In this document: positions 1 to 64,000 of the stretch, piece after piece
Layout: each line of letters begins with the position of its first letter
How positions within the stretch are numbered: position 1 is the first letter of the stretch
Program-made: the position numbers and the translations under genes
From: Escherichia coli
GTDB taxonomy: Bacteria; Pseudomonadota; Gammaproteobacteria; Enterobacterales; Enterobacteriaceae
Assembly (NCBI RefSeq): GCF_030384885.1
Contig: NZ_CP128613.1
Direction: 5' to 3' (one strand)
DNA length: 64,000 bases
Notes under the pieces: generated by a model
Databases searched by the model: none
What the model saw: only the letters and a program-made list of their open reading frames with translations
What the model was told of the DNA's origin: nothing

Positions 1-1
1 C

Positions 2-64
2 GGGCAGTCGTTAATTGTCGATGGTGGCTTTATGCTGGCGAATCCGCAGTTCAACCCAGAATAG
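2..64 (+). CDS. 3' end of a CDS truncated by the window edge (tail ...GGFMLANPQFNPE*), possibly the yohF-like short-chain dehydrogenase
   Basis: Open frame from position 2 ending at TAG 62-64; identity inferred only from expected gene order next to yohD. Confidence 0.3.
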   Translation, partial: GQSLIVDGGFMLANPQFNPE

Positions 65-111
65 CACAGTGAGGTGCGTGGTTATTTCAATGGGTAATAT
101 TTGGTAGGCAT

Positions 112-186
112 GGTAAGACGTGCAAGCGTCGCATCAGGCATGGTGCGACGGATGTCGGATGCGGCGCAAACCACCTTATCCGAGGC
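112..186. repeat. REP-like palindromic element
   Basis: gcatcaggcatggtgcgac...tgtcggatgcggcg...ccttatccg matches the REP consensus family (GGATGCGGCG / CCTTATCC motifs). Confidence 0.55.
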
Positions 187-193
187 AATGGTT

Positions 194-772
194 TTACGCC
201 TGATCATCCGGCTTTTTCTTCCCGCGCCGTTTCAGCCACCAGCGCACGCCAACCACCAGAACCACGACCAGGATCAACCAGACCCAGTGCTTCAAATGCT
301 GGTCGAGATTGTGCAACCACGGCGCAATCACCTGACCACCAGCATAACCGATAGTGGTAAAAATCAACGCCCAGGCAAATGCGCCGAGAATATTCAGCGG
401 CAGAAAGATTTTCGGCGGCAGCTGGCTGGCACCAATCAGCGTCGGGCCAATGACCCGAAAGCCATACATAAAACGCGTACCAATGACAAACAGATACGGA
501 TGGCGCTGGATAAGTTTCTGCGCCCGCTCAATTTTATCCTGATGCTTAGAGAAGCGGCGTAACAGCTTGCCACCAAACCGCCGCCCGCACAGATAAAGCA
601 CCTGGTCGCCAATCATGCCGCCAAGCGCTACAGAAAGTACCACCAGCGGGAACTTTAATAACCCCTGATGTGCCGCAACGCCTCCCAGCAACGTCACGGT
701 TTCACCTTCCGCCAGACTTCCGAGCACCAGCGCAGCATAACCATATTGTGAGATGAGTGTATTGAGATCCAT
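194..772 (-). CDS. yohD: DedA-family inner membrane protein YohD
   Basis: ORF 194-808(-); internal start at 772 gives 192 aa beginning MDLNTLISQYGYAALV; hydrophobic DedA-like protein. Confidence 0.9.
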   Translation of the reverse strand: MDLNTLISQYGYAALVLGSLAEGETVTLLGGVAAHQGLLKFPLVVLSVALGGMIGDQVLYLCGRRFGGKLLRRFSKHQDKIERAQKLIQRHPYLFVIGTRFMYGFRVIGPTLIGASQLPPKIFLPLNILGAFAWALIFTTIGYAGGQVIAPWLHNLDQHLKHWVWLILVVVLVVGVRWWLKRRGKKKPDDQA

Positions 773-941
773 AGGCCCGTCTGTCTCCCTTTGGTTGCTT
801 GTAAGCATACACCCTGTGAATCATTCACGCTGAAAAAGGACGCTCATCAGACGGTGCAAATTCTATGAATGCACAAAAAATAATCACAAGCTGACTTATA
901 CTTGAACTGTCAGGTTCATGAACTCACAACAAGGGGGCGGT

Positions 942-1529
942 ATGAGCCATGTCTGGGGACTGTTTTCCCATCCCGATCGTGAAATGCAGGTGATTAATCG
1001 CGAAAACGAAACGATTTCTCATCACTACACCCACCACGTTTTGCTGATGGCGGCGATTCCGGTGATTTGCGCCTTCATTGGCACTACACAGATTGGCTGG
1101 AATTTTGGCGATGGCACTATCCTGAAGTTATCCTGGTTCACCGGACTGGCGCTGGCCGTCTTGTTTTATGGCGTTATGCTGGCTGGGGTCGCGGTGATGG
1201 GGCGGGTCATTTGGTGGATGGCACGCAATTACGCGCAGCGTCCGTCGCTTGCGCACTGTATGGTCTTCGCGGGCTACGTTGCGACGCCGCTGTTTTTAAG
1301 CGGTCTGGTGGCGCTTTACCCGCTGGTCTGGTTGTGTGCGCTGGTCGGCACGGTGGCGCTGTTTTACACCGGCTACCTGCTTTACCTCGGTATTCCAAGC
1401 TTCCTGAATATCAACAAAGAGGAAGGCCTTAGCTTCTCCAGTTCGACGCTGGCGATTGGCGTGCTGGTACTGGAAGTGCTGCTCGCCCTTACCGTTATAC
1501 TATGGGGCTACGGTTATCGTTTGTTCTAG
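942..1529 (+). CDS. yohC: Inner membrane protein YohC (Yip1 family)
   Basis: ORF 918-1529; internal start at 942 gives 195 aa beginning MSHVWGLFSHPDREMQV; multi-TM. Confidence 0.9.
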   Translation: MSHVWGLFSHPDREMQVINRENETISHHYTHHVLLMAAIPVICAFIGTTQIGWNFGDGTILKLSWFTGLALAVLFYGVMLAGVAVMGRVIWWMARNYAQRPSLAHCMVFAGYVATPLFLSGLVALYPLVWLCALVGTVALFYTGYLLYLGIPSFLNINKEEGLSFSSSTLAIGVLVLEVLLALTVILWGYGYRLF

Positions 1530-1702
1530 CAAGTTCTTTTGCGTTGCATTGCTGGCGTAAATGTCAGCAATGCAGCATTTCCTCACGATTCTTCTTTGAC
1601 GATCGCACTTTTTGCTCGTTATGATGGCGTCGCTAGCCTCAGTAAATCCTTACTCCGGCGGTGCGCAACCTGTGCGCGTGAACCACTATCTGAATGCTCA
1701 TC

Positions 1703-2635
1703 ATGCCGAAATTTCGAGTTTCTTTATTTAGCCTGGCCCTGATGCTGGCTGTGCCTTTTGCACCGCAGGCCGTTGCGAAAACGGCAGCCGCTACCACCGC
1801 TTCACAGCCGGAAATTGCCTCCGGTAGCGCTATGATTGTTGATCTGAATACCAACAAAGTGATCTATTCGAACCACCCGGATCTGGTGCGTCCGATTGCG
1901 TCTATCAGCAAATTAATGACCGCGATGGTTGTGCTGGATGCACGATTGCCGCTGGATGAAAAACTGAAAGTGGATATCAGCCAGACGCCGGAGATGAAAG
2001 GGGTCTATTCGCGCGTACGACTGAACAGCGAAATCAGCCGTAAAGATATGCTGTTGCTGGCGCTGATGTCTTCAGAAAACCGCGCGGCGGCAAGCCTTGC
2101 GCACCATTATCCCGGTGGTTACAAAGCCTTTATTAAGGCGATGAATGCGAAAGCGAAATCGCTCGGAATGAACAACACGCGCTTTGTTGAACCGACCGGA
2201 TTGTCGGTGCATAACGTTTCAACTGCCCGTGACTTAACCAAACTGCTCATTGCCAGCAAACAATATCCGTTGATTGGTCAGTTAAGTACTACCAGGGAAG
2301 ATATGGCAACCTTCTCTAACCCGACGTATACGCTGCCGTTCCGCAATACTAACCATCTGGTGTATCGCGATAACTGGAATATTCAGTTAACCAAAACGGG
2401 CTTTACCAATGCGGCGGGCCATTGTCTGGTGATGCGTACGGTTATCAATAATAAACCGGTAGCGTTGGTGGTGATGGACGCGTTTGGCAAATATACCCAT
2501 TTTGCCGATGCCAGCCGCCTGCGTACCTGGATTGAAACCGGTAAAGTGATGCCTGTTCCGGCAGCAGCGTTGAGCTATAAAAAACAAAAAGCCGCCCAGA
2601 TGGCGGCGGCGGGGCAGACGGCGCAGAACGATTAA
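1703..2635 (+). CDS. pbpG: D-alanyl-D-alanine endopeptidase PBP7
   Basis: 310 aa from [25 protein letters not shown] (signal peptide); SxxK motif region [14 protein letters not shown]. Confidence 0.93.
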
Positions 2636-2637
2636 GG

Positions 2638-2820
2638 GTAGGCAGGATAAGGCGTTTACGCCGCATCAGGCATTCGGAGCACGATGCCTGATGCGATGCT
2701 TGCGCATCTTATCAGGCCTACAAACGTGACGCGTCCGTAGGCAGGATAAGGCGTTCACGCCGCATCCGGCATTCGGTGCACGATGCCTGATGCGATGCTT
2801 CTATTTGCATCAGGCATCCA
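2638..2820. repeat. REP/BIME cluster (at least two REP units) between convergent pbpG and dld
   Basis: Duplicated ggcaggataaggcgtt(t/c)acgccgcatc(a/c)ggcattcgg...gatgcctgatgcgatgctt units. Confidence 0.85.
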
Positions 2821-2827
2821 GCCGTAT

Positions 2828-4543
2828 TTACTCCACTTCCTGCCAGTTTTTCCGCTTACTGGTTTTACCGATCCCCGGATTCATGCTGTTGGTCGGATCG
2901 TTCTCGCGATAGAACTTCTGCAACGTCTCCGGTGCTTTATACAAATGACCGACGTTATGCTCGGCAGGGTATTGCGCGCCGCGCTGCTGTAGCAGTTCCA
3001 GCATCTGTTCTTTCAACGCATGCACATCCACGCCTTTTTTAACGATGTAATCCTGATGGAAGACATAGCACATAAAATGGCCGTAATAGAGCTTGTGCAC
3101 CAGCTGGCAGTCGATCTCCGGCGGTAAATGCTCATACCACTCGGTGTCGTTACGCCGCAGAGCGATATCCAGTGCCAGAATGTCTTCGACTTCATCGGAA
3201 TGCACCGCCTGATAACGAATTGCTGCGCCCGCAGCGGCGAAACGGTGTAAAAACGCTTTGCTGCCTTCTTCCGGCGTACAGACAAAGAAATCGCCCTCGG
3301 CCTGTTTGAAATAATCCACCAGCCACGATTTAGCTTCGCCGACGCCATCGCCCGCCATTTTTAACAGCAGATGATGTTCATATTTATCGCGCCAGCTTTT
3401 CATGCGCGGTGGTAAATGGCTGGGGAACAAGTGACCGAATTTTTGCATCGCACGGTCGGTAAAATGCGGACGGAAGAATTTCACTTTCTCCAGCATCGCA
3501 TCGGTGCGTCCCTTGAGATTAAAGAAGAACGGCATCTTGTCGGTGCCTAACTTATCAATCATCAGGAAGGTGTCTTTGCCGTATTTTTCCGCAATATCGT
3601 AGATATCCCGGTGCATATATTCCCCGGCAACTGGCAGATTTTCGAAATTAGCCAGGATATGGCGGCGGATTTCGGTCAGCACTTCCGGCTGGTTGGTGCC
3701 GATATAAAACACTTGCTGATTTTTTTCTGCTTCGAAGGTATCAAGACGTACCGCAAAGACGGCCAGTTTACCGGCGCAACCGGAGGATTCAAACAGGCGA
3801 TCCGGGTCGGCGTTATAACGTGCTGGTGTGTCGGCTTCAATATCACGAACGCGGTGGACATAGTCATAATCGTGGGCGTGACGACCATCGTGGCGCACAT
3901 CGTCATCTTTGATGCGATCGTCATCCAGCTTGCTAAGGATCTGCTCCGGCGTTTCGCCGAGATCAATCCCCAGATGGTTCACCAGCGTCAGTTTGCCGTC
4001 TTCATTTATACGCGCGAATAACGACATTTCGGTATACGCCGGGCCACGCTGCACCAGCGAGCCGCCGGAGTTGTTACAGATACCGCCGATGACTGATGCG
4101 CCTATACACGATGAGCCAATCACCGAGTGCGGTTCGCGTCCCAGCGGTTTGAGGGCTTTTTCCAGCGAATAAAGCGTGGTGCCCGGATAGGCCAGCACCT
4201 GTTCGCCCTTGCCAAGAACATGTAGTTTGTCGAGACGCAGGGTGCTGATGATCACGATATCGCGATCATAGTCGTTACCGTTTGGCGTCGAGCCTTCGGT
4301 CAGACCTGTATTGGCAGCCTGCATCAGAATAATTTTGTCGGCGGTGACGCAGGCTTTCAGCACCCGCCACAATTCCAGTAGTGAGCCAGGGAAAACGACA
4401 GCCAGCGCGTCGCCCTGACCAGAACGGAAGCCCTTGCGATAGCGGGCCGTTTTTGCGGGATCGGTGAGCAGGTGTGAATGACCGACCAGACGGGCAAGTT
4501 CATTCAAAAAGGCTTTATTATCAGTTGTTGTCATGGAAGACAT
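2828..4543 (-). CDS. dld: FAD-dependent D-lactate dehydrogenase
   Basis: ORF 2828-4576(-); start at 4543 (cat on + strand) gives 571 aa beginning MSSMTTTDNKAFLNELARLVG. Confidence 0.95.
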   Translation of the reverse strand: MSSMTTTDNKAFLNELARLVGHSHLLTDPAKTARYRKGFRSGQGDALAVVFPGSLLELWRVLKACVTADKIILMQAANTGLTEGSTPNGNDYDRDIVIISTLRLDKLHVLGKGEQVLAYPGTTLYSLEKALKPLGREPHSVIGSSCIGASVIGGICNNSGGSLVQRGPAYTEMSLFARINEDGKLTLVNHLGIDLGETPEQILSKLDDDRIKDDDVRHDGRHAHDYDYVHRVRDIEADTPARYNADPDRLFESSGCAGKLAVFAVRLDTFEAEKNQQVFYIGTNQPEVLTEIRRHILANFENLPVAGEYMHRDIYDIAEKYGKDTFLMIDKLGTDKMPFFFNLKGRTDAMLEKVKFFRPHFTDRAMQKFGHLFPSHLPPRMKSWRDKYEHHLLLKMAGDGVGEAKSWLVDYFKQAEGDFFVCTPEEGSKAFLHRFAAAGAAIRYQAVHSDEVEDILALDIALRRNDTEWYEHLPPEIDCQLVHKLYYGHFMCYVFHQDYIVKKGVDVHALKEQMLELLQQRGAQYPAEHNVGHLYKAPETLQKFYRENDPTNSMNPGIGKTSKRKNWQEVE

Positions 4544-4738
4544 TTTCCACTCCTTGTGGTGGCGAAAAAATATCACAAACTAGAATAGCGCCTTGTATGA
4601 CAATTCAGCGAGTGAATATTTTGAAAATTCAGACAATAAACTGAGCATTCTTTTTCTCTCTCCATCATGCTTATGGCAAACTACGGTTTTTGCACCATTT
4701 TCGCTGCCTCGTCGGGCAACAGAGGAAGAATAATCCAT

Positions 4739-7036
4739 ATGAAATGGCTATGTTCAGTAGGTATCGCGGTGAGTCTGGCCCTGCAACCAGCACTGGCGGA
4801 TGATTTATTCGGCAACCATCCATTAACGCCTGAAGCGCGGGATGCGTTCGTCACCGAACTGCTTAAGAAAATGACGGTTGATGAGAAAATTGGTCAGCTG
4901 CGCTTAATCAGCGTCGGCCCGGATAACCCGAAAGAGGCGATCCGCGAGATGATCAAAGACGGGCAGGTTGGGGCGATTTTCAACACCGTAACCCGTCAGG
5001 ATATCCGCGCCATGCAGGATCAGGTGATGGAATTAAGCCGCCTGAAAATTCCTCTTTTCTTTGCTTACGACGTGCTGCACGGTCAGCGCACGGTGTTCCC
5101 GATTAGCCTCGGTCTGGCCTCGTCTTTTAACCTCGATGCGGTGAAAACGGTCGGACGTGTCTCTGCTTATGAAGCGGCAGATGATGGCCTGAATATGACC
5201 TGGGCACCGATGGTCGATGTTTCGCGCGATCCGCGCTGGGGACGTGCTTCCGAAGGTTTTGGGGAAGATACGTATCTCACTTCGATTATGGGTAAGACTA
5301 TGGTGGAAGCGATGCAGGGTAAAAGCCCGGCAGATCGCTACTCGGTGATGACCAGCGTCAAACACTTTGCCGCTTACGGCGCGGTAGAAAGTGGTAAAGA
5401 GTACAACACCGTCGATATGAGTCCGCAGCGCCTGTTTAACGACTATATGCCGCCGTACAAAGCGGGGCTGGATGCAGGCAGCGGTGCGGTAATGGTGGCG
5501 CTGAACTCGCTGAATGGCACGCCAGCAACTTCCGACTCCTGGCTGCTGAAAGATGTGCTGCGCGATCAGTGGGGCTTTAAAGGCATTACCGTTTCCGATC
5601 ATGGCGCAATCAAAGAGCTGATTAAACATGGCACGGCGGCAGACCCGGAAGATGCGGTGCGCGTGGCACTGAAATCCGGCATCAACATGAGTATGAGCGA
5701 CGAGTACTACTCGAAGTATCTGCCCGGTTTGATCAAATCCGGCAAAGTGACGATGGCAGAGCTGGACGACGCTGCCCGCCACGTGCTGAACGTCAAATAT
5801 GATATGGGGCTGTTCAACGACCCATACAGCCACCTTGGACCGAAAGAGTCTGACCCGGTTGATACGAATGCTGAAAGCCGCCTGCACCGCAAAGAAGCGC
5901 GTGAAGTGGCGCGCGAAAGCCTGGTATTGCTGAAAAACCGCCTTGAAACGCTGCCGCTGAAAAAATCGGCAACCATTGCGGTGGTAGGGCCACTGGCGGA
6001 CAGCAAACGTGACGTGATGGGCAGCTGGTCCGCAGCCGGTGTTGCCGATCAATCTGTGACCGTACTGACCGGGATTAAAAACGCCGTCGGTGAAAACGGC
6101 AAGGTGCTGTATGCCAAAGGTGCGAACGTTACCAGTGATAAAGGCATTATCGATTTCCTGAATCAGTATGAAGAGGCGGTCAAAGTCGATCCGCGTTCGC
6201 CGCAAGAGATGATTGATGAAGCGGTGCAGACCGCGAAACAATCTGATGTGGTGGTGGCTGTGGTCGGTGAAGCTCAGGGGATGGCGCACGAAGCCTCCAG
6301 CCGTACCGATATCACTATTCCACAAAGCCAACGTGACTTGATTGCAGCGTTGAAAACCACTGGTAAACCGCTGGTGCTGGTGCTGATGAACGGGCGTCCG
6401 CTGGCGCTGGTGAAAGAAGATCAGCAGGCTGATGCGATTCTGGAAACCTGGTTTGCGGGGACTGAAGGCGGTAATGCAATTGCCGATGTATTGTTTGGCG
6501 ATTACAACCCGTCCGGCAAGCTGCCAATGTCCTTCCCGCGTTCTGTCGGGCAGATCCCGGTGTACTACAGCCATCTGAACACCGGGCGGCCGTATAATGC
6601 CGACAAGCCGAACAAATACACTTCGCGTTATTTTGATGAAGCTAACGGGGCGCTTTATCCGTTCGGCTATGGTCTGAGCTACACCACTTTCACCGTCTCT
6701 GATGTGAAACTTTCTGCGCCGACCATGAAGCGTGACGGCAAAGTGACCGCCAGTGTGCAGGTGACGAACACCGGTAAGCGCGAAGGGGCGACGGTAGTGC
6801 AGATGTACTTGCAGGATGTGACGGCTTCCATGAGTCGTCCGGTGAAGCAGCTGAAAGGCTTTGAGAAAATCACCCTGAAACCGGGCGAAACTCAGACCGT
6901 CAGCTTCCCAATTGATATCGAGGCGTTGAAGTTCTGGAATCAACAGATGAAATATGACGCCGAGCCTGGCAAGTTCAATGTCTTTATCGGCACTGATTCC
7001 GCACGCGTTAAGAAAGGCGAGTTTGAGTTGCTGTAA
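4739..7036 (+). CDS. bglX: Periplasmic beta-glucosidase BglX (GH3)
   Basis: ORF 4667-7036; ATG at 4739 gives 765 aa beginning MKWLCSVGIAVSLALQPALA (signal peptide). Confidence 0.95.
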   Translation: MKWLCSVGIAVSLALQPALADDLFGNHPLTPEARDAFVTELLKKMTVDEKIGQLRLISVGPDNPKEAIREMIKDGQVGAIFNTVTRQDIRAMQDQVMELSRLKIPLFFAYDVLHGQRTVFPISLGLASSFNLDAVKTVGRVSAYEAADDGLNMTWAPMVDVSRDPRWGRASEGFGEDTYLTSIMGKTMVEAMQGKSPADRYSVMTSVKHFAAYGAVESGKEYNTVDMSPQRLFNDYMPPYKAGLDAGSGAVMVALNSLNGTPATSDSWLLKDVLRDQWGFKGITVSDHGAIKELIKHGTAADPEDAVRVALKSGINMSMSDEYYSKYLPGLIKSGKVTMAELDDAARHVLNVKYDMGLFNDPYSHLGPKESDPVDTNAESRLHRKEAREVARESLVLLKNRLETLPLKKSATIAVVGPLADSKRDVMGSWSAAGVADQSVTVLTGIKNAVGENGKVLYAKGANVTSDKGIIDFLNQYEEAVKVDPRSPQEMIDEAVQTAKQSDVVVAVVGEAQGMAHEASSRTDITIPQSQRDLIAALKTTGKPLVLVLMNGRPLALVKEDQQADAILETWFAGTEGGNAIADVLFGDYNPSGKLPMSFPRSVGQIPVYYSHLNTGRPYNADKPNKYTSRYFDEANGALYPFGYGLSYTTFTVSDVKLSAPTMKRDGKVTASVQVTNTGKREGATVVQMYLQDVTASMSRPVKQLKGFEKITLKPGETQTVSFPIDIEALKFWNQQMKYDAEPGKFNVFIGTDSARVKKGEFELL

Positions 7037-7184
7037 TGCTTTAGTAAGGGCGCGACGTCTGCGCCCTTTAAGTATTTCTCTGATTCTGCAATTGAATCCC
7101 TCCGCTCAGGCTAACCCCGCCATTATCAACTATGCTTTTCTCTTAATTCGCTGAAAACAACAGTAAAAGAATGAGGAAAGCATC

Positions 7185-8102
7185 ATGCCACTCTCAAAGC
7201 TCTGGGCAGGTTCACTGGTTTTGTTGGCAGCCGTGAGCCTGCCGCTACAGGCGGCTTCTGCCGTTAAAGTCGGTTCAAAAATCGATACCGAAGGCGCGCT
7301 ACTCGGCAACATTATTTTGCAAGTGCTGGAAAGCCACGGCGTACCGACGGTGAATAAAGTCCAGTTGGGAACCACGCCGGTGGTGCGCGGCGCGATCACT
7401 TCTGGCGAGCTGGATATCTATCCGGAATATACCGGTAATGGCGCTTTCTTCTTTAAAGATGAAAATGATGCGGCGTGGAAAAATGCCGGACAAGGCTACG
7501 AGAAAGTCAAAAAGCTCGATGCAGAGCAAAACAAGTTAATCTGGCTAACGCCCGCGCCTGCAAATAACACCTGGACCATCGCCGTGCGTCAGGATGTGGC
7601 AGAGAAAAATAAACTCACTTCGCTTGCCGACCTGAGTCGTTATCTGAAAGAGGGTGGCACCTTCAAACTGGCAGCCTCGGCTGAGTTTATCGAACGCGCC
7701 GATGCCTTACCCGCTTTTGAAAAAGCCTACGACTTTAAACTCGGTCAGGATCAGTTGCTGTCACTGGCCGGTGGCGACACGGCGGTGACAATCAAAGCTG
7801 CTGCCCAGCAAACATCCGGCGTTAATGCGGCGATGGCTTACGGCACCGACGGCCCGGTCGCGGCGCTGGGGCTGCAAACCTTAAGCGATCCGCAAGGCGT
7901 GCAACCTATCTACGCGCCTGCACCAGTGGTGCGTGAATCGGTGTTGAAGGAGTATCCGCAAATGGCACAGTGGCTACAGCCAGTCTTCGCCAGCCTCGAT
8001 GCAAAAACATTGCAGCAACTGAATGCCAGCATTGCTGTGGAAGGACTGGATGCCAAAAAAGTGGCTGCCGACTACCTGAAACAAAAAGGGTGGACGAAGT
8101 AA
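7185..8102 (+). CDS. osmF: Osmoprotectant ABC transporter periplasmic binding protein
   Basis: 305 aa, signal peptide MPLSKLWAGSLVLLAAVSLPLQAASA; first gene of osmF-yehYXW. Confidence 0.9.
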   Translation: MPLSKLWAGSLVLLAAVSLPLQAASAVKVGSKIDTEGALLGNIILQVLESHGVPTVNKVQLGTTPVVRGAITSGELDIYPEYTGNGAFFFKDENDAAWKNAGQGYEKVKKLDAEQNKLIWLTPAPANNTWTIAVRQDVAEKNKLTSLADLSRYLKEGGTFKLAASAEFIERADALPAFEKAYDFKLGQDQLLSLAGGDTAVTIKAAAQQTSGVNAAMAYGTDGPVAALGLQTLSDPQGVQPIYAPAPVVRESVLKEYPQMAQWLQPVFASLDAKTLQQLNASIAVEGLDAKKVAADYLKQKGWTK

Positions 8103-8108
8103 TTTCCC

Positions 8109-9266
8109 GTGACTTATTTCCGTATTAATCCTGTTCTGGCGCTGCTGCTGTTGCTGACGGCAATCGCAGCGGCGCTGCCGTTTATCAGTTACGCGCCTAA
8201 TCGTTTAGTCTCGGGTGAGGGGCGTCATCTCTGGCAGCTGTGGCCGCAAACGATCTGGATGCTGGTGGGCGTTGGTTGCGCCTGGCTGACCGCCTGTTTT
8301 ATTCCCGGTAAAAAAGGCAGCATTTTTGCACTCATTCTGGCGCAATTCGTCTTCATATTGCTGGTGTGGGGCGCGGGAAAGGCGGCGACACAACTGGCGC
8401 AAAATGGCAGTGCGCTGGCGCGTACCAGCCTCGGCAGTGGTTTCTGGCTGGCTGCGGCGCTGGCACTGCTGGCCTGTAGCGATGCCATCCGCCGAATCTC
8501 CACGCATCCGCTGTGGCGCTGGTTGTTGCATATGCAGATTGCCATTATTCCGCTGTGGTTGCTGTATTCCGGCGCGCTTAACGATCTCTCGCTAATGAAA
8601 GAATACGCCAACCGTCAGGATGTGTTTAATGACGCGCTGGCGCAACATCTGACGTTGCTGTTTGGTGCGGTGCTGCCTGCGTTAGTGATTGGTGTGCCGC
8701 TGGGCGTCTGGTGCTACTTTTCCACTGCGCGGCAGGGGGCGATTTTTTCTCTGCTGAATGTCATTCAGACCGTGCCTTCGGTGGCGCTCTTTGGCCTGTT
8801 GATTGCGCCGCTTGCCGCGCTGGTTACGGCCTTTCCGTGGCTGGGAACGCTCGGCGTAGCAGGAACCGGAATGACACCCGCACTGATTGCCCTGGTGCTC
8901 TATGCCTTGCTGCCGCTGGTGCGCGGTGTGGTAGTCGGCTTGAACCAGATCCCGCGCGATGTGCTGGAGAGCGCCAGAGCGATGGGCATGAGCGGGGCGC
9001 AGCGATTCCTGCATGTTCAGTTACCGCTGGCGTTACCGGTATTTCTGCGCAGCCTGCGGGTGGTGATGGTGCAAACCGTCGGCATGGCGGTGATTGCGGC
9101 GTTAATCGGCGCAGGTGGTTTTGGTGCGCTGGTTTTCCAGGGGCTGCTAAGCAGTGCCATTGATTTAGTGTTGCTGGGGGTGATCCCGGTAATCGTACTG
9201 GCGGTGCTGATCGACGCACTGTTCGATCTGGTTATCGCACTGCTGAAGGTGAAAAGTAATGATTGA
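8109..9266 (+). CDS. yehY: Osmoprotectant ABC transporter permease
   Basis: 385 aa, GTG start, multi-TM; overlaps yehX start (9259). Confidence 0.9.
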
Positions 9267-10185
9267 ATTTAGCCATGTCAGCAAACTGTTCGGCACACAA
9301 AAAGCCGTTAACGATCTCAACCTCAATTTTCAGGAAGGGAGTTTCTCGGTGCTGATTGGTACATCAGGCTCCGGTAAATCCACCACATTGAAAATGATCA
9401 ACCGTCTGGTAGAGCATGACAGCGGAGTGATCCGCTTTGCCGGAGAAGAAATTCGCTCGCTGCCAGTGCTGGAGTTACGCCGCCGGATGGGCTATGCCAT
9501 TCAATCTATTGGCCTGTTTCCCCACTGGAGCGTGGCGCAAAACATTGCTACTGTGCCGCAATTACAAAAATGGTCGCGGGCGCGGATCGACGACCGTATC
9601 GACGAATTAATGGCGCTACTGGGGCTGGAGCCAAATTTGCGTGAGCGTTATCCGCATCAGCTTTCCGGTGGTCAGCAGCAACGTGTGGGAGTGGCCCGCG
9701 CGTTGGCTGCCGATCCGCAAGTCTTACTGATGGATGAACCTTTTGGCGCACTGGACCCGGTAACGCGTGGTGCGTTGCAACAAGAGATGACGCGTATTCA
9801 CCGTTTGTTAGGGCGCACCATTGTGCTGGTCACTCATGATATTGATGAGGCGCTACGGTTGGCAGAACATCTGGTATTGATGGATCACGGTGAAGTGGTG
9901 CAGCAGGGCAATCCTCTGGCGATGCTGACTCGTCCGGCGAATGATTTCGTCCGCCAGTTTTTTGGCCGTAGTGAACTGGGGGTCCGCCTGCTTTCGTTAC
10001 GTAGCGTGGCGGATTATGTGCGCCGCGAAGAACGGGCAGAAGGTGAGGCACTGGCAGAAGAGATGACGCTACGCGATGCGCTCTCCCTGTTTGTCGCGCG
10101 GGGATGCGAAGTGCTGCCGGTGGTAAACACGCAGGGCCAGCCTTGCGGCACGCTGCATTTTCAGGATCTGCTGGTGGAGGCGTAA
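9259..10185 (+). CDS. yehX: Osmoprotectant ABC transporter ATP-binding protein
   Basis: Walker [13 protein letters not shown] signature LSGGQQQR, Walker B LLMDEP. Confidence 0.93.
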
Positions 10186-10189
10186 GCGT

Positions 10190-10921
10190 ATGAAGATGTT
10201 GCGCGATCCGCTGTTCTGGCTCATTGCTCTGTTTGTGGCACTGATTTTCTGGCTGCCTTACAGCCAGCCGCTGTTTTCTGCCTTGTTCCCACAACTGCCA
10301 CGCCCCGTTTATCAGCAAGAAAGTTTTGCTGCTCTGGCACTGGCTCATTTCTGGCTGGTGGGAATTTCGAGTTTGTTTGCGGTGATCATTGGCACAGGTG
10401 CCGGAATTATTGTTACTCGCCCGTGGGGTGCGGAATTTCGCCCACTGGTGGAAACTATTGCCGCCGTTGGGCAGACTTTTCCGCCCGTTGCGGTGCTGGC
10501 GATTGCCGTTCCGGTGATTGGGTTTGGTCTGCAACCGGCGATTATCGCCTTGATCCTGTACGGTGTGCTGCCCGTCCTGCAGGCGACACTTGCCGGGCTG
10601 GGAGCGATTGATGTCAGCGTGACAGAAGTTGCGAAAGGTATGGGAATGAGCCGTGGTCAGCAACTGCGTAAGGTCGAGCTACCGCTGGCGGCTCCGGTGA
10701 TTCTGGCGGGCGTGCGAACTTCGGTGATTATCAACATTGGTACGGCGACGATCGCCTCAACGGTAGGGGCCAGCACGCTGGGTACGCCCATCATCATCGG
10801 GCTTAGCGGATTTAATACCGCGTATGTGATCCAGGGGGCGTTACTGGTGGCACTGGCGGCGATCATCGCAGACCGCCTGTTTGAAAGGCTGGTGCAGGCG
10901 CTTAGCCAGCACGCAAAATAA
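10190..10921 (+). CDS. yehW: Osmoprotectant ABC transporter permease
   Basis: 243 aa multi-TM ORF immediately after yehX. Confidence 0.9.
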
Positions 10922-11009
10922 AGGTATAACCTGCGAGCATGACGCCACCAATTCCGCCTAACGCCATAAAAAGGAACAGGGCGATGACCCCAATTTTAGC
11001 TATGCGCAT
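10902..11009 (-). CDS. yohO: Small membrane protein YohO (35 aa)
   Basis: Minus-strand ATG (cat at 11007-11009) preceded by an AGGAG-like SD; translates to [35 protein letters not shown]; overlaps yehW 3' end by 20 nt convergently. Confidence 0.75.
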
Positions 11010-11068
11010 AATGCACTCCTTATGTTAACGAAAGGATTGTACAGTAAAGCGCATTTGTTAACGAATCA

Positions 11069-11800
11069 TTAAATGCCGAGTGGGAAAATATCATGGCCTT
11101 GTTCCTGCCAACTGGTAAGTTGCTGCTGTTGGGCAGAGGTTCGATTTTCACCGCACCACACCAGCAATGTACGGCCTTCGAACAGTTCTGGGCGTAGTTG
11201 ATTGAGCGAGTGGGCGAGGACATCAATGCGCCATCCTTGTTGACTGGCAATCCAGCCCTCTAGCCACAGACGGGTGGTATCCTGAATATTCCAGCCAACC
11301 ACCAGCGCATCTTTACCCTGTTTTTTACGTGCCGAAGCCAGACAAATGGCGATGTAGTTGATCAGTACGCCGTCGAGGATCGCCAGCAGCGCCTGGAGAG
11401 TCGGTTGTTGGCACTGAAGCCGTCGGCGCAGAGGAATAAACAGGTGCGTGGTGAGTGTCTGGGCGGGGTAATCCTGACCGCGCTCTTTGATCCACGTTCG
11501 CAGGCTATGCAGATTGCCGCTTTGCAGGTAAGTCAGTAATGTTTCTTGCTGATCGCGCCAGCCGTTCTGCACATCAACATTTTCATTACTGAGCAGCATT
11601 TTAACTTTGCTGACCTGCACGCCGTTGTCGATCCAGCGTTTGATCTCGCGGATCCGGTCAATATCGGCATCATTGAACAGCCGATGACCGCCGTCTGTCC
11701 GTTGCGGTTTCAGCAATCCGTAACGCCTCTGCCACGCGCGTAACGTGACAGGGTTAATATCACAAAGCAACGCCACTTCACCAATTGTGTAAAGCGCCAT
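11069..11800 (-). CDS. mlrA: MerR-family transcriptional regulator MlrA
   Basis: 243 aa, N-terminal MerR HTH (YTIGEVALLCDINPVTLRAWQRRYGL). Confidence 0.92.
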   Translation of the reverse strand: MALYTIGEVALLCDINPVTLRAWQRRYGLLKPQRTDGGHRLFNDADIDRIREIKRWIDNGVQVSKVKMLLSNENVDVQNGWRDQQETLLTYLQSGNLHSLRTWIKERGQDYPAQTLTTHLFIPLRRRLQCQQPTLQALLAILDGVLINYIAICLASARKKQGKDALVVGWNIQDTTRLWLEGWIASQQGWRIDVLAHSLNQLRPELFEGRTLLVWCGENRTSAQQQQLTSWQEQGHDIFPLGI

Positions 11801-12021
11801 CGTCTCACCCTTGCTCGCGAGGTCCCAGTTTAACTTTAGACGCAGTTTTGCGAACCAGGTAGTTTTGCCCGTTTTTTGTTCATCTATAGGGTGATTTTAT
11901 TTTTGCCAGGCGATTTTGAGTGATCGTACTCACGAATTCTCATTTTTCTGCAAGAGTTCAAAGAAAGTTAAACGCAGGCAATGTATGTTACGCGTTTTAA
12001 AGGGAAGTGTGGTTTGCGGGT

Positions 12022-13707
12022 ATGTACGATTTTAATCTGGTGTTGCTGCTGCTTCAGCAGATGTGCGTTTTTTTAGTCATTGCGTGGTTAATGAGTAAAA
12101 CGCCATTATTCATACCGTTAATGCAGGTCACGGTTCGTCTGCCGCATAAATTTCTCTGCTACATCGTCTTTTCCATCTTCTGCATCATGGGCACCTGGTT
12201 TGGGCTGCACATTGACGATTCTATTGCCAATACCCGTGCGATTGGTGCGGTAATGGGCGGCTTACTCGGCGGTCCGGTCGTCGGTGGGCTGGTTGGTCTG
12301 ACCGGCGGGTTACATCGATATTCGATGGGGGGCATGACCGCGCTAAGTTGCATGATCTCGACCATCGTTGAAGGATTGCTCGGCGGCCTGGTACACAGCA
12401 TCCTGATCCGTCGCGGGCGTACTGATAAAGTCTTTAATCCCATTACCGCGGGTGCCGTCACGTTCGTCGCTGAAATGGTGCAAATGCTGATCATCCTGGC
12501 TATCGCCCGACCTTATGAAGATGCGGTGCGTCTGGTGAGTAATATTGCTGCGCCAATGATGGTCACCAATACCGTCGGCGCGGCGCTGTTTATGCGTATA
12601 TTGCTCGATAAACGCGCGATGTTTGAAAAATACACCTCGGCTTTTTCTGCCACCGCACTGAAAGTGGCGGCTTCGACGGAAGGCATTTTGCGCCAGGGTT
12701 TTAACGAAGTGAACAGCATGAAAGTGGCACAGGTGCTGTATCAGGAGCTGGATATTGGTGCAGTCGCGATTACCGATCGAGAGAAATTGCTGGCTTTTAC
12801 CGGAATTGGTGACGACCACCATTTACCCGGCAAACCGATTTCTTCGACTTATACCTTAAAAGCGATTGAAACCGGTGAAGTGGTCTACGCTGATGGCAAC
12901 GAAGTACCTTATCGTTGCTCTTTGCATCCGCAATGCAAACTGGGGTCGACGCTGGTAATTCCGTTGCGTGGTGAAAATCAGCGGGTGATGGGTACCATCA
13001 AATTGTATGAAGCCAAAAACCGTTTATTCAGTTCAATCAATCGCACGCTGGGCGAGGGGATTGCGCAATTGCTTTCGGCGCAGATCCTCGCTGGGCAATA
13101 TGAGCGGCAAAAAGCGATGCTCACCCAGTCAGAGATCAAACTACTTCACGCCCAGGTGAACCCCCATTTTCTGTTCAATGCGCTTAACACCATTAAAGCG
13201 GTGATCCGACGCGACAGCGAACAGGCCAGTCAGCTGGTGCAGTATCTTTCCACTTTTTTCCGTAAAAACTTAAAGCGGCCTTCGGAGTTTGTGACTCTCG
13301 CCGACGAAATTGAACATGTGAATGCTTATCTGCAAATTGAAAAGGCGCGCTTCCAGTCGCGGTTGCAGGTCAACATTGCTATTCCGCAAGAATTATCCCA
13401 GCAGCAACTGCCCGCGTTTACCCTGCAACCGATAGTGGAAAACGCTATTAAACATGGGACATCACAACTGCTCGATACAGGGCGAGTGGAAATCAGCGCC
13501 CGACGTGAGGGGCAACATTTGATGCTGGAGATCGAAGACAATGCTGGTTTGTATCAACCGGTAACCAATGCCAGTGGGCTGGGGATGAATCTGGTGGATA
13601 AGCGTTTACGTGAACGGTTTGGCGATGACTATGGGATAAGCGTCGCCTGTGAACCTGATAATTACACCCGAATAACGTTACGACTGCCATGGAGGGACGA
13701 GGCATGA
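12022..13707 (+). CDS. btsS: LytS-type sensor histidine kinase BtsS (YehU)
   Basis: ORF 12007-13707; ATG at 12022 gives 561 aa beginning [13 protein letters not shown]; 5TM-LytS N-terminus, GAF, His kinase motifs (HFLFNALN). Confidence 0.93.
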
Positions 13708-14423
13708 TTAAAGTCTTAATTGTCGATGACGAACCGTTAGCACGGGAGAACCTGCGCGTATTTTTGCAGGAGCAGAGTGATATTGAAATTGTCGGCGAGT
13801 GTTCAAACGCTGTAGAAGGGATCGGCGCGGTGCATAAACTGCGCCCGGACGTGCTGTTTCTCGATATCCAGATGCCGCGTATTAGCGGTCTGGAAATGGT
13901 GGGGATGCTCGACCCGGAACATCGTCCGTATATCGTTTTTCTCACCGCGTTTGACGAATACGCCATTAAAGCCTTTGAAGAACATGCATTTGATTATCTC
14001 CTGAAGCCAATTGATGAAGCGCGGCTGGAGAAAACGCTGGCGCGTTTGCGTCAGGAGCGCAGCAAGCAGGATGTTTCGCTGTTACCGGAAAATCAACAGG
14101 CGCTGAAATTTATCCCTTGTACGGGGCATAGTCGGATTTATTTGCTGCAAATGAGAGATGTAGCATTTGTCAGCAGTCGGATGAGCGGTGTCTACGTTAC
14201 CAGCCACGAAGGGAAAGAAGGTTTTACCGAACTGACTTTGCGCACCCTGGAGAGCCGTACACCACTACTGCGCTGCCATCGTCAGTACCTGGTTAACCTC
14301 GCGCATTTACAGGAGATTCGTCTGGAAGATAACGGCCAGGCCGAGTTGATTTTACGTAATGGCTTAACTGTTCCGGTCAGCCGCCGCTATCTGAAAAGTT
14401 TAAAAGAGGCGATTGGCCTGTAA
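13704..14423 (+). CDS. btsR: LytTR-family response regulator BtsR (YehT)
   Basis: 239 aa beginning [16 protein letters not shown]; start overlaps btsS stop (ATGA). Confidence 0.93.
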
Positions 14424-14469
14424 AAGACTGCTAAAATGGTTTTTTGCCTCATCAACACCTGAAGGCCTC

Positions 14470-14940
14470 ATGCTAAGTAACGATATTCTGCGCAGCGTGC
14501 GCTACATTTTGAAAGCCAATAATAACGACCTGGTGCGCATTCTGGCGCTGGGTAATGTCGAAGCCACTGCGGAACAGATCGCCGTCTGGCTACGCAAAGA
14601 AGACGAAGAAGGGTTTCAGCGTTGTCCGGACATTGTTCTGTCTTCATTCCTGAATGGCCTGATTTATGAAAAACGTGGCAAGGATGAGTCAGCTCCGGCA
14701 CTGGAGCCGGAACGTCGCATTAATAACAACATCGTGCTGAAAAAATTACGTATCGCGTTTTCGCTGAAAACTGATGATATTCTGGCGATCCTTACCGAAC
14801 AGCAGTTCCGCGTTTCGATGCCGGAAATTACGGCGATGATGCGTGCACCGGATCATAAAAACTTTCGTGAATGCGGCGATCAATTCATGCGTTATTTTCT
14901 GCGTGGGCTGGCAGCGCGCCAGCATGTGAAGAAAAGCTAA
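14470..14940 (+). CDS. yehS: Uncharacterised protein YehS (DUF1456 tandem domain)
   Basis: ORF 14413-14940; ATG at 14470 gives 156 aa beginning MLSNDILRSVRYILK. Confidence 0.85.
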   Translation: MLSNDILRSVRYILKANNNDLVRILALGNVEATAEQIAVWLRKEDEEGFQRCPDIVLSSFLNGLIYEKRGKDESAPALEPERRINNNIVLKKLRIAFSLKTDDILAILTEQQFRVSMPEITAMMRAPDHKNFRECGDQFMRYFLRGLAARQHVKKS

Positions 14941-14982
14941 GACGGGTATGGCGGCCATGCGAAGAACATGGCCGCCGACAGA

Positions 14983-15444
14983 TTATTTCACTTCTTTAAA
15001 ACCAGCGGCTTTCATCACCAGTTCCATTTGCGCCATAGTGATACCTTTTTTGGCATCTTCAGCAGAAACGTTGATACCTGAAATACCCTGCAGGGCTTTA
15101 AAATCAACTTTTTCCATATCGATAGTCACGTTTTCCTGAGCATAGGTATCGGTAAAGGTTAATTTTTCTTCAACGCCAGGGATGTTTTTATATTTGGCAC
15201 TTAACGGCTCAAGTGTCTTGGCAGCATCTTCTTTGGTGGTTGCACCAATGGAGGCAAATTGAATTTTGGTTTCAGAAGATTGCTTAAGAACCTTGTCACC
15301 TTTGTAGACATAGGTAATAGCAATTTCAGTACCGTTCAGATTAGCGCTAAATTTCTTCGATTCTTCTTTGTCACCGCAGCCAGCAAGAGAGAAAACCAGA
15401 ACAGATGCAACAACAAGGGAAAACAGCTTATTGAAAGCCTTCAT
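14983..15444 (-). CDS. yehR: Lipoprotein YehR (DUF1307)
   Basis: 153 aa beginning MKAFNKLFSLVVASVLVFSLAGCGDKEE (lipobox LAGC). Confidence 0.88.
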   Translation of the reverse strand: MKAFNKLFSLVVASVLVFSLAGCGDKEESKKFSANLNGTEIAITYVYKGDKVLKQSSETKIQFASIGATTKEDAAKTLEPLSAKYKNIPGVEEKLTFTDTYAQENVTIDMEKVDFKALQGISGINVSAEDAKKGITMAQMELVMKAAGFKEVK

Positions 15445-15575
15445 GTAAAACTCCATTTTATTTAATCAAGGAACTGGTGACCACACCAGGGGCCATATAG
15501 GATATGCCTAATACCTTGGCGTGAGCAGTCCGGAACTGGAGTAGAACTCTTTGTAAAAAGCACTATTTGTTCTTG

Positions 15576-17567
15576 TTACTCAAGCAAGGTTAATAATTGT
15601 TCGCAAAGCAAAACGCAGTTATTCATTGCTTCTCCCCGTGCCTCGCCTTCTGTATTACGAAATTGTCCCAACACATGTGCCAGCCGATAAAAACCCATCG
15701 CGGTGAGTTCATTGACCAGCAACTCTGACTGACTAATGGCACTCTGTTCCTGATAGCGCCAGCCATTATGGAGCAGTTGAATAAGCAACGCCTGACAGCG
15801 CATCAGTAACTGATGAGTGGTAGACGGTACAGGCAGAACGCTGGTAGAAGGTAGCGGTGCCACAGGCGAAGTTTCTGCGTCCAGTGCCCAGGCGCGGGTT
15901 TGCGTCATCATTACTCGTGGTTCCAGTGTCAATTGCCCCTCAGCAAAATTGATAAACCCAGAAACCAGACTAACGGGATCTTCTGTTTGTTGTAACAGAG
16001 CTGCCATGCGTTCAACAGCAAAGGGCGCACTGGCTGAAGCTGGCAGTGATAACGTCAGCACATTATCGTCACCTTCGCCACTGATTACCTGCGCATCCAG
16101 TGTCTGCCGACTGCTGTCCCAACCGAGTGAAATGCACTCTTCTACTGGCAGAATAAATAAGTTATCGACCTGGTTAAGCGGTCGTATGGCGGCTGGCGGA
16201 CGTTGGCGTAAATATTCCCGCAAAGCCACAATGCCCGGCTGGCGCAGTGGTGCGCTCAACATTTGCCAGGCATCAGGCGACAGCGGAACAACACTGCTTA
16301 AGCGGTTGCGGGTAGCTAACAGCAACTCGCCATCGGCACTGCGTTTTGCTGCTTGTGAAACAATTTGCCCACCCGCCAGCGCGCCAGCCTGAAAACTAAA
16401 CAGCCGCCGTTTTGCCGCTGGAGAGTTATCCTGTTCACTTCTCGGCCAACTGCGCGAAAGATGCAAAATACTGCCGGTGTCGGGATCGGTGAACCAGATG
16501 CGTAAACCATACCGCTCATTATCCTGCCAGCAACGCATACCTAGTGACACCAGCCGCAAATGATCAAGCTTTGCTTCGCCAGCAATGCCTGCGCCGACGA
16601 GCGTGCGCCACGGTATGGGCGGTACCTCACCGACACTGTCACGTCGCGCCATCTCTTGTGCACTGTTCAAGCGACTGGTTAACGCCGCAATCTGGCACAA
16701 GCATTTTCCGGCATGATAGTGGCTGGCGCGGGCGTGGAAGGCATCAACGCTTGCCCGTAGCTGTCGTAGTGATTCACTTACCCAACGCCAGTTGCAGCGT
16801 TCCGCCGCTTGCTGCGCGCGGCTGAAAGCGGCCTCGTAGTGGATTGGCGGTTGGCTGATCCCGCCCAGCCATAATGCCTGACTTAATTGCTGAACATATT
16901 GACGACATGCTTTACCTTCGTCGCTGGAAAACGGATCGTCAGATGATGTGACGTGTTCACTGTGCATCTGCCAGATCAAATGAGTAAATTCCGCTTGTTG
17001 ATTTTTGGCCTCGACGAAGGCCTGCACAGCCAGTGCTACGTGTTCACACAGCGTTCCTTCAATACAATCACAACGGGCGAAACGAATGCTGCTGCGGGAA
17101 TAAAAACGCACATCGCTCATCGGTAAGCGGGCAGAGGGAATTTCGCCCGGTGTGCAGAACAACTCAATGGTGATGCCTTTAGCGACCAGCGCCTGCGCGC
17201 GTTTACGCGTGGTATTGGGCAGGGTAGCCAGTTCTTCCTGCCAGATTGCCGGATCCCACTCTTCTTCTTTTTCCGTAGGCTGGGCGGTGGCACAAAGTCG
17301 TTGATAACTTAACACCAGCATCACGCGATGACGGCACATGCCGCTGGCCCCGCAGCTACATTGAGCCTCTTTCAGTGCCTGACTGTTCGCCAGCCGGGTA
17401 CGGACACCGTCACTGAAGGTGGCGATTAAAGCGCCGTTCTCATGGCAGATTTCCGGGACATTGCCATTTTCCAGTTCCTTAAGGCTGCGCTTCACAAAAC
17501 CAGCATTGCTTAACGCCGTCAGGGCCTGCGGTGTCAGTTCTAATAATTCCGGACGTAGTGAATTCAT
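15576..17567 (-). CDS. yehQ: SWIM zinc-finger protein YehQ
   Basis: ORF 15576-17672(-); start chosen at 17567 where ATG overlaps yehP stop (ATGA); two CxC...CxH SWIM-like motifs (CSCGASGMCRH, CDCIEGTLCEH). Confidence 0.85.
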   Translation of the reverse strand: MNSLRPELLELTPQALTALSNAGFVKRSLKELENGNVPEICHENGALIATFSDGVRTRLANSQALKEAQCSCGASGMCRHRVMLVLSYQRLCATAQPTEKEEEWDPAIWQEELATLPNTTRKRAQALVAKGITIELFCTPGEIPSARLPMSDVRFYSRSSIRFARCDCIEGTLCEHVALAVQAFVEAKNQQAEFTHLIWQMHSEHVTSSDDPFSSDEGKACRQYVQQLSQALWLGGISQPPIHYEAAFSRAQQAAERCNWRWVSESLRQLRASVDAFHARASHYHAGKCLCQIAALTSRLNSAQEMARRDSVGEVPPIPWRTLVGAGIAGEAKLDHLRLVSLGMRCWQDNERYGLRIWFTDPDTGSILHLSRSWPRSEQDNSPAAKRRLFSFQAGALAGGQIVSQAAKRSADGELLLATRNRLSSVVPLSPDAWQMLSAPLRQPGIVALREYLRQRPPAAIRPLNQVDNLFILPVEECISLGWDSSRQTLDAQVISGEGDDNVLTLSLPASASAPFAVERMAALLQQTEDPVSLVSGFINFAEGQLTLEPRVMMTQTRAWALDAETSPVAPLPSTSVLPVPSTTHQLLMRCQALLIQLLHNGWRYQEQSAISQSELLVNELTAMGFYRLAHVLGQFRNTEGEARGEAMNNCVLLCEQLLTLLE

Positions 17568-18700
17568 GACTGAAGATTCTCCGCAAGCCAGGTAGCCAGT
17601 TCGCCCGGTGTCATGGCAGCTATTTGTGCGCCGACATTTACCAGCGCCTGGGCTGTATCGCGGTCGTAGCAAGGTGTTGCGGTGCTATCGAGCGCTGCCA
17701 GTCCCAGCACTTTGATGCCGCTCTGGACACACTTTTTCACCTGATGCGTCAGCAAAGATGATGAACCCCCTTCATAAAAATCGCTCACGAGTATGATGAC
17801 GCTTTTCGCTGGTTGTTCAATAAGTTGCCGACCATATTCCACGGCACTGGCGATATTGGTCCCGCCGCCCAATTGTACTTTCATTAATAACTCTACCGGA
17901 TCGGCAACGTCGGCAGTGAGATCGACGACGTTAGTGTCAAAAGCGACCAGATGGGTACGAATGCCGGGTAACTGCCATAAACAGGCCGCCATCACCGCTG
18001 AGTGGATCACCGAGTCAACCATCGATCCGCTTTGATCAACCAGTAACACCAGCTGCCATTGTTCGCTATGGCGCTTAATGCGACTGTTAAAGCGGGGGGA
18101 TTCGATATACAACTTGCCGTGTTGCGGGTGCCAGTGTTGCAGGTTGGCGCGCAGAGTACTTTTGAAATCGAAATTACGCGCCAGTGGAATAAATGAGCGG
18201 CGACGGCGATCGCGGACACCAGAAAAAGCCTGACGAACTTCCTTTGCCAGTCGCGCCATAATTTCTTCAACAACCTGGCGCACTATCCGGCGGGCGGCAG
18301 CCAGCACTTCGGGATTCATCAGATGTTTGGTGTGCAAAACGGCGCGTAACAGGCTTTCAGAGGGCTGCATACGTTCCAGCACGTCGAGATTTGTCACTAC
18401 ATCTTCAATGCCATAGCGCAGTACAGCATCGCTTTCCAGCCGCTCAATCACCTGTTGCGGAAACAGCGTGTGAATACTGTTGATCCAATCAGGGGTGGTG
18501 AGATTTGAGCCACCTAATCCACCGGAGCGTTCACCACGCTGGAGCCGTTCAGGATCGCGCCCGTACAGCCACTCCAGCGCGTGGTCCATCCGCCGGGCGT
18601 TGTCATCCAGCCCACAAAGCGTCGTTTCTGCCGCTTCGCCAAGAATTAATCGCCAGCGTTGTAGCTCACGAGTGGTCAGAAGATCGTTCAGTTCAGACAT
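17564..18700 (-). CDS. yehP: von Willebrand factor A domain protein YehP
   Basis: 378 aa beginning MSELNDLLTTRELQRW; MIDAS motif LVLLVDQSGSM; start overlaps yehM stop. Confidence 0.9.
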   Translation of the reverse strand: MSELNDLLTTRELQRWRLILGEAAETTLCGLDDNARRMDHALEWLYGRDPERLQRGERSGGLGGSNLTTPDWINSIHTLFPQQVIERLESDAVLRYGIEDVVTNLDVLERMQPSESLLRAVLHTKHLMNPEVLAAARRIVRQVVEEIMARLAKEVRQAFSGVRDRRRRSFIPLARNFDFKSTLRANLQHWHPQHGKLYIESPRFNSRIKRHSEQWQLVLLVDQSGSMVDSVIHSAVMAACLWQLPGIRTHLVAFDTNVVDLTADVADPVELLMKVQLGGGTNIASAVEYGRQLIEQPAKSVIILVSDFYEGGSSSLLTHQVKKCVQSGIKVLGLAALDSTATPCYDRDTAQALVNVGAQIAAMTPGELATWLAENLQS

Positions 18701-20972
18701 GGAAAACTCCCCAGTGTTGCAGTGATGCCAGTGCCTGCTGTTCGAGCTGTTGATGATGTGCAATGGCTTGCGGTGGGCAATGCAACGGCATTTGCAGCGC
18801 CGAAACGGGAAGCTGAGCGAGCTGGTAATGCTCAAGCACCTGATGCGCCAGCGTCCCGCGTTCTCGTGGCGGTAGCCAGGCCATCGCCGCGCGTAAATCG
18901 GGCAGGGCGTTAATAAAATCGGCGTCACTCAGTTGATTCAAATGGCTGCTGAAACCGGCGATAAATGCAGGCTGACTGGCCAGTTGATGGCGGGCTAATG
19001 CCAGCAAACCGTGCAGCGCCTCGCCAGATTGTGCCGGGGATAATTGTGCCAGCATCGTCAGCGCCGCTTCGGCACTGGCGTTGGGATGTTCCAGACGCAT
19101 CAGCGCGCCAAGGGCCGCACCGCGATCCAGCGCTGGGGCATGAATCGCCTGACTGCGACGTTCCAGTAAGGCTACCGCCGCAGAAAGCGAAACGCCGGGT
19201 AAATTAACGCCGCTATTTAGATCGCGCAGGATATGGCAAAGCGCCTGCCAGCTATGCAGGTGAGCGTGAAACTCCTTCTCATCCGGCCTGCCGTTGGATT
19301 CACATAGCCACAGTGTGCGATCGATAGCCGCGTATAACGTCGTCTGTAATATCTGCGCGCCTTGCATACCGCTGATTTCATCGAGCTGCCACAAGGCGTA
19401 AAGCACTTCCAGCGCCTGGCCCATTTCGGCAAACTGATTTTCCTGGGCGATTAATAATGTGAGTTGTTCCAGTAATTGCTGACTGAAGGACGCCAGACCC
19501 GCTAACGCTGCCTGGCTAAGACATGTGGTGATGCCGCTGATTCCACCCGCGTCCAGCATATCGGCTTCTAATTTATTGCGTGCGGCCTCCTGGAGTGTGG
19601 CACCAAAGCAGGCGGCTTCAATCAATGCCGCATGTTGGCTAAGTGGCTGGGTTAATGTCCAGCGTTCTTCACCGTTGCCCGCCAGCGTCAGTGTACTTCC
19701 TTGCTCGCGCACAATGCCGGGAATCTCCAGTATTGCCAACCGATGTAGCACCTGACTTTGCGCCAGTCCATCGGGGGTAAAGCGATTTAAGGTAAGCTCC
19801 GCCGGAAGAGAGATTCCGGTACGTTCCAGTTCGCAGGTGACATCTTTTGGCAGAGGTGGCTGTGGCGTCGAGGGGGCAAGTTTACCGAATCCGTCACCTG
19901 CTAATGTGTCTATCAACGTTACCAGTATCGGATCGGTATCGGGATGAATAACGCCGCGATAGCTCCACGGCAACGGCGCATTCAAGGCTTCTTTAATCAG
20001 CGAGCCTGCTATGGCATCCAGCCAGTCAGCGCGTAACGGTAGTGTATGACCGCGCAGCTGTGCCAGCGCCATCGCATGTAGATGAGCGGCAGCCATATCC
20101 GCGGTTGAAGCAGGCAAGTGGTGCTGGCGCAAACGGGTAAGAACCGTTTTTAGTAGTTGTTCACCTGCCTGCTGCAAACCTGACTGCCAGCACCAGTTTT
20201 GCCAGACCGGGGCTGGCATTCCTGAAAGGTATCCTGCCAGCACATCAAGGCGCTTTTCACTGTATGGCGTGAGATAGCAACCTGTAACGGCATCATCCTG
20301 TGAGAGCAATTCTGGCTTGTTAATTTCTTGCGGGCATTCGCGCCACATTTTTGCAAGTGCCGGAGCGTGCCAGCCTCCGCAGACGACTAATACGTCGCCA
20401 TTATTTTGCTGCATCGCCCATGCAATCCAGCGGGCCATAAAGGCTTCGCGCTGACGATTGAGTGCATCGCCGGAGGCGTCGCCCCGCAGTTGTGCAAAAT
20501 AGTGCGCCAGTGCAGAGGGTAATATAGTTTGCTGGCTTTCATCTTCGAACAAGTGATCCCACAAGGTGTCGCTGTTATCCATGCGGGTGGCACGCAGCAG
20601 CAAGGCCTGGCTTTCCTCTTGCATATCAGGCGAATCATCCTCTTCTTCACTTTGTGCCCAGCAAGGCAAATCGATGAAGTAAGTTTGTGCCTGAATACGA
20701 CGTGCGGCTTGTAGCGCCTGCCACTCCGGCGAAAATTCAGCAAATGGCGTCCAGGCACCACGCCCAGGGGCCGCACCGTCCTGATACTGGCAATAACTGT
20801 AAATAGCTACCGGAAGCTGGTGGGCTAACAACAGTTCGTCTACCCGGTCATTAAAATCAGCAGGGCCTTCAATCAATACGTATCGTGGCCGCTGTCTTTC
20901 GATTAACGATTTCACCAGCCTGGCACAGGCTGGGCTATGATGCCGGATGCCGACAATTAACGGCTCGCTCAT
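18693..20972 (-). CDS. yehM: Uncharacterised protein YehM (759 aa)
   Basis: ORF 18693-21113(-); start at 20972 gives 759 aa beginning MSEPLIVGIRHHSPACARL; start overlaps yehL stop. Confidence 0.88.
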   Translation of the reverse strand: MSEPLIVGIRHHSPACARLVKSLIERQRPRYVLIEGPADFNDRVDELLLAHQLPVAIYSYCQYQDGAAPGRGAWTPFAEFSPEWQALQAARRIQAQTYFIDLPCWAQSEEEDDSPDMQEESQALLLRATRMDNSDTLWDHLFEDESQQTILPSALAHYFAQLRGDASGDALNRQREAFMARWIAWAMQQNNGDVLVVCGGWHAPALAKMWRECPQEINKPELLSQDDAVTGCYLTPYSEKRLDVLAGYLSGMPAPVWQNWCWQSGLQQAGEQLLKTVLTRLRQHHLPASTADMAAAHLHAMALAQLRGHTLPLRADWLDAIAGSLIKEALNAPLPWSYRGVIHPDTDPILVTLIDTLAGDGFGKLAPSTPQPPLPKDVTCELERTGISLPAELTLNRFTPDGLAQSQVLHRLAILEIPGIVREQGSTLTLAGNGEERWTLTQPLSQHAALIEAACFGATLQEAARNKLEADMLDAGGISGITTCLSQAALAGLASFSQQLLEQLTLLIAQENQFAEMGQALEVLYALWQLDEISGMQGAQILQTTLYAAIDRTLWLCESNGRPDEKEFHAHLHSWQALCHILRDLNSGVNLPGVSLSAAVALLERRSQAIHAPALDRGAALGALMRLEHPNASAEAALTMLAQLSPAQSGEALHGLLALARHQLASQPAFIAGFSSHLNQLSDADFINALPDLRAAMAWLPPRERGTLAHQVLEHYQLAQLPVSALQMPLHCPPQAIAHHQQLEQQALASLQHWGVFHV

Positions 20973-20982
20973 GCATCTTTCC

Positions 20983-22071
20983 TCACGGCAGGCGGTGGCG
21001 AGCTTGATAATAAGCCTGCCAGTGAGCTTCTTTATGTGTAGCGACACGCTGTTCGAAGTAACGGCGCAGACGTGCGCGATCTTCTTCGTTATCTTTGACG
21101 ATGGTTCCGGCAATACAGTCTACCAGGTCGGCAGGCTCCCCAGCGCGATTCGCTAAAAACCAGGCGCGGAAACCCACGGCGTGTGCTACGTTAACGGCTT
21201 CAGCGGTGGACATAATCGCTGTAAGGGTATCCATTGAGGTTTTCTTTTCGCCGTTGGCACGCAGATCGCGGAAGGTGCGGACCAGTAACTCCAGTACCGC
21301 GTCAGGCACTTTATGCGGAATACCGCTATGGGCCAGCAAACGTGCCGAAGCGCTGGCGACAAGCTCCAGCTCCTGGGCGAAATCCATAATCGGAAAGACA
21401 GTTTCAAAATCGAAGCGACGCTTGAGTGCGGCACTCATTTCATTGACGCCGCGATCGCGGGTATTGGCAGTAGCAATAATATTAAAGCCTTCCCGCGCAT
21501 AGAGCTGACTGGCTTCACCAGTGAGTTCCGGCACCGTCATAACCCTGTCAGAAAGCATACCTAACAGACAGTCTTGTACTTCCAGTGGTGTACGCGTTAT
21601 CTCTTCAAAACGGACAATTTTGCCGTCGCGCATTCCCTGGTAGAGCGGGGCAGGGACCAGCGCTTCCGTTGACGGACCATGGTTGATAAGCAGGGCGTAG
21701 TTCCAGCCGTACTTGATTTGATCTTCGGTGGTAGATGCGCCGCCCTGGATGGTTAACCCGGCATCGCCGCTAATAGCGGTTGCCAGTAATTCAGACAGGA
21801 GCGATTTTGCGGTGCCAGGTTCCCCCACCAACATCAAACCGCGCCCGGTAGCGAGAGTGACTAACATGCGTTCGACAGCGGAGGGGCTAATCACGACTTT
21901 ACGGCTAATATTTTGTGCTTCGTCGCCAAGGATAAAAACACGGGCCGCAGGCAAACTTAACTGCCAACCGGGCGGGCAAGGTGCGTGATCATTTTGTTTT
22001 AATTTTGCCAGTTCATCGGCGTATAACACAGCGGCAGGCGGACGCTGCAGATGATTATTCTGCGGTGACAT
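20983..22071 (-). CDS. yehL: MoxR-type AAA+ ATPase YehL
   Basis: 362 aa beginning MSPQNNHLQRPPAAV; Walker A GEPGTAKS; CbbQ/NorQ-like. Confidence 0.9.
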   Translation of the reverse strand: MSPQNNHLQRPPAAVLYADELAKLKQNDHAPCPPGWQLSLPAARVFILGDEAQNISRKVVISPSAVERMLVTLATGRGLMLVGEPGTAKSLLSELLATAISGDAGLTIQGGASTTEDQIKYGWNYALLINHGPSTEALVPAPLYQGMRDGKIVRFEEITRTPLEVQDCLLGMLSDRVMTVPELTGEASQLYAREGFNIIATANTRDRGVNEMSAALKRRFDFETVFPIMDFAQELELVASASARLLAHSGIPHKVPDAVLELLVRTFRDLRANGEKKTSMDTLTAIMSTAEAVNVAHAVGFRAWFLANRAGEPADLVDCIAGTIVKDNEEDRARLRRYFEQRVATHKEAHWQAYYQARHRLP

Positions 22072-22182
22072 ATATTCATCCCTGAAATGTATTAATGAAA
22101 TAAACGATATTTTACGCGCAATAAATGTTTGGCGCATTAGTTGTTTGAGCGGAAAATATCTGGAAAGCAGATCACAGTAAAT

Positions 22183-22265
22183 AAAAAAACCTGCTGGTGA
22201 GGCAGGTTCTTTTATTTACTACTTTCAGGCCTAACACCACGGCCTGTGCAACATCGTGTTCCAAC
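22183..22265 (-). ncRNA. orzO: OrzO-like type I antitoxin sRNA (boundaries estimated)
   Basis: Minus-strand -35 TTGCAA (22295-22300), 17-nt spacer, -10 TATAAT (rc of 22272-22277); intrinsic terminator at 22182-22214; 5' ~20 nt (rc of 22246-22265) complementary to toxin 5'UTR 22412-22431 with one mismatch. Confidence 0.6.
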
Positions 22266-22271
22266 GAACGA

Positions 22272-22322
22272 ATTATAACCATCGGTGGACCCCGTTGCAA
22301 TTAAGATAATGAGATTTATAAT
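22272..22322. promoter_or_regulatory. Divergent overlapping sigma70 promoters for the antitoxin sRNA (-) and the toxin mRNA (+)
   Basis: Palindromic TTGCAA serves as -35 on both strands; + strand -10 TATAAT at 22317-22322 places the TSS near 22330. Confidence 0.55.
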
Positions 22323-22503
22323 CCTGACTGTTGGGACGTTGCGCCGGATCGAACCCATTTCAAGTCCTGGCTACCGGACGGGTGGTGCCGCAGGTAGTGC
22401 CCTGATCCGGAGTGCAACATCGTGGTCCAACATACGTAAACCAGTATCGACAGGCAGTGTAAGGGTAAGATGCTGGTGTTGCGCTCCTTAATAAGGAGAG
22501 CGG

Positions 22504-22593
22504 ATGGACACGCTGACACAAAAGTTAACCGTGCTCATTGCCGTACTGGAGTTATTAGTGGCTCTGTTACGGCTGATTGATTTGTTGAAGTAA
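22504..22593 (+). CDS. zorO: Type I toxin, ZorO-like 29-aa hydrophobic peptide
   Basis: ATG at 22504 preceded by SD AAGGAG; translates to MDTLTQKLTVLIAVLELLVALLRLIDLLK; ~174-nt 5'UTR; recognised from memory as ZorO/ZorP family (which paralog is uncertain). Confidence 0.75.
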   Translation: MDTLTQKLTVLIAVLELLVALLRLIDLLK

Positions 22594-22616
22594 CGGGCAA
22601 ATTGAAACGCATCTAA

Positions 22617-22641
22617 GGGGGAAAATACCGCTTCCCCCTTT
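22617..22641 (+). terminator. Hairpin terminator downstream of the toxin ORF
   Basis: gggggaa-aataccgc-ttccccc stem-loop followed by a U-rich tract. Confidence 0.5.
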
Positions 22642-22759
22642 AATAAAATGATTATTGCTTCCATTAATTCACCCGATAACTTTTTTCTTATTTATTAATT
22701 CATCGATTTTATAATTAACGTACATTTGACCGGGATGTGAGTATTTATGGTGGCTATTG

Positions 22760-22972
22760 GCGAAAAATATCTGGAAACCAGATCGCGGAAAATAAAAAAA
22801 CCTGCTGGTGAGGCAGGTTCTTTTATTTACTACTTTGACGATAACTTGCTGATTGTGCAACATTTCGTACCAACGAGTAAATTATAACCATATCCACACT
22901 CCATTGCAATTCAGTGAGTGAGATTTATAATCCTGCCCCTTGGGAGGTTGTGCCGGATCGGACCAATTTGAA
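22760..22972. repeat. Copy 2 of the repeat; truncated toxin-antitoxin unit with no toxin ORF
   Basis: Homology to copy 1 ends about 15 nt before the yehK stop codon; terminator and both promoters conserved. Confidence 0.85.
22793..22876 (-). ncRNA. Second Orz-like sRNA gene (OrzP-like), apparently orphan
   Basis: Minus-strand -10 (rc of attata 22882-22887) and -35 ttgcaa 22904-22909; terminator at 22793-22825; 5' pairing region diverged (gtgcaacatttcgtaccaac). Confidence 0.5.
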
Positions 22973-22986
22973 TTATTTAGAGTATA

Positions 22987-23304
22987 TTATTCTATTTCTT
23001 GGTTGAATATGTTCTGTAGTTCACGATTAAAAATGGCTATTACCGTTTCTGGTGATTCACCTCGTAATTTTCGCTCATCAATAAATTCATCTCTTATATA
23101 AATCAACGCATCATTTATTAGCGGGTCGGCATCTTCTCCATCACGTTGATGAAATGTTGGACGTAGCCGGAATCGTTCCTGTCGATAGACGGAACCTGTA
23201 AATAATTCAGAGCATTTATGGATCTCAAGTCTGAAGGAAAACGGATCTTCAGGTACAGGGACTTCATAATCATAAGTAGCGACCAGCTCTTTTTGCACGA
23301 TCAT
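22987..23304 (-). CDS. yehK: Uncharacterised protein YehK (105 aa)
   Basis: 105-aa ORF 60 nt downstream of yehI on the same strand. Confidence 0.8.
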   Translation of the reverse strand: MIVQKELVATYDYEVPVPEDPFSFRLEIHKCSELFTGSVYRQERFRLRPTFHQRDGEDADPLINDALIYIRDEFIDERKLRGESPETVIAIFNRELQNIFNQEIE

Positions 23305-23364
23305 CGCTTTTCCCGGTGGTAAGTCGTGTTGATAACGGGCAGTCGCATCACTGCCCGCTGTGTT

Positions 23365-26300
23365 TTAATGGAAAATGACGTCAGGTGCGCTTAACGCTTC
23401 ACTCAAATCAAACGTATCGAGTTCGGCAAAAGTGACAGATTTATTGTCACGGTACACTCGAAGAGAACGGAAGCTCATTAGCGCTTTGCTATCAGCACTG
23501 TAGTGGTTAAAACCGGGTGAAAACTTAAGGACCAGCCGATACTCGCCCAGGTCATAGACACATGCGTCCTCAAAACCTGACTCCCAGCCTTTGTATCGCA
23601 TTCCCATAAGTTGCCCAACGGTTGCGGATTTACCTTCCCAGCGAGTCAGGCTGTTACTGGCTGACTCGTCAGGTGTGAGCAGCACTGTGCGCCGCATCAA
23701 CTGGCGAAAAGGCGGCATAATTTCGTAATCGGCAAAAACCTGTGCAAATTCACTGCGCATTTCTGCTGTCATTTCTAACGGGTGGGCAATGCCAATCAGA
23801 GCATCCGCAGGCAGGTCAATTGGCTCATCTTGTGCGTTGCAGAACTCCCTCTCAGCGGCCACACGAAAGGCGTTAAGTAAACGACGCGGTTCATTTGCCG
23901 GATAAACCGCCCATATTAATCGCTGAGTAACCAGGCGAGTAAAGGGATGATTAACAAACAGAGAATGAAAATCTGCCAGCGACCAGCGTCGAGTGGTGCG
24001 TAGGGCAGTTTCAAGACGCGGGAGCAGGTTTTTGCTCACCTGAGTGGCATCTTTTTTTAGCCCTTTTAGTCGGGCCAGTGCCTCGGGTGCTTTCAGCTGA
24101 TCGTCATCGGCGCGCAACCGGGGAACACTTTTCTGGCGAACGTTTTGCTGATCAAAGATAACCGGGTTGAGGTTTTCATCGAAGCGAACGGTAAACTGCC
24201 GGGGTCCAAAATCAAATATCAACGCCTGCGGATCATCCAGGCCCAGTGTTGGGACTAATCTGTCCGCTAACTCTTCCTGGCTTAGTCCACGATTTTCTGC
24301 GACCACCTGAAGAAATTCCGCCGCGTTATCACGTAAGGGACGGGATTTCGCCCGTTGCGATATATGATGCAGCTGTATCAGCGCCATATCATTATTCATC
24401 AGGGTAAGTATATTCAGACCACTGACAGCACGGGCAGATTTGCCCTCTTGAGGCCAGGCAAGGATCTGTGTCGTCAGATCCCGTGCCGTGCTTTCGTCGC
24501 CAAAGAGACTTAACGCCAGAAATGCCCAGTTGTCTTTTGCGGGAGCACCAGCTTGTTGCCACGCGGTGAAAAGATCCCAGGCAAAAGCGGCCAGCGTTTG
24601 TGGCTGGCAGAACGTTTTCAGTTGTTCCAGCCCGCAATAAAAACGTCCGCCCTGGGTAAAGCGCAGCATTTCGCCAATAATTTCCAGAGCGTCATCAGTA
24701 ACAGGTTGATTATTCGTGATAAGTCTCGGTCTGGACCACATTGTCGGATGCCAGAAATCAGGAGCTTTTGGAATGCGTGTTGGGTAAATCTCTATTGGAC
24801 TCTGTTTAAGTAATTGATCCAGGGCAGGCCATACATCTGTACGCTGCCAGCGGTTTGCCACGGTTTGCAGTAATTCGCCATGCCCTTGTTCATACAGTAA
24901 ACGCAGAGCGCTGAGTGCCGCTTCGCTGTTATCGCCAGACCTGGCAAAGATTAATGGGATCAGCGCCGTAGCCGTATGCTCCGGCCATTGTAAAATCCAC
25001 TGGCGAGCCAGATTACGCTGGCCCGCAAAACGATGCCAGACGCGGGCAACGGGCAGCGCCAGTTCTGTTGCGCCAAAATGAATCAGCAGCGGAAATATCT
25101 CTTTGGGATGTCGGGCAAAGGCGGTGATTAATCCGGGCAAAGCATCGGTACCCAGGACACTTAACAGATATTCTACCCCGGTGTAATGAAAATCAGCCGC
25201 AACAATTTGTTGCCAGCACGATACCGCCATTTCGCGCGGCATCTGCGCGATAAGGTACAGATTCCACACTCCCCAACGCTTTTCATCAGTGTAATTAAAT
25301 TTGCGTTGGAAAGTTCGCCACCCCTCCATCAACGCAACGCTATCTTGTGCCAGTAATGCGCTGGCGGCCTCTTCCCGGTAGTGTTTATTTTCAGTCTGTT
25401 TTGCCTGATAATTGAGCAATCTTCCTAATGAAGTATGTGTCTCTAGTTGATCGGTATCCAGAGCATCCAACTGTCCTGTGAGAATAAACTCATTAAACTT
25501 CCACCTGTGATCTTCAAAACCTAATTCCCGCAAGAAGGTATCTGCCCCTCTGCTTACGAGACGTTCGTCAAAAGACATGGCGCTAAAATGGTCAATTGCA
25601 GTTTGCTGTTCCGGCGTCCAGTGTTTATTCGGCGACCTATACGCTTGCGGTACAAGCGTAAGTTCAGGTAGCGAAAAGTGAGTTATGGAAGTCTTTTTCC
25701 TGCCACGCCATGGTGGTGAAACGAGGATTTCAGGCAGACTGCTGTTATCGGTGCTATCAATAACCGGTTTTGGCGATGCCGATAAATAACTATTCACCAC
25801 TGCCCGGGCTTGAGTACTTAACCACGGGATCACCTCTTCTGCCAGTTGTGGCTGCGATGCCATCAGCGTTTGTAACAGCGTACGCCAGTATTCATCACGT
25901 GCTTTTTGCTGTGCAGGCAGCTTTTTGTCTTCGATGATAGGATAACCAGGGCGCGTAGGGGGGGCTTTTAACGCCAGTAGTTCTGCCAGTGCGGCGAGCG
26001 TCGCATGGGGAAAGTTTTTACTGTATTTAGCCACACGCTGCAGGCTGGGTTTGTTTTTATCGGCAACTAACAGCAAGATGCGAATAATTTGCGGATGGTT
26101 AATTTGTACCAGCAGGCTACCGCAATCTTCTTTATGGGCATACATTGCCAGGTGTGGAATGGCTGCCAGTCCTTGTTCGCGCAAAAGGGCAGCGCAGGCC
26201 GCGTAGCCGAAGTGGTTTTCATGCGACATGTAGCTGGCTTCCCGATCGCTAAATATATCCTGGCTCCAGTAGCGTTCGAGTTTTTTCACCGCTCTGGGGT

Positions 26301-27015
26301 CATTAGCAACAACTTTTAACCACTCCTTAGAATGAAAATGAGTCCGCGGGCATTCAAGGCCTACCAACTCATTGGCGATTTCTGGTTTCTCCGGGAGGAT
26401 GAGTGCAATAAAAGGACGGCGAACTTTGGGTATTCCTGGCAGTGCGGCAATGAGTTTGTCGGCGCAACGCTGCCAGCAGCTTTCCTCTGCCAGAGAGAGA
26501 TGCTTACGCAGTCGGAGATCGAATTCGTTATAGGTTTCTGAGCGATAACCATAACCATCGTCCTCGTTCTGATACTGCAATGTTACTACCAGAGGATCAC
26601 TCTCATAACACCGTACAATAAACTGGCGTGCAATCACCACTTCAGTCGCATATTCCAGTCCCTCTTGTTGGACGATTTCGTCGAGCAACTGTTGGCTATC
26701 ATTTTGCGCGATACAGGCTAGCGCCGCCATTGTCCGGGCCGGAATTGAGGGTTTGTGCTCGCCGATCAAGTTGATGGCTTGCGTAATGGCCGACTGCCAC
26801 TCCAGTGAAAAATTTTCATAACGCCAGACGATGTTTTTTTTCTTCTCAGCAATGTGTAGCAATTTATCACCCAGTGTCTGGATGAGGCTTTCAGTGATAA
26901 CAGGCACCGGTTCGCCCGGCCAATTGCGATGGCTGAGTGGTGTTTTGCCTTTTTTATATTTCAGTTCCAGTTGGGCGTTATCCGCCAGCCACGGTAATTC
27001 CTTGTCCATGCTCAT
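23365..27015 (-). CDS. yehI: Large DUF4132-family protein YehI (MolR paralog lacking the WGR domain)
   Basis: 1216-aa ORF; C-terminal two-thirds alignable with both MolR-like genes (GAPAKDNWAF...FGPRQFTV...YEIMPPFRQL); begins at the position homologous to just after their WGR domain. Confidence 0.88.
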   Translation of the reverse strand: MSMDKELPWLADNAQLELKYKKGKTPLSHRNWPGEPVPVITESLIQTLGDKLLHIAEKKKNIVWRYENFSLEWQSAITQAINLIGEHKPSIPARTMAALACIAQNDSQQLLDEIVQQEGLEYATEVVIARQFIVRCYESDPLVVTLQYQNEDDGYGYRSETYNEFDLRLRKHLSLAEESCWQRCADKLIAALPGIPKVRRPFIALILPEKPEIANELVGLECPRTHFHSKEWLKVVANDPRAVKKLERYWSQDIFSDREASYMSHENHFGYAACAALLREQGLAAIPHLAMYAHKEDCGSLLVQINHPQIIRILLLVADKNKPSLQRVAKYSKNFPHATLAALAELLALKAPPTRPGYPIIEDKKLPAQQKARDEYWRTLLQTLMASQPQLAEEVIPWLSTQARAVVNSYLSASPKPVIDSTDNSSLPEILVSPPWRGRKKTSITHFSLPELTLVPQAYRSPNKHWTPEQQTAIDHFSAMSFDERLVSRGADTFLRELGFEDHRWKFNEFILTGQLDALDTDQLETHTSLGRLLNYQAKQTENKHYREEAASALLAQDSVALMEGWRTFQRKFNYTDEKRWGVWNLYLIAQMPREMAVSCWQQIVAADFHYTGVEYLLSVLGTDALPGLITAFARHPKEIFPLLIHFGATELALPVARVWHRFAGQRNLARQWILQWPEHTATALIPLIFARSGDNSEAALSALRLLYEQGHGELLQTVANRWQRTDVWPALDQLLKQSPIEIYPTRIPKAPDFWHPTMWSRPRLITNNQPVTDDALEIIGEMLRFTQGGRFYCGLEQLKTFCQPQTLAAFAWDLFTAWQQAGAPAKDNWAFLALSLFGDESTARDLTTQILAWPQEGKSARAVSGLNILTLMNNDMALIQLHHISQRAKSRPLRDNAAEFLQVVAENRGLSQEELADRLVPTLGLDDPQALIFDFGPRQFTVRFDENLNPVIFDQQNVRQKSVPRLRADDDQLKAPEALARLKGLKKDATQVSKNLLPRLETALRTTRRWSLADFHSLFVNHPFTRLVTQRLIWAVYPANEPRRLLNAFRVAAEREFCNAQDEPIDLPADALIGIAHPLEMTAEMRSEFAQVFADYEIMPPFRQLMRRTVLLTPDESASNSLTRWEGKSATVGQLMGMRYKGWESGFEDACVYDLGEYRLVLKFSPGFNHYSADSKALMSFRSLRVYRDNKSVTFAELDTFDLSEALSAPDVIFH

Positions 27016-27018
27016 TCC

Positions 27019-30000
27019 TTATTCAAACAGGGCTTCGATGTCGTTAATTAACTCGCTAGCGGTGATGTCATCGAGTGCGGAGAACAGCGCTTCCTGTGTT
27101 GAATTAATCCCCCAGCCATAGCTTTCTGCTTTGCCTTCCCATAGCCACAGCTTGCTTAAGAGTTGCTCGGCACTGAGTTCGGCTGGCGACATACCAACTG
27201 CAAATCCTTCATCGATTTCCATGATTAATGACCAGCGGCCCAGAGGTTTGATCATCCAGCCGATCCAGCCACCGTCCTGCGGTTCACCACGCACCCAGCC
27301 TTTATTCGACAGCCCCATAACCCGACCGCTCGGGCATTTTCTGCCTGCCCAGCGGGTTAGTTCGCTGGTGTTTCGTTCGACTTCAGTCAGGGCATAACTG
27401 TTGCGGTCGAGCTGGCGGAACGGCGGTAACAGCTCGTAGTCGGCAAAAAGCTGACCAAAGGCGGCGGCATCCGTCGGTGATATTTCCAGAACGTGAGGAA
27501 TACCTATAGAGATATCGCCTTCCGGCAGGGTGAAAAGATCATCGTCAGCGGTGCTGTAGCTGTTATCTTCCGCCACACGGAAGCACGCCAGTAACTGGTT
27601 GTCTGCGCTATAAATGCCCCAAATCAGACGGCGGGTTAAGTGGCAGACCAGCGGATTCTCAACCAGAAAGAGCTGAAAGTTTTCTGGCGACCAGCGGCGG
27701 CGCAGGCACATGGCGGATTCCAGCCTTGCCACCTGCTGGGCGGCAACGGTACGCGCATCTTTTTTCAGCAGTTTGTAGCGGTTAACTGCATCGTTCGCTT
27801 GGGTTTCATCATCGCTTTTGTTCGGTTTAGGCAAGTCTTTCAGGCGGCTGCCGGAAGCATCACGCACAAACGGTTTTAAGGTTTCATCAAAGCTGACGGT
27901 GAACTGCCGTGGCCCGAAATCCAGCAGCAGCGAACCGTTATCATCCAGACCGAGATCGGGCGCTAAGCGATCTTCAAGTTCTGCCACTGTGAGTTCGCGG
28001 CTTTCGGCAATGTCGGCAATTTTTTCTTTTGCCCGCTCCTGTAATGCTTTGAATTTCAGTTTCTGGGCGATGCCGTTAAGCTGCATCAGGGCGATATCAC
28101 TACCGATAGCAGCGAGAATATCCAGCCCGACGGTGGCGCGTTTATGCTGGGATTCACCAGGCCAGGCGCGGATTAATGGCGTCAGTTTGCGGGCGGTGTC
28201 ATCGTTGCCAAGAACACCTAATGCAGTGAACGCCCAGCTCTCTTTCGACGGCGCGCCAGCGGTCTCCCAGGCGGTAAACAGATCCCAGGCAAACTCAGCC
28301 AGTGAGTCGGCAGTACAGGCGTCTTTCACCTGTAATAACCCCGCATACAGCGTATCTTCCTGAGGGAAGCGGAGCATTTCACCGAGGTGGAAGAGGGCGC
28401 TATCTGGCAGTGATTGGGCGTTTGCTTTTAATACCGGGCGTGTCCAGAGCGATGGCTGATAAAAGGCCGGAAGTGTCGGGATTTTAGTCGGGTGATTATC
28501 TAAGGGATCGAGCGCAAGTAGAGCGTTCACCGCATCGGTTACTTCCGGCTGGTTATAACGCTGGGCGATTTCTTGCAGTAATGACGGATAACCACTTTCA
28601 ATCAACATACGTAAGGCGGCGCGGGCGTTATCCTGGGCTTCACCAGCTTTGCCGAGTGCCGCAGGCAACAGGCCGATAATGGCATGTTCCGGATATTTCA
28701 GCAGCCAGGTGCGGGCGTCTTGTCGTAGAGTTTTGAGTTTGTTAAAGGCGCGGGCGACGGCAGGAGCCAGCTCACTCGCTGCGAAGTAATTCGTTATGGG
28801 CAAGGCTTCCTGTGGATAGCGTGCAAGTGAGTTTACTAACCCAGGTAATCCTTTGAGTCCAAAATGTAACATGGCGTATTCGGTATCGGTATGCGGAGAT
28901 ACAGTAAGGGCATTCCATGCTCTTATTGCTTTCTCCAGCGGCAATGTTGTCAAAATCCCCAAATGCCAATAATGCCCGGTAGGTGAATGAAACACCTTAA
29001 ATTCACTTATTAAGGTTGAATAATCTTCATTTAGCCATGCCTCAACTACCGCTTCGGGAGCTTTAATATATGTACCAGCGATCCGTCGTTGAAAACCCAT
29101 CCTTGCCAACAGATTGGCAGTACTTTCTTCATGACTAACCGTGATGTGTTTTGAATACCAGATATATTTCGCCAAAAGTTGATTACTGATTTCTTCTGTC
29201 AGATAACTGATTGGCTCAATGCCTAATGGTGCTAAATCAAGCACCGGAATCGACGATTTTTTCTTTTTCGAAAGCCATGGTGGGGAGACTACTATGGCCG
29301 GCAGTAGATCGGTGCTGGCATGGTTTGAGGGCTGTGTCAGTTGTTGCTGGCATGATTTCAGCACTGCAGCTGCGGGTGTCGAAAGCCAGGGAATGACCTG
29401 TTCTGCCAGTGCTGGTTGCGAGATAAGCATCGTCATTAGCATAATGCGCCAACTATTCTCTTCTTTTTGCACTAGAAGTTCCGCCAGTGCTGCCAGTGCT
29501 GCGTGTGGGAACGCAGCGCAGGCTTTCGTCATTCGATCGTGACAGCGTTTAGTATGCCCGGCTACACGTATAAGCAGTGTTAATGCGAACGGATGATTGA
29601 TATGACGCAACACATCGGCGCAGTAGTCACTTGCGGCATAGGGAGCAAATCGGGGCAGGGCTGCAACACCTTGCTCCTGTAATACGGTGGCTGACCATAT
29701 CGCACCACAATAGTAATCATCAAAAATGGCATATGGCTCGTGATATTTTTCTAATGAGGCAAGAATGTGCTCATCAGTCGCCACTATTTTTAGCCACTCA
29801 AGCGAGGGTAATTTTTTTTTCCCCAGTAGACGCTGGGCAATTTCATGTGCAATTTCTGGTTTTTCGGGTAATAACAAAGCAATTAATGGTTGCCGCCATT
29901 CTGGAATATGTGGAATTGCGGCAATGAGTTTTTGTGCACATTTTTGCCAGAGAGACTCTTCCGCCAGTGATAAATGTTTCCGTAGGCGTAATTCAAAACT

Positions 30001-30813
30001 GGAATATTGCTGCAAGTTATCAGGTGCAATGCCAGACGGCAGAATAATAATGATATTATTCGCATAATTCCATTCAATATCAATCTGTTGAAGGTGTATT
30101 ATTACATCAGTAGCATATTCCAGACCGCCTTCCTGAATGATCTGATCCATAACATCCTCACGCACTTTATATCTTGTGCATTTCATTTCAAGTGCCGTGA
30201 GTACAGCCATTACTGGTGATGGTAACTGTGTTGTTTTCAGGCAGTCGATCTGACTGATCGCCTGGGCGACGGTGTTTTGCCATACTAAAGAACAGGCGCT
30301 GAAGTCAAATGTGGCTGTTTTATTATCCCGTTGCGACACGCTACAGGCTAAGCGACGTAACTGGGTCAAGTTGTCTGCTTGCTGAACAGGAACTCCGGGA
30401 AAGCGGCGATGGCTTAACGTGGTGTGTACAACTTCGGGCGGAAAAACGACAGCAATATCTTTCGCCAGCCACGGTAAAACATCATCTGTATTTTTGTCAG
30501 CCACACGGGCTTCTGCTACGCAAAAGGGTTGTTCCTGAATAATGGTGGATAAGGCCGCTACCTTGAGAGAATCCGTTACCGTTTGGGAAGGTTGCAAAGA
30601 ATTATCCTTCGCTTGCTCCACATACCCCTTCTTCATCTTCTCCGCAATCAGCCTCAGTTCCGCTTTTTCCGCCGCCGCAGCATCAGCAAAGCTTTTTACC
30701 TGGCTTTGCCCGTTGGTACCAACTTTGCCCCAACTAATATGCAGCTCGTTTCCCTGTTGCTCCACTGCCCAGAATTTATGTGATTTTTCGTCCTGATAAA
30801 TATAGGTTTTCAT
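27019..30813 (-). CDS. molR: MolR-like protein, WGR domain plus DUF4132 (1264 aa), copy A
   Basis: N-terminus MKTYIYQDEKSHKFWAVEQQGNELHISWGKVGTNGQ is a WGR domain; C-terminal DUF4132-like region; 3-nt gap to yehI start; which copy corresponds to K-12 molR is uncertain. Confidence 0.85.
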   Translation of the reverse strand: MKTYIYQDEKSHKFWAVEQQGNELHISWGKVGTNGQSQVKSFADAAAAEKAELRLIAEKMKKGYVEQAKDNSLQPSQTVTDSLKVAALSTIIQEQPFCVAEARVADKNTDDVLPWLAKDIAVVFPPEVVHTTLSHRRFPGVPVQQADNLTQLRRLACSVSQRDNKTATFDFSACSLVWQNTVAQAISQIDCLKTTQLPSPVMAVLTALEMKCTRYKVREDVMDQIIQEGGLEYATDVIIHLQQIDIEWNYANNIIIILPSGIAPDNLQQYSSFELRLRKHLSLAEESLWQKCAQKLIAAIPHIPEWRQPLIALLLPEKPEIAHEIAQRLLGKKKLPSLEWLKIVATDEHILASLEKYHEPYAIFDDYYCGAIWSATVLQEQGVAALPRFAPYAASDYCADVLRHINHPFALTLLIRVAGHTKRCHDRMTKACAAFPHAALAALAELLVQKEENSWRIMLMTMLISQPALAEQVIPWLSTPAAAVLKSCQQQLTQPSNHASTDLLPAIVVSPPWLSKKKKSSIPVLDLAPLGIEPISYLTEEISNQLLAKYIWYSKHITVSHEESTANLLARMGFQRRIAGTYIKAPEAVVEAWLNEDYSTLISEFKVFHSPTGHYWHLGILTTLPLEKAIRAWNALTVSPHTDTEYAMLHFGLKGLPGLVNSLARYPQEALPITNYFAASELAPAVARAFNKLKTLRQDARTWLLKYPEHAIIGLLPAALGKAGEAQDNARAALRMLIESGYPSLLQEIAQRYNQPEVTDAVNALLALDPLDNHPTKIPTLPAFYQPSLWTRPVLKANAQSLPDSALFHLGEMLRFPQEDTLYAGLLQVKDACTADSLAEFAWDLFTAWETAGAPSKESWAFTALGVLGNDDTARKLTPLIRAWPGESQHKRATVGLDILAAIGSDIALMQLNGIAQKLKFKALQERAKEKIADIAESRELTVAELEDRLAPDLGLDDNGSLLLDFGPRQFTVSFDETLKPFVRDASGSRLKDLPKPNKSDDETQANDAVNRYKLLKKDARTVAAQQVARLESAMCLRRRWSPENFQLFLVENPLVCHLTRRLIWGIYSADNQLLACFRVAEDNSYSTADDDLFTLPEGDISIGIPHVLEISPTDAAAFGQLFADYELLPPFRQLDRNSYALTEVERNTSELTRWAGRKCPSGRVMGLSNKGWVRGEPQDGGWIGWMIKPLGRWSLIMEIDEGFAVGMSPAELSAEQLLSKLWLWEGKAESYGWGINSTQEALFSALDDITASELINDIEALFE

Positions 30814-30825
30814 TGCAAAGTCCTT

Positions 30826-33800
30826 TTAATCAAAAAGTGATTCAACATCGTTAATCAACTCGCTGGCGGTGATGTCGTCGAGCATGGAAAAAGTAAGTAA
30901 AGGTTGTTTACCGTAGCGATCATCTGGCGAGGTGATTTTTACGCTTTCAACAGGTAACAGGTCGCCATAACCTGTTTCACCATAAATTAATGAAAAATGT
31001 TCTGTTTCAAGTTCGAGATCGCCATAAGGGGTAGATTTGCGCATCGCATAGACGCTGCCGCTTTCTTCCAGACGTTGCCAGCCTCGGCGCTCTAGCCCGA
31101 CAATACGTCCGGCCTGACAGAGCTGTCCTTGCCAGCGTGTCAGGTCGTGGGTATTCCGTTCATTATCAGCAAGACGATAACTACCACGATCGAGCTGTTG
31201 GAAGGGGGGAAGCAGTTCGTAATCAGCGTAAATTTGCCTGAATGCAGCGGCAGATTCAGGGGGGATTTCCAGCACATGCGGTATACCGATGTTTCCTGCT
31301 GGCAGCGTGAATAACTCATCCTGCGCATCGCTGTAAGTGCTGTCTTCTGCGACCCGGAAGCAGGCAATCAGCGTGTTTTCTTCAGTATATACTCCCCATA
31401 ACAGCCGTCGGGTTAAGTGACGTACCAGCGGATGCTCCACCAGAAACAGGCGGAACTGTTCTGCCGTCCAGCGTCTGCGCTGGCACATAGCCTGCTCCAG
31501 ACGATCAATCTGCTGACTGGCAATGGCGCGCACATCTTTCTTCAATTGTTTGAAGAGGTTAACGGCGTCAGTTGCCAGTGTTTTATCATCGCTCTGATTT
31601 GGTTTGGGTAAATCTTTCAGGACTTTGCCGTTTGCATCGCGCACTACAGGTTTTAAGGTTTCGTCAAAACCAACGGTGAATTGACGTGGGCCGAAATTAA
31701 GTATCAGCGAGCCGTTGATATCAAGCCCTAAATCTGGAGCCAGGCGGTCTTCCAGTTCGGCCATAGTCAGCCCACGGTTTTCAGCAACTATGTTGATTTT
31801 CTCGCGGGCATGTTCCTGTAATACAACGAATTTAATCTTTTTCGCAATGCCATTAAGCAGCATTAGCGCAACATCGCTGCCAATATCAGCTAATACATCC
31901 AACCCGGACACCGCCCGTTTATGCTGTGATTCCCCAGGCCAGGCACTGATAAGCGGGGTTAATTTACGCGCGGTGTCGTCATTGCCTAAAATCCCCAGCG
32001 AAGTAAATGCCCAGTTTTCTTTTGCGGGTGCGCCAGCTTCTGTCCAGGCGGTATACAGATCCCAGCCAAAGTCAGCCAGTGATTCGCGAGTGAAGGTTTC
32101 TTTGATGATCTCCAGCCCAGCGTAGGCGGTAATGTCGCGAGGAAAGCTCAGCATAGTGCCCAGGTGGCGCATAGCGTCATCTGGTAGAGGCAGGTTGTTA
32201 CTTTTAAGCCGTGGTCTGCGCCATAAGGTGAACTGATAAAAGCCGGGCAGTGGGGCGATTTTTGCGGGATATTCTTCCAGAGGATCGCTATCAAATAATG
32301 TTGCCAGCGCAGCTAAAACATCAGGTTGATTATATCCTTGCGCGATTTTCTCAATCGTTTCTCGCTGGTTTAATTTCACTAGCAGGCGGAGCGCCTGGCG
32401 GGCATATTCCCGATTTTGGCACGGTTTGCCCAGTGCCAAAGGCAGTAGCCCGGCGGCGGCATGGCGCGGGTTATTTGCCAGCCAATTAACGGCATCCTTG
32501 TAAGCCATTTTTTTCTGTAACCGCTGCGCCATTGGTAAGGCTAGTTCACTGGCCCCAATAAAGAGGGTGAATATCCACAGTCGTTGATGATCTCGTTGCA
32601 AGCAGGTCATAAACGCAGGAATGGCCGTACTACCAAAAACTGCCAGAATCTCTTTCTCACCTGAATATCGCTCCTCAATGATTATTTGGTTGAGAAATGA
32701 AATCGCCTGTTGTCCCGGTAAGTAACAAAGCGCAGATAAATTCCAGCTTTTGTTGGCATTGTTGTGATATTTCGCAAACTCAGCTTTTAGTGCTGGAAAA
32801 TCAAAGCGCAACAAGGCATCAACAGCGCTTTGCGGTATGTATTTTTTTTCATGTAAGTCATCTTCGCAATGCAGCCATTCATTAAAACCTAATTGCCAAA
32901 GGATTTGTTGTTCTGGTGTAAAAGGAATGAAAGATGTCTCCCAGCTTTCTTTTTCAATTAGTGGTAGGTCGGTAAATAAGGTTTGCTGTGATGCCTGATA
33001 TTTCGCGATTTCACTGAATCTGGATATGTCAGTGTGACTGATTAACTCTGTAATTCCTGGTGTGATATCCGTGACGGCAGGAATGGGAAGCACAGGTAAA
33101 TCAAATACGGGTATTACATTTTTCTTCTTATTTATTATCCACGGTGGAGCGACAAATAGCTGCGGCAACATATCCGCAGTGGCATACTCACATTCTTTAG
33201 CTACTGACTGAGGACGACATTCAGATAAGATGCCTGCCGCTTTAGCATTAACCCAGGGAATGACGTCAGTGACTAACTCTGGCGTGACGGTAATCAGTTT
33301 GACAAGCGCGTTGCGCCACTGTGCATCTTCATGTATTGCCAGCAAAGTAGCATAAGCGGCAATAGCCGCAGCGGGATGTTTTTGGCAGGCTTTGCTTAAG
33401 TATTCCAGGTGCTTTTTCTTGCCATTTACACCGAGGATCAGAATTTGAATCGCATCCGGGTGATTCGTTTTCCATAGCCATTTGACAAGATCTTCAGTCT
33501 CGCTGATGCGCTCGAAGAGATAAGTGGGATTGTCAGAATGCTCTTCCACAAACTCAGTAAGTATCCGGCTTACACCGCGCCCCCCATTATTTGCCAGCAA
33601 CATTGCCAGATAAGCGCGAAAATCACGATACAACGGTGGGAAGTCGTATTTTTCTGCTGTAGTCAGAGCTATATCATCGGTTACTACCAGTCTTAACCAG
33701 GTTATCGCCGGAACGTTTTGGTCTGCATAATGTAGCGCCATAGCATTGGCAATATCCGGGCGTTCAGGGAGCAGTAACGCGGCAAAAGGTTGCCGTGCTG

Positions 33801-34623
33801 GGGATAGCGTCGGAATAGCAGTAAGCACTTTATCCACACAGCGTTGCCACTCATCTTCTGAAGCGAGTGAAAGATGATGACATAGACGTTGATGCCAACT
33901 CGGTAGCGATTCTGCTTCGTGATTAGGTGGAATGATGGTGGTTACTGCGCCTTTTACTGGTTTATATTTGAGTTGAAGAGCGAGAAGGGCGATTTCAACG
34001 GCACTTTCCAGACCACAGCGAATGACTAAGTCATCGACCAGTTCATCTTGAGAGTAAGAGTTCCAAAAGCCCCAGAGCAATGCTGCATCAGATTGCGCAC
34101 TCCCTGTCGGTTGATTACCCTGAACTCGCATTTGTAACTCAGCAAAAGCCTGCTGCCAGTTTTCTGGATAAGAGCGGTAATTATTGTCGGGGTCATATGC
34201 CCTGGTGTTATTCGCGATGCGCTTCCATATTTGACCATCTTTGTGCAGATAATTGATATCTCTGGGGCGAGAGCGATGTGGAAAAGCAAATCGGTTAATA
34301 TCGTCGGTTAGCGGAATGACTGCATCATCAGCCAGCCATGGGCGTTTGTTTTTACTCTCGGGTGAAGTTTCAACGTCAGGAGTGACTTTGGTGACGGGGG
34401 GGATATGCACGTTTGCCGAAGCGTCTTCCACATAGCCTTTTTTCGTTTTCTCAGCGATAAGCTTCAGTTCCGCTTTTTCCGCCGCCGCAGCATCCGCAAA
34501 GCTTTTTATCTGGCTTTGCCCTTGGGTGCCAACTTTTCCCCAACTGATATGCAACTCGTTACCTTGCTGCCCCACCGCCCAGAATTTATGCGATTTTTCG
34601 TCCTGGTAGATATAACTCTTCAT
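30826..34623 (-). CDS. MolR-like protein, WGR domain plus DUF4132 (1265 aa), copy B
   Basis: N-terminus MKSYIYQDEKSHKFWAVGQQGNELHISWGKVGTQGQ; diverged central region; conserved C-terminus; 12-nt gap to copy A. Confidence 0.85.
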   Translation of the reverse strand: MKSYIYQDEKSHKFWAVGQQGNELHISWGKVGTQGQSQIKSFADAAAAEKAELKLIAEKTKKGYVEDASANVHIPPVTKVTPDVETSPESKNKRPWLADDAVIPLTDDINRFAFPHRSRPRDINYLHKDGQIWKRIANNTRAYDPDNNYRSYPENWQQAFAELQMRVQGNQPTGSAQSDAALLWGFWNSYSQDELVDDLVIRCGLESAVEIALLALQLKYKPVKGAVTTIIPPNHEAESLPSWHQRLCHHLSLASEDEWQRCVDKVLTAIPTLSPARQPFAALLLPERPDIANAMALHYADQNVPAITWLRLVVTDDIALTTAEKYDFPPLYRDFRAYLAMLLANNGGRGVSRILTEFVEEHSDNPTYLFERISETEDLVKWLWKTNHPDAIQILILGVNGKKKHLEYLSKACQKHPAAAIAAYATLLAIHEDAQWRNALVKLITVTPELVTDVIPWVNAKAAGILSECRPQSVAKECEYATADMLPQLFVAPPWIINKKKNVIPVFDLPVLPIPAVTDITPGITELISHTDISRFSEIAKYQASQQTLFTDLPLIEKESWETSFIPFTPEQQILWQLGFNEWLHCEDDLHEKKYIPQSAVDALLRFDFPALKAEFAKYHNNANKSWNLSALCYLPGQQAISFLNQIIIEERYSGEKEILAVFGSTAIPAFMTCLQRDHQRLWIFTLFIGASELALPMAQRLQKKMAYKDAVNWLANNPRHAAAGLLPLALGKPCQNREYARQALRLLVKLNQRETIEKIAQGYNQPDVLAALATLFDSDPLEEYPAKIAPLPGFYQFTLWRRPRLKSNNLPLPDDAMRHLGTMLSFPRDITAYAGLEIIKETFTRESLADFGWDLYTAWTEAGAPAKENWAFTSLGILGNDDTARKLTPLISAWPGESQHKRAVSGLDVLADIGSDVALMLLNGIAKKIKFVVLQEHAREKINIVAENRGLTMAELEDRLAPDLGLDINGSLILNFGPRQFTVGFDETLKPVVRDANGKVLKDLPKPNQSDDKTLATDAVNLFKQLKKDVRAIASQQIDRLEQAMCQRRRWTAEQFRLFLVEHPLVRHLTRRLLWGVYTEENTLIACFRVAEDSTYSDAQDELFTLPAGNIGIPHVLEIPPESAAAFRQIYADYELLPPFQQLDRGSYRLADNERNTHDLTRWQGQLCQAGRIVGLERRGWQRLEESGSVYAMRKSTPYGDLELETEHFSLIYGETGYGDLLPVESVKITSPDDRYGKQPLLTFSMLDDITASELINDVESLFD

Positions 34624-34720
34624 CCGCGTTCCCTGTATTTATATCCAGTTATAAGCGGATGCTAGCAGTTAATGAAAAAAATTAAGAGCGTTGAACAAAC
34701 AAGAAAACAACTTTAGGAAT

Positions 34721-34753
34721 TCATAAAGAAAAGGCGCTGTCGATGCAGCGCCT
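34721..34753 (-). terminator. Intrinsic terminator of metG
   Basis: Minus-strand hairpin ggcgctg-catcga-cagcgcc followed by ttttctttat, 10 nt after the metG stop. Confidence 0.7.
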
Positions 34754-34763
34754 TGAAGGGGGA

Positions 34764-36797
34764 TTATTTCACCTGATGGCCCGGTTTAGCACCGGCATCC
34801 GGGCTTAGCAGGAAAATATCTTTCCCGCCAGGACCAGCAGCCATCACCATGCCTTCAGAGATACCGAAGCGCATTTTACGTGGTGCCAGGTTAGCCACCA
34901 TAATGGTGTGACGACCAATCAGTGCCTGCGGATCCGGGTAGGCAGAACGAATGCCGGAGAAGACATTGCGTTTTTCACCGCCGAGATCCAGCGTCAGGCG
35001 CAGCAGTTTGTCAGAACCTTCAACAAACTCTGCGTTTTCAATCAGCGCCACGCGCAGGTCAACTTTAGCGAAGTCGTCAAAGGTGATGGTTTCCTGAATC
35101 GGATCATCTGCCAGCGGGCCAGTCACGGGGGCGGCAGTGGCTTTCACTTCTTCTTTAGACGCTTCCACCAGTGCTTCAACCTGCTTCATGTCAATACGGT
35201 TATACAGCGCCTTGAACGGATTCACTTTGTGGCCCAGCAGCGGTTGCTGGATACCATGCCAGGTCAGTTCCGTATTGAGGAATGCTTCTGCACGCTCGGT
35301 CAGTTTCGGCAGTACCGGCTTCAGGTAAGTCATCAGCACGCGGAACAGGTTTATGCCCATCGAGCAAATTGCCTGCAGGTCGGCATCGCGGCCTTCCTGT
35401 TTCGCCACCACCCACGGAGCCTGTTCATCGACATAGCGGTTAGCCAGATCAGCCAGCGCCATAATTTCGCGCACTGCTTTACCAAATTCGCGGCTTTCCC
35501 ATGCTTCACCAATCACTTCAGCGGCATCCGTGAAGGTTTTGTACAACTGCGGGTCAGCCAGTTCGCTTGCCAACACGCCGTCAAAACGCTTGTTGATAAA
35601 GCCCGCGTTACGGGATGCCAGGTTTACAACCTTATTAACGATATCGGCATTCACGCGCTGGACGAAATCCTCGAGGTTGAGATCGATATCATCAATGCGC
35701 GAAGAGAGTTTCGCAGTGTAGTAGTAACGCAGGCTGTCAGCGTCAAAATGATTCAGCCAGGTGCTGGCTTTAATAAAGGTGCCGCGAGACTTGGACATCT
35801 TCGCGCCGTTCACCGTTACATAGCCGTGAACAAACAGGTTGGTCGGCTTGCGGAAGTTGCTACCTTCCAACATGGCAGGCCAGAACAGGCTGTGGAAGTA
35901 AACGATATCTTTACCGATGAAGTGGTACAGTTCGGCGGTGGAGTCTTTCTTCCAGTATTCATCGAAGCTTACGCTGTCGCCGCGCTTGTCGCACAGATTC
36001 TTGAAGGAACCCATGTAGCCAATCGGCGCGTCCAGCCAGACGTAGAAATATTTGCCCGGCGCGTTCGGAATTTCAAAACCGAAGTACGGTGCATCGCGGG
36101 AGATATCCCACTGTTGCAGACCGGACTCAAACCACTCCTGCATTTTGTTTGCCACCTGCTCCTGCAACGCGCCGCTGCGGGTCCATGCCTGCAACATTTC
36201 GCTGAAAGAAGGCAGATCAAAGAAGAAGTGTTCAGAATCACGCATTACCGGGGTAGCGCCAGAAACCACCGATTTCGGCTCGATCAGTTCAGTCGGGCTG
36301 TAGGTCGCGCCGCAGACTTCGCAGTTATCGCCGTATTGATCCGGGGATTTACATTTCGGGCAGGTGCCTTTTACAAAACGGTCCGGCAGGAACATGCCTT
36401 TTTCCGGATCGTACAGCTGAGAGATGGTGCGGTTTTTAATAAAACCGTTTTCTTTCAGGCGAGAATAGATAAGTTCTGACAACTGGCGGTTCTCTTCGCT
36501 GTGCGTCGAGTGATAGTTGTCATAGCTGATGTTAAAGCCTGCAAAATCAGTCTGATGTTCCTGACTCATTTCGCCAATCATCTGCTCCGGAGTGATACCA
36601 AGCTGCTGAGCTTTCAGCATGATCGGTGTACCGTGGGCATCGTCGGCGCAGATGAAGTTGACCTCGTGGCCGCGCATTCGCTGGTAACGGACCCAGACAT
36701 CAGCCTGGATGTGCTCCAGCATATGGCCGAGGTGGATTGAGCCGTTAGCGTACGGCAGTGCGCACGTCACCAGAATTTTCTTCGCGACTTGAGTCAT
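34764..36797 (-). CDS. metG: Methionine--tRNA ligase
   Basis: 677 aa beginning [29 protein letters not shown] (HIGH motif), KMSKS present. Confidence 0.97.
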
Positions 36798-36928
36798 AGT
36801 AGGCATTACTTCTTAATAGTGAAAAGGGGTTAGATAGTACCAAATGGGAAAATGTTAAGTAAGTACTTCTCTATATTCTTCAGGTAAACTATCAGCTGAT
36901 GGTTTATCTATACAAAAAAGGAGTCGGG

Positions 36929-38038
36929 ATGAACGAACAATCCCAGGCCAAATCACCAGAAGCCTTGCGCGCAATGGTCGCCGGGACACTGGCCAATTTT
37001 CAGCACCCAACCCTGAAGCATAACCTCACCACGCTGAAAGCGTTGCACCATGTCGCCTGGATGGACGACACGTTGCATGTGGAACTGGTTATGCCATTCG
37101 TCTGGCATAGCGCGTTCGAAGAGTTAAAAGAGCAATGTAGCGCTGAACTGCTGCGCATCACCGGGGCGAAAGCTATCGACTGGAAACTGTCGCACAATAT
37201 CGCCACCTTAAAACGCGTGAAGAATCAGCCGGGAATTAACGGCGTGAAGAACATCATTGCGGTCAGCTCCGGTAAAGGCGGCGTGGGTAAATCCTCCACG
37301 GCGGTAAATCTGGCGCTGGCACTGGCGGCGGAAGGGGCGAAAGTCGGCATTCTGGACGCCGATATCTACGGCCCATCAATACCCACCATGCTGGGCGCAG
37401 AAAATCAGCGTCCAACTTCGCCGGACGGTACCCATATGGCACCGATTATGTCTCATGGACTGGCAACCAATTCAATTGGTTATCTGGTCACTGACGACAA
37501 TGCGATGGTGTGGCGTGGTCCGATGGCGAGCAAGGCGTTAATGCAGATGTTGCAGGAAACCTTGTGGCCGGATCTCGACTATCTGGTGCTTGATATGCCG
37601 CCAGGCACCGGTGACATTCAATTGACACTGGCACAAAACATTCCAGTAACTGGCGCGGTAGTGGTCACCACCCCGCAGGACATTGCGTTGATCGATGCGA
37701 AAAAAGGCATTGTGATGTTCGAGAAAGTCGAGGTTCCGGTGCTCGGTATTGTCGAGAACATGAGTGTGCATATTTGCAGTAACTGTGGTCACCATGAACC
37801 GATTTTCGGTACCGGTGGTGCAGAGAAACTGGCCGAGAAATACCACACGCAGTTGCTGGGGCAGATGCCGTTACACATTTCCTTACGTGAAGATCTCGAT
37901 AAAGGCACGCCAACAGTTATCAGCCGTCCGGAGAGCGAATTTACCGCTATCTACCGCCAGCTGGCTGACCGCGTTGCAGCCCAGCTTTATTGGCAGGGAG
38001 AAGTCATTCCTGGCGAGATTTCCTTCCGCGCGGTCTGA
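36929..38038 (+). CDS. apbC: Fe-S cluster carrier ATPase ApbC (Mrp)
   Basis: 369 aa beginning MNEQSQAKSPEALRAMVAG; P-loop GKGGVGKSS; SD AAGGAG upstream. Confidence 0.95.
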   Translation: MNEQSQAKSPEALRAMVAGTLANFQHPTLKHNLTTLKALHHVAWMDDTLHVELVMPFVWHSAFEELKEQCSAELLRITGAKAIDWKLSHNIATLKRVKNQPGINGVKNIIAVSSGKGGVGKSSTAVNLALALAAEGAKVGILDADIYGPSIPTMLGAENQRPTSPDGTHMAPIMSHGLATNSIGYLVTDDNAMVWRGPMASKALMQMLQETLWPDLDYLVLDMPPGTGDIQLTLAQNIPVTGAVVVTTPQDIALIDAKKGIVMFEKVEVPVLGIVENMSVHICSNCGHHEPIFGTGGAEKLAEKYHTQLLGQMPLHISLREDLDKGTPTVISRPESEFTAIYRQLADRVAAQLYWQGEVIPGEISFRAV

Positions 38039-38300
38039 CGCGTATTAACCTTTTTGGTTGTTTTTCATACACCGCAGAGATGTTACATTGATGCGGTGTA
38101 TTTGCTTTTGCCGCATTAATGAACACTTATTTAATGCTGCGAATATTCTGCGGACCTTCGTCCGAAACTCTATAAAGTCGATTGATCGTACAGGCAATGC
38201 ATCATTATCATCCTTCGTGGCTGTGTAGTGGATGTACAGCTATAGTTTGTTATGCACTCATTCTATCCAGGCATAACCTTTACTACAGGGATAACGTTCA

Positions 38301-38582
38301 ATGAATAAGTACTGGCTATCAGGAATTATTTTTCTTGCCTATGGAATGGCTTCTCCCGCGTTCTCTTCACAGACTGCCACATTAACGATTAATGGCAGGA
38401 TCAGTCCCCCAACATGCAGTATGGCTATGGTTAATGGTCAACCTCAACAGCATTGTGGTCAGTTAACGTATGATGTTGATACCCGTCATCAGGTTTCTTC
38501 GCCAGTCAAAGGTGTGACGACAGAAGTGGTTGTTGCAGGTAGTGATAGCAAACGTCGAATCGTGTTAAATCGCTACGATTAA
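38301..38582 (+). CDS. yehE: Small secreted protein YehE
   Basis: 93 aa with signal peptide MNKYWLSGIIFLAYGMASPAFS. Confidence 0.8.
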   Translation: MNKYWLSGIIFLAYGMASPAFSSQTATLTINGRISPPTCSMAMVNGQPQQHCGQLTYDVDTRHQVSSPVKGVTTEVVVAGSDSKRRIVLNRYD

Positions 38583-38877
38583 TTTGCCACCCTGGTTTTT
38601 TAAGCGGATTTAGAAAGCTGAAATCATTCGCGTGAATGATTTCAGCTTTTTTATTGATATTAATAATACCATTTAAAAAAATCTGCATTAATTAATAGAT
38701 GTGATAAATATTTAATATGCTTAAGTATTTGTTGTATTTATATTGCAATAGTTAATTTGTTTTAAATCAATAAAACAATATGTTTACATTGCGGCAACTT
38801 TTTTGATGTGAGAAATTTGTTTCCAAGAGATACAGACTCTTAACAACCAAAAAATAAATTTTATTAAGGAACATATT

Positions 38878-39420
38878 ATGAAACGTTCAATTATTGCTGC
38901 CGCTGTCTTTTCTTCTTTTTTTATGAGCGCTGGGGTATTTGCCGCAGACGTTGATACCGGAACATTAACCATTAAAGGGAATATTGCAGAATCTCCGTGT
39001 AAATTCGAAGCAGGTGGCGATTCAGTAAGTATTAATATGCCAACTGTACCAACCACTGTCTTTGAAGGTAAAGCTAAATACTCGACCTATGATGATGCAG
39101 TCGGTGTAACCAGCAGCATGTTAAAAATTAGCTGTCCGAAAGAAGTTGCTGGTGTAAAACTCTCGTTGATTACCAACGATAAAATAACCGGAAACGATAA
39201 GGCGATAGCCAGTAGCAACGATACCGTGGGGTACTATCTCTATTTAGGTGATAACAGTGATGTCCTGGATGTTTCTGCACCTTTTAACATTGAGAGTTAT
39301 AAAACAGCGGAAGGTCAATATGCTATTCCGTTTAAAGCAAAATACCTGAAGCTGACAGATAATTCAGTGCAATCAGATGATGTGTTATCTTCTCTGGTTA
39401 TGCGTGTGGCGCAGGATTAA
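38878..39420 (+). CDS. yehD: Chaperone-usher fimbrial major subunit
   Basis: 180 aa, signal peptide, fimbrial subunit fold signature (C...C, C-terminal donor-strand region). Confidence 0.88.
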   Translation: MKRSIIAAAVFSSFFMSAGVFAADVDTGTLTIKGNIAESPCKFEAGGDSVSINMPTVPTTVFEGKAKYSTYDDAVGVTSSMLKISCPKEVAGVKLSLITNDKITGNDKAIASSNDTVGYYLYLGDNSDVLDVSAPFNIESYKTAEGQYAIPFKAKYLKLTDNSVQSDDVLSSLVMRVAQD

Positions 39421-39500
39421 TAAATAAAATTTCAAATTTCTCCAGGTAATAAACATGGCCGCTATCCCCATGGCGGCCTTTTAATTTAAGAGGCATTAAG

Positions 39501-40175
39501 ATGAAAGGATTATTAGCTTTACTCATTTCTTCTATGGTCCTTCCTGCGCATGCCGGAATTGTTATCTACGGGACGCGCATTATTTACCCGGCAGAAAATA
39601 AAGAAGTGATGGTGCAGTTGATGAACCAGGGAAACCGTTCTTCGCTGCTGCAGGCGTGGATTGATGATGGCGATACGTCGTTACCACCTGAAAAAATTCA
39701 GGTTCCTTTCATGTTAACGCCACCAGTGGCAAAAATAGGGGCAAATTCCGGGCAGCAAGTAAAAATCAAAATTATGTCGAATAAACTGCCCACTAATAAA
39801 GAGAGCATTTTTTATCTGAATGTTCTGGATATTCCACCAAATAGTCCAGAGCAAGAGGGCAAGAATGCACTGAAATTTGCAATGCAAAACAGAATCAAAT
39901 TGTTTTACCGGCCTGCGGGTATTGCACCGGTAAATAAAGCGACATTTAAAAAGTTACTGGTAAATCGCAGTGGCAATGGATTGGTGATAAAAAATGACTC
40001 AGCAAATTGGGTAACGATTTCGGATGTCAAAGCTAATAATGTCAAAGTCAATTATGAAACTATTATGATTGCCCCCTTGGAAAGTCAGAGTATTAATGTC
40101 AAAAGTAATAATGCGAATAACTGGTATCTGACCATTATCGATGACCATGGCAACTATATTAGTGACAAAATTTAA
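39501..40175 (+). CDS. yehC: Periplasmic fimbrial chaperone (PapD-like)
   Basis: 224 aa, signal peptide, GTRIIYP motif typical of pilus chaperones. Confidence 0.9.
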   Translation: MKGLLALLISSMVLPAHAGIVIYGTRIIYPAENKEVMVQLMNQGNRSSLLQAWIDDGDTSLPPEKIQVPFMLTPPVAKIGANSGQQVKIKIMSNKLPTNKESIFYLNVLDIPPNSPEQEGKNALKFAMQNRIKLFYRPAGIAPVNKATFKKLLVNRSGNGLVIKNDSANWVTISDVKANNVKVNYETIMIAPLESQSINVKSNNANNWYLTIIDDHGNYISDKI

Positions 40176-40190
40176 TTGCAGGAGCTGCCT

Positions 40191-42671
40191 ATGTTGAGAA
40201 TGACCCCACTTGCATCAGCAATCGTAGCGTTATTGCTCGGCATTGAAGCTTATGCAGCTGAAGAAACCTTTGATACCCATTTTATGATAGGTGGAATGAA
40301 AGACCAGCAGGTTGCAAATATTCGTCTTGATGATAATCAACCCTTGCCGGGGCAGTATGACATCGATATTTATGTCAATAAGCAATGGCGCGGGAAATAT
40401 GAGATTATTGTTAAAGACAACCCGCAAGAAACATGTTTATCCAGGGAAATTATCAAGCGGTTAGGCATTAATACCGATAACTTTGCCAGCGGTAAGCAAT
40501 GTTTAACATTTGAGCAACTTGTTCACGGTGGGAGCTATACCTGGGATATCGGAGTTTTTCGTCTCGATTTCAGTGTACCGCAGGCGTGGGTGGAAGAACT
40601 GGAAAGTGGCTATGTTCCACCGGAAAACTGGGAGCGGGGTATTAATGCGTTTTATACCTCTTATTATGTGAGTCAGTATTACAGCGACTATAAAGCGTCG
40701 GGTAATAGCAAGAGTACATATGTACGTTTTAACAGCGGGTTAAATTTACTGGGGTGGCAACTGCATTCTGATGCCAGTTTCAGTAAAACAAATAGCAATC
40801 CAGGGGTGTGGAAAAGCAATACCCTGTATCTGGAACGTGGATTTGCCCAACTTCTCGGCACGCTTCGCGTGGGTGATATGTACACATCAAGCGATATTTT
40901 TGATTCTGTTCGCTTCAGCGGTGTGCGGTTGTTTCGTGATATGCAGATGTTGCCTAACTCGAAACAAAATTTTACTCCACGGGTGCAGGGGATTGCTCAG
41001 AGTAACGCGCTGGTAACTATTGAACAGAACGGTTTTGTGGTTTATCAGAAAGAGGTTCCTCCTGGCCCGTTTGCGATTACAGATTTGCAGTTGGCCGGTG
41101 GTGGAGCAGATCTTGATGTCAGCGTGAAAGAGGCGGACGGTTCGGTAACCACCTATCTGGTGCCTTATGCAGCAGTGCCGAATATGCTGCAACCCGGCGT
41201 GTCGAAATATGATTTTGCGGCAGGTCGTAGCCATATTGAAGGGGCGAGCAAACAAAGTGATTTTGTTCAGGCGGGTTATCAGTATGGTTTTAATAACTTA
41301 TTGACGCTGTATGGCGGATCGATGGTCGCGAATAATTATTACGCGTTCACTTTGGGGACTGGCTGGAATACACGCATTGGTGCCATTTCCGTCGATGCCA
41401 CGAAGTCGCATAGTAAACAAGACAACGGCGATGTGTTTGACGGGCAAAGTTATCAAATTGCCTACAACAAATTTGTGAGCCAAACGTCGACGCGTTTTGG
41501 TCTGGCGGCCTGGCGTTATTCGTCGCGTGATTACCGGACATTTAACGATCACGTTTGGGCAAACAATAAAGATAATTATCGCCGTGATGAAAACGATATC
41601 TATGACATTGCCGATTATTACCAGAACGATTTTGGCCGTAAAAATAGCTTTTCTGCCAATATGAGCCAGTCATTGCCAGAAGGCTGGGGTTCTGTGTCCT
41701 TAAGTACGTTATGGCGAGATTACTGGGGGCGTAGCGGCAGCAGTAAGGATTATCAGTTGAGTTATTCCAACAACCTGCGACGGATAAGCTATACCCTCGC
41801 AGCAAGCCAGGCTTATGACGAGAATCATCATGAAGAGAAACGTTTTAATATTTTTATATCGATTCCCTTTGATTGGGGTGATGACGTTACGACGCCTCGT
41901 CGGCAAATATATATGTCTAACTCAACGACATTTGATGATCAGGGTTTTGCCTCAAATAATACGGGATTATCGGGAACCGTTGGAAGCCGGGATCAATTTA
42001 ACTATGGGGTCAACCTGAGTCATCAGCATCAGGGAAATGAAACGACAGCTGGAGCGAATTTAACCTGGAACGCGCCGGTGGCAACGGTGAATGGCAGTTA
42101 TAGTCAGTCGAGTACTTATCGACAGGCTGGAGCCAGTCTTTCAGGGGGCATTGTCGCCTGGTCGGGTGGCGTTAATCTGGCGAACCGTCTTTCCGAAACG
42201 TTTGCTGTGATGAATGCGCCAGGAATTAAAGATGCTTATGTCAATGGGCAAAAATATCGCACAACAAACCGTAATGGAGTGGTGGTATACGACGGAATGA
42301 CACCTTATCGGGAAAATCACCTGATGCTGGATGTGTCGCAAAGCGATAGCGAAGCAGAATTACGTGGCAACCGGAACATTGCCGCCCCTTTTCGCGGCGC
42401 GGTTGTACTGGTTAATTTTGATACCGATCAGCGCAAGCCCTGGTTTATAAAAGCGTTAAGAGCGGATGGGCAACCATTAACGTTTGGTTATGAAGTCAAT
42501 GATATCCACGGTCACAATATTGGTGTTGTCGGTCAGGGAAGCCAGTTATTTATTCGCACTAATGATGTACCGCCATCGGTTAATGTGGCAATTGATAAAC
42601 AACAAGGGCTCTCATGCACAATCACCTTCGGTAAAGAGATTGATGAAAATAGGAACTATATTTGCCAGTAA
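40191..42671 (+). CDS. yehB: Fimbrial outer membrane usher
   Basis: ORF track starts at a TTG (40176); ATG at 40191 with an upstream AGGAG gives 826 aa beginning MLRMTPLASAIVALLLG. Confidence 0.9.
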   Translation: MLRMTPLASAIVALLLGIEAYAAEETFDTHFMIGGMKDQQVANIRLDDNQPLPGQYDIDIYVNKQWRGKYEIIVKDNPQETCLSREIIKRLGINTDNFASGKQCLTFEQLVHGGSYTWDIGVFRLDFSVPQAWVEELESGYVPPENWERGINAFYTSYYVSQYYSDYKASGNSKSTYVRFNSGLNLLGWQLHSDASFSKTNSNPGVWKSNTLYLERGFAQLLGTLRVGDMYTSSDIFDSVRFSGVRLFRDMQMLPNSKQNFTPRVQGIAQSNALVTIEQNGFVVYQKEVPPGPFAITDLQLAGGGADLDVSVKEADGSVTTYLVPYAAVPNMLQPGVSKYDFAAGRSHIEGASKQSDFVQAGYQYGFNNLLTLYGGSMVANNYYAFTLGTGWNTRIGAISVDATKSHSKQDNGDVFDGQSYQIAYNKFVSQTSTRFGLAAWRYSSRDYRTFNDHVWANNKDNYRRDENDIYDIADYYQNDFGRKNSFSANMSQSLPEGWGSVSLSTLWRDYWGRSGSSKDYQLSYSNNLRRISYTLAASQAYDENHHEEKRFNIFISIPFDWGDDVTTPRRQIYMSNSTTFDDQGFASNNTGLSGTVGSRDQFNYGVNLSHQHQGNETTAGANLTWNAPVATVNGSYSQSSTYRQAGASLSGGIVAWSGGVNLANRLSETFAVMNAPGIKDAYVNGQKYRTTNRNGVVVYDGMTPYRENHLMLDVSQSDSEAELRGNRNIAAPFRGAVVLVNFDTDQRKPWFIKALRADGQPLTFGYEVNDIHGHNIGVVGQGSQLFIRTNDVPPSVNVAIDKQQGLSCTITFGKEIDENRNYICQ

Positions 42672-42686
42672 TAATCGGGTGGCTCT

Positions 42687-43721
42687 ATGAAAATTCGCAT
42701 AATGTTATTTATATTAATTATGATGGTAATGCCTGTGAGTTATGCAGCATGTTATGGAGAGTTATCTGCCCAGCATAATTTTGCTGTTCAGGGGGATTTT
42801 GCACTGACTCAAACACAAACGGCAACATATGAGCATAATTTTAATGATTCGTCATGCGTGAGTACAAATACTATCACCCCTATGAGCCCGTCGGATATTA
42901 TTGTTGGACTTTATAACGATACCATTAAATTAAATTTACATTTTGAATGGACCAATAAAAACAACATCACGTTGTCAAATAATCAGACCAGTTTCACCAA
43001 TGGTTATTCGGTAACGGTGACACCTGCGGCCAGTAATGCAAAAGTGAATGTTTCTGCGGGGGGCGGCGGTTCAGTGATGATTAATGGTGTTGCGACATTA
43101 TCCAGTGCTTCATCATCGACACGCGGGAGTGCTGCAGTACAATTTTTACTGTGTTTATTCGGTGGCAAGTCATGGGATGCATGTGTAAATAGCTACAGAA
43201 ATGCATTGGCACAAAATGCAGGTGTCTATTCCTTTAATCTGACATTGTCATACAACCCGATAACCACAACCTGCAAACCGGACGATTTATTAATTACTTT
43301 AGAGAGTATTCCCGTTTCACAATTACCAGCTACAGGTAACAAAGCAACAATAAATAGTAACAAAGGGGATATTGTTCTGCGTTGTAAAAACTTATTAGGT
43401 CAACAAAATCAAACATCACGGAAAATGCAGGTGTATTTATCAAGTTCTGACTTGTTAACCAACAGCAACACAATACTGAAAGGTGCGGAAGATAATGGCG
43501 TAGGATTTATTCTTGAAAGTAATGGTTCTCCAGTCACACTTTTAAATATCACTAACAGCAGTAAAGAATACACAAATTTAAAAGAAATTGCGGCAAAGTC
43601 AAAACTTACAGATACAACGGTTTCAATTCCGATAACTGCCAGTTACTACGTCTACGATACAAATAAAATTAAATCTGGCGCACTGGAGGCAACCGCATTA
43701 ATCAACGTGAAATACGACTAA
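42687..43721 (+). CDS. yehA: Fimbrial adhesin-like protein
   Basis: 344 aa with signal peptide; last gene of the yehDCBA operon. Confidence 0.85.
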   Translation: MKIRIMLFILIMMVMPVSYAACYGELSAQHNFAVQGDFALTQTQTATYEHNFNDSSCVSTNTITPMSPSDIIVGLYNDTIKLNLHFEWTNKNNITLSNNQTSFTNGYSVTVTPAASNAKVNVSAGGGGSVMINGVATLSSASSSTRGSAAVQFLLCLFGGKSWDACVNSYRNALAQNAGVYSFNLTLSYNPITTTCKPDDLLITLESIPVSQLPATGNKATINSNKGDIVLRCKNLLGQQNQTSRKMQVYLSSSDLLTNSNTILKGAEDNGVGFILESNGSPVTLLNITNSSKEYTNLKEIAAKSKLTDTTVSIPITASYYVYDTNKIKSGALEATALINVKYD

Positions 43722-43802
43722 TAACAAGCAAGACGAGCAAGTGGCTAATAATAAAAAATAACAAGGTGTCTGCATTTCCACCTCATGATGAGGGGGCTTT
43801 TT

Positions 43803-44141
43803 TTAGCGATGATAAAAAATCTCACCATCGTAGGCTTTAATGATTTTACCGTCGGTGTCGCTGATCAACACGTACGCGCCACCCATATAGGTCCAGTGCG
43901 TCCCGGCATCAGGCGCGGGCAGGTTACGTAACTGCCACTGCTTAATGTTGTACTCATCGGTGCGGTACATCTCTGGGACGGTATCGCCTGGTTTGAAATG
44001 CTTAAAGTCAGCAATGAAACTGCTTAACTCATACTTAGAAATTCCCGAGGTATTGGTCGAACCCGCGGTGGCTGGTGCGGCCCAGGCGGCACTGGTAACC
44101 AGCAAAAGCACACCCAGCAACATCTTATTTTTAATGGTCAT
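43803..44141 (-). CDS. rcnB: Periplasmic nickel/cobalt homeostasis protein RcnB (YohN)
   Basis: ORF 43803-44321(-); start at 44141 gives 112 aa beginning MTIKNKMLLGVLLLVTSAAWA. Confidence 0.88.
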   Translation of the reverse strand: MTIKNKMLLGVLLLVTSAAWAAPATAGSTNTSGISKYELSSFIADFKHFKPGDTVPEMYRTDEYNIKQWQLRNLPAPDAGTHWTYMGGAYVLISDTDGKIIKAYDGEIFYHR

Positions 44142-44359
44142 AAACTCTCCACTTTGGGGATCTGTAATATCAGTCGCATATCTTTCCTGCCATACAATAT
44201 AACTGACAAGCGATATTTTGTTAGTGATCCCATGATTTCGTAAAAAGTGTAAATGAAAGGATGCCCTAAAAGCATCCTTAGCGAGCAGAGAGCCAGCGGA
44301 AATAGCTGATTTAAGAATCATCCTGGGCTGAAGATAACATGCAAGCCTAAAGGATTGAG

Positions 44360-45181
44360 TTATCGTATTATGCCCATAAAGCCATGTACGCCCATATACA
44401 CACCAACTAAGCCAATCAACAGACTGGAAAAATAGGGGGCGCGTTTAGCGAGAGTGTTAAATCCGCTCCAGCGTTTTGCGACCTGCTGAACGCTGATTGC
44501 TGCGCCAATGCCTACGGTGACCAGCGTTAACGCAAGGCCAATGCTGAAACTGACGACCAGTGTTGCGCCCAGTGTCAGGGCTTTCAACTGAATGCAAATC
44601 AACAGCACGGTAATTGCTGCCGGGCAGGGGATAAGGCCACCGGTTAAGCCAAATAACAAAATTTGCCAGTTGGTGACCTCTCTACCATCGAAGCGTCGTT
44701 TAATGTCATTGGCATGGGCTCGTGCATGAGCATCCTGATACTCCCCATGTTCGTGATGGTGATGATGTCCATGGTCGTGGTGATCTTCGTGATCGTGATG
44801 ATACTCATGATCATGCCCGTGCATATTCTCCAGCCAGTTGCGTTCGCCGCGCCAGGTACGCCAGAACATCCAGAACGCGGTGCCAATAATGATCACCGCG
44901 GAAATCAACTGGAGCCACGGTTCTGCAGATTGAGCAGTAAAACGTTTGCTGATCACCATCCCGCCAAAGGCAATCAACCAGACCACCGCGGTATGCGAAA
45001 TGGTTGCTGCCAGTCCGAGCATCACCGCCTGTTTAATGGTGCCTTTGATGGCGATGATAAACGCCGCCATCATCGTTTTTGAGTGCCCTGGTTCCAGGCC
45101 ATGAAGCGCACCAAGTAAGATGGCGCTGGGGATGAAGAACCAGGCATTTCCTTGCTGAAGAAGAGTGGTAAATTCGGTCAT
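44360..45181 (-). CDS. rcnA: Nickel/cobalt efflux protein RcnA
   Basis: 273 aa membrane protein with His-rich loop HGHDHEYHHDHEDHHDHGHHHHHEHGEY. Confidence 0.93.
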   Translation of the reverse strand: MTEFTTLLQQGNAWFFIPSAILLGALHGLEPGHSKTMMAAFIIAIKGTIKQAVMLGLAATISHTAVVWLIAFGGMVISKRFTAQSAEPWLQLISAVIIIGTAFWMFWRTWRGERNWLENMHGHDHEYHHDHEDHHDHGHHHHHEHGEYQDAHARAHANDIKRRFDGREVTNWQILLFGLTGGLIPCPAAITVLLICIQLKALTLGATLVVSFSIGLALTLVTVGIGAAISVQQVAKRWSGFNTLAKRAPYFSSLLIGLVGVYMGVHGFMGIIR

Positions 45182-45218
45182 GATAATAATTCTTAGTATT
45201 AATTCGGCAATCCGATTC

Positions 45219-45253
45219 TACTCCCCCCCAGTACCTGATACTACCCCCCAGTA
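45219..45253. promoter_or_regulatory. Two tandem RcnR operator sites in the rcnA-rcnR divergent promoter region
   Basis: tactcccccccagta (45219-45233) and tactaccccccagta (45239-45253), i.e. TACT-C(6-7)-AGTA inverted repeats. Confidence 0.8.
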
Positions 45254-45301
45254 GAATAATAGTGCTATGATTTTTCATGTTCTTGTTAACCAGGTGTTGC
45301 C

Positions 45302-45574
45302 ATGTCTCATACAATCCGTGATAAACAGAAACTGAAAGCGCGTGCCAGTAAGATTCAGGGTCAGGTCGTGGCGCTCAAGAAAATGCTCGACGAGCCGCAC
45401 GAATGCGCAGCTGTTCTACAACAGATTGCTGCTATCCGTGGCGCGGTAAACGGCCTGATGCGCGAAGTGATTAAGGGGCATCTGACGGAACACATCGTTC
45501 ACCAGGGGGATGAGCTAAAACGTGAAGAAGATCTGGATGTCGTTCTGAAGGTGTTGGATTCATATATCAAATAA
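45302..45574 (+). CDS. rcnR: Ni/Co-responsive repressor RcnR (CsoR/RcnR family)
   Basis: 90 aa beginning [22 protein letters not shown]. Confidence 0.93.
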
Positions 45575-45667
45575 TTTCACAACGTTATTGTAATCCCGCC
45601 GTTTTTCCTCGTTTACAACGTGTGCGCGGGACATTACCATCCATCTCTGCGATTCATCATCGCAACC

Positions 45668-45790
45668 AAACGACTCGGGGTGCCCTTCTGCGTGAAGGCT
45701 GAGAAATACCCGTATCACCTGATCTGGATAATGCCAGCGTAGGGAAGTCACAGACCACCAGGTCATTGCTTCTTCACGTTATGGCAGGAG
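45668..45790 (+). ncRNA. TPP (thi-box) riboswitch in the thiM leader
   Basis: cgactcggggtgcccttctgcgtgaaggctgagaaatacccgtatcacctgatctggataatgccagcgtagggaagtc matches the thiM TPP aptamer; expression platform runs to the SD of thiM. Confidence 0.9.
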
Positions 45791-45796
45791 CAAACT

Positions 45797-46585
45797 ATGC
45801 AAGTCGACCTGCTGAGTTCCGCGCAATCAGCGCACGCGTTAAACCTCTTTTACCAACACTCTCCTCTTGTGCATTGCATGACCAATGATGTGGTGCAAAC
45901 CTTTACTGCCAATACTTTACTGGTGCTCGGTGCATCGCCAGCGATGGTTATCGAAGCAGAAGAGGCCAGTCAGTTTGCGGCTATCGCCAGTGCCTTGCTA
46001 ATTAACGTCGGCACGCTGACGCAGCCACGCGCACAGGCAATGCGTGCTGCCGTTGAACAGGCAACACACTCCCAAACGCCCTGGACGCTTGATCCGGTCG
46101 CGGTTGGCGCACTCGATTATCGTCGCCATTTTTGTCATGAACTTTTATCTTTTAAACCGGCAGCGATACGTGGTAATGCTTCGGAAATCATGGCATTAGC
46201 TGGCGTTGCTAATGGTGGACGGGGAGTGGACACCACTGACGCCGCGGCTAACGCGATACCTGCTGCACAAACACTGGCACGGGAAACTGGCGCAATCGTC
46301 GTGGTCACTGGCGAGGTGGATTATATTACCGATGGTCGTCGCACCGTTGGCATTCACGGCGGCGATCCGTTAATGACCAAAGTGGTAGGAACTGGCTGTG
46401 CATTATCGGCGGTTGTCGCTGCCTGTTGTGCGTTACCAGGTGATACGCTGGAAAATGTCGCATCTGCCTGTCACTGGATGAAACAAGCCGGAGAACGCGC
46501 CGTCGCCAGAAGTGAAGGGCCTGGCAGTTTTGTTCCCCATTTTCTTGATGCGCTCTGGCAATTGACGCAGGAGGTGCAGGCATGA
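45797..46585 (+). CDS. thiM: Hydroxyethylthiazole kinase
   Basis: 262 aa; start [32 protein letters not shown]. Confidence 0.93.
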
Positions 46586-47382
46586 AACGAATTAACGCTC
46601 TGACGATTGCCGGTACTGATCCGAGCGGTGGCGCAGGGATTCAGGCCGATCTTAAAACCTTCTCGGCACTTGGCGCTTATGGTTGCTCAGTTATTACTGC
46701 ACTGGTGGCGCAAAATACCCGTGGCGTACAGTCGGTGTATCGCATTGAGCCTGATTTTGTCGCCGCCCAGCTCGATTCGGTGTTCACTGATGTGCGAATC
46801 GACACCACTAAAATCGGTATGTTGGCGGAAACCGATATTGTTGAAGCGGTGGCAGAACGGTTGCAACGTTATCAGATCCAAAACGTGGTACTCGACACCG
46901 TTATGCTGGCAAAAAGCGGCGACCCTCTGCTTTCACCTTCGGCGGTTGCCACGCTGCGCAGTCGATTATTGCCACAGGTTTCATTAATAACGCCAAACTT
47001 GCCCGAAGCTGCCGCCTTGCTCGACGCGCCACACGCGCGCAACGAACAGGAAATGCTGGAACAAGGGCGATCGCTGTTGGCGATGGGTTGTGGCGCAGTG
47101 CTAATGAAAGGTGGTCATCTGGATGATGAGCAAAGCCCGGACTGGCTGTTTACCCGAGAGGGGGAACAACGGTTTACTGCACCGCGCATTATGACCAAAA
47201 ACACCCACGGCACTGGTTGTACGCTCTCTGCGGCGTTGGCTGCACTACGCCCGCGCCATACAAACTGGGCTGACACCGTACAGGAGGCAAAAAGCTGGCT
47301 TTCATCGGCGTTAGCCCAGGCCGACACGCTGGAAGTTGGCGACGGTATTGGTCCGGTTCACCACTTCCACGCCTGGTGGTGA
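46582..47382 (+). CDS. thiD: Hydroxymethylpyrimidine/phosphomethylpyrimidine kinase
   Basis: 266 aa; start overlaps thiM stop; [27 protein letters not shown]. Confidence 0.93.
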
Positions 47383-47437
47383 GCACCGTACTATAGCTGC
47401 TTTGGTTATTGTCAGTCTTTGGCGCTGACATTCAGGG

Positions 47438-48265
47438 ATGAAACCAATGCAACTGAGAATCACCAGTCGAAAAAAATTCACCGCTTTATTATGCGCTCTG
47501 GGGCTCATTTCTATCGTTGCGATTTATCCGCGTCAGACGGTGAATTTTTTCTATTCGACAGCAATTCAGATTAAAGACTACATCCACTTCTACGGTTATC
47601 GCCCGGTCAAATCTTTTTCTATTCGCATTCCTGCCGCTTATACCATTCACGGAATAGATGTTTCGCGCTGGCAGGAGCGGATCGACTGGCAGCGGGTGGC
47701 TAAAATGCGCGATAACGGTATTCGCTTGCAATTTGCCTTTATCAAGGCGACGGAAGGCGAAAAGCTGGTGGATCCGTATTTTTCGCGTAACTGGCAACTA
47801 AGCCGCGAAAATGGCTTGCTGCGCGGGGCGTATCATTATTTCTCCCCGTCGGTATCCGCTTCAGTTCAGGCGCGATTATTTCTGCAAACGGTGGATTTCT
47901 CACAAGGCGATCTCCCTGCCGTGCTGGACGTAGAAGAACGGGGAAAATTATCGGCAAAAGAATTACGCAAGCGGGTAAGTCAGTGGCTAAAAATGGTCGA
48001 AAAACGCACGGGAAAAAAGCCGATTATTTACTCAGGAGCCGTTTTTTATCACACCAATCTGGCGGGCTATTTCAATGAATATCCGTGGTGGGTGGCTCAC
48101 TATTATCAACGTCGTCCGGACAATGACGGCATGGCCTGGCGCTTCTGGCAGCATTCCGACCGTGGACAGGTAGATGGCATTAATGGTCCGGTGGATTTTA
48201 ATGTGTTTAATGGCACGGTGGAGGAGTTGCAGGCATTCGTTGATGGGATTAAAGAAACGCCTTAA
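47438..48265 (+). CDS. yegX: Glycoside hydrolase family 25 (lysozyme-like) protein YegX
   Basis: 275-aa ORF (start could be 47447); GH25-like sequence with N-terminal membrane anchor. Confidence 0.8.
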   Translation: MKPMQLRITSRKKFTALLCALGLISIVAIYPRQTVNFFYSTAIQIKDYIHFYGYRPVKSFSIRIPAAYTIHGIDVSRWQERIDWQRVAKMRDNGIRLQFAFIKATEGEKLVDPYFSRNWQLSRENGLLRGAYHYFSPSVSASVQARLFLQTVDFSQGDLPAVLDVEERGKLSAKELRKRVSQWLKMVEKRTGKKPIIYSGAVFYHTNLAGYFNEYPWWVAHYYQRRPDNDGMAWRFWQHSDRGQVDGINGPVDFNVFNGTVEELQAFVDGIKETP

Positions 48266-48316
48266 ATAAGAAGCAGTGATATACTCCCACCAGACTCCCT
48301 GGCAGGAAAAAGACAA

Positions 48317-49063
48317 ATGGAACAAGCGCATACCCAGCTGATTGCCCAACTGAACGAACGTATTTTAGCGGCGGATAACACGCCGCTTTATATTAAGTTT
48401 GCCGAAACGGTGAAAAATGCCGTGCGCAGCGGGGTGCTGGAACATGGCAATATTTTACCCGGCGAGCGCGATTTAAGTCAGTTAACTGGCGTTTCGCGCA
48501 TTACGGTGCGCAAGGCGATGCAGGCGCTGGAAGAAGAGGGGGTGGTGACGCGTTCGCGCGGTTATGGCACGCAGATCAACAACATCTTCGAATACTCGTT
48601 GAAAGAAGCGCGAGGTTTTTCTCAGCAGGTGGTATTGCGCGGGAAAAAGCCCGATACGCTATGGGTTAACAAGCGTGTCGTGAAATGTCCCGAAGAAGTC
48701 GCGCAGCAGCTGGCGGTCGAAGCGGGAAGTGATGTCTTTTTGCTTAAGCGTATTCGCTATGTCGATGAAGAAGCGGTATCGATTGAGGAATCGTGGGTTC
48801 CGGCGCATTTAATTCATGATGTTGATGCCATCGGAATTTCTCTTTATGACTACTTCCGCAGCCAGCACATTTACCCACAACGTACCCGTTCCCGCGTTAG
48901 CGCCCGGATGCCGGATGCCGAGTTTCAGTCACATATTCAATTAGATAGTAAAATACCGGTGCTGGTGATCAAGCAAGTGGCGCTTGACCAACAGCAACGG
49001 CCTATTGAGTACAGCATCAGCCACTGTCGCAGTGATCTATACGTTTTTGTGTGCGAGGAGTAG
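48317..49063 (+). CDS. yegW: GntR-family transcriptional regulator YegW
   Basis: 248 aa; N-terminal GntR HTH and UTRA-like C-terminus. Confidence 0.85.
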   Translation: MEQAHTQLIAQLNERILAADNTPLYIKFAETVKNAVRSGVLEHGNILPGERDLSQLTGVSRITVRKAMQALEEEGVVTRSRGYGTQINNIFEYSLKEARGFSQQVVLRGKKPDTLWVNKRVVKCPEEVAQQLAVEAGSDVFLLKRIRYVDEEAVSIEESWVPAHLIHDVDAIGISLYDYFRSQHIYPQRTRSRVSARMPDAEFQSHIQLDSKIPVLVIKQVALDQQQRPIEYSISHCRSDLYVFVCEE

Positions 49064-50002
49064 TTCCTCGCGGGTTGGCGCGCAATCACCGCCGCGATGC
49101 CCGACAACCCACGACGCCACTGCATTGCCCAGCAATACGGCATCCGGCAGTGGCAGACCAGAGGCCAGCCCGGCAAGTACGCCACCGGCATGACTGTCGC
49201 CCGCCCCAATGGTGTCTACAACTTGCGTTGGAAATGCCGGAATGCAGCCAGAAGCGTCGTTGCTGAAATACCATGCGCCTTCTTTATCGAGACGAACGAT
49301 CAACGGCGCGGCAAATTTCTCCTGCCATTGCTTGCCAAGTGTTGTTATCTCTGCGGATAAAGCAAAACGTTCGGCGGCAATCTCAGCCTCCTGACGATTG
49401 AGTGACACTAAAGGTCGACAGGCCATGATCCGCGCCAGTAATGCGTCCGGGATATCGCCAATACGTGGGCCAAAATCGATAAACGGCGTCACGTCTTGCA
49501 GCTTTTCCAGCCATTCCACTAACAATTCGCCGCAGGGCGAGGCCAGTTGATAACCGGAAAAATAGAGCAGGCTGCCAGGCGCAACGGTTAATCGCGCCAA
49601 CCATTGGCGATTCCACTGATTTTCCACACCGCTGAATGACATAAAAGTGCGTTCGCCATCCGGCTCAACCAGCGCCAGACACCAGCCGTTATCACCTTCG
49701 GCGTTATCGATCTGGCTGATTAAGCCCTCTTTTGCCATCCGGTTGCGAATAATCTCCGCCCAAACCCCCTGACCGAGCGGCAAGGCATTACCCGCTTCGA
49801 TGCCGAGGCGCTTTAACGCCACGGCAATATTCAGTGCGCAGCCGCCAACGTTAACGCTCTGCTGTTTCAGTTCGATATCGCACCCACGCCAGGGGAGGGC
49901 ATAAGCGTCGGCGATCACGTCAATGACCGCCGCGCCGACGACCATCACCGGCTGACGCGTGGTTAATTCAGGCAGCAGCGTGTGTAATCGAGCGCCGCTC
50001 AT
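49037..50002 (-). CDS. yegV: PfkB-family sugar/nucleoside kinase YegV
   Basis: 321 aa; ribokinase-like GAGD motif (DTIGAGDSHAGG); 3' end overlaps yegW 3' end by 27 nt. Confidence 0.85.
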   Translation of the reverse strand: MSGARLHTLLPELTTRQPVMVVGAAVIDVIADAYALPWRGCDIELKQQSVNVGGCALNIAVALKRLGIEAGNALPLGQGVWAEIIRNRMAKEGLISQIDNAEGDNGWCLALVEPDGERTFMSFSGVENQWNRQWLARLTVAPGSLLYFSGYQLASPCGELLVEWLEKLQDVTPFIDFGPRIGDIPDALLARIMACRPLVSLNRQEAEIAAERFALSAEITTLGKQWQEKFAAPLIVRLDKEGAWYFSNDASGCIPAFPTQVVDTIGAGDSHAGGVLAGLASGLPLPDAVLLGNAVASWVVGHRGGDCAPTREELLLAHKNV

Positions 50003-51003
50003 ACCGCCTCCCGTTGTTGACGATACTTCGCCAGCGCTGTGGCATAGCGGTTGAAATCAAGCTGATTTACCGCATCCAGTTCCGCCTTTAACGCAGGATC
50101 GATAGCGTTAACGCCATGCAACGCGCCGCAAATTGCCGTCGCCATAGCACCGATGGTGTCTGTGTCGCCGCCAAGGTTAGCGCACAGGACGGCGCAACGG
50201 TTCGGGTCGGTTTGTGCCAGTTCAACCAGCGCAATGGCGCACGGAACGGACTCAATAGTGCTGGTACCTGCGCCAATGACCTGGTAAAGCTGTTCGCTGG
50301 CGGATTCGGTGCCGTCGGCATTGCGCACAATTTTCAGCGCAATCTCCAGGCGTGCCGCCAGTGAGGCGCTGAAGGTGGTGATGCGTTTTTGCTGTGCATG
50401 TCGCGCAATCGAGGGTAGAGAATCAACAATCGCTGACCAGCTTTCTCCGTCAATGGCACGGGAAATCGCCCATGCGATGACTACCGCACCTGCAACCGCC
50501 AGATCGGATTTATGGGTCGGGCTGGACGCCAGCGCCACATCATCAATAAAGGAATCAACATCGCGCGCCGGAAGCAAACAACCTAATGGCGAGACGCGCA
50601 TCGCTGCGCCGTTGGTCACGCCATTGTTTTCCAGTTCAGCAACGGGTTTACCGTCGCGAATGGCGTTGAGAGCAATCTTCGAGGTCGGACCTAGTACGTT
50701 TTTGTTAAAGGCGTCGAAACGCAGCGCCCAGTCGAGAATATTACGCCCAATCAGATCCGGATCGATCTCGCCTTCACGTTCCAGTAACGCATCCGCCAGA
50801 CACAGCGCCATTGAGGTATCGTCGGTGAATTCGGCGCGGTTAAAATAACAGGCCGCGTTATTCTCCTTTGGGCCAGGCAAAAAACGGTCAATCCAGCCAA
50901 AGTGTGCTTTAACGCGGCTGCGTGGCCAAAGCTCGGACGGCATCCCCATCGCATCCCCTAACGCCTGCCCGTAAAGAGCACCGAGAATACGTTCTGTTTT
51001 CAT
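49999..51003 (-). CDS. yegU: ADP-ribosylglycohydrolase-family protein YegU
   Basis: 334 aa; 4-nt overlaps with yegT and yegV. Confidence 0.85.
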   Translation of the reverse strand: MKTERILGALYGQALGDAMGMPSELWPRSRVKAHFGWIDRFLPGPKENNAACYFNRAEFTDDTSMALCLADALLEREGEIDPDLIGRNILDWALRFDAFNKNVLGPTSKIALNAIRDGKPVAELENNGVTNGAAMRVSPLGCLLPARDVDSFIDDVALASSPTHKSDLAVAGAVVIAWAISRAIDGESWSAIVDSLPSIARHAQQKRITTFSASLAARLEIALKIVRNADGTESASEQLYQVIGAGTSTIESVPCAIALVELAQTDPNRCAVLCANLGGDTDTIGAMATAICGALHGVNAIDPALKAELDAVNQLDFNRYATALAKYRQQREAV

Positions 51004-52277
51004 TTAACTTCCCCTTGTGTCAACGCAATATCGCGATCATCGACCTTGATAGCCGTAATTTCGTTGTCGGATTCGCGGAAAAAAATCATGAACAGCACGG
51101 CGATAATGGCAATCATCACCGCGCCGAAAGTCCACATCCCGGACCAGTTGAAAGTCAGTCCGTTTACCGGTTCCGGATAAGCGAACATCTTTTCCATCAT
51201 CACACCGCCAAGACGATAGCCGAGCAAACTGCCGAATCCCTGGCAGCAGAGCGTGATCAGCCCCTGCGCAGCGGTACGCATATGCACGGGGGCTTTTTTA
51301 TCGACATAGATGTAAGCGGTAACGTAGTAAAAATCGTAACTTACTCCATGCAGCAAAATGCCGAGGAACAGTAACGCGTAGGTGAAATATTCATCCGCAC
51401 TACCGTAAATAAAGAAGCCATAGCGGATCGCAGCGGTGACCAGACCAAGTAATAATACCTTTTTGATACCAAAGCGTTTGGTAAAAAACGGCAATGCCAG
51501 CATAAAGAAGATTTCAGAGAACTGGCCGAGCGTCATCCAGCCGGTGGCATTTTTCATGCCGACTTCGGTCAGATAACCGTTGGCAAAGATGTAATAGAAC
51601 GCCAACGGCATCGCAAACAGGAATGAACAGAAGAAAAAGACGAGGAAGTTTTTATCGCGCAGCAGGATCAGCGCATCCAGTCCGAGCATGACTTTAATGT
51701 CCATTTTGCCGGTGCTTTTTGGCGGCGTGTCAGGCAGGAAAAACGCAAACACACCGAGCAGAGCAGAACTTCCGGCGGTAATCAGCAGCGGGATGTTAGT
51801 CGGAGAGATATCGGCATAACCCAGCATTTGCGGCAAGAATCCACATGCCAGACCGGAGGCAATCCAGCCGATAGTGCCCATCACACGAATGCGTGGGAAA
51901 TCACGCTCCACATCCGGCACGTTGGCAAAAGCGATACTGTTAGTCAGCGCAATGGTCGGCATATAGGTTAGCGAGTAGGCCAGCAGTAACGGGAAGAAGC
52001 CGGCAAAAGTGGTCTGTTGCGCAGCGAAATACATCAGCGCCGCACCAGCGAACATCAATACCGCCAGCACTTTCTGCGCCGAGAAAAAGCGGTCAGTGAT
52101 GGAGCCAACCAGAATTGGCGACAGGATCGCTGCAATGGCGGTACAGGCATACGACCAACCAATTTCTCCGGCACTAAAACCGCTTTTACTTAACCACAAC
52201 CACAATGGCACAAACCACGCGCCCCAGATAAACCATTCAACAAACATCATGAACGACAGCTTTGCTGTTGTTTTCAT
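51000..52277 (-). CDS. yegT: Nucleoside:H+ symporter-family transporter YegT
   Basis: 425 aa, 12-TM MFS-like. Confidence 0.85.
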   Translation of the reverse strand: MKTTAKLSFMMFVEWFIWGAWFVPLWLWLSKSGFSAGEIGWSYACTAIAAILSPILVGSITDRFFSAQKVLAVLMFAGAALMYFAAQQTTFAGFFPLLLAYSLTYMPTIALTNSIAFANVPDVERDFPRIRVMGTIGWIASGLACGFLPQMLGYADISPTNIPLLITAGSSALLGVFAFFLPDTPPKSTGKMDIKVMLGLDALILLRDKNFLVFFFCSFLFAMPLAFYYIFANGYLTEVGMKNATGWMTLGQFSEIFFMLALPFFTKRFGIKKVLLLGLVTAAIRYGFFIYGSADEYFTYALLFLGILLHGVSYDFYYVTAYIYVDKKAPVHMRTAAQGLITLCCQGFGSLLGYRLGGVMMEKMFAYPEPVNGLTFNWSGMWTFGAVMIAIIAVLFMIFFRESDNEITAIKVDDRDIALTQGEVK

Positions 52278-52533
52278 CTTTTAATTCCTTCATGACAGGT
52301 AATGTAAGGTACGCGATGACAATACCATTTAATAATACCTTTTAAATACCTTTGTGGTGAAAAATTGACCGCGGTAACATTTTTTCTGATGAATCGAGCC
52401 AACAGAAAACGCTGAAAAAACATCCAAAAGATGGAAAAACTCGCCTGTAACGACCAGGATTATGATTGCCCGCAAAAGGCGGGCCAGGACAATCCATAGC
52501 CGATATCCAATCGGAATTTACGGGAGCATAGTA

Positions 52534-53586
52534 ATGACAGATATTGCGCAGTTGCTTGGCAAAGACGCCGACAACCTTTTACAGCACCGTTGTATGACTA
52601 TTCCTTCTGACCAGCTTTATCTCCCCGGACATGACTACGTAGACCGCGTGATGATTGACAATAATCGCCCGCCAGCGGTGTTACGTAATATGCAGACGTT
52701 GTACAACACTGGGCGTCTGGCTGGCACAGGATATCTTTCTATTCTGCCGGTTGACCAGGGCGTTGAGCACTCTGCCGGAGCTTCATTTGCCGCTAACCCG
52801 CTCTACTTTGACCCGAAAAACATTGTTGAACTGGCGATCGAAGCGGGCTGTAACTGTGTGGCGTCAACCTACGGCGTGCTGGCATCGGTATCGCGGCGTT
52901 ACGCGCATCGCATTCCATTCCTCGTCAAACTTAATCACAACGAGACGCTAAGTTACCCGAATACCTACGATCAAACGCTGTATGCCAGCGTGGAGCAGGC
53001 GTTCAACATGGGCGCGGTGGCGGTTGGGGCGACTATCTATTTTGGCTCGGAAGAGTCACGTCGCCAGATTGAAGAAATTTCTGCGGCCTTTGAACGCGCG
53101 CATGAGCTGGGCATGGTGACCGTGCTGTGGGCCTATTTGCGTAACTCCGCCTTTAAGAAAGATGGCGTTGATTACCATGTTTCCGCCGACCTGACAGGTC
53201 AGGCGAACCATCTGGCGGCAACCATAGGTGCAGATATCGTCAAACAAAAAATGGCGGAAAATAACGGCGGTTATAAAGCGATTAATTACGGTTATACCGA
53301 CGATCGCGTGTACAGCAAGTTGACCAGCGAAAACCCGATTGATCTGGTGCGTTATCAGTTAGCTAACTGCTATATGGGCCGGGCAGGGTTGATAAACTCC
53401 GGCGGTGCTGCAGGCGGTGAAACTGACCTCAGCGATGCAGTGCGTACTGCGGTCATCAACAAACGCGCTGGCGGAATGGGGCTGATTCTTGGACGTAAGG
53501 CGTTCAAGAAATCGATGGCTGACGGCGTGAAACTGATTAACGCCGTGCAGGACGTTTATCTCGATAGCAAAATTACTATCGCCTGA
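52534..53586 (+). CDS. fbaB: Class I fructose-bisphosphate aldolase
   Basis: ORF 52462-53586; ATG at 52534 gives 350 aa beginning [32 protein letters not shown]. Confidence 0.93.
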
Positions 53587-53609
53587 TACGCCTCATACGA
53601 ACAGCACTA

Positions 53610-53648
53610 CCCCGTAGGGCGGATAAGGCGTTCGCGCCGCATCTGACA
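53610..53648. repeat. REP element
   Basis: ccccgtagggcggataaggcgttcgcgccgcatctgaca. Confidence 0.8.
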
Positions 53649-53671
53649 TAAAACAACGTGCACTTTGTTAC

Positions 53672-53698
53672 GGCTTCCCCCGGGAGGCCGTTTTTATT
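53672..53698 (+). terminator. Putative intrinsic terminator after fbaB
   Basis: ggcttcccccgggaggcc hairpin followed by gtttttatt. Confidence 0.55.
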
Positions 53699-53801
53699 GC
53701 CTGTCATTCTGGATTGATTTTCATATTGTCTTTTTTGTGATCGATATCGCGACATTTGGAAACAAAAAATTTCATTATATTTTGAAATCGAAAATAAATA
53801 A

Positions 53802-55959
<2,158 letters not shown>

Positions 55960-55968
55960 GGACGGTAT

Positions 55969-56418
55969 ATGACTAACCTGTTTGTTCGTAGCGGAATTTC
56001 TTTTGTCGATCGTAGCGAAGTTTTAACCCATATCGGTAATGAGATGATCGCGAAAGGTGTGGTTCATGAAACCTGGCCACAGGCATTAATTGCCAGAGAA
56101 GCAGAATTCCCCACCGGGATAATGCTTGAACAGCACGCCATTGCAATACCGCATTGTGAGGCGATTCATGCTAAGTCGTCAGCCATTTATCTGTTAAGAC
56201 CGGCGAATAAAATAAAGTTTCAGCAAGCTGATGATGATAACGACGTGGCGGTGTCGTTGATTATCGCGCTGATTGTCGAAAATCCGCAGCAGCAACTGAA
56301 GCTTTTGCGGTGCTTATTTGGCAAGTTGCAGCAACCAGATATCGTTGAAACGCTAATCACCATTTCTGAATCGCAATTAAAGGAATATTTCACACAGCAT
56401 ATTTTAGATTCCGAATAA
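55969..56418 (+). CDS. gatA: Galactitol PTS enzyme IIA
   Basis: 149 aa PTS IIA-like. Confidence 0.9.
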   Translation: MTNLFVRSGISFVDRSEVLTHIGNEMIAKGVVHETWPQALIAREAEFPTGIMLEQHAIAIPHCEAIHAKSSAIYLLRPANKIKFQQADDDNDVAVSLIIALIVENPQQQLKLLRCLFGKLQQPDIVETLITISESQLKEYFTQHILDSE

Positions 56419-56452
56419 CCAAAAACCTCTGTACCAATAAAAAGGATTGATT

Positions 56453-56737
56453 ATGAAACGCAAGATTATTGTCGCTTGCGGAGGCGCGGTTGCGACCTCT
56501 ACGATGGCGGCGGAAGAAATTAAAGAGTTGTGCCATAGCCATAATATCCCCGTTGAAGTAATCCAGTGTCGGGTTAATGAAATAGAAACCTATATGGATG
56601 GTGTACATCTTATTTGTACTACCGCCAGAGTTGACCGCAGTTTTGGCGATATTCCGTTAGTTCACGGCATGCCTTTTGTTTCTGGTGTCGGTATCGAAGC
56701 ATTACAAAATAAAATTCTGACTATCTTACAGGGGTGA
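56453..56737 (+). CDS. gatB: Galactitol PTS enzyme IIB
   Basis: 94 aa from ATG 56453 ([16 protein letters not shown]; active-site Cys). Confidence 0.9.
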
Positions 56738-56740
56738 CCT

Positions 56741-58096
56741 ATGTTTTCAGAAGTCATGCGTTATATTCTCGACCTCGGCCCTACGGTCATGTTGCCGATT
56801 GTCATCATTATTTTTTCTAAGATATTAGGCATGAAGGCAGGCGATTGCTTTAAAGCGGGTCTGCATATCGGGATTGGCTTTGTTGGCATCGGCCTGGTGA
56901 TTGGCTTAATGCTGGATTCCATTGGCCCGGCGGCGAAAGCGATGGCGGAAAATTTCGACCTGAATCTGCATGTGGTCGATGTCGGCTGGCCGGGCTCTTC
57001 ACCAATGACCTGGGCGTCGCAAATTGCGCTGGTGGCGATTCCGATTGCGATTCTGGTTAACGTGGCGATGCTACTGACCCGTATGACGCGGGTGGTAAAT
57101 GTTGATATATGGAATATCTGGCATATGACCTTCACCGGCGCATTGCTGCATCTGGCAACCGGTTCATGGATGATAGGGATGGCGGGTGTGGTAATTCACG
57201 CGGCGTTTGTTTATAAGCTCGGCGACTGGTTTGCCCGCGATACCCGAAATTTCTTTGAGCTGGAAGGCATTGCTATTCCGCACGGTACGTCGGCGTATCT
57301 GGGGCCAATTGCGGTGCTGGTGGATGCTATCATCGAGAAAATCCCAGGCGTTAACCGTATTAAATTTAGCGCCGACGATATTCAGCGCAAATTTGGCCCA
57401 TTTGGCGAACCTGTCACTGTGGGCTTTGTTATGGGGCTGATTATCGGCATCCTCGCGGGTTACGATGTCAAAGGTGTATTGCAGCTGGCGGTAAAAACGG
57501 CGGCAGTTATGCTGCTGATGCCACGGGTGATTAAACCCATCATGGATGGTTTAACGCCCATCGCTAAGCAGGCCCGTAGTCGTTTACAGGCGAAGTTCGG
57601 CGGTCAGGAGTTCCTGATTGGCCTTGATCCGGCGTTGCTGCTGGGGCATACGGCGGTGGTATCGGCAAGCCTGATTTTTATCCCGCTCACCATTTTAATT
57701 GCTGTTTGTGTTCCGGGTAATCAGGTACTGCCGTTTGGCGACCTTGCCACCATCGGCTTCTTTGTTGCGATGGCAGTTGCCGTGCATCGTGGAAATCTGT
57801 TCCGCACCTTAATCTCGGGTGTCATCATTATGAGCATCACCCTGTGGATCGCGACGCAAACTATTGGTTTGCACACCCAACTGGCGGCTAATGCTGGGGC
57901 GTTAAAAGCCGGGGGCATGGTGGCTTCAATGGATCAGGGCGGTTCTCCCATTACCTGGTTACTGATTCAGGTTTTCTCCCCGCAAAATATTCCCGGTTTC
58001 ATTATTATCGGTGCCATTTATCTTACCGGTATTTTCATGACCTGGCGTAGAGCGCGCGGCTTTATTAAACAAGAGAAAGCCGTTCTCGCAGAATAA
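56741..58096 (+). CDS. gatC: Galactitol PTS enzyme IIC
   Basis: 451 aa multi-TM. Confidence 0.93.
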   Translation: MFSEVMRYILDLGPTVMLPIVIIIFSKILGMKAGDCFKAGLHIGIGFVGIGLVIGLMLDSIGPAAKAMAENFDLNLHVVDVGWPGSSPMTWASQIALVAIPIAILVNVAMLLTRMTRVVNVDIWNIWHMTFTGALLHLATGSWMIGMAGVVIHAAFVYKLGDWFARDTRNFFELEGIAIPHGTSAYLGPIAVLVDAIIEKIPGVNRIKFSADDIQRKFGPFGEPVTVGFVMGLIIGILAGYDVKGVLQLAVKTAAVMLLMPRVIKPIMDGLTPIAKQARSRLQAKFGGQEFLIGLDPALLLGHTAVVSASLIFIPLTILIAVCVPGNQVLPFGDLATIGFFVAMAVAVHRGNLFRTLISGVIIMSITLWIATQTIGLHTQLAANAGALKAGGMVASMDQGGSPITWLLIQVFSPQNIPGFIIIGAIYLTGIFMTWRRARGFIKQEKAVLAE

Positions 58097-58143
58097 TTTT
58101 TACCTGAGGGGGAGTTTATCCCCCTTAATAATCAGGAGTTTTT

Positions 58144-59184
58144 ATGAAATCAGTGGTGAATGATACTGATGGTATCGTACGCGTTGCCCAACGAGTCATT
58201 CCTGAAATTAAACATCAGGATGAGGTGCGGGTAAAAATTGCCAGCTCGGGATTATGTGGTTCCGATTTACCCAGAATTTTTAAAAATGGTGCACATTATT
58301 ATCCAATAACGTTAGGCCATGAATTTAGCGGCTATATTGATGCTGTGGGATCCGGTGTTGATGATTTACATCCTGGCGATGCGGTTGCCTGTGTGCCGTT
58401 ATTACCCTGTTTTACTTGTCCAGAGTGTCTGAAAGGGTTTTATTCCCAGTGCGCAAAATATGATTTTATTGGCTCACGGCGTGATGGTGGGTTTGCCGAA
58501 TATATTGTCGTTAAGCGGAAAAATGTCTTTGCTCTACCTGCGCATATGCCTATTGAGGATGGGGCTTTTATTGAACCGATTACCGTTGGCCTGCATGCTT
58601 TCCATTTAGCGCAAGGTTGTGAGAATAAAAACGTTATTATTATTGGTGCCGGAACCATTGGCCTGCTGGCCATTCAGTGCGCTGTCGCGCTGGGAGCAAA
58701 GAGTGTGACGGCTATCGACATTAGCTCAGAAAAACTGGCACTGGCAAAATCTTTCGGTGCGATGCAAACATTTAACAGCCTTGAAATGAGCGCGCCGCAA
58801 ATGCAGCCCGTTTTACGCGAGCTGCGCTTTAATCAGCTTATCCTCGAGACGGCTGGCGTCCCGCAAACCGTCGAACTGGCGGTAGAGATTGCCGGGCCTC
58901 ATGCCCAGCTGGCGCTGGTGGGCACGTTGCATCAGGATCTGCATTTAACATCGACAACGTTTGGCAAAATATTACGTAAAGAGCTGACGGTTATCGGCAG
59001 TTGGATGAACTACTCCAGCCCTTGGCCGGGGCAGGAGTGGGAAACGGCGAGCCGGTTGCTGACAGAACGTAAGTTAAGCCTGGAGCCATTAATCGCTCAC
59101 CGTGGAAGCTTTGAAAGCTTCGCCCAGGCGGTGCGTGACATCGCTCGTAATGCTATGCCGGGCAAAGTGTTGCTTATTCCCTGA
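58144..59184 (+). CDS. gatD: Galactitol-1-phosphate 5-dehydrogenase (Zn-dependent)
   Basis: 346 aa; MDR family with Zn-binding Cys/His motifs (GHEFSG, CxxCxxC). Confidence 0.93.
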   Translation: MKSVVNDTDGIVRVAQRVIPEIKHQDEVRVKIASSGLCGSDLPRIFKNGAHYYPITLGHEFSGYIDAVGSGVDDLHPGDAVACVPLLPCFTCPECLKGFYSQCAKYDFIGSRRDGGFAEYIVVKRKNVFALPAHMPIEDGAFIEPITVGLHAFHLAQGCENKNVIIIGAGTIGLLAIQCAVALGAKSVTAIDISSEKLALAKSFGAMQTFNSLEMSAPQMQPVLRELRFNQLILETAGVPQTVELAVEIAGPHAQLALVGTLHQDLHLTSTTFGKILRKELTVIGSWMNYSSPWPGQEWETASRLLTERKLSLEPLIAHRGSFESFAQAVRDIARNAMPGKVLLIP

Positions 59185-59289
59185 AACCGCGGGCCAGCGT
59201 GATGCTGGCCCGGTATTGTGCAAAACAGATCATTCACCAATGGTCCCCCTTCGTTTACACTAGCCACAATTGAATATGGGTAAATGACG

Positions 59290-60063
59290 ATGAATTCATT
59301 CGAGCGAAGGAATAAGATCATCCAATTAGTGAATGAACAGGGAACCGTGCTTGTTCAGGATCTGGCGGGAGTATTTGCTGCCTCGGAAGCGACAATCCGT
59401 GCCGATTTGCGCTTTCTCGAACAAAAAGGCGTGGTTACGCGCTTTCATGGCGGTGCGGCGAAAATAATGTCCGGTAATAGTGAAACCGAGACCCAGGAAG
59501 TCGGGTTTAAAGAGCGATTTCAGCTCGCCAGCGCACCGAAAAACAGAATAGCGCAGGCGGCAGTCAAAATGATCCACGAAGGGATGACCGTTATTCTCGA
59601 CAGCGGAAGTACGACAATGCTTATCGCCGAAGGTTTAATGACCGCCAAAAATATCACGGTGATTACCAACAGTCTCCCGGCGGCGTTTGCCCTTTCCGAA
59701 AATAAAGACATTACTCTGGTCGTCTGTGGTGGCACGGTCCGCCATAAAACGCGCTCGATGCATGGCTCCATTGCCGAGCGTTCATTGCAGGATATTAATG
59801 CCGATTTAATGTTTGTCGGTGCTGATGGTATTGATGCGGTTAATGGTATTACGACCTTTAATGAAGGTTATTCGATTAGCGGTGCGATGGTCACAGCCGC
59901 TAATAAAGTGATTGCCGTTCTCGATTCATCGAAATTTAACCGTCGCGGTTTTAATCAGGTACTACCAATCGAAAAAATTGACATTATTATTACCGATGAT
60001 GCCGTGTCAGAGGTGGATAAACTGGCATTGCAGAAGACACGGGTGAAATTAATTACGGTGTAG
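59290..60063 (+). CDS. gatR: DeoR-family repressor of the gat operon (intact)
   Basis: 257 aa from ATG 59290 (alternative start 59284); DeoR HTH N-terminus; uninterrupted reading frame. Confidence 0.88.
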   Translation: MNSFERRNKIIQLVNEQGTVLVQDLAGVFAASEATIRADLRFLEQKGVVTRFHGGAAKIMSGNSETETQEVGFKERFQLASAPKNRIAQAAVKMIHEGMTVILDSGSTTMLIAEGLMTAKNITVITNSLPAAFALSENKDITLVVCGGTVRHKTRSMHGSIAERSLQDINADLMFVGADGIDAVNGITTFNEGYSISGAMVTAANKVIAVLDSSKFNRRGFNQVLPIEKIDIIITDDAVSEVDKLALQKTRVKLITV

Positions 60064-60144
60064 CATTGTTCTTTATGCCGGATAAGGTGTGTACACCGAA
60101 TCCGGCATCACTGATACTCCCTGAATTAAGAAAGAGAAATTTGA

Positions 60145-61044
60145 TTAACGCAATAATGGACAATCCGGTGGTAATCGACAGCGCAATGCTGCCGGAAGTA
60201 TTTCAATATGAAAGTTTTGTCCACTCAACGGTTCGCCATCAAGATTAAAGGTAATTTCGTGTGGCGCTTGTATATCGAACCACGCCGAAGCACCTTCGAT
60301 AATATTCGGGTTATCTTCGTCAGATTTTAAGGTTGATACGAGAGCCGGAAGAATTTCATCGCCGGTGAAAATGCGCAGTTGCAGTAAGCCGTCGTTAATT
60401 AATGCGTTCGGGCACAATTGCTGACCGCCACCTGCCTGACGGCCGTTACCAATACCAATGACTAGTGCGTCACCTTGCCAGTGAAAGTTTTCACCGCGGA
60501 TTTCACAACGGTCCGGTTGCAGTGTATCCATGCGCATTAAGCCGTGAATGATGTAAGAGACGCCACCCAGCGCTGCTTTTAATTTTTCCGGCGTTTCTGT
60601 GGTAATACGTGTCCCAAACCCACCCGTTGCCATATTAATAAAACAGGTTTGTTTGTTGACCTGCGCCATATCAATCGCAATAGCGTCACCAGCAATTGCT
60701 TGTTTCAGCGCCTTATCCAGTGCCTCAGGAATCCCTACACTGGTGGCAAAATCATTGGCGGTTCCTAATGGCAAAATTCCCAGCGCGGGTATGTCATCCC
60801 CCTCACACTGAATCAACGCCGTAGAAACTTCATTAATGGTGCCATCGCCACCACCGGCAATCACCGTTGCGACGCCCAACTTCCGGGCCTCTTCTACAAA
60901 TCGGGCGGCATCGCCTTTCTCCCAGGTGACCCGCACATGGATCGTCATTCCTTCCTCGCGCAACAGCATAATTGCTTCGCGCAAGGGTTGATTGTCAGTA
61001 CTTTTGCCGTTAAGAATCAGTAAGCTGGCGGGAAATTCTGCCAT
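60145..61044 (-). CDS. yegS: Lipid kinase YegS (DAGK-like catalytic domain)
   Basis: 299 aa; GGDGT motif ([11 protein letters not shown]). Confidence 0.92.
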
Positions 61045-61457
61045 AATCGTATGCCTTTATGATTGGTCTGTAGATAGTGTAGAGCAGAAAAGAAAAGGTG
61101 GAGTCAGAACAGGATGAAAATCGGAGGATAAAAAGTCAGTTCAAGTATGGGGGATTCAGTGGTTACCACCAGGAGCTTGCAATGGGGACAGTGAATGTTA
61201 ACGGTAGCCACCGATAAATTTCAAAAAAGAACATATACCTAATATTCAACTAAACAGTGGCATCTTCAATATCTTATTCTAAATATATTAAAGCCCTCAT
61301 GGGGGTACCTGGGAAGGGCCTTCATGTTTGTAATTCCTACTTATGTAGGAAATGTTGTACAGAACATTTATTATAATCCTATTCAATTATAATAATCATG
61401 CCATTATTATATTTAAACACCATAGCGTGTCGTTGGTATTTAATGGGGGAAGGTGAG

Positions 61458-61775
61458 ATGAAAAAGACAGCTGCTATATCATTAATTAGTGTTTTTCTTA
61501 TGTCTGGTTGTGCTGTGCATAATGATGAGACAAGTATCGGTAAATTCGGTCTTGCCTATAAAAGTAATATCCAGCGTAAACTCGATAACCAATACTACAC
61601 TGAAGCCGAAGCATCTTTAGCCAGGGGAAGAATATCTGGTGCGGAAAATATAGTGAAAAATGATGCAGCTAATTTCTGTGTTACTCAGGGCAAAAAAATG
61701 CAGATAGTTAACCTGAAGACTGAAGGGGCAGGATTACATGGCGTCGCGCGTCTGACATTCAAATGTGGAGAGTGA
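61458..61775 (+). CDS. yegR: Small lipoprotein YegR
   Basis: ATG at 61458 after SD; 105 aa beginning MKKTAAISLISVFLMSGCAV (lipobox). Confidence 0.8.
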   Translation: MKKTAAISLISVFLMSGCAVHNDETSIGKFGLAYKSNIQRKLDNQYYTEAEASLARGRISGAENIVKNDAANFCVTQGKKMQIVNLKTEGAGLHGVARLTFKCGE

Positions 61776-61945
61776 GAATATTTTTTTGTAAGCGTCAAAC
61801 ATGCGCGTTCTGGTTGTGCGTAGCCGGAGCCTGTACGAGCACGATGCCGTTAAGTGAAAGGCATCGTGCTATGAAGGGGGATTCTATCGATGTGGTCAAT
61901 GGAAGACGGTCACCTGGGATCAATCCGTCTCTATGGTTTATGCAT

Positions 61946-62032
61946 AAAAAATAAGCCCGTGTAAGGGAGATTACACAGGCTAAGGAGGTGGTTCCTGGTA
62001 CAGCTAGCATTTTATGGGTTATGTTTTTCAGC
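61946..62032 (-). ncRNA. cyaR: CyaR (RyeE) Hfq-dependent sRNA
   Basis: Minus strand reads GCTGAAAAACATAACCCATAAAATGCTAGCTGTACCAGGAACCACCTCCTTAGCCTGTGTAATCTCCCTTACACGGGCTTATTTTTT, matching CyaR including its terminator, as recalled. Confidence 0.9.
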
Positions 62033-62116
62033 GAAACGGATGATAACCTTAATAAATGCAGCTGTATGTGATCGGTTTCTAAGAATTTTCCATCCGGGAA
62101 AAATAATCGAAATTAA

Positions 62117-63478
62117 TCACTTACCGTGGGGGTTACGCGTGGTTTCCCCGGAGAAATTACGCATCAGCAGCGCGTAATTTAGCTCAAGATCCTGCGGGAC
62201 CGGGATCCACACAGTATAACCATCGCCCGGTGCGACCGGCATTGCTTCGCCTTTGGCGTTTTCCATATGCTCAAGGGTAAAGTTAATGTTCCCTTGCGGC
62301 GTCATCAGCTCAAGGCTGTCGCCAACGGAGAATTTATTTTTCACCGCTACCGCCGCGAGGTCGCCCTTGCGCTCACCGGTAAACTCACCAACAAACTGCT
62401 GGCGGTCAGAAACTGAATAACCGTATTCGTAGTTCTGATAATCGTCGTGAGTATGACGACGCAGGAAACCTTCGGTATAGCCACGATGCGCCAGACCTTC
62501 CAGAGTTTCCAGCAGGCTGGTATCGAATGGTTTTCCCGCAGCTGCGTCATCGATAGCTTTACGGTAAACCTGCGCGGTGCGTGCGCAATAGTAGAAAGAT
62601 TTTGTACGACCTTCGATTTTCAGCGAATGCACGCCCATTTTGGTCAGGCGTTCTACGTGGGCAATGGCGCGCAAATCTTTTGAGTTCATGATGTAAGTGC
62701 CGTGCTCATCTTCAAACGCGGTCATATACTCGCCCGGACGCTGGGCTTCTTCGATCATAAACACTTTGTCGGTTGGCGCGCCGATACCCAGCGTCGGCTC
62801 AACATTTTGCACCGGAATTGGCTCGTACTTGTGTACGATGTTGCCAACGTCATCTTCTTTACCTTCCTGGACGTTGTACTCCCAGCGGCAGGCGTTGGTG
62901 CAGGTGCCCTGGTTCGGATCGCGCTTGTTGATATAACCAGAGAGCAGGCAGCGACCAGAGTAGGCCATGCACAGCGCGCCGTGAACGAAGATTTCGAGTT
63001 CCATATCCGGCACCTGATTGCGGATCTCTTCAATCTCTTCCAGCGACAGTTCGCGAGAGAGGATCACGCGGGTCAGGCCCATTTGCTGCCAGAATTTCAC
63101 CGTCGCCCAGTTCACTGCGTTAGCCTGTACCGAGAGATGGATCGGCATTTCAGGGAAGTGCTCACGCACCAGCATAATCAGCCCTGGATCGGACATAATC
63201 AGCGCATCCGGCCCCATTTCCACCACCGGTTTCAGGTCACGGATAAAGGTTTTCAACTTAGCGTTGTGCGGTGCAATGTTGACCACGACATAAAACTTTT
63301 TCCCCAGCGCGTGGGCTTCATTAATGCCGAGCTGAAGATTTTCGTGGTTGAATTCGTTGTTGCGCACACGCAGGGAGTAACGCGGCTGGCCCGCATAAAC
63401 AGCATCTGCGCCATAAGCGAAAGCGTAACGCATATTTTTCAGCGTTCCCGCCGGGGAAAGGAGTTCCGGTTTAAACAT
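62117..63478 (-). CDS. yegQ: Peptidase U32-family protein YegQ (TrhP, tRNA U34 hydroxylation)
   Basis: 453 aa beginning MFKPELLSPAGTLKNMRYAFAYGADAVYAGQPRYSLRVRNNEF; U32 Cys-rich region. Confidence 0.93.
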   Translation of the reverse strand: MFKPELLSPAGTLKNMRYAFAYGADAVYAGQPRYSLRVRNNEFNHENLQLGINEAHALGKKFYVVVNIAPHNAKLKTFIRDLKPVVEMGPDALIMSDPGLIMLVREHFPEMPIHLSVQANAVNWATVKFWQQMGLTRVILSRELSLEEIEEIRNQVPDMELEIFVHGALCMAYSGRCLLSGYINKRDPNQGTCTNACRWEYNVQEGKEDDVGNIVHKYEPIPVQNVEPTLGIGAPTDKVFMIEEAQRPGEYMTAFEDEHGTYIMNSKDLRAIAHVERLTKMGVHSLKIEGRTKSFYYCARTAQVYRKAIDDAAAGKPFDTSLLETLEGLAHRGYTEGFLRRHTHDDYQNYEYGYSVSDRQQFVGEFTGERKGDLAAVAVKNKFSVGDSLELMTPQGNINFTLEHMENAKGEAMPVAPGDGYTVWIPVPQDLELNYALLMRNFSGETTRNPHGK

Positions 63479-63681
63479 AATTCTCTCGTTCTGATGACAG
63501 GTCAGATCCGCTTCACCTGATGAAGCGGTTGGGGGAGTGCCCCCACTTTAAGGGCGGGCATTGTAGCGCAATCGGTGGGGTTGACTCCAGTGACAATGTT
63601 AAGGGAAAGACTGCGCATTTATTTCGTTTTGACTCCGATAGTCGTCAGGTTCAATTGTTATCAGTTGACCTTAATTTGGTG

Positions 63682-63951
63682 TTAAAGAAAGGGAATATAA
63701 CCCCATAACTTGTTGTGAAGTTCCGGATTGCAGGTAAAAAGCGCCTGAAGTTGCTGACGCTGAGGAGCATTTGGTTGAATGCCCGAAAGATTGAAATTGC
63801 GTTGCCATATCGCGAGCTGTTTACCTGCAAATTCTTCAGTTAGCTTGTGTTGCGATTGCAGAAGAAGAATTAAACAGGCCCATTTGTTCAAGTTATGATA
63901 CAGCCGACAATATGCGCAAGCATGTTTAACTGACGGTGCGTTTTCCAGCAA
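63682..63951 (-). CDS. Hypothetical 89-aa ORF of doubtful coding status
   Basis: Only an open frame (MLENAPSVKHACAYCRLYHNLNKWACL...); no recognisable family and no clear SD checked. Confidence 0.15.
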   Translation of the reverse strand: MLENAPSVKHACAYCRLYHNLNKWACLILLLQSQHKLTEEFAGKQLAIWQRNFNLSGIQPNAPQRQQLQALFTCNPELHNKLWGYIPFL

Positions 63952-64000
63952 CTTACGTATTTCCTCGAACGTAAGCGGAACTCGACACCATACACAGATG

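Follow-up and report, generated by a model that had tools for sequence, protein, structure and literature searches.

Introduction

Length variation in a histidine-codon tract of rcnA, the gene for a nickel and cobalt efflux protein, has a history of about two decades as a typing marker in Escherichia coli and Salmonella, and rcnA repeat length is among the markers by which outbreaks caused by E. coli O157:H7 or Salmonella are traced. Judged from primer positions and published gene assignments, the tract is the locus scored as CVN007 in generic E. coli MLVA, as VNTR-19 or TR7 in O157:H7, and as STTR5 or SENTR5/SE-5 in Salmonella. For CVN007, which belongs to the scheme of Lindstedt et al. (2007), the primers (Table 1) and the formula that yields the allele number, (size - 314)/18, are given in PMC8143711; of the alleles 2, 3 and 4 that occur in MLVA profiles, most sequence types have 3 (PMC3407997). 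VNTR-19/TR7 (also O157-19) is a 6-bp repeat in the ORF Z3274, with 3-11 copies and 9 alleles (PMC3321953); its primers have been published (PMC8461963), and serial passage of strain EDL933 yielded a one-unit gain at TR7, a single event that translates to ~4.4e-5 per generation (PMC3777172). The Salmonella loci STTR5 and SENTR5/SE-5 are 6-bp VNTRs assigned to yohM, an older name of rcnA (PMC4487797, PMC2430564, PMC5183578), and STTR5, with a diversity index of ~0.79 and 19 alleles, ranks with the most diverse loci in a 5-locus scheme (PMC4487797). Moreover, in-frame insertions of histidine, aspartate and glutamate residues have been described in RcnA of Klebsiella pneumoniae isolates (PMC11445613).

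With respect to the protein, resistance to nickel and cobalt through efflux has been attributed to RcnA of E. coli K-12 (Rodrigue et al., 2005, as cited in PMC11445613 and PMC5183578). Export and chelation have been left as alternative roles of the RcnA loop (PMC11247825), which in cable bacteria spans 100-123 aa with 33-53 histidines, compared to 67 aa and 17 histidines in E. coli (PMC11247825). The authors of one MLVA study speculate that extreme repeat lengths could harm YohM (PMC5183578). In transporters of the CDF family, the histidine-rich loops of human ZnT7 and Arabidopsis MTP1 have been shown to bind metal and to influence transport, positively or negatively (PMC10409766).

Here we analyze the rcnA allele carried by a 64,000-nt stretch of E. 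coli DNA (hereafter, the window) and compare it with alleles from complete E. coli genomes. In-frame polymorphism confined to the tract, long known and exploited in typing, is confirmed. With a probability of roughly 0.9, we read the tract as a VNTR that encodes a flexible linker rich in histidine, aspartate and glutamate, that changes length in frame by slippage and recombination, that is tolerated by the protein, and whose mutability depends on repeat purity.

Results

The rcnA gene and its neighborhood

The window encodes on the minus strand, at 44360-45181, a protein of 273 aa that matches the NicO profile (PF03824) over residues 13-272 with E = 1.4e-69 and 235.1 bits against a cut-off of 27.7; other Pfam matches are to DsbD_2 and SfLAP. 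By this profile match and the adjacent rcnR and rcnB, the protein is RcnA of the NicO family of nickel/cobalt efflux proteins. The gene is flanked by the divergent rcnR, for a nickel/cobalt-responsive repressor (45302-45574, plus strand; PF02583, E = 3.5e-21), and on its 3' side by rcnB, for an accessory periplasmic protein (43803-44141, minus strand; PF11776, E = 7.7e-19), both also supported by RefSeq annotation; the same rcnR-rcnA-rcnB order, with rcnR divergent, is annotated at 10 RefSeq loci. A RefSeq rcnA match was found in 5,365 of 5,426 complete E. coli genomes. The window gene is 100% identical to that of strain 2013C-4282, and its product is ~97% identical to the common E. coli RcnA. 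Three open reading frames that overlap the histidine-codon tract in other frames or on the other strand (44644-44886, 44663-45082 and 44722-44889) were dismissed as low-complexity by-products devoid of support.

Two TACT-N-CCCCCC-AGTA boxes, at 45219-45233 and 45239-45253, are located between rcnR and rcnA; they resemble the G/C-tract operators bound by RcnR, and their homopolymer runs offer a further possible target of slippage. Beyond rcnR, a TPP riboswitch is found at 45666-45762 on the plus strand (RF00059, 71.5 bits against a gathering score of 54.3 in Rfam), directly followed on its 3' side by thiM (45797-46585) and then thiD (46582-47382). On the other side, beyond rcnB, large open reading frames at 40176-43721 (plus strand), including an 831-aa usher-like one and one of 344 aa, resemble a chaperone-usher fimbrial operon, and a nearby RefSeq match is yehA, a putative fimbrial-like adhesin gene.

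A histidine-dense tract in a predicted cytoplasmic loop

The minus-strand translation of 44700-44830 reads ENMHGHDHEYHHDHEDHHDHGHHHHHEHGEYQDAHARAHANDI. Within it, the tract proper comprises 26 codons at 44744-44821 (minus strand), HGHDHEYHHDHEDHHDHGHHHHHEHG, and it is here, or directly at the 3' edge, that the in-frame indels described below map, which makes this segment the variable VNTR core. The codons are CAT (8), CAC (7), GAT (3), GAC (1), GAA (2), GAG (1), TAT (1) and glycine codons (3), so that histidine accounts for 15 of the 26 residues. The next best stop-free 26-aa stretch in all six frames of the 64-kb window contains 7 histidines, and the histidine density of the tract is far above chance (binomial P ~3e-16).

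Hydropathy places the tract in a loop of 65 aa, residues 109-173 (44663-44857, minus strand), between the two membrane halves of RcnA; the loop contains 17 histidines in all. It also contains seven lysine or arginine residues compared to none in the short loops 1-12 and 82-87, which, by the positive-inside rule, argues for a cytoplasmic location, as does the topology predicted elsewhere for homologues of RcnA (PMC11247825). Codon counts, charge distribution and published topology thus all bear out the proposal, made in an earlier sequence-only reading of this DNA, that a run of CAT, CAC, GAT and GAC codons encodes the cytoplasmic loop.

Two other potential roles of the tract were considered. 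A structured RNA or DNA element was ruled out by comparison with Rfam, which produced no match overlapping the tract, and with shuffled sequences, relative to which the single-strand fold of the tract was no better (z = 0.59). Codons of the NAY type, read by queuosine-modified tRNAs, make up 20 of the 26 codons (12 NAT and 8 NAC). A link between queuosine and the tract is mentioned only in passing: the phenotype of a nickel-resistant E. coli tgt mutant has been ascribed to lower import through NikABCDE and not to rcnA (PMC9508795).

The window allele is a rare, interrupted form

At the nucleotide level, the window tract shows period 18 in TRF (3.1 copies, 73% matches, score 70), along with a weaker period of 9, and a repeat finder delineates three 33-nt copies spaced by 18 nt with 73-79% identity. 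Only 4 of the 4,918 tiles of the window contain as many repeated 6-mers. Nevertheless, exact repeats in the window allele do not exceed 8 nt, no 9-mer occurs twice, and when the peptide is recoded at random with synonymous codons, 98% of the recodings contain an exact repeat at least as long. CAT and CAC codons are interleaved in the tract. The repetitiveness of this copy therefore stems from its amino acid composition rather than from a clean tandem array, and the tract is a decayed array of 6-nt and 18-nt units made of CAY, GAY and GAR codons. The description of the tract as repetitive at the nucleotide level, advanced from the sequence alone, accordingly holds weakly for the window: the periodicity and the excess of 6-mers uphold it, but the short exact repeats do not.

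Codon-by-codon comparison of alleles shows that the window tract is the common 27-codon form minus one histidine codon. The loss falls in a CAY run that consists of four codons in the common alleles (e.g., CAT CAT CAC CAC) and of three in the window, TAT-CAT-CAC (44795-44803, minus strand), where the first codon has moreover changed from CAT to TAT, replacing histidine with tyrosine. A further change, GAG to GGG, is shared with K-12. The exact 78-nt window tract is rare: ~28 of 4,863 genomes have it, APEC O78 strains among them, and only 7 genomes match the entire window gene with an identity of 99% or more. There is no tandem GACCAC in the window tract, which lies outside the allele family scored as VNTR-19/TR7 in O157.

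The array being interrupted, and the length of the related K-12-type alleles being nearly constant, there is little reason to expect particular instability of the window copy; the 26-codon allele is a rare, interrupted and probably stable form.

Typing primers flank the tract

The CVN007 primers match the window exactly, the forward primer at 44901-44921 (minus strand; no such match is expected by chance) and the reverse primer at 44556-44576 (plus strand). The in silico amplicon, 44556-44921, measures 366 bp, and (366 - 314)/18 gives 2.9, or approximately allele 3. CVN014 was also considered as the rcnA locus and dropped; the matching primers are those of CVN007. The sites homologous to the VNTR-19 primers, at 44864-44899 (forward, minus strand) and 44621-44649 (reverse, plus strand), each contain 3 mismatches in the window allele; in the rcnA of an O157 strain (allele L006), the same primers flank the tract with 0 and 1 mismatches, respectively. 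Translation of the STTR5 primers gives WRGEQQ and ILLFGLT, which flank the loop in RcnA.

Length polymorphism is in frame and confined to the tract

We compared the gene with complete E. coli genomes by megablast, taking rows evenly down the ranking; all frequencies given here and below are estimates from such systematic samples of 60 rows per search. Among the 59 full-length rows, the matched length was 825 nt in 49, 849 nt in two and 852 nt in two, and lengths of 804, 822, 840 and 846 nt occurred once each, as did 823 and 826 nt, both in annotated frameshifted pseudogenes. In this sample, one common rcnA length thus accounts for ~83% of E. coli genomes, across all lineages.

Ten representatives were fetched and aligned with the window gene. 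The nine in-frame fetched alleles encode proteins of 267-283 aa, and in the alignment of 11 alleles all in-frame gap columns fall within the histidine tract or directly at its 3' edge, the site of an additional Asp-Asn-Glu in the O157-type alleles. Beyond the tract, the fetched proteins differ by 1-2 residues. A protein search extended this picture to 120 RcnA representatives from E. coli and Shigella, of which 116 had recognizable anchors: these contain 41 distinct tract peptides of 20-53 aa between flanks of essentially one length each, and the membrane segments are of fixed length across E. coli rcnA alleles. The sequence-only reading had proposed an alignment of rcnA alleles as the check on tract-confined indels, and a uniform length as the outcome that would speak against it; gene lengths range from 804 to 852 nt and tracts from 20 to 53 codons, and the variation lies where it was anticipated. 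The established use of the tract in typing went unrecognized in that reading.

Several of the variant tracts bear the signature of tandem duplication. One allele (L004) contains CATCATCACGATCACGAA twice in tandem, an exact 18-nt duplication; another (L002) contains (CACGAG)4; the O157-type alleles contain (GACCAC)4-6; and the longest alleles contain tandem duplications of blocks of 9, 12 and 18 residues. These two alleles, the O157-type and the long arrays exceed their own synonymous recodings in repetitiveness (p = 0.002-0.05).

Repeats are error-prone with some sequencing technologies, and the length differences could, in principle, reflect errors made in sequencing or assembling DNA of low complexity. 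We give this practically no credence: the differences are whole units, occur in complete genomes and recur across many independent assemblies, and two decades of PCR fragment sizing agree with them (PMC3321953, PMC4487797), so that the concordance of independent methods refutes an artefact.

Intragenic simple-sequence repeats drive frameshift switching in other bacteria. Were rcnA a contingency locus of this kind, its repeats would shift the gene in and out of frame and so turn it on and off, and a few genomes do carry rcnA pseudogenes, three of them in our samples (NZ_CP042878.1, NZ_AP024561.1 and NZ_CM142773.1; L007, L008 and L017). Their lesions are a G gained after AAA, a TA lost near the 3' end and a C lost from a CCC run, that is, at G/C or TA runs, all outside the tract; they could be genuine inactivations or sequencing errors. 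The units are of 6 or 18 nt, and the length of the tract is a multiple of 3 in every sampled allele. Since all the changes involve whole codons, what is observed is length variation and not on/off switching, and phase variation is refuted by the tract lengths together with the location of the lesions; the chance that it operates here is vanishingly small.

Perfect arrays vary within a clone, interrupted arrays hardly at all

A query consisting of the O157 tract with 60-nt flanks, searched with a strict E-value, retrieved 289 genomes, nearly all of them O157:H7 or close relatives, with matched lengths of 222, 228, 234, 240, 246, 252 and 258 nt, always in steps of 6 nt. Five fetched variants and the reference differ, over the tract and its near flanks, in nothing but the number of tandem GACCAC units, of which they have 5, 6, 7, 8, 9 and 11. 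In contrast, the K-12 tract as the query retrieved 4,872 genomes and a single length in 56 of the 59 full-length sampled rows, the exceptions being one gain of 15 nt, one gain of 24 nt and one pseudogene with a 1-nt deletion outside the tract. Given at least seven lengths in O157:H7 compared to near constancy among K-12-like alleles, mutability tracks the purity of the repeat, and it appears to depend on both purity and copy number. The sequence-only expectation that such tracts are prone to expansion and contraction in frame therefore holds for the locus, where the allele comparison, the O157 arrays and the passage experiment all support it, but not for the window copy, which is interrupted and probably stable.

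Recombination contributes to allele diversity

The rcnA allele of an APEC O78 strain (L018) is identical to that of the window over nt 1-479 of the gene and then differs at 22 sites up to the gene end. A recombination breakpoint just 3' of the tract, at approximately 44702-44743 (nt 439-480 of the gene), can be discerned. Among the other alleles, the similarities of the 5' and 3' halves are discordant, and in the O157-type family the 3' half is ~7% divergent, whereas the 5' half is nearly identical to that of other alleles. The mosaic formed by the window and APEC O78 alleles and the discordant halves indicate that recombination adds to allele diversity beside slippage. Some of the differences between allele classes are better explained by recombination than by slippage.

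Taken to the extreme, recombination could account for all of the variation: old, stable allele families would have moved between lineages, with the tract no more mutable than other DNA. The mosaic alleles with breakpoints at or beside the tract, the divergent 3' half of the O157-type family next to a nearly identical 5' half and the high conservation of the K-12-type length all fit such a scheme. However, nearly clonal O157 alleles differ, over the tract and near flanks, solely in hexamer copy number, an insertion has arisen de novo in the laboratory (PMC3777172), and exact tandem duplications of at least 18 nt are the product of slippage or unequal exchange and not of imported divergence. For the O157 and Salmonella forms, recombination as the only process is already contradicted, and we regard it as very improbable overall.

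Predicted disorder and family-wide variation of the loop

An AlphaFold2 model of RcnA (44363-45181), built from 45 diverse homologues, has a mean pLDDT of 82 with confidently predicted membrane helices. Its only long coil, residues 121-150 with pLDDT ~50, is exactly the tract, so that indels of whole codons would be tolerated as changes in a predicted disordered segment. A sequence search of the PDB with RcnA retrieved only histidine-rich or His-tag artefacts, and a Foldseek search of the PDB with the model produced no significant match (best E = 0.66); to judge by these searches, the PDB appears to contain no solved structure of the NicO transporter fold.

Across 76 full-length representatives of the family, collected by an exhaustive search, the loop varies from 32 to 268 aa (median 69.5) and contains 2-58 histidines, with at least 8 in 89% of the representatives; dipeptide repeats of the forms (HD)n, (HG)n, (HP)n and (HS)n are common. 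Eight RcnA homologues (P0121, P0123, P0125, P0129, P0130, P0133, P0137 and P0149), whose membrane parts are in some cases as much as 74% identical to those of E. coli RcnA, contain a conserved insert of ~100 residues within the histidine loop, with the motifs DTGHG...ELSVFE...IPEPHxF. These motifs suggest a folded domain that replaces the simple linker.

Discussion

The observations presented here are most readily accommodated by a scheme in which the tract forms the core of a flexible linker, located in the cytoplasm, between the two transmembrane halves of RcnA, the Ni(II)/Co(II) exporter. The most likely source of changes in tract length is slippage of the replication machinery from one tandem unit to another, with an additional contribution from the exchange of alleles through recombination. 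The reading frame is always kept because the units consist of whole codons, and the protein would gain or lose only histidine, aspartate and glutamate residues within a tolerant, disordered segment. Under this scheme, perfect hexamer arrays would vary inside one clone and interrupted arrays would stay nearly fixed. We infer slippage as the mechanism, direct observation being confined to O157 alleles, and also infer that most of the length variation is neutral or weakly constrained.

Whether loop length has consequences for metal handling is a separate question, on which the sequence-only reading had ventured that such tracts may tune metal binding or sensing. By analogy with other transporters and given its composition, the RcnA loop would be expected to bind metal, and tuning of metal handling by loop length is conceivable on the same grounds; no effect of tract length on nickel or cobalt handling emerges from the present evidence, and we found no experiments that dissect the RcnA loop in the literature searched. 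In a strong adaptive version of this idea, tract length is itself under selection: the number of ligands would set the capture of nickel and cobalt or the activation of the transporter, and lineages would shift their efflux capacity or set-point by changing repeats. Lengths are indeed bounded, with 3-11 copies of VNTR-19 (PMC3321953) and mid-range STTR5 alleles favored (PMC5183578); the loop is strongly enlarged in the nickel-dependent cable bacteria (PMC11247825); the ZnT7 loop recruits zinc and deletion of the AtMTP1 loop stimulates transport (PMC10409766); and a histidine-rich loop is retained in 89% of the family representatives. However, length-dependent mutation bias can also bound a range, a single length prevails in ~83% of E. 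coli genomes across lineages, and lengths vary widely in perfect DNA repeats, the pattern predicted by a mutational account; nor did we come across a phenotype reported for any variant of rcnA length. On balance, we consider selection on length unlikely. Slightly less likely still is a variant in which both length and repeat purity are selected, such that O157:H7 and Salmonella keep a fast, in-frame adjustment of the efflux set-point, whereas most E. coli have fixed a stable, interrupted 27-codon version. Were purity selected, the low repetitiveness of the window allele could reflect selection against slippage and not simple decay. Furthermore, if the number of histidine, aspartate and glutamate residues in the loop alters nickel and cobalt handling, rcnA would be a natural, quantitative tuning device based on a coding repeat, with thousands of typed isolates on record.

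A tolerated, in-frame linker VNTR, the reading that we favor, can be set against the described systems, starting with the most distant. The loops of CDF/ZnT transporters are, like the RcnA loop, cytosolic, disordered, histidine-rich linkers of variable length between transmembrane helices; given that they belong to an unrelated family and fold, RcnA being a NicO protein with no Pfam match to CDF, the parallel is one of functional analogy only. RcnA of cable bacteria belongs to the same family and has the same loop, and its wide range of lengths and histidine counts fits the 32-268 aa of our survey; there, however, the difference lies between phyla and is read as an adaptation to nickel use, not as strain-level repeat variation (PMC11247825).

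The typing loci are closer. STTR5 of S. Typhimurium and SENTR5/SE-5 of S. Enteritidis reside in the orthologous gene and, on the evidence of primer translations and of the gene assignments in the respective papers, in the same inter-domain loop, but in another genus and as a perfect hexamer of many copies. VNTR-19/TR7 is located in the same gene and loop as the window tract, and its range of 5-11 copies in genomes fits the published 3-11; its O157 alleles are distinguished by perfect (GACCAC)n, the additional Asp-Asn-Glu and the ~7% divergent 3' half, none of which the window allele shares. For CVN007, the window amplicon is 3 nt shorter than the usual allele 3 (369 bp, K-12), a difference that bins of 18 bp cannot resolve. 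CVN007 is nonetheless the closest counterpart among these systems, being the same locus as the window tract, with primers that flank it and an 18-bp period that fits the one detected by TRF.

Follow-up and report, generated by a model that had tools for sequence, protein, structure and literature searches.

The operator of the Ni(II)/Co(II)-responsive repressor RcnR is a textbook site, which is already employed in cobalt-inducible expression circuits. To our knowledge, no protein–DNA structure is yet available for the tetramers of the CsoR/RcnR family. The operators of this family share a common design, and its members vary in the preferred spacing between the half-sites, within a range of 6–9 bp. 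CsoR proper binds to “type-2” sites, which have split tracts and accommodate two tetramers, unlike the “type-1” sites of RcnR. The published RcnR operator has the form TACT-G6-N-AGTA and occurs twice between the rcnA and rcnR genes (Iwig & Chivers 2009; Blaha et al. 2011; both as reported by papers citing them). The portions of the literature that are accessible in this way describe one RcnR tetramer per site, the metal-free form of which touches the TACT/AGTA ends via the minor groove, recognises the unbroken, A-form-like G tract by its shape, and wraps the flanking DNA. They also describe one shared operator through which rcnA as well as rcnR is repressed, the regulation of RcnAB by RcnR, and the binding of apo-RcnR to the operator of K-12 with its release by Ni/Co.

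The locus analysed here is situated in a 64-kb stretch of Escherichia coli DNA (hereafter, the window). Its control region is the 120-bp gap at 45182–45301 between the start codons of rcnA (45181, − strand) and rcnR (45302, + strand). The rcnA gene (44360–45181, − strand), which is the RcnR-repressed target, encodes a Ni/Co efflux permease of 273 aa, assigned in the profile search to the nickel/cobalt efflux subfamily NF007454 of NCBIfam (553 bits) and to the NicO family of Pfam (235 bits). Downstream of it lies rcnB (43803–44141, − strand; 112 aa), which matches the Pfam family RcnB PF11776 with 67.8 bits; the downstream neighbour is annotated as rcnB in K-12 as well. On the opposite side, rcnR (45302–45574, + strand) encodes the repressor of 90 aa, which is autoregulated from the shared operator. 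Its product matches the NCBIfam equivalog NF011613 (197 bits at a cutoff of 138) and Pfam PF02583 (DUF156), is 100% identical to E. coli RcnR, and contains H3, C35, H60, and H64, i.e. the complete H-C-H-H set of metal ligands as defined in the literature. These profile matches bear out the names rcnA and rcnR, which a preliminary description of this DNA had given to the two genes. Both genes are present and so annotated in 5,361 of the 5,426 complete E. coli genomes.

Two further features of these genes may be mentioned. RcnA varies in length: it has 273 aa in the window and 274 aa in K-12, whereas the O157:H7 protein has 285 aa and that of IncHI2 plasmids 371 aa. In an alignment with other E. 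coli, rcnA of the window shows an indel of 3 nt (gap columns 524–526), which probably falls into the His-rich loop. Between rcnR and thiM, a TPP riboswitch is located at 45666–45762 (Rfam RF00059, 71.5 bits).

The preliminary description placed two TACT/AGTA sites in the divergent rcnA–rcnR region, and we found them at 45219–45233 and 45239–45253. Site 1, which is nearer to rcnA, reads TACTCCCCCCCAGTA, that is TACT-C7-AGTA (TACT-G7-AGTA on the − strand), and its C7 homopolymer occupies 45223–45229. Site 2, which is nearer to rcnR, reads TACTACCCCCCAGTA, that is TACT-A-C6-AGTA (TACT-G6-T-AGTA on the − strand), with the C6 homopolymer at 45244–45249. The sites are separated by the 5-nt linker CCTGA (45234–45238), so that the two 15-bp units represent a 15-nt direct repeat with a period of 20 bp. 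The formula TACT-C(6-7)-AGTA proposed earlier is thus correct for the lengths of the C runs (7 and 6 nt) and has to be amended for site 2, where an A precedes the C6 run and the spacer is 7 nt long, as it is in site 1.

In the whole window the pattern TACTNNNNNNNAGTA (TACT-N7-AGTA) occurs twice, both times in the rcnA–rcnR gap, against 0.34 occurrences expected; two copies were reached in 3 of 100 shuffles. The published form of the operator, TACTGGGGGGNAGTA, is matched without mismatches by both sites on the − strand, which is the rcnA-sense strand. Even with two mismatches allowed, only 0.12 matches to it are expected, and none of 100 shuffles reached two. The recognition of the RcnR motif in the preliminary description was right, the sites being equal to the published TACT-G6-N-AGTA.

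The 42-bp core at 45214–45255 is identical to that of K-12, in which RcnR binding was measured, and the flanking genes, the 20-bp spacing of the sites, and the RcnR protein (100% identity) are also the same. The two strains differ by four flanking SNPs in the 191-bp alignment (at about 45167, 45213, 45256, and 45279–45281), none of which is within the sites. At 45256, the window has A where K-12 and most E. coli have T, which converts AGTAGATT into AGTAGAAT, so that the sequence to the right of site 2 exactly mirrors ATTCTACT, the sequence to the left of site 1. The same SNP also creates a TAGAAT hexamer on the rcnR side; the SNP at 45213 is another one found in this region.

Since the window and K-12 have the same operator core, the published binding data apply directly to the window, and the question of whether RcnR binds to these sequences in vitro is already answered, according to the citing papers, by the work on K-12. 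The tandem operator is an already known feature, which had been correctly recognised, and it represents an ordinary, well-characterised regulatory element. Our main reading, to which we ascribe a probability of roughly 0.94, is that the region is a tandem type-1 RcnR operator located between the promoters of the divergent rcnA(B) and rcnR, and that indels with heritable alleles recur in the C7 tract of its site 1. Nothing argues against the operator assignment, for which RcnR binding is taken from the literature on the identical K-12 core; the promoter elements discussed below are putative.

To see how far this arrangement extends beyond E. coli, we performed an RcnR-based scan that yielded 80 species genomes, ranging from Escherichia to Morganella and including one Vibrio. 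Tandem sites were found in 70 of them; Morganella, Erwinia psidii, and Edwardsiella anguillarum are single-site species. The spacer of site 1 is C7 in 65 of the 70 species loci, the exceptions being CCCCCCT (two loci), C6, C8, and a parsing artefact (one locus each). The spacer of site 2 is ACCCCCC in 59 of 70; nine of the exceptions are substitutions, which interrupt the run or change its last base, and two are length variants, so substitutions within the site-2 tract are tolerated. The linker is 5 nt long in 69 of 70 loci and 6 nt in the remaining one, and across the 70 species TACT and AGTA vary no more than the C tract does. Hence, while members of the CsoR/RcnR family differ in the preferred spacing, among the RcnR orthologues it equals 7 nt, a value within the family range, in about 96% of species. 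A chance origin of the sites was rejected on the basis of this conservation.

Long G/C runs are otherwise avoided in K-12: in 150 kb of its sequence only one run of at least 7 nt was found, which is the G7 of the operator itself, against 17.3 expected from the base composition. From conservation and rarity taken together it therefore follows that the operator tract is kept against a general avoidance of long G/C runs, and that its 7-nt length is strongly constrained. The species comparison shows that strong purifying selection acts on the 7-nt spacer throughout Enterobacterales.

The operator also travels with its regulator. Tandem sites were found on 411 IncHI2-type plasmids, and on a Ralstonia megaplasmid a gene for a 62%-identical RcnR is preceded by one TACT-CCCCCCT-AGTA site. 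The module of the IncHI2 (mcr-9-type) plasmids is similar to the window in having the tandem TACT-C7-AGTA/TACT-AC6-AGTA with a 5-nt linker, followed by TGGTATAGT, but differs in its RcnR (92% identity), a longer RcnA (371 aa), the linker sequence, and the flanks. The 411 plasmids bearing rcnR–rcnA are mostly conjugative and come from Enterobacter, Salmonella, Klebsiella, Citrobacter, and E. coli (for example, p48880_mcr).

These data bear on the suggestion that the main role of the G/C tracts is not that of RcnR sites but, for example, that of a promoter spacer, a G-quadruplex, or another structural element, the TACT/AGTA symmetry being incidental. The overlap with putative promoter elements, described below, is the one observation that speaks for it. 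However, the invariant TACT and AGTA accompany rcnR to plasmids and to Betaproteobacteria, two G runs are insufficient for an intramolecular quadruplex, and the literature, in the form reported by citing papers, assigns binding to exactly TACT/AGTA plus the tract, so that the suggestion is contradicted by the published footprinting and mutagenesis. We consider it extremely improbable and retain the RcnR operator as the function of both tracts.

A separate case is Escherichia whittamii, in which (locus ~1285–1437) the antisense rcnA coding sequence directly precedes the rcnR start codon. The entire intergenic region, both sites, and the 5′ end of rcnA appear to be deleted, and the deletion may have joined the AACCAGG(C/T)GTT repeats which flank this region in E. 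coli.

The arrangement of the sites relative to the promoters can be proposed from elements conserved between species. On the rcnR side, a putative extended −10 element TGCTATGAT of the form TGnTAnnnT lies at 45263–45271 (+ strand), and this pattern begins 9 nt past site 2 in 46 of 70 species; site 2 would thus lie over the −35 position of the rcnR promoter. On the rcnA side, the putative −10 element is TAGAAT at 45220 to 45215 (− strand), which shares bases with the AGTA end of site 1; in most species AGTA is followed on this side by GAAT and then by ~15 nt of variable sequence. A conserved block CTAAGAATTATTATC (45182–45196, − strand), which immediately precedes the rcnA ATG, is likely the ribosome-binding region, and its form CTAAGAATyATTmTC-ATG is conserved across genera. 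The hexamer pairs suggested by a consensus sigma-70 scan were rejected in favour of these conserved elements, because the transcription starts which they imply would fall at or within the start codons.

If these putative elements hold, both promoters would be occluded by bound RcnR, and the spacer of the rcnA promoter would contain the site-1 tract. According to the literature, the operator works as follows. The two 15-bp sites, 20 bp (about two helical turns) apart, each present a nearly or completely unbroken G/C tract between AT-rich half-sites to a metal-free RcnR tetramer, resulting in repression of rcnAB and rcnR. RcnR bound at site 1 (rcnA −10) and site 2 (rcnR −35) would exclude RNA polymerase from both promoters, as the conservation of these elements suggests. 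According to the literature, binding of Ni(II) or Co(II) at the H-C-H-H site then releases RcnR and switches the efflux on.

The preliminary description also proposed that the C tracts could undergo slipped-strand length variation, and a comparison of tract lengths across strains was the check recommended for it. For this comparison, 5,426 complete E. coli genomes were searched with queries representing the region with both tracts lengthened or shortened by 2 nt, in which N stood at each position with a known SNP and the query length was set so that only longer (or only shorter) regions pass the 95% identity band. A longer region was found in ~160 of 5,350 genomes (3.0%), of which ~135 have one additional nucleotide, 22 have two, and a few have three or four. 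A shorter region was found in ~166 of 5,350 (3.1%), ~126 of which are contracted at site 1 and have a full-length site 2. Each of these band counts may be inflated by up to 15 partial-coverage alignments, and they represent genomes rather than mutational events.

In all 23 length variants that were fetched, the indel is within a C tract, mostly that of site 1. The alleles recovered among them are C5, C6, C8, and C9 at site 1 and AC5 at site 2; the site-1 tract is thus length-polymorphic in other E. coli, and the site-2 tract varies rarely, AC5 being present in a few assemblies. All 12 fetched expansions are at site 1, and 6EVA, a dubious assembly, has C9 at both sites.

Several of these alleles are common to related strains. 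Three O121:H19 genomes, each obtained from a separate source, have C8. C6 is present in four O111-type genomes (from Japan, USA, and Australia), which have no substitutions in the 1.9-kb flanks, and O103 RM8385 combines C6 with the same RcnA allele as the O111-type genomes. C9 is found in W619 and XH990 together with a common linked SNP and RcnA allele. C8 is also carried by haplotypes which are 32–51 substitutions per 1.9 kb apart (PCN061, APEC O2-211, SCU-106/A8); therefore, it either arose several times or was moved by recombination. The recommended comparison has thus revealed C6, C8, and C9 as lineage alleles in E. coli.

Homopolymer contractions in “complete” assemblies can mimic biological variation (at a level of about 4% for the operator motif), and one may suggest that all the tract-length differences are sequencing or assembly errors in an E. 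coli operator which is truly invariant. We used two controls: a C6/G6 pair in the intergenic DNA upstream of hupA, and the operator motif as it occurs on the near-identical IncHI2 plasmids. An independent 7-mer control could not be added, since in 150 kb of K-12 there is no 7-nt G/C tract except that of the operator; a G7 run of the window (25958–25964, in the yehI-like segment) was dropped as a control, because its allele is present in only 14 genomes. The hupA pair itself (K-12 locus 40697–40723; CGCCCCCCGTCTGGTCTACATTTGGGGGGCG followed by A7) is a C6...G6 inverted repeat which resembles a stem-loop or terminator, and its length is essentially invariant across 5,326 genomes.

The two classes of length change behave differently against these controls. 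Expansions were found in 1 of 5,326 genomes for the hupA pair and in 1 of 411 IncHI2 plasmids, so that chromosomal expansions at the operator (160 of 5,350) are from 12 to more than 100 times above the baseline. Contractions were found in 30 of 5,327 genomes for the hupA pair and in 16 of 411 plasmids (3.9%), and as a class the chromosomal contractions (3.1%) are not above this same-motif plasmid baseline. The error explanation correctly accounts for a part of the contractions. Among the 30 shorter hupA rows, 19 are 3 nt short and belong to the ET series, 25DN, and GB2005, several of which are also 3 nt short at the unrelated rcn locus; we conclude that the ET series (ET5/ET358/ET745 and others), 25DN, and GB2005 are systematically compressed assemblies, which have lost bases in unrelated G/C homopolymers. 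ZH193 and SA186 have identical 1.9-kb flanks and different contracted tracts, which may be an error as well. The EVA series shows implausible gains, and 6EVA, with C9 at both sites, also has a broken rcnA. Many contractions, especially those found in single genomes, are therefore probably assembly errors, because they are equally frequent in the plasmid control and because some assemblies compress unrelated homopolymers.

As an explanation of all the variation, however, assembly error is very unlikely. It does not agree with the excess of expansions over both controls, nor with the C8 allele common to three O121:H19 genomes, the C6 allele common to four O111-type genomes from three countries, or the C9 allele common to W619 and XH990. 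By its lineage coherence, the O111 C6 allele is a contraction beyond the error level. The slippage idea of the preliminary description is consequently upheld insofar as strains differ in tract length and lineages exist in which a particular allele is fixed, but contractions taken overall do not exceed the plasmid control.

The variation that remains on the side of heritable alleles is compared below with phase variation. In phase-variable promoters, such as those of Neisseria porA and opc with their poly-G/C tracts or NadR/nadA with its repeat spacing (PMC2791445), a strain-variable mononucleotide tract is located in the promoter or operator, as it is in the rcn region. By analogy, the C tract could be a “contingency locus”, in which fast and reversible slippage switches rcnA/rcnR expression within clones. 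Such a role would agree with the position of the tract within the operator and, by inference, within the rcnA promoter spacer, with the repeated origin of length alleles on unrelated haplotypes, and with the ~6% of off-modal genomes observed both in E. coli and among the species representatives. But the rcn tract differs from the phase-variable promoters in being short (7 nt), in the lineage stability of its alleles, and in the strong conservation of the modal length (the spacer is retained in ~96% of 70 species), and an effect on expression is here only hypothetical. Isolates of one lineage sampled on different continents retain the same allele (C6 in O111, C8 in O121), which suggests that switching, if any, is slow; expansions are almost absent from the near-clonal plasmid set (1 of 411). 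In the literature that could be searched, which is incomplete, no paper was found on tract polymorphism of rcnA/rcnR or on their phase variation. The lineage-stable alleles, the shortness of the tract, and the near absence of plasmid expansions argue against classical high-frequency phase variation, and we regard a contingency locus as quite unlikely.

Instead, the observed pattern fits recurrent slippage around a selected 7-nt optimum, because the indels are recurrent, confined to the homopolymer, and mostly of ±1 nt. C6, C8, and C9 represent heritable alleles, which probably arose by replication slippage. Most likely, an off-modal tract would result in a weaker occupancy of site 1, a changed spacer of the rcnA promoter, or both. 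The conservation of the spacing suggests that the off-modal alleles are not neutral in the long term.

A more far-reaching version of this slippage scenario is conceivable, although we consider it rather unlikely: the site-1 tract may be a mutational hotspot within a repressor operator, at which the C6 (O111/O103-type haplotype), C8 (O121:H19 and at least three other backgrounds), and C9 (one more background) alleles alter the TACT–AGTA half-site spacing and the putative rcnA promoter spacer and would heritably reset the basal expression of rcnAB, and with it the Ni/Co tolerance, in pathogenic lineages.

The operator itself adds nothing new to the knowledge of RcnR, and the modest gain of this analysis is the population-level result on spacing alleles. 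The half-site spacing is near-invariant in Enterobacterales, yet a few percent of E. coli, among them the Shiga-toxin lineages O121:H19 and O111, have heritable off-spacing alleles. These alleles would matter only if binding or expression is affected. If they change RcnR occupancy, they would provide natural mutants for studying how CsoR/RcnR tetramers read the spacing and the shape of the G tract, and might account for strain differences in nickel and cobalt handling.

In parts of the window, its strain is unusually distant from other E. coli. Over 44272–46178 (rcnA to thiM), it differs from eight other E. coli by 82–101 substitutions per 1.9 kb (4.3–5.3%), whereas these eight differ among themselves by 0–70 substitutions per 1.9 kb over the same genes. 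At least 99% identity over the 191-bp control region was found in only 15 of 5,361 genomes, and the yehI-like segment around 25958 (25922–25974) was matched by only 14 genomes. The best match throughout the divergent segments is strain 2013C-4282 (NZ_CP027579.1).

Two more G7 runs of the window are located in large ORFs: 25958–25964 in the ORF at 23365–27015 (1216 aa), for which the matching genomes carry a DUF4132 annotation, and 34396–34402 in the ORF at 30826–34623 (1265 aa). Neither run was found in the corresponding region of K-12, and both are potential frameshift-prone sites. The segment 23365–34623 contains three consecutive − strand ORFs of ~1,216–1,265 aa, while its K-12 counterpart has only two DUF4132 genes, one of which is a pseudogene; the window strain may thus possess an extra or intact paralogue.

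Follow-up and report, generated by a model that had tools for sequence, protein, structure and literature searches.

The element in front of thiM in the window (the whole stretch of Escherichia coli DNA that was analysed, 64,000 nucleotides) is almost certainly the TPP riboswitch of E. coli thiM, an OFF-type element of the thiM-thiD 5' leader. The riboswitch is intact and sits in its normal context, and it is already known and already annotated. The original prediction placed a well-known TPP riboswitch at 45668-45796 on the plus strand. This description is right: the element corresponds to the K-12 thiM riboswitch, and RefSeq already lists it at this position. The boundaries are nearly exact, as the span takes in the aptamer and the part of the platform that is not translated and stops at the last base before the AUG (45797), although the whole functional unit extends a little further. 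Among riboswitches, the leader of E. coli thiM is a founding example and one of the most thoroughly studied. The value of the result is mostly that of a correct annotation. Of possible interest to specialists are a rare natural variant at the base of the sequestering stem and, in some strains, foreign DNA that abuts the riboswitch at 45663.

Identification of the aptamer

The whole window was scanned with Rfam 15 (4,227 families, gathering thresholds). This covariance-model scan, which the original prediction had named as its check, returned the TPP riboswitch model RF00059 once in 64 kb, at 45666-45762 (+), with 71.5 bits against a gathering threshold of 54.3 and an E-value of 4.2e-12. In a permissive local Rfam search, model positions 1-105 were fully matched (E-value 2.6e-14). 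All helices P1-P5 are present around the three-way junction in this alignment, the optional P3a is missing, and few non-canonical pairs were flagged. In NZ_CP027579.1, the corresponding coordinates carry a RefSeq "TPP riboswitch" feature. The prediction of a canonical thi-box aptamer is borne out by this match above threshold and by the identity of the aptamer with that of K-12 thiM. The permissive search also gave a snoR12 candidate at 45539-45619 (-), which was rejected as a chance match (18.2 bits against a gathering threshold of 39, E-value 0.95).

According to the Rfam structure line and the RNAalifold consensus of 49 Enterobacterales leaders, the aptamer core extends from P1 to P1' (45672-45749, +) and encloses P2, P3, P4 and P5. 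P1 is formed by GACU at 45672-45675 with AGUC at 45746-45749 (+; Rfam structure line). Two numberings of this RNA are in use: nt 1 of the classic "165 thiM" RNA is 45662 of the window (PMC1920254), and in the transcription start site (TSS)-based numbering of Bastet et al. the AUG is nt 150 (PMC5499598). The CUGAGA pyrimidine-sensing bulge can be read directly at 45699-45704 (+), where U39-A43 are 45700-45704, and together with G60 (45721) and C77-G78 (45738-45739) it gives a set of ligand-contact nucleotides that is the same as in K-12. Crystal structures of the thiM aptamer with TPP exist, and from such structures we take the region of C77 and G78 to be the contact to pyrophosphate and Mg2+. 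In K-12, U39-A43 are needed to recognise the HMP moiety of TPP, and G60 is protected in a TPP-dependent manner (PMC1920254). TPP binding by the K-12 thiM aptamer is documented (PMC1920254; PMC2018614). The window aptamer would be expected to bind TPP as well, judging from the 100% identity of its core (45663-45751) with K-12.

The fold energy of the region is unexceptional (z = -0.47 against shuffled sequences), and does not contribute to the identification, whose basis is the covariance-model match together with conservation and context; no evidence against the identification was found.

Genomic context

The riboswitch precedes thiM (hydroxyethylthiazole kinase; 45797-46585, +), which is annotated by RefSeq and matches TIGR00694 with 331.5 bits (cut-off 256.4). 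The next gene is thiD (HMP/HMP-P kinase; 46582-47382, +), which matches TIGR00097 with 360.1 bits (cut-off 204.95). The thiM start codon AUG is at 45797-45799 (+), both in the open reading frame (ORF) list and in the RefSeq CDS, and the RF00059 match ends 34 nt upstream of it on the same strand. ATGA at 46582-46585 holds both the stop of thiM and the start of thiD, so that the two genes overlap. Both protein matches and this overlap agree with the thiM-thiD target that had been proposed for the switch.

The genes upstream in the window are rcnR and rcnA. A region of 256 nt around the element is 100% identical to E. coli 2013C-4282 (NZ_CP027579.1), where the gene order is rcnA (-), rcnR (+), riboswitch, thiM, thiD and yegX, the same as in K-12 strain TG1. 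This 256-nt region is matched in 5,424 of 5,426 complete E. coli genomes. The K-12 thiM system occupies the same orthologous locus (rcnR - riboswitch - thiM - thiD), with the same alternative pairings, Shine-Dalgarno sequence (SD), start codon and spacing.

Two-state expression platform

For folding, the locked state had the Rfam aptamer pairs enforced and the remaining RNA folded freely, and the free state was unconstrained. In the locked fold, the anti-SD strand 45766-45776 (+; core CUUC at 45769-45772) pairs with 45782-45793, including the pairing of CUUC with GGAG at 45787-45790. This GGAG is the thiM SD (+), which by direct reading lies 6 nt before the AUG and is nt 126-129 in PMC1920254. 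Its probability of being unpaired is 0.00-0.01 with the aptamer locked versus 0.35-0.54 without constraint. Two further helices of the locked fold reach into the ORF, formed by 45753-45757 with 45813-45818 and by 45759-45764 with 45806-45811. The early-ORF 3' strands of the OFF state accordingly comprise P7 (45806-45811) and P6 (45813-45818) within 45806-45821 (+), the last position being reached with the G allele at 45752. In the constrained folds, the OFF-state platform extends into the ORF to about 45819-45821, and in K-12 the first 23 nt of the thiM ORF belong to the expression platform (PMC5499598).

In the free-state minimum free energy (MFE) fold, the aptamer 3' half (45732-45750, +), which contains the 3' strands of P5, P4 and P1, pairs with 45767-45786 and would serve as the anti-anti-SD strand of the ligand-free ON state. 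The linker GACC-ACCA-GGUC (45753-45764, +) folds into a local hairpin (45753-45756 with 45761-45764) in the free state and supplies the 5' strands of P6 and P7 in the locked state.

The predicted strand exchange in the window is the one that was derived for K-12 by chemical probing (Rentmeister et al.; PMC1920254). In K-12 RNA without TPP, the SD is open and nt 71-86 are paired with nt 108-125 (PMC1920254); the two segments are 45732-45747 and 45769-45786 of the window. With TPP, the K-12 SD is sequestered in P8, and P7 involves G100/G101; a G100/G101 to C mutant (window 45761-45762) lost genetic control (PMC1920254). The sequestration of the thiM SD by the platform, as originally proposed, agrees with all of this: GGAG and CUUC are paired when the aptamer is locked, the pairing matches the probed K-12 model, and the same helix is returned by RNAalifold for the 49 leaders.

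The switch would work as follows. When TPP is scarce, the aptamer 3' half (45732-45750) would pair with the anti-SD strand (45767-45786); with the anti-SD captured, GGAG at 45787-45790 would be open and thiM translated, and translation of thiD would be coupled to that of thiM via the ATGA overlap. When TPP is bound, the aptamer helices P1-P5 (45672-45749) would close and set the anti-SD strand free, and the freed CUUC (45769-45772) would pair with GGAG within a longer stem that extends into the first ~23 nt of the ORF, blocking 30S binding. A translational fusion with 6 codons of the K-12 allele was reported to be repressed in vivo in a TPP-dependent manner (PMC5499598). The window allele is likely to be repressed in the same way, a conclusion transferred from K-12 by near-identity of sequence.

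Conservation of the riboswitch

Positions 45663-45814 are identical to the K-12 thiM leader except 45752, which is A in the window and G in K-12. The flanks differ much more: the 88 nt from the rcnR stop to 45662 have 13 differences, one of which falls in the spacer between -35 and -10, and on the other side 15 lie in the 146 nt of the thiM ORF that follow (codons 7-54). With one difference inside versus 13 and 15 beside it, the riboswitch stands out as a block of strong conservation with variable sequence on both sides. At 95% identity or more, 61 nt of the switch (45722-45782) occur in 5,424 of 5,426 E. coli genomes.

Species-representative genomes were also scanned with an exact pattern for the aptamer 3' end, GCCAGCGTAGGGAAGTC, which gave at least 120 loci, mostly in Enterobacterales. 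Among the 120 matches listed, 91 have a ThiM homologue that starts 152-160 nt into the segment (155 in the window). For 49 distinct Enterobacterales thiM leaders aligned with MAFFT, RNAalifold returned the OFF state, consisting of P1-P5 and the CUUC:GGAG helix. In P3, three pairs are changed on both sides, in 6-8 sequences each (UA to CG, UA to AU and CG to UA). CUUC and GGAG are complementary in 48-49 of the 49 leaders, and because these pairs are invariant they show conservation, not covariation. P1, P2, P4 and P5 are also essentially invariant in the 49 leaders, partly since 17 nt of these helices were prescribed by the search pattern.

The linker between P1 and the anti-SD strand aligned with many gaps in MAFFT, and the comparative result for it rests on per-sequence folding. 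By this method a linker hairpin of at least 4 bp exists in 29 of 49 leaders, a count in which Escherichia-type GCTTC sequences were missed by the regular expression. Outside Escherichia, the linker (window 45750-45768) forms a hairpin with a longer stem (5-7 bp; GAUGCC...GGCAUC and GACAC...GUGUC are examples), the sequence of which differs between genera. Leaders of the Escherichia/Pseudocitrobacter type may be the only ones in which P6/P7 pair with the ORF as in E. coli.

One species-representative genome, Pseudocitrobacter faecalis DSM 27453 (5437-5608), carries a thiM riboswitch that is apparently disrupted, as judged from its sequence. The 5' two thirds of its aptamer are replaced by unrelated sequence, while the aptamer 3' part, the expression platform and thiM are intact.

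Two other readings of the element were rejected. One takes the Rfam match for a chance similarity or the remnant of a decayed element and has the region code for a 68-aa antisense ORF at 45560-45766 (-) instead. Such an ORF is indeed present in the mechanical ORF list. However, it is not annotated by RefSeq and its best Pfam match, at 13.8 bits, falls short of the 27-bit cut-off, and the E-value of 4e-12 for RF00059 and the near-invariance of the element in ~5,400 genomes, while both flanks vary, led us to reject chance match and relic alike; we give this reading hardly any weight. The other concerns the mode of control. Many Firmicutes TPP riboswitches act through intrinsic terminators. Those of Firmicutes, such as that of the Bacillus thiamine operon, share the aptamer fold and the ligand with the window element (RF00059), but their platform is an intrinsic terminator/antiterminator. 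A Bacillus-type, transcription-attenuating switch, in which the ligand would form an intrinsic terminator, would be in line with a 1.2-fold drop of thiM mRNA with TPP in a cell-free T7-driven system (PMC10450168). Yet we found 0 terminator-like hairpins with a U-tract on either strand of 45250-45900, which agrees with the report of no obvious Rho-independent terminator in the thiM structure (PMC5499598), and the OFF-state helix terminates at the SD and AUG without a U-run. We therefore ruled out an intrinsic-terminator platform, as none was found in 45250-45900, and regard attenuation of this type as wildly improbable here. A translational OFF switch of RF00059 type is the reading that we retain.

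Rho-dependent layer

The original prediction omitted Rho-dependent termination inside early thiM, which is described for K-12 (PMC5499598). There, once translation is blocked, a rut site near nt 200-210 becomes exposed and Rho terminates at nt 231, 237 and 262 (PMC5499598). Mapped on the window, the rut site corresponds to 45847-45857 and the termination sites to about 45878, 45884 and 45909. Rho control in K-12 needs codons 20-34 and a stem-loop, the latter being required for control at the mRNA level, and the TPP-dependent drop of mRNA in K-12 is bicyclomycin-sensitive (PMC5499598). The dual mechanism, translational and Rho-dependent, was restated later (PMC11487190, PMC10450168).

A C-rich, G-poor tract is present in the window at 45842-45872 (+; thiM codons 16-26), a likely rut site by its 25-nt sliding C/G profile and by homology to K-12. 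The profile peaks at 45852 with 40% C and 0% G, versus 44% and 0% in K-12. The tract is followed by a 10-bp stem-loop (45870-45897, +), which is predicted in the window, in K-12 and in an O157-like strain. Six substitutions relative to K-12 fall within 45842-45874, with a net loss of C; in 25-nt windows the C content is 36% versus 44% in K-12 at 45862 and 32% versus 40% at 45872. The change of C to U at 45874 turns a C-G pair of the stem-loop into U.G, and the stem is otherwise kept. A C-rich, G-poor tract in codons ~9-34 followed by a stem-loop, as expected for the indirect Rho-dependent layer of Bastet et al. (2017), is present here despite the six substitutions. The sequence elements for a Rho layer are thus in place, and Rho dependence of the window allele is likely by homology to K-12. 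On an untranslated message, the C-rich tract at about 45842-45872 would be exposed and Rho would load; termination would occur around the stem-loop (45870-45909), and thiD mRNA would be lowered as well.

Two other E. coli TPP riboswitches are close to this arrangement. The thiC riboswitch also binds TPP, belongs to RF00059 and combines a translational OFF switch with Rho-dependent termination (PMC11487190, PMC5234074), but its Rho site lies inside the riboswitch domain, and a start-site pause acts as checkpoint (PMC11487190). The thiM rut site, by contrast, falls within the ORF, at codons 20-34 (PMC11487190, PMC5499598). The window does not contain the thiC element, since RF00059 matches only once in its 64 kb. 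The tbpA (thiB) riboswitch closely resembles thiM in its secondary structure, and control there is also translation-first with an effect on mRNA (PMC11487190). It differs in that it regulates a thiamine ABC transporter operon and that 12 codons, versus 34 for thiM, suffice for the mRNA effect (PMC11487190).

A rare A at 45752

The single difference inside the conserved leader is A at 45752 (+; G in K-12), which is nt 91 in the classic numbering and nt 105 from the TSS. Only 7 of 5,424 complete E. coli genomes match 45722-45782 perfectly. The other 5,417 are at 95-99% identity, and every sampled row of this band has exactly one mismatch. The carriers of human origin are 2013C-4282, 2020CK-00188 and 2017-02-2CC, and the non-human ones are EC42405 and MFDS1019527 (cattle), R32_14_1F (goat) and MFDS1022581 (animal-source food). 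EC42405 has the same leader haplotype as the window, which suggests a single origin of the A allele.

In the K-12 165-nt RNA, G91 is predicted to pair with C158 and to close the lowest helix of the OFF-state platform. With A91, the optimum of the 165-nt RNA drops P6/P7 and keeps P8. A91 raises the predicted cost of the locked state by 0.8 kcal/mol in K-12, 1.8 in the window and 3.05 in the O157-like background, and for transcripts of 172 nt or more the in silico shift by the A allele is 0.5-3 kcal/mol. The in silico cost of locking itself (12-16 kcal/mol) omits ligand and tertiary energies and is useful for the comparison of alleles only. Position 91 varies within Escherichia, with C in the GTDB E. 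coli representative and G in E. albertii. Of the 49 Enterobacterales leaders, 45 have A in the aligned column, and there G90-A91 begin a covarying linker hairpin. A reading of A at 45752 as disruptive was given less weight, because the folding shift is small and background-dependent and A is common at that column in other genera; the A is probably a near-neutral lineage polymorphism.

Sequence differences from K-12 allow two doubts about how this allele behaves. Since the rut region differs, the K-12 Rho layer might be inoperative in the window strain, leaving a translation-only switch. The six substitutions and net C loss in 45842-45874 point that way, and K-12 point mutants in the C-rich tract (M2, M6 and M7) abolished regulation of a 34-codon fusion (PMC5499598). 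We nevertheless consider it unlikely, as the tract is still rich in C and free of G at its core (45852, 40% C and 0% G) and its 10-bp stem-loop has been kept; longer fusions regained regulation in the rut mutants, which implies redundant downstream signals, and similar C-rich tracts with stem-loops were reported for other species (PMC5499598). The second doubt is that the rare A at 45752 might retune the switch, with a less stable OFF stem that would make repression of thiMD leakier or demand more TPP. The allele is indeed restricted to 7 of 5,424 genomes in 61 nt that are otherwise almost invariant, the predicted closing pair G91-C158 is lost at a cost of 0.5-3 kcal/mol in silico, and P7 mutations four to ten nt away (G100/G101) abolish control in K-12 (PMC1920254). 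Against this, A leaves the core SD:anti-SD helix and the pairing of the ON state unchanged, nt 91 is not fixed in Escherichia and is A in 45 of 49 Enterobacterales leaders, the effect is a nearest-neighbour prediction for a terminal pair, and the single haplotype shared by the carriers fits drift in one lineage. Retuning appears quite unlikely, and a switch that would act as in K-12, on translation and through Rho, remains our preferred reading.

Transcript start and 5' region

A promoter-like site lies at 45612-45640 (+), with TTTACA at 45612-45617 (-35), a 17-nt spacer and TACCAT at 45635-45640 (-10); it is a match to the consensus only (9 of 12 positions). Together with the numbering in PMC5499598, it points to a TSS at about 45647-45648, which would be 7-8 nt downstream of the site. 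The transcript would then begin with a perfect 6-bp hairpin, UGCGAU-UCAUC-AUCGCA (45648-45664, +), which forms in both the free and the locked folds. It differs from K-12 by a single change in the loop, at 45655 (C here, T in K-12), and may protect the 5' end. We found no discussion of a 5' hairpin of the thiM transcript in the thiM riboswitch papers examined.

Downstream of rcnR, a gene with the orientation of thiM, no terminator-like structure was found in 45575-45611, and for this reason read-through from rcnR into the thiM leader is conceivable. This spacer (45575-45611) is the most variable stretch relative to K-12.

The upstream region is rearranged in some strains. In PNUSAE019785 (NZ_CP104645.1, 231-2500), rcnR and the riboswitch are separated by ~2.2 kb of additional DNA with three minus-strand ORFs (an outer membrane protein, a hypothetical protein and an HTH-like protein). 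Homology to the window resumes exactly at 45663, so that the K-12 thiM promoter and the 5' hairpin are displaced; the hairpin (45648-45664) is missing from strains with the 2.2-kb insertion. In PNUSAE019785 no sigma-70-like site on the right strand was found in the 250 nt upstream of the riboswitch. The same layout may exist in as many as 697 of the 5,424 genomes, those in which coverage of 45575-45830 is below 80%. In FCI56 (NZ_CM172715.1, ~3001), the match starts mid-aptamer at CUGAGA (window ~45702, query position 128), prophage genes lie upstream, and the riboswitch is unannotated. From this sequence, the thiM aptamer of FCI56 is apparently truncated by nature, and its thiM should be without TPP control.

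Other RNAs in the window

Several further Rfam families are present in the window. The OrzO-P antitoxin sRNA (RF02083) matches twice on the minus strand, at 22183-22258 (98.9 bits) and 22794-22867 (90.6 bits), ~600 nt apart, and 22183-22867 (-) looks like a tandem zor-orz type I toxin-antitoxin locus. The Peptidase-S11 RNA motif (RF03039) is found at 1618-1698 (+; 73.1 bits), and naRNA4, a REP-derived nucleoid-associated RNA (RF02564), at 2641-2718 (+; 74.2 bits). The CyaR/RyeE sRNA (RF00112) is present at full length at 61949-62034 (-), with 100.7 bits.

Follow-up and report, generated by a model that had tools for sequence, protein, structure and literature searches.

The psuK/psuG/psuT system and the plant PUKI/PUMY enzymes follow the same logic as that proposed here for yegTUV, in which a transporter for nucleosides is combined with a kinase of the PfkB family acting on an intact non-canonical nucleoside and a glycosidase that acts subsequently. 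In E. coli these pseudouridine catabolic genes correspond to yeiC-yeiN-yeiM, and the glycosidase has the PsuG/IndA-family fold. In this pathway, phosphorylation of the intact nucleoside is followed by glycosidic cleavage to ribose-5-phosphate and the base (PMC9061257). The psu glycosidase differs in fold from YegU, which is of the ARH type; the psu substrate is known, and for YegV we infer the order of action. A second related system is the STM4065-STM4066-STM4067 locus of Salmonella, in which, as Dougherty and Downs are said to have described in 2003, STM4065 is a permease and the GntR-type gene STM4068 adjoins the operon. STM4066 is an aminoimidazole riboside kinase (PDB 1TYY) and belongs, like YegV, to the PfkB family; it shares one operon with an ARH-family protein, the putative ADP-ribosylglycohydrolase STM4067, mutation of which causes attenuation in the pig intestine (PMC3161100). 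However, STM4066 represents a PfkB subfamily other than that of YegV: matches of YegV and of the kinase of the NCS1-type loci to 1TYY are weak (E 8e-5) or lacking (none at 1e-8). Furthermore, STM4065-STM4067 is an accessory locus in Salmonella, unlike yegTUV, which belongs to the E. coli core genome. The rus loci of Bacteroidetes also contain a regulator, one or more kinases (ribokinases) and a transporter, together with variable ribose-releasing enzymes, among which some species have ADP-ribosylglycohydrolases. Unlike yegTUV, they show polysaccharide-utilisation-locus architecture with SusC/D-type outer-membrane uptake, are ribose-induced and encode bona fide ribokinases.

The initial annotation described this locus as poorly characterised, which still applies to the reactions of YegU and YegV and to the substrate but not to the regulator, the transporter structure or the yegV-yegW excludon. 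The structure and regulation of yegTUV-yegW are already published: the three genes are transcribed as a single 3.3-kb mRNA; YegW, named GgaR in 2024, is a single-target repressor of yegTUV with one ChIP-chip target; and deletion of yegW derepresses the operon ~30-fold (PMC10819704). Function-level models for YegU and YegV were absent from NCBIfam (June 2026).

The features identified in the window (the whole 64-kb stretch of E. coli DNA analysed) are listed in Table 1. The region is 100% identical to that of E. coli 2013C-4282, where the genes are annotated as yegX, yegW, yegV, yegU and yegT, and the locus, found in 5,424 of 5,426 complete E. coli genomes, is core in this species. The ORF coordinates agree with the previously described positions of the five genes, the two 4-nt overlaps (51000-51003 and 49999-50002) and the overlap of yegW with the 3' end of yegV on the opposite strand, and Pfam matches bear out all five family assignments.

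Table 1. Coordinates of the genes and predicted sites of the yegTUV-yegW region
Feature	Position	Strand	Description	Basis
yegX	47438/47447..48265	+		ORF list
yegW (ggaR)	48317..49063	+	GntR/HutC-type repressor with UTRA effector domain, convergent with yegV	ORF list; Pfam GntR and UTRA
yegV	49037..50002	-	PfkB-family kinase; predicted riboside kinase, not ribokinase	ORF list; Pfam PfkB 8e-56
yegU	49999..51003	-	Hydrolase of the ADP-ribosylglycohydrolase family (ARH fold); predicted to cleave a glycosidic bond	Pfam PF03747 ADP_ribosyl_GH 8e-67
yegT	51000..52277	-	Operon gene 1; nucleoside:H+ symporter (NHS/MFS) family transporter	Pfam Nuc_H_symport 6e-183
yegV/yegW overlap	49037..49063	.	Convergent 3' overlap, 27 nt	ORF coordinates
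yegT promoter-like site	52321..52361	-	Candidate YegW/GgaR operator	Promoter scan; repeat family D1
AAAGGTATT box inside yegT	51454..51462	-	Candidate second, weaker GgaR site	Exact motif match

Both the yegT/yegU and yegU/yegV junctions consist of ATGA and are preceded by Shine-Dalgarno-like sequences (AAGGGGAAGTTAAATGA and GGGAGGCGGTATGA, respectively). In related loci of other species, ATGA was found at the yegT stop in 32 and at the yegU stop in 34, and 38 of the 51 loci in which yegV and yegW converge retain the 27-nt overlap; the gene arrangement is thus conserved and not due to chance. In Vibrio, yegW is co-directional, and several Enterobacterales have a gap in place of the overlap; the overlap is stable in Enterobacteriaceae, yet the module does not require it. 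Because of the overlap, the two transcripts must also overlap, and the pair has been catalogued as an excludon from RNA-seq data (PMC12288877). The stop codon of yegW sits in the loop of a 7-bp hairpin at 49053-49071.

Among loci with adequate flanks, the only ones counted, a PfkB kinase gene is found no more than 3.5 kb from the YegU-type gene in 118 of 124 (68/74 genome and 50/50 metagenome loci), and the pairing of hydrolase with kinase is near-obligate. Fusions of the two domains occur in both orders (PfkB-ARH and ARH-PfkB) in different lineages. The transporter adjoining the pair differs among loci and is of the NHS, NCS1, PnuC, ECF or ABC type, which points to riboside-type cargo. The remaining flanking genes are not conserved, and the module therefore looks self-contained. 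Edwardsiella, Serratia marcescens and Brenneria carry a YegU-type gene and a GntR gene with neither kinase nor transporter nearby, an observation that runs against the pathway proposed below. The inclusion of yegX in the unit was not borne out: in a set of 80 species, yegX adjoins yegW solely in the two E. coli loci, and in Citrobacter, Salmonella, Enterobacter and others yegW is directly followed by thiD. Its product (start at 47447, the counterpart of the RefSeq start) is a GH25 muramidase-like protein (Pfam Glyco_hydro_25, 4e-55) with a hydrophobic N-terminal segment and 35-41% identity to phage GH25 endolysins. yegX is thus an Escherichia-only, endolysin-like neighbour outside the module.

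YegT scored 651.8 bits against NCBIfam TIGR00889 (cut-off, 446.1) and is near-identical to the published crystal structure 8ZOJ, ‘Putative nucleoside transporter YegT’. It resembles the NupG/XapB nucleoside:H+ symporters in family, fold (RMSD to NupG, 1.57 Å) and the conserved GxxxD protonation motif (PMC11979927). Unlike NupG, with which it shares 27% identity, YegT has altered base-contact residues (F143W, Q225A, N228Y, Y318H and F322Y), while NupG R136, T140, Q261, E264 and D323 are retained, and binding of uridine, adenosine, cytidine and guanosine was not detected by ITC (PMC11979927). Because of this null result and the changed base contacts, we take the cargo of YegT to be non-canonical.

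YegV reached 81.8 bits against the ribokinase model TIGR02152, far under the cut-off of 299.65. In alignment with E. coli RbsK, it keeps the equivalents of D16, N46 and D255, the catalytic base among them, but lacks three residues with which ribokinase binds ribose (N14, K43 and E143, replaced by V26, C55 and A154). In human ribokinase, K54 and E154, the equivalents of K43 and E143, are essential for activity (PMC12621476). The V/C/A pattern holds in 18 YegV homologues, with C55 invariant; three Firmicute-type kinases have Glu at the E143 position, which counts against the pathway favoured here.

The nearest solved structures of YegU are MJ1187 (1e-29) and ARH3 (2e-16). YegU shares the fold, two-metal motifs and catalytic Glu of the (ADP-ribosyl)hydrolases ARH3, ARH1 and DraG, retains the equivalent of ARH3 His182, and has its catalytic and metal positions (E24, T60-D61-D62 and D280-x-D282-T283) conserved across 22 homologues. 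It differs from these enzymes in that identity is ~20-25% at most, in its cytoplasmic location and in sharing an operon with a kinase and a transporter; no NCBIfam equivalog cut-off was reached. Where ARH3 has Phe143 and Tyr149, which stack on adenine, YegU has Asn126 and Val129, suggesting that YegU keeps the ARH catalytic site without the adenine clamp, although this mapping falls in a gapped loop of an alignment of the 16-bit-per-hundred-residue class and is only moderately reliable. Characterised ARH enzymes act on alpha-linked ADP-ribose conjugates, which does not favour the substrate type proposed below, and we know of no ARH-fold enzyme that acts on a ribose-5-phosphate conjugate. ARH enzymes split alpha-C1'' ribosyl linkages to either O or N, and the alpha-NAD+ pyridinium bond is one of these (PMC9738213).

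YegW shares its domain architecture with NagR/YvoA, its closest solved homologue (5.8e-22), and other HutC/UTRA repressors, and conserves all six phosphate-binding positions of NagR (S102, R145, R147, S175, L176 and Y177; reference residues from PMC4333415). NagR/YvoA senses a phosphorylated pathway intermediate, GlcNAc-6-P, whereas the sole reported GgaR ligand is ADP-glucose. The yegT promoter-like site (-35 TTCACC, 52361-52356; -10 TATTAT, 52337-52332; minus strand) is overlapped by three direct GGTAT boxes (52345-52353, 52334-52342 and 52321-52329). GGTATT-N5-GGTATTAT forms the main invariant blocks of a nine-species alignment (A2) from E. coli to Vibrio and overlaps the -10 hexamer. The boxes resemble the HutC-family half-sites TGGTAT and TGGTCT but are arranged as direct repeats with one inverted element rather than as a simple palindrome. 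These boxes, candidates for the GgaR operator, fall within the 190 bp upstream of yegT bound by GgaR in gel shifts (PMC10819704). AAAGGTATT has three exact matches in the window, two in the promoter and one inside yegT (ORF nt 816-824). The latter lies within probe-5 (yegT nt 571-869), which bound GgaR at higher protein concentration (PMC10819704), and may be the second, weaker site.

The initial reading of one operon for the uptake, glycosidic cleavage and phosphorylation of a ribosylated compound, with yegW as a linked regulator, agrees in its core with the single mRNA, the derepression, the one ChIP-chip target (PMC10819704) and the comparative data. The listed order, cleavage before phosphorylation, is not favoured; the residue patterns of YegV and YegW make kinase-first likelier. 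We therefore propose, with a probability of roughly 0.55, that yegTUV and yegW form a self-contained module for the catabolism or salvage of a non-canonical riboside. YegT would import the riboside together with a proton, YegV would phosphorylate it intact, most likely at the ribose 5'-OH, and YegU, as a two-metal ARH-fold hydrolase, would cleave the product to ribose-5-phosphate and the free aglycone. YegW/GgaR would keep the operon off via the GGTAT boxes and would leave the DNA on binding a phosphorylated ligand specific to the pathway, for which the product of YegV is the most plausible candidate. The kinase-first order is suggested by the YegV residue pattern, the YegW phosphate pocket and analogy with Pnu-type carriers, in which facilitated diffusion is coupled to trapping by phosphorylation (PMC5749112). 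The substrate may be a pyridinium riboside of the nicotinamide-riboside kind (alpha anomers included), another alpha-riboside or a ribosyl-nucleoside.

The reverse order, in which YegU would free ribose or another sugar and the aglycone from the imported compound and YegV would be a ribokinase-like sugar kinase, is compatible with the gene order T-U-V, with ribokinases being the best-scoring named relatives of YegV and with Bacteroides ribose-utilisation loci joining ribokinases, ADP-ribosylglycohydrolases and nucleoside hydrolases (bioRxiv 10.1101/574913); the domain fusions fit either order. It appears rather unlikely, given the low ribokinase score of YegV, the substituted ribose-binding residues, of which K43 is invariably replaced by Cys, and the RbsK already present in E. 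coli. Moreover, the YegW phosphate pocket would need to sense ribose-5-phosphate, which is always in cells, whereas the operon is tightly silent in the wild type, and ribose-5-phosphate could therefore not serve as the inducer. A role of YegU as a true (ADP-ribosyl)hydrolase that undoes the ADP-ribosylation of protein, nucleic acid or a small molecule, with unrelated roles for transporter and kinase, would accord with its clear PF03747 membership, its intact catalytic site and its weak similarity to the DraG and Tri1 models. This is highly improbable: the scores (79 bits versus a cut-off of 337 for DraG, and 68 versus 490 for Tri1) are far too low, no PADLOC defence match was found, none of the loci that were annotated or mapped showed a partner ADP-ribosyltransferase, the ARH3 adenine-stacking residues appear to be absent, and the near-obligate adjacency to and fusion with a PfkB kinase, together with a small-molecule transporter, fit metabolism and not signalling.

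The published model makes ADP-glucose, or compounds that precede it, the target of the operon and ADP-glucose the signal read by GgaR, the physiological role being to match glycogen accumulation to glucose supply. In gel shifts, GgaR came off its operator with ADP-glucose at 10-100 µM but with neither ADP nor glucose; ggaR deletion raised glycogen 2- to 3-fold; yegTUV mRNA was ~3-fold higher in 1% than in 0.25% glucose, an effect that depended on GgaR; and yegV deletion reportedly reduced glycogen (PMC10819704). The sole in vitro effector is thus not a riboside of the kind proposed here, and the reported phenotypes concern glycogen, both of which count against our module. We nevertheless consider the ADP-glucose model quite improbable. 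The effector tests covered only three compounds, ADP-glucose lacks a ribosyl bond such as ARH enzymes cleave, and the hydrolase-kinase-GntR core is also found alongside carriers of the PnuC, NCS1 and ECF types, whose cargo, according to the family descriptions and PMC5749112, is vitamins, nucleobases and nucleosides, not nucleotide sugars. The glucose induction is small compared with the 30-fold derepression, suggesting that the true inducer was probably absent, and overexpression of a promiscuous kinase and hydrolase could account indirectly for the altered glycogen.

To the published operon structure and regulation, the present analysis adds the adjacency and fusion of hydrolase and kinase, the variation of the associated transporter, the status of yegX, the residue patterns of YegV, YegU and YegW, and a conserved GGTAT operator candidate; the favoured reading is a riboside module in which YegV may act before YegU.

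The interval 47000–53000 was matched in 5,424 of 5,426 complete Escherichia coli genomes, in which the genes are annotated as yegX, yegW, yegV, yegU, and yegT; sequence identity is 100% with strain 2013C-4282 and approximately 98% with most of the other complete genomes. Only 2 of the 5,425 matching E. coli records share at least 99% identity with this interval, all others falling at 95–99% (typically 98%), which places the window, probably in its entirety, in a relatively divergent branch of E. coli of which 2013C-4282 is a representative. ORF calling located all five genes at the positions assigned in the initial annotation, and the Pfam families agree with those proposed there. The two overlaps to which translational coupling had been attributed (yegT/yegU and yegU/yegV) are both ATGA, with purine-rich ribosome-binding sequences ahead of each, and the opposite-strand overlap of yegW and yegV is indeed 27 nt long and tail-to-tail. 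This reading of the locus is correct and the finding is real, yet the locus has been described before: a study of the regulator (YegW, now GgaR), a YegT structure, and an excludon listing have been published, so that the operon and its regulator are already known. The label 'poorly characterised' therefore no longer applies to them but still holds for the chemistry of YegU and YegV.

Coordinates of the yeg genes and of RNA features found in the window
Feature	Position	Strand	Basis
yegX	47438 (RefSeq start 47447)–48265	+	ORF; Pfam Glyco_hydro_25
yegW	48317–49063	+	ORF; Pfam GntR and UTRA
yegV	49037–50002	-	ORF; Pfam PfkB
yegU	49999–51003	-	ORF; Pfam ADP_ribosyl_GH
yegT	51000–52277	-	ORF; Pfam Nuc_H_symport
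OrzO-P antitoxin sRNAs (two)	22183–22258 and 22794–22867		RNA scan
CyaR	61949–62034		RNA scan
Peptidase-S11 RNA motif	1618–1698		RNA scan
naRNA4	2641–2718		RNA scan

The longest ORF for fbaB covers 52462–53586 and the RefSeq start corresponds to position 52534; with the ORF-tool coordinate, the gene thus comes out too long and the yegT–fbaB spacer too short. A TPP riboswitch (45666–45762) lies upstream of thiM-thiD, immediately beside the yeg genes, and the adjacency of thiMD to yegW is kept in most Enterobacteriaceae loci. No RNA element was found in the yeg region itself.

YegW was renamed GgaR by Saito et al. in 2024 (PMC10819704), and ChIP-chip analysis in that study identified a single target, the fbaB/yegT spacer, together with a weaker site within yegT. 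The yegTUV genes were transcribed as one 3.3-kb mRNA, which was undetectable in the wild type and approximately 30-fold increased in a yegW deletion, whereas fbaB expression was independent of GgaR; the GgaR protein level was constant under the conditions published. The crystal structure of YegT (8ZOJ) appeared in 2025 (PMC11979927), and a list of excludons defined by RNA-seq includes the yegV-yegW pair (PMC12288877). Literature searches found no biochemistry of YegU or YegV, and those combining an ADP-ribosylglycohydrolase with PfkB and a nucleoside, or riboside, kinase and transporter retrieved nothing relevant beyond the Salmonella hydrolase STM4067. Searches by yeg b-numbers or JW-numbers returned only unrelated reference labels, and a 2026 paper on the ribose kinase STM3547 mentions neither yegV nor ribazole nor glycohydrolases. 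Among the function-level models of NCBIfam (June 2026), none had its cut-off reached by YegU, YegV, or YegW.

YegU is a member of the ADP-ribosylhydrolase (ARH) family, matching PF03747 at 8.3e-67 over profile positions 1–285 of 287, as well as MJ1187 (1e-29) and ARH3 (2e-16). In an alignment to human ARH3, T60-D61-D62, D280-x-D282-T283, and E24 of YegU correspond to Thr76-Asp77-Asp78, Asp314-x-Asp316-Thr317, and Glu41, the metal-binding and catalytic residues listed for ARH3 (PMC9738213, PMC7050489), and these two-metal and catalytic Glu positions are invariant or nearly so among 22 homologues. The NG-AMR loop and the equivalent of ARH3 His182 (H164, invariant among homologues) are also kept. 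Phe143 and Tyr149, which form the adenine-stacking pair of ARH3 (PMC7050489), align to Asn126 and Val129 of YegU, and no conserved aromatic residue was found in this loop across the homologues; YegU thus appears to lack the adenosine-binding pair, although this mapping carries moderate confidence because the loop alignment is gapped. Equivalog models were also far from their cut-offs (DraG, 79 versus 337 bits; Tri1, 68 versus 490). A defence-system role was considered and rejected, with no PADLOC match for YegU, YegV, YegW, or YegX.

YegV belongs to the PfkB/ribokinase superfamily (PF00294, 8.3e-56). Compared with E. coli ribokinase RbsK, it keeps D28 (D16 of RbsK), N58 (N46), and the catalytic base D269 (D255), and its G53-G54 and G266-A-G-D269 (GAGD anion hole) align to G41-G42 and D255. 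The ribose-binding residues N14, K43, and E143 of RbsK are, however, replaced by V26, C55, and A154, and the score against the ribokinase model TIGR02152 is 81.8 bits (cut-off, 299.65). The equivalents of K43 and E143 in human ribokinase, K54 and E154, are essential for activity (PMC12621476). The replacement pattern is kept across 18 YegV-like kinases ranging from E. coli to Firmicutes, all of which have a hydrophobic residue at position 26 and Cys at position 55, making C55 a signature of the subfamily. C55 (window positions ~49838–49840, minus strand) sits in a GG-x motif at the place of ribokinase Lys43, and Ser occupies it in some more distant homologues. On the basis of this residue pattern, YegV appears not to be a ribokinase but to phosphorylate a ribofuranosyl compound bearing a C1 substituent. 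The idea that YegV is an orthologue of the Salmonella AIRs kinase was considered and rejected: 1TYY, the structure of the Salmonella kinase STM4066, matched YegV with an E value of 8e-5, and no match at 1e-8 was obtained for the NCS1-type kinase.

YegT scores 651.8 bits against TIGR00889 (cut-off, 446.1), in keeping with membership of the NHS family, and its G311-x-x-x-D315 aligns to G319-D323 of NupG, the GxxxD protonation motif of TM10 (PMC11979927). The base-contact residues differ from those of NupG in our alignment, and the structural study likewise found that the uridine-contacting residues of NupG are not kept and detected no significant binding by YegT of any of four nucleosides (uridine, adenosine, cytidine, and guanosine) in ITC (PMC11979927).

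YegW is a GntR/HutC-type repressor by domain content (GntR, 3e-16; UTRA, 2e-36; Pfam) and by its published repression of yegTUV (PMC10819704). Its closest solved homologue is NagR/YvoA (5.8e-22), in which Thr90, Arg133, Arg135, Ser165, Ile166, and Tyr167 coordinate phosphate (PMC4333415); the corresponding positions in YegW are occupied by S102, R145, R147, S175, L176, and Y177, and all six are conserved among 18 YegW-like regulators, pointing to a phosphate pocket. Upstream of yegT, a promoter scan identified a promoter-like site (TTCACC-18-TATTAT, 52361..52332, minus strand) that is overlapped by three direct GGTAT boxes. When this spacer was aligned across nine species, ranging from E. coli to Vibrio, GGTATT-N5-GGTATTAT stood out as the main invariant blocks, followed by a third box that is inverted in Vibrio. 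The 64-kb window contains exactly three copies of AAAGGTATT, two in the yegT promoter and one at 51454–51462 (nt 816–824 of yegT). The third copy falls within the yegT-internal probe (nt 571–869) that bound GgaR weakly in the study of Saito et al., in which no GgaR binding motif was defined (PMC10819704). A candidate GGTAT operator would thus explain both published GgaR sites, and its position over the yegT promoter implies repression through promoter occlusion.

The distribution of the module was surveyed in 80 loci from genomes (one per species) and in 80 further metagenomic loci seeded on distant homologues. The yegT-yegU-yegV arrangement with a convergent yegW is kept through Enterobacteriaceae, Pectobacterium, the Erwinia/Pantoea group, Budvicia, Providencia, and Gilliamella. 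yegW runs in the same direction as the other genes in Vibrio and Photobacterium, usually with an extra MFS gene between it and yegV; no yegW-like gene was found near yegT-yegU-yegV of two Woeseiaceae genomes. A second architecture, consisting of genes for a GntR regulator, ARH, an NCS1-family permease, and PfkB, occurs in Aeromonas, Serratia, Lonsdalea, Photobacterium, Chromobacterium, Endozoicomonas, Paenibacillus, and Oceanobacillus. A Clostridium locus contains GntR, ARH, PfkB, and a PnuC-family carrier, and the ARH-PfkB-PnuC-GntR type is common among human-gut contigs, beside the NCS1 and NHS types. ECF and ABC transporters provide further contexts. Among loci flanked on each side by 2.5 kb or more, a PfkB gene lies at most 3.5 kb from the hydrolase gene in 68 of 74 genomic and all 50 metagenomic loci, and different lineages, Actinobacteria among them, have the two fused, either as PfkB-ARH or as ARH-PfkB. 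When the genes flanking the module in all 160 loci were clustered, no extra conserved pathway enzymes emerged; recurrent neighbours (fbaB, thiMD, CstA, RNase R, transposase, and SDR genes) reflect lineage synteny. With the other flanking genes not conserved, the constant unit is the hydrolase and kinase, usually with a GntR/UTRA regulator, and with a carrier that varies by lineage. The carrier families take up nucleosides, nucleobases, and vitamin-type ribosides, according to the family descriptions and PMC5749112. In 10 distant loci, an Rfam scan detected no riboswitch ahead of the hydrolase-kinase genes; its TPP and guanidine-I matches belong to neighbouring units.

YegU-type genes (~63–66% identity) without a nearby kinase or transporter gene were found in Edwardsiella, Serratia marcescens, and Brenneria (L054, L061, L063, L081, L053, and L059), suggesting from gene context that YegU may act stand-alone in some lineages; a GntR gene adjoins the lone gene in the Edwardsiella and Serratia loci but not in Brenneria. 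In some loci, the transporter genes are followed by a second ARH-family gene (e.g. 7511–8500 in locus L097), and the abundant metagenomic protein cluster P0161 (692 aa, 175 members) represents a tandem ARH-ARH protein in which two stretches were matched.

The inclusion of yegX in the unit did not survive this comparison, its linkage to the module not being conserved across species. In the 80-species set, yegX adjoins the module only in two E. coli loci; thiD comes directly after yegW in Citrobacter, Salmonella, Enterobacter, and others, and in E. albertii another gene takes the place of yegX. YegX is 35–41% identical to phage GH25 endolysins and is itself a GH25 muramidase-like protein, with a hydrophobic segment at its N terminus. 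yegX is a lineage-specific neighbour outside the module, and its presence between yegW and thiD in E. coli alone suggests an endolysin gene that was domesticated or left stranded. Of 51 convergent loci, 38 (Enterobacteriaceae and Pectobacterium) share the fixed 27-nt yegV/yegW overlap; it measures 14 nt in the Erwinia/Pantoea group and is absent in Budvicia, Brenneria, Hafnia, Rahnella, Providencia, and Gilliamella. No intrinsic terminator was found between the two genes, the hairpins there having no U-tract. A perfect 7-bp hairpin at 49053–49071 (GCGAGGA/TCCTCGC) carries the yegW stop codon in its loop within the overlap; it is present in the minimum-energy fold of the yegTUV 3' end (z = -2.6) and has no U-tract on either strand. 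Transcriptional interference at the overlap is possible but is no general feature of the module.

We consider it somewhat more probable than not (about 0.55) that a non-canonical riboside would be imported first, that YegV would phosphorylate it intact before cleavage, that YegU would then hydrolyse the phosphorylated riboside to ribose-5-phosphate and an aglycone, and that the phosphorylated intermediate would induce the operon. Ribose-5-phosphate is always present in cells and, because the operon is nevertheless silent in the wild type, could not serve as the signal. The proposed psuK/psuG-type order has an indirect basis in the YegV residues, the YegW pocket, the domain fusions, and the frequent PnuC-type carriers, and is argued for by the non-ribokinase pattern of YegV, the NagR-like phosphate pocket of YegW, and the reliance of PnuC-type carriers on trapping, Pnu transporters being facilitators dependent on phosphorylation of their substrates (PMC5749112). 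Pseudouridine catabolism sets a precedent for it (PMC9061257). The reverse order, with YegU cleaving first and YegV acting as a sugar kinase, is unlikely given the absence of the ribose-binding residues from YegV.

The published role in ADP-glucose and glycogen metabolism draws on the release of GgaR by 10–100 µM ADP-glucose in gel shifts (the compounds tested being ADP-glucose, ADP, and glucose) and on the higher glycogen accumulation of the ggaR (yegW) deletion (PMC10819704). The 3-fold effect of glucose is, however, small compared with the 30-fold derepression; we regard this role as improbable, and ADP-glucose may be a partial mimic of the phosphorylated GgaR ligand. That YegU is a true de-ADP-ribosylating enzyme would agree with its ARH family membership and metal site, but with the apparently replaced adenine-stacking pair it seems very improbable indeed. 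Pyridinium or alpha-ribosides are favoured as substrates because the ARH enzymes characterised act specifically on alpha-C1'' bonds (PMC9738213), because carriers of the PnuC type (the nicotinamide riboside transporter family) or of NCS1 stand in for YegT in many loci, because an isochorismatase/nicotinamidase-family gene lies beside one fused ARH-PfkB gene, and because YegT binds no canonical beta-nucleosides. Other occasional neighbours, like this one hints only, are PNP_UDP_1 (two loci), with which a ribosyl-nucleoside substrate also fits, and DeoB/DeoC (one locus).

A more speculative and rather doubtful extension is that YegU-type proteins form a new ARH-fold class of phosphoribohydrolases acting on small phosphorylated ribosides instead of ADP-ribose conjugates, the module salvaging nicotinamide (or another aglycone) and ribose-5-phosphate from ribosides inaccessible to standard enzymes; alpha-anomeric or other non-canonical NAD-derived pyridinium ribosides would then be the most attractive candidates. 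To our knowledge, no gene has been assigned to date to the nicotinamide-mononucleotide glycohydrolase activity of enteric bacteria, and YegU could encode it if this extension is true. The module is conserved across Enterobacterales, Vibrio, gut Firmicutes, and Actinobacteria. In pigs, a related hydrolase of Salmonella, STM4067, helps the bacterium to persist in the intestine (PMC3161100), and the substrate is therefore probably a nutrient or vitamin-related riboside present in the gut. The yegTUV operon is one of those in the E. coli core genome whose function has still to be assigned, and the present comparisons make the chemistry of its ARH-fold enzyme and PfkB kinase a directly testable, well-defined, and moderately interesting question. 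Identification of the substrate would provide the first small-molecule metabolic role for the ARH fold, would clarify the changes in glycogen storage and stress tolerance upon GgaR loss, and would allow the annotation of thousands of orthologous operons.

Follow-up and report, generated by a model that had tools for sequence, protein, structure and literature searches.

The question raised by this locus is whether gatR, the repressor gene that lies directly after the galactitol operon gatYZABCD, is functional, and whether galactitol catabolism would be inducible in the Escherichia coli strain from which the DNA came. The initial annotation of the 64,000 nucleotides analyzed here (the window) had described a DeoR-family regulator downstream of gatD as one continuous frame, and this is what we found. 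The ORF listing gives a single unbroken frame of 774 nt on the plus strand (Table 1), with both domains of the family at full length; careful translation showed neither a frameshift nor an internal stop, the two defects named in that annotation as fatal to its reading. No IS sequence is present in the gene. The open frame with the first in-frame ATG runs from 59284 to 60063 and the ATG at 59290 is the second one. In strain 2013C-4282, whose gatR locus is 100% identical to that of the window, PGAP annotates the same 774 nt, in agreement with a start at 59290, and both gene limits agree with the outer limits of K-12 b4498. Judging from the sequence and from published experiments on an identical protein, we estimate at about 0.9 the probability that the gene encodes a wild-type, functional GatR, the DeoR-family protein that represses the gatYZABCD operon for the galactitol PTS and galactitol catabolism.

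Membership in the DeoR family is indicated by both of its defining domains, an N-terminal HTH and a full-length C-terminal DeoRC domain, the latter detected by Pfam with an E value of 2.5e-51 and 174.2 bits (cut-off 31.8) over profile positions 5–159 of 160. Since both Pfam domains are matched, the frame is not a chance ORF. The sole relative in the sequence search for solved structures was the DeoR C-terminal domain 7l6l (E 1.9e-11). Exactly the same protein is found on at least 1000 contigs, under the source name “galactitol utilization operon repressor”.

The comparison with the K-12 gatR region, which the initial annotation had proposed as a check, confirmed the insertion element that it named: the insertion site is continuous in the window and split in MG1655. 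For the MG1655 genome (NC_000913.3) RefSeq lists gatR (b4498) as a pseudogene in pieces of 299 and 475 nt, separated by an IS3E at 2170171–2171428 that carries insE5 and insF5. The insertion point corresponds to window position 59588/59589, at codon 100 of the gene. At the first MG1655 junction, gatR ...GGGATGAC adjoins the IS3 end TGATCCTACC, and at the second one GACCGTTATT comes directly after the IS3 end ...GGTAAGATCA. These junction sequences indicate that the insertion duplicated the triplet GAC, whose assignment is based on the reading of the junctions, the RefSeq annotation and the split of a BLAST match at query position 487. When the two MG1655 fragments were joined, a 774-nt frame was restored whose translation is identical to the window GatR. 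At the nucleotide level the window gene differs from the rebuilt one by 11 substitutions, all of them synonymous, leaving no amino-acid change. The same protein (WP_001295426.1) is encoded by E. coli HS and by NCM3722, a K-12 strain. The attribution of the lesion to K-12 in general has therefore to be narrowed: it stands for MG1655, but NCM3722 is a K-12 derivative with an intact gatR, so the IS3E insertion is not universal among K-12 derivatives. It had been reported that gatR is intact in NCM3722 and disrupted in MG1655 only (PMC3045373).

How frequently the gene is found intact was assessed by BLAST with a query of 1101 nt (gatD 3' end, gatR and yegS 3' end) against 5426 complete E. coli genomes. 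Some match was obtained in 5109 genomes and none in 317, and the match was contiguous (at least 80% of the query) in 4756 (87.7%). A probe of 100 nt across the K-12 gatR::IS3E junction had a full-length match in 344 genomes, a number that fits the ~348 records with a split match to the longer query; the carriers among the matches listed (ER1709, RP437 and MG1655) were all laboratory strains of the K-12 type. If these 344 genomes all belong to the 353 non-contiguous ones, only about nine others would have a large disruption of another kind, and ~99.8% of the genomes that have gat but lack the K-12 junction would have a contiguous gatR, a figure that is an upper bound on intactness because BLAST coverage is blind to point frameshifts. 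In E. coli an intact gatR is the species norm and the wild-type state, to which the MG1655 copy is the exception. That the gene is normally intact was already known, as was the K-12 lesion, which is found in textbooks. As the intact state is the norm, its presence in this window is not notable.

The proposal that the insertion makes gat expression constitutive in K-12 agrees with the literature, in which constitutive or elevated expression is credited to it (PMC3045373; PMC5850726; bioRxiv 10.64898/2026.01.05.697630). Expression of gat is higher in MG1655 than in NCM3722, which was credited to the MG1655-only disruption of gatR (PMC3045373). When the HS gatR was put in place of the MG1655 pseudogene, galactitol was still used and the operon was regulated; in mice, new IS insertions in the HS gatR of MG1655 gave rise to constitutive mutants again (Sousa et al., PMC5850726). 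Silencing of gatR was beneficial in the mouse gut for LF82 and CFT073, indicating that the repressor is active in natural isolates, and MG1655 gave no gatR-silencing signal, “due to an insertion of IS3E” (bioRxiv 10.64898/2026.01.05.697630). Since the window GatR is the HS allele that restored regulation, the best-supported reading is that galactitol catabolism should be inducible in the source strain. This is supported by the HS-identical GatR, the identical gatD-gatR spacer, the intact structural genes and the conserved gatY promoter blocks. Silent inactivation of gatR, by a missense change or by loss of its promoter, was considered and rejected, the protein and the spacer being identical to those of functional alleles. 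We take EC3132 to be a further E. coli strain with a functional GatR allele.

That this very protein represses gat is established. In the detailed mechanism that we propose, without galactitol GatR would bind the gatY promoter region through its N-terminal HTH and block transcription. Binding would most likely take place at the palindrome TTTCA-N8-TGAAA over the −10, and GatR would probably also occupy the promoter of its own gene, in the spacer behind gatD. Galactitol would enter via EII-Gat, a phosphorylated pathway intermediate would bind the DeoRC domain and the repressor would be released. By analogy with sugar-phosphate sensors elsewhere in the DeoR family, the inducer may be galactitol-1-phosphate or tagatose-6-phosphate. 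The CRP-like site upstream of gatY would add catabolite control. MG1655 differs in that the splitting of gatR by IS3E at codon 100 leaves gat constitutive.

The region upstream of gatY was aligned for nine Escherichia sequences. The blocks TTTTTGTGATCG and TTTTGAAATCGAAA are unchanged in all nine, and ATTTTCATATTGTC is altered only in Escherichia sp. E1V33, by a single change. The palindrome TTTCATTATATTTTGAAA is invariant at 17 of its 18 positions, arms included, its variation being confined to the central N8 position, where EDL933 and GN06758 have A>G. It occurs once within the window, in a copy identical to that of K-12, and being unique there and overlapping the likely −10 it is a reasonable candidate for the GatR operator. 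A two-strand search for a motif common to the regions upstream of gatY (53695–53813) and gatR (59185–59289) gave no match that exceeded those of shuffled controls. The fbaB-gatY intergenic region is 80 bp shorter than its counterpart in K-12 and HS, and the idea that promoter elements had been lost with the difference was rejected: the 80 bp amount to a single REP unit, which lies upstream of the fbaB terminator and is not promoter DNA. At 53635/53636, between the fbaB stop codon and the terminator, the window has a single REP unit vs. a two-unit REP/BIME array in K-12 and HS (~80 bp), and the same short form is found in GN06758.

The window shares its gatD-gatR spacer at 100% identity with K-12 MG1655, HS, EDL933, GN06758, MFDS1022581 and RMDEC465, and at 99% with Escherichia whittamii. 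The spacer contains a GC-rich hairpin of 9 bp without a U-tract at 59190–59212 (−21.1 kcal/mol, z −2.2). A sigma-70 scan with a threshold of 9 matches out of 12 gave no promoter in the spacer; a putative weak gatR promoter, read by eye and with 8 of 12 matches under that threshold, is a candidate (TTCACC at 59233–59238 and TACACT at 59256–59261, separated by 17 nt). Rfam searches, by gathering score and by E value, found no match in the spacer or in gatR, the sole sub-threshold match being REP-like and located past the stop codon. Over 58900–59500, which runs from the 3' end of gatD across the spacer into the 5' end of gatR, E. coli lineages are 93–100% identical (96–100% from 59000 onwards). 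Conservation of this segment exceeds the local background of ~96–97%, the lineages otherwise differing by 2–4%. The stretch ~59200–59500 is nearly invariant (97–99%) in E. whittamii too. Such invariance could be due to regulatory constraint or to a segment spread by recombination.

The operon itself (53814–59184, plus strand) has no internal stops. Its six products score above their NCBIfam cut-offs, and the gene limits are backed by the annotation of the identical strain 2013C-4282. gatR follows 105 nt downstream of gatD, with yegS convergent on its 3' side. The gatZ-gatA-gatB stretch is a rare allele, found at ≥99% identity in two of the 5426 genomes and at ≥95% in 24. Identity between the window and HS was 90% for gatA, 93% for gatB, 93.7% for gatZ and 98.6% for gatR. 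The divergence in gatA begins abruptly near 56198 and marks a patch of ~500 nt (~56198–56700) that takes in the gatA 3' half, the gatA-gatB spacer and most of gatB. In comparisons over 100 nt at a time, the patch (~56200–56700) is 94–99% identical to E. whittamii and E1V33 and 80–88% to the common E. coli alleles, with the reverse pattern at the flanks, which are nearer to common E. coli. A wobble-degenerate pattern specific for the allele was found among species-representative genomes only in E. whittamii and Escherichia sp. E1V33. By these identities the patch looks like a short import by interspecies recombination. GatA has 149 aa in the window vs. 150 in K-12 and HS, and the presence of this exact protein on 657 contigs indicates an established allele and not an error. 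Decay of the gat operon is recurrent. In MG1655 gatC is a frameshifted pseudogene of 1358 nt, and in RMDEC465, one of the nearest relatives in terms of the gat allele, gatC contains an internal stop and gatD an IS4; all gat genes of the window, gatC among them, are intact.

Some observations refer to other parts of the window. Between yegR and cyaR (61775–62034) the cryptic P2-like prophage remnant PR-X of K-12 (ogrK, yegZ; ~630 bp by cyaR) is absent, as in HS. One of the two probable DUF4132 paralogues would by position correspond to yehI of NCM3722, where the first of the pair is frameshifted; both are open in the window. A gap at 31000–34400 in the alignment with HS was considered as an insertion and rejected, the compared HS stretch ending inside the yehH/yehI paralogues.

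Table 1. Position of the features identified in the window.
Feature	Position	Strand	Remarks
Peptidase-S11 RNA motif	1618–1698	+	Rfam, above gathering score
naRNA4/REP element	2641–2718	+	Rfam, above gathering score
OrzO-P antitoxin RNAs (zor-orz type I toxin-antitoxin)	22183–22258, 22794–22867	−	Rfam, above gathering score
Two adjacent ORFs	27019–30813, 30826–34623	−	~1265 aa each; by position, probable DUF4132 paralogues next to metG
thiM TPP riboswitch	45666–45762	+	Rfam, above gathering score
gatY promoter region	53695–53813	+	downstream of fbaB terminator (53670–53691)
CRP-like TGTGA-N6-TCGCG	53736–53751	+	putative CRP site
Perfect palindrome TTTCA-N8-TGAAA	53770–53787	+	candidate GatR operator; overlaps likely −10
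gatY	53814–54668	+	intact
gatZ	54697–55959	+	intact
gatA	55969–56418	+	intact; NCBIfam 289.6 (cut-off 139)
gatB	56453–56737	+	intact; NCBIfam 200.4 (cut-off 95)
gatC	56741–58096	+	intact; NCBIfam 709.8 (cut-off 542)
gatD	58144–59184	+	intact; galactitol-1-phosphate 5-dehydrogenase, 722 bits (cut-off 550)
gatD-gatR spacer	59185–59289	+	105 nt; hairpin and candidate weak promoter
gatR CDS	59290–60063	+	257 aa + stop; alternative ATG at 59284 gives 259 aa
HTH_DeoR (PF08220)	59305–59463	+	aa 8–60; E 1.3e-16, 60.5 bits (cut-off 21)
DeoRC effector-binding (sensor) domain (PF00455)	59536–59997	+	aa 85–238 of the 259-aa frame
GAC triplet	59586–59588	+	flanks IS3E as a duplication in MG1655; uninterrupted in the window
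REP-type inverted repeat	60075–60108		16-nt arms; sub-threshold naRNA4 (REP-derived) match; between convergent gatR and yegS
CyaR sRNA	61949–62034	−	in the yegR-to-cyaR stretch 61775–62034

NCBIfam has no equivalog model for GatR, and one could suspect that the frame is another DeoR-family paralogue, similar to AgaR or SrlR, that merely adjoins gat, these being its top NCBIfam matches. Both fall under their cut-offs, with 232.9 bits for the AgaR model NF040755 (cut-off 260) and 226.3 bits for the SrlR model (cut-off 350). In addition, the protein is 100% identical to K-12 b4498 GatR and sits in the same gatD-yegS position, and the identical protein of HS was shown to regulate gat (PMC5850726). 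We regard this possibility as refuted: from its orthologous position and its identity to b4498 the gene is GatR, and neither AgaR nor SrlR. The doubt may also be moved from the repressor to its target, if substitutions in the gatY promoter or operator weakened the binding of GatR or CRP and made the operon partly constitutive or poorly inducible. The stretch 53700–53800 is indeed only 84–85% identical to K-12 and HS, about a dozen positions of the promoter region differ from these two strains, and three changes at or next to the CRP-like site, one of them within it (G>T, T>A and AA>GG), are common only to the window and MFDS1022581 among the nine sequences. However, the other substituted positions are variable sites that differ among ordinary strains too, the blocks that are invariant in the nine Escherichia, palindrome arms included, are unchanged in the window, and the same promoter variant is found in a second strain, whose operon is wholly intact. 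We consider this explanation highly improbable.

It would be more surprising if an intact repressor accompanied a pathway that cannot be used (a Gat-negative strain), for example through a chimeric GatA/GatB incompatible with an E. coli-type GatC. The mosaic patch, at only 80–88% identity to the common alleles, could suggest it, as could the lesions of RMDEC465, which place gat decay in the lineage group of the window allele, and the ease with which gat-negative mutants are selected in the gut (PMC5850726). But the six gat genes are of full length and above the equivalog cut-offs, and the recurrence of the exact 149-aa GatA on 657 contigs argues for a maintained allele; a non-functional pathway is hardly to be expected here. 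A different suggestion is that the locus, a mosaic by recombination, is more than a plain wild-type copy: the invariance of 58900–59500 would come from a recent spread of the repressor module across lineages, or from a regulatory element of the 105-nt spacer not described so far, and not from ordinary promoter constraint. We think this unlikely and prefer to see in the window a wild-type, functional gatR.

With such an intact gatR, the source strain is expected to behave like natural isolates, unlike MG1655. Caution is advisable in using K-12 as a standard of gat expression or of fitness in gut colonization, MG1655 being atypical in this regard. In mice, constitutive vs. regulated gat expression alters which mutants get selected (PMC5850726).

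The comparison with known repressors can be extended beyond E. coli GatR. SrlR (GutR), the repressor of the glucitol operon, is like GatR a DeoR-family repressor of a hexitol PTS and aligns over the full length, but it controls a different operon and its score is well under the cut-off. AgaR, the repressor of the aga/kba genes for N-acetylgalactosamine and galactosamine, is the top-scoring named family, also over the full length, and has the same domain architecture as GatR, each controlling a PTS together with a tagatose-bisphosphate aldolase pathway; its genomic context and substrate are however unlike those of GatR and the score stays below the equivalog cut-off. In Salmonella Typhimurium, GatR represses the gat promoters and deletion of the HTH derepresses them (PMC7972205), so that it resembles E. 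coli GatR in function, as a repressor of gat promoters. Identity in amino-acid sequence links the window GatR to that of K-12 b4498 before the IS3E insertion and to those of HS and NCM3722, and in K-12 and HS the gene occupies the same place between gatD and yegS behind the same 105-nt upstream spacer. The window gatR differs from that of K-12 by the 11 synonymous substitutions and by having no IS3E, and its product would control a different, mosaic gatYZAB allele that is 90–95% identical to those of K-12 and HS.

Follow-up and report, generated by a model that had tools for sequence, protein, structure and literature searches.

Why should the junction between yegR, the small RNA gene cyaR and yegQ be so compact in this Escherichia coli strain when K-12 carries phage genes at the very same place, and what does the compact form say about the history of the site? 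The first-pass annotation of the stretch of 64,000 nucleotides analysed here (the window) had placed a cryptic P2-like remnant, ogrK and yegZ, between yegR and cyaR on the K-12 map, and had estimated that only about 170 bp separate the two genes in the window. Both statements proved accurate. The yegR stop codon (61775) and the 3' end of CyaR are 173 nt apart (Table 1); a K-12 derivative is annotated in the order yegR, 'phage late control D' pseudogene, ogrK, yegQ; and in a base-level alignment K-12 carries 629 bp more between the same flanks, made up of yegZ (a fragment of gene D) and ogrK, so that the equal spacing which would have spoken against this map is not what is seen. The lack of an Ogr-like reading frame, also claimed at that stage, was borne out by tblastn, which found no homolog of OgrK, P2 Ogr, the K-12 gpD fragment or P2 Int anywhere in the 64 kb (best E=0.38). 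With neither an Ogr coding sequence nor a gene D fragment between yegR and cyaR, there is no remnant of the K-12 type here. E. coli 2013C-4282 (NZ_CP027579.1) matches the window at 100% identity.

Table 1. Features of the yegS-yegQ interval, in window coordinates
Feature	Position	Strand	Basis or remarks
yegS (lipid kinase)	60145-61044	-	ORF and annotation
Degenerate copy of the P2 att core, putative relic attL, AAAAAGTCAGTTCAAGTATGGGGGATT	61130-61156	+	19/27
Putative P'-arm relic	61162-61185	+	resembles P2 24389-24412, 18/24
AT-rich islet interior upstream of yegR	61186-61457		GC 0.32-0.39 vs ~0.5 in flanks
yegR	61458-61775	+	105 aa, predicted lipoprotein; CDS as annotated in NZ_CP027579.1
Phage 186-like segment	61780-61830	+	82% to 186 30517-30567, near the right cohesive end
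Perfect 11-bp inverted repeat, AGCACGATGCC-11 nt-GGCATCGTGCT	61838-61870		hairpin without a T run
Putative P-arm relic	61887-61945	+	arm-type Int repeat, degenerate second repeat, decayed IHF-site region
P2 attB core, AAAAAATAAGCCCGTGTAAGGGAGATT	61946-61972	+	27/27 to the P2 attP core
cyaR (ryeE) sRNA gene	61949-62034	-	Rfam CyaR_RyeE (RF00112), terminator scan, fold
CyaR terminator hairpin	61954-61981	-	terminator scan and fold
yegQ/trhP	62117-63478	-	conserved right-hand neighbour

The P2 attachment core in the cyaR terminator

The small RNA gene belongs to the CyaR family, the Rfam covariance model giving it 100.7 bits where the gathering score is 47, and its terminator forms a stem of 11 pairs followed by a U tail (fold -22.4 kcal/mol, z=-3.1). 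The promoter region (62035-62116) is the same in the window and in K-12 when the two are aligned; a passage of PMC3333887 cites the CyaR promoter as dependent on CRP-cAMP. Overlapping the terminator lies a segment identical at every position to the attP core of phage P2, annotated at 24356-24382 of NC_001895, between ogr and int; the BLAST match extends to 28/28 against P2 24355-24382. This core spans the U tail of CyaR, the loop of its terminator, the 3' side of the stem and two bases of the 5' side, and the attachment site is thus situated inside the sRNA gene and not, as had been proposed, next to it.

The core is, moreover, in natural use. Prophages found at this site are flanked by copies of it, and in occupied genomes the split BLAST matches overlap by exactly 27 bp, namely 61946-61972. 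Direct repeats of the kind that the first-pass annotation had proposed to look for in remnant-bearing strains are present in O157:H7, whose Z1835 element is a complete P2-type prophage with a duplicated core, arranged as yegR-spacer-core-int-C-cox...D-ogr-core-cyaR-yegQ. With a 201-bp junction query, empty and occupied sites could not be told apart, owing to the likeness of the phage P arm to the bacterial arm. Judged by core identity and by the prophages of other strains, 61946-61972 is the attB used by phage P2 and related phages, here in the state without a prophage. The P2 integrase would recombine attP with the 27-bp core in the cyaR terminator and so place the prophage between yegR and cyaR, with int beside yegR and D-ogr beside cyaR; as the phage brings the identical 27 bp with it, integration rebuilds an intact cyaR at attR.

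How much of this is new? 'cyaR RNA' appears among the insertion sites of P2 in Table 2 of the E. coli W genome paper, the site holding Wphi2 in W and ogr-D' in K-12 and being empty in Crooks (PMC3032704), and for this reason the junction as originally noted is correct, ordinary and already known. The core and the flanking genes are the same as those of the known P2 site, from which the core site itself differs in nothing; the structure of the K-12 'ogr-D'' remnant (D fragment, ogr, attR) is reproduced in our comparison, and the window represents the form without prophage or K-12 remnant. Nor is there any difference in principle from phage integration into the 3' ends of tRNA, tmRNA and sRNA genes, since here too the core overlaps an sRNA terminator and the phage supplies a replacement 3' end; the cyaR site is one more documented example of this class, and the sdsR locus has likewise been noted as a phage attachment site (PMC3333887).

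An 816-bp islet around yegR

Is the site then truly empty? The proposal that the junction is the unoccupied form of a strain-variable insertion site holds insofar as this is a P2 site free of prophage and remnant, with a 27/27 core and with occupied strains known. 'Unoccupied' is nevertheless a relative term only, because we assign yegR and the roughly 170-bp spacer behind it to an older, decayed insertion of P2 type. The grounds for this assignment come from the other species. A scan of species representatives for the conserved 3' part of cyaR gave at least 120 loci; in more than 35 of the Enterobacterales species covered, and likewise in 'E. coli' E69, the distance between the yegS start and the core is 73-145 bp and the interval lacks yegR, so that these outgroups lack the whole islet at exactly the point concerned. 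Searched with tblastn, the scanned species loci yielded of YegR only a 22-aa inverted fragment, in a cryptic-clade Escherichia locus (L098). The yegS of E69 is 86.8% identical to that of E. coli, about as distant as that of E. albertii, which marks E69 as an outgroup lineage at this locus and not as the product of a recent deletion; it is the single virgin Escherichia lineage among the loci listed. Going by these alignments, the truly virgin arrangement would be yegS, about 85 bp, core and cyaR, without yegR. Such a junction in one piece occurs in 0 of 5426 complete E. coli genomes. A single one of these genomes, FDAARGOS_1077, has lost yegR (none is annotated), and among complete E. coli it alone has the region upstream of yegS and cyaR within 678 bp of each other. 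The gene beyond yegS in that strain encodes a HAD hydrolase and is not gatR.

Relative to the yegR-less E69 locus, the window carries an insertion of 816 bp. On its yegS side, the sequence up to 61129 corresponds to the ancestral bacterial arm of the att site, and homology to E69 stops exactly at 61130-61156, the best non-self match to the core on either strand of the whole 64-kb window. The islet is accordingly bounded by direct repeats of the att core, degenerate on the left (19/27) and complete on the right (27/27), and sequences resembling phage arms lie inside each repeat in the orientation that they have in a prophage. The resemblance of the left one to the P' arm, at a register shift of 1 from the core, was equalled in 0 of 5000 shuffles and by 0 of 5000 random 60-mers from the window; in a free local alignment its score of 18 was equalled by 126 of 500 shuffles and is not significant, so that significance attaches to the fixed register only. 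On the right, TCGATGTGGTCAATG (61887-61901) is identical to the first part of the annotated arm-type Int site of P2 (24293-24320), and beyond it the likeness to P2 persists in decaying form across the IHF-site region as far as the core. When the core is left out, the local alignment score is 33, whereas the best of 500 shuffles reaches 25 (0/500). In the window strain this P-arm relic is about 12 bp longer than in typical E. coli. All three, the two arm relics and the degenerate core, are conserved throughout E. coli, and the cryptic-clade locus L098 stands closer to P2, with a core copy of 21/27 (manual count), an intact ACCAGTAGGG of the P' arm, a nearly complete IHF region and a fuller P-arm copy.

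The AT-rich interior upstream of yegR is missing from E69 and from other genera, and the low GC of the islet counts in favour of an old phage insertion. The 186-like segment behind yegR is a weak clue, being common to phage 186 and one 186-like contig only; its motif found 37 matches in viral contigs, and all others of these are host DNA, either the yegR-proximal flank of P2-type prophage predictions or host contigs. The hairpin downstream is kept in all E. coli spacers compared. It stands roughly where an ogr terminator would stand relative to the P-arm repeat. Recognisable phage genes are lacking, as tblastn detected no Int, Ogr or D in the islet, and this counts against its being a phage relic, as does the shortness of the P' stretch (24 nt).

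The spacer itself varies. In 948 of 5426 genomes (the CFT073 type; L002 1476-1645), about 170 bp of extra AT-rich DNA follow the yegR stop codon, at the point between window positions 61775 and 61776. An insertion was considered as the source of this segment and rejected, for it is also present in the cryptic-clade locus L098; the longer spacer is therefore the older one, and the compact spacer of the window and of K-12 is a deletion derivative.

Do decayed islets of this kind exist in a better state of preservation? In E. albertii NBRC 107761 (L023, 4956-8325), the interval between yegS and cyaR is occupied by a 3.4-kb islet carrying cdtABC (Pfam CDtoxinA, Exo_endo_phos). It begins with an attL core of 25/27 and a P' arm that agrees with P2 at 84% over 96 bp, shows on the right of cdtABC similarity to the outermost right-hand sequences of 186 and P2, and ends with a P-arm relic (84% over 74 bp) followed by the core. 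The 25/27 core repeat and the preserved arms show this islet to be a P2-type prophage that has decayed in the same att site. Morons of P2-like phages, for example the cdt-V of E. coli O157 prophages, are known from the TO region, which lies between gene A and the cos/Q end (PMC6823313). The yegR islet shares with that of E. albertii the succession attL, P' arm, cargo, right-end sequence, P arm and attR at cyaR, and with moron-bearing P2-like remnants the retention of cargo after the loss of phage genes. It is, however, far more decayed (attL 19/27 versus 25/27, arms about 60-75% versus 84%), and its cargo, unlike cdt, is one small gene for a predicted lipoprotein with no phage-borne relative found.

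These observations suggest that the 'empty' site of E. coli is probably what a P2-family integration of much greater age has left behind. The evidence for this origin of the islet consists of the att relics and the E. albertii parallel, and yegR would presumably be its surviving cargo gene. In the sequence of events that we propose, an ancient P2-family phage would have integrated into the ancestral order yegS-(~85 bp)-core-cyaR; later deletions would have removed int through A, and cos through ogr; and yegR, a moron from the cargo region beside the right end of the phage, would have been retained and fixed in E. coli. The 816 bp that remain would then be made up of a degenerate attL core, a P' relic, AT-rich DNA with yegR, a piece resembling the right end, a P relic and an intact core. 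This last, the old attR core, would owe its perfect preservation to its place within cyaR, and would now serve as attB for the phages of today. It thus seems likely that yegR is the last cargo of an ancient P2-family prophage which entered the cyaR terminator before E. coli diversified, and that the P2 attB is the old attR of that prophage. In the searchable literature we found no description of the yegR islet as a P2 relic.

Other origins for the islet and the relatives of YegR

Could the P2 sequences have travelled in the opposite direction? A P2-like ancestor might have taken up host DNA beside attL by aberrant excision, without any older prophage at the site. Such an event could leave a phage genome with B-arm DNA beside ogr and would agree with an islet devoid of phage genes. 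We nonetheless regard it as very unlikely, as the P-arm sequence TCGATGTGGTCAATGTGTGGAC... also occurs in P2-type prophages of Citrobacter and Enterobacter (L048, L058, L062, L079, L097), does not occur at the virgin cyaR sites of the other Citrobacter and Enterobacter species scanned, and is annotated in P2 as a functional arm site for Int. A transfer from host to phage would moreover leave unexplained both the degenerate attL core with the P' relic on the yegS side and the absence of the entire islet from the outgroups.

An insertion unrelated to P2, whether mediated by an IS or by another integrative element, would reduce the att-like features to chance or convergence, and the distribution of YegR lends this idea something. 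The family (PF27694) is nearly confined to Escherichia, and its relatives of about 50% identity lie elsewhere: in Enterobacter sp. BIDMC 29 beside an MFS transporter gene, where IS, Tn3 and omptin genes are clustered, and on a metagenome scaffold (L137) between a UDG (mug-like) gene and a dehydrogenase gene. The YegR family moves between loci. Among 50,697 phage records no genuine YegR homolog was found, which favours an unrelated insertion and counts against the relic reading. Against it stand three independent att features, in the right order and orientation at the exact breakpoint and each improbable by chance, together with the near-identical architecture of E. albertii, where the arms are much better preserved. 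Core repeats at the same offset from yegS also occur in other species, where a copy 77-93 bp from yegS starts an islet (Enterobacter sichuanensis 21/27, Pluralibacter 18/27, Mangrovibacter 18/27). An unrelated insertion must therefore be called highly improbable, and decay of an old P2-family prophage is the reading that we retain.

Viral collections call for some care at this point. IMG/VR holds 95 stretches that encode YegR; all 80 of the 80 matches listed, at 93-97% identity, are situated at a contig end or within about 2.3 kb of one, and none is internal to a phage, which is consistent with their being the host flank of prophage predictions at the cyaR site. Phage TP (AY639599) and vB_EcoM-720R8 (ON470606) were likewise considered as evidence for a phage origin and rejected, as the records include host flank; gatR, yegS, yegR and yegQ are the flanking genes met with in these two records and in those from IMG/VR (L140-L256). 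A phage origin of YegR is not supported by homology. Host flank filed as phage or viral sequence gives rise to false phage matches for host genes, and we caution that several 'phage' records and many viral-contig predictions contain the yegR/yegS flank.

Two further records deserve mention in their own right. 'Phage TP' resembles a remnant locus of the K-12 type; it contains the spacer and ogr, the core together with cyaR, and part of yegQ under the label 'putative protease'. A contig of a Collinsella sp. metagenome-assembled genome (JAIJJM010000051.1) carries P2 gene D (98%), ogr (100%), attR and the cyaR of E. coli, and is in all likelihood, almost to certainty, an Escherichia/P2 contig that was placed in an actinobacterial bin by mistake. 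As to function, a yegR knockout had no phenotype in one chemostat study (PMC3708739).

Occupied, remnant and prophage-free forms in E. coli

In K-12, bases 1-18 of the core are fused at the left junction to internal gene D sequence, which identifies the remnant as a lysogen with a deletion from attL into D. The deletion in the lysogenic ancestor of K-12 ran from core base 18 of attL into D and left D', ogrK and attR. The cyaR site corresponds to locI of E. coli C; Barreiro and Haggard-Ljungquist reportedly dealt with locI and with the K-12 remnant in J Bacteriol in 1992.

How common are these forms? In the 5426 complete E. coli genomes, a non-random sample in which laboratory derivatives of K-12 are over-represented, the 1-kb junction is found in one place, with gaps of up to 1 kb allowed, in 4565 (84.1%). 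This number includes the K-12 deletion junction, present in 358 (6.6% of the 5426), and about 4207 genomes (~77%) with neither a large insertion nor the K-12 junction; in about 858 (~16%) the core is split by a large insertion. It could be argued that the compact junction is itself derived, its ancestor having lost a K-12-type remnant or a full prophage cleanly: Int/Cox excision of a full prophage would restore exactly this sequence, so that any single strain may have been occupied in the past, and recombination between the full core and the 18-bp partial core of K-12 is conceivable; yet the truncation of the K-12 attL core makes integrase-mediated excision impossible there, the K-12 junction is confined to the 358 genomes just mentioned, a set inflated by laboratory derivatives, and the remnant-free form is the majority and is found in very divergent lineages including that of the window strain, all of which renders such a cure of the site barely credible.

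The window strain is unusually divergent at yegS and across the whole junction. Only 2 of 5425 records reach at least 99% identity to the window over the 1-kb junction, and its yegS is 94.8% identical to that of K-12, whereas the other E. coli compared are 96.6-99.3% alike. The neighbourhood varies as well. The gene gatR, for the galactitol repressor (DeoR/GlpR family), is intact in the window (59284-60063) and in O157; in a K-12 derivative and in BL21 the annotation gives a pseudogene truncated at the N terminus, and in BL21 an IS1 copy lies directly upstream. Between yegQ and yegP there is a 1401-bp gene for a 'HEAT repeat domain-containing protein' (L004 5383-6783), which occupies 63682-64000 of the window and runs past its end; in K-12, BL21 and O157 Z1835 the spacing between yegQ and yegP is only about 146-148 bp.

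Taken as a whole, the locus is very probably best explained by two layers, a P2 attB without prophage and, around yegR, the scar of an older P2-family integration. As regards the first of these, the strain shows a well-known P2 site in its common state, free of prophage, and K-12 is the exception. As regards the second, an evolutionary origin for an orphan gene would be of modest value in itself. If this origin is true, the retained arm-type Int repeat (61887-61901) might add to the strong preference of P2 for this site. An 'empty' att site can thus be the layered scar of earlier integrations, and the interval between yegS and cyaR appears as a recurrent point of cargo capture across the Enterobacterales, as exemplified by cdtABC in E. 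albertii.
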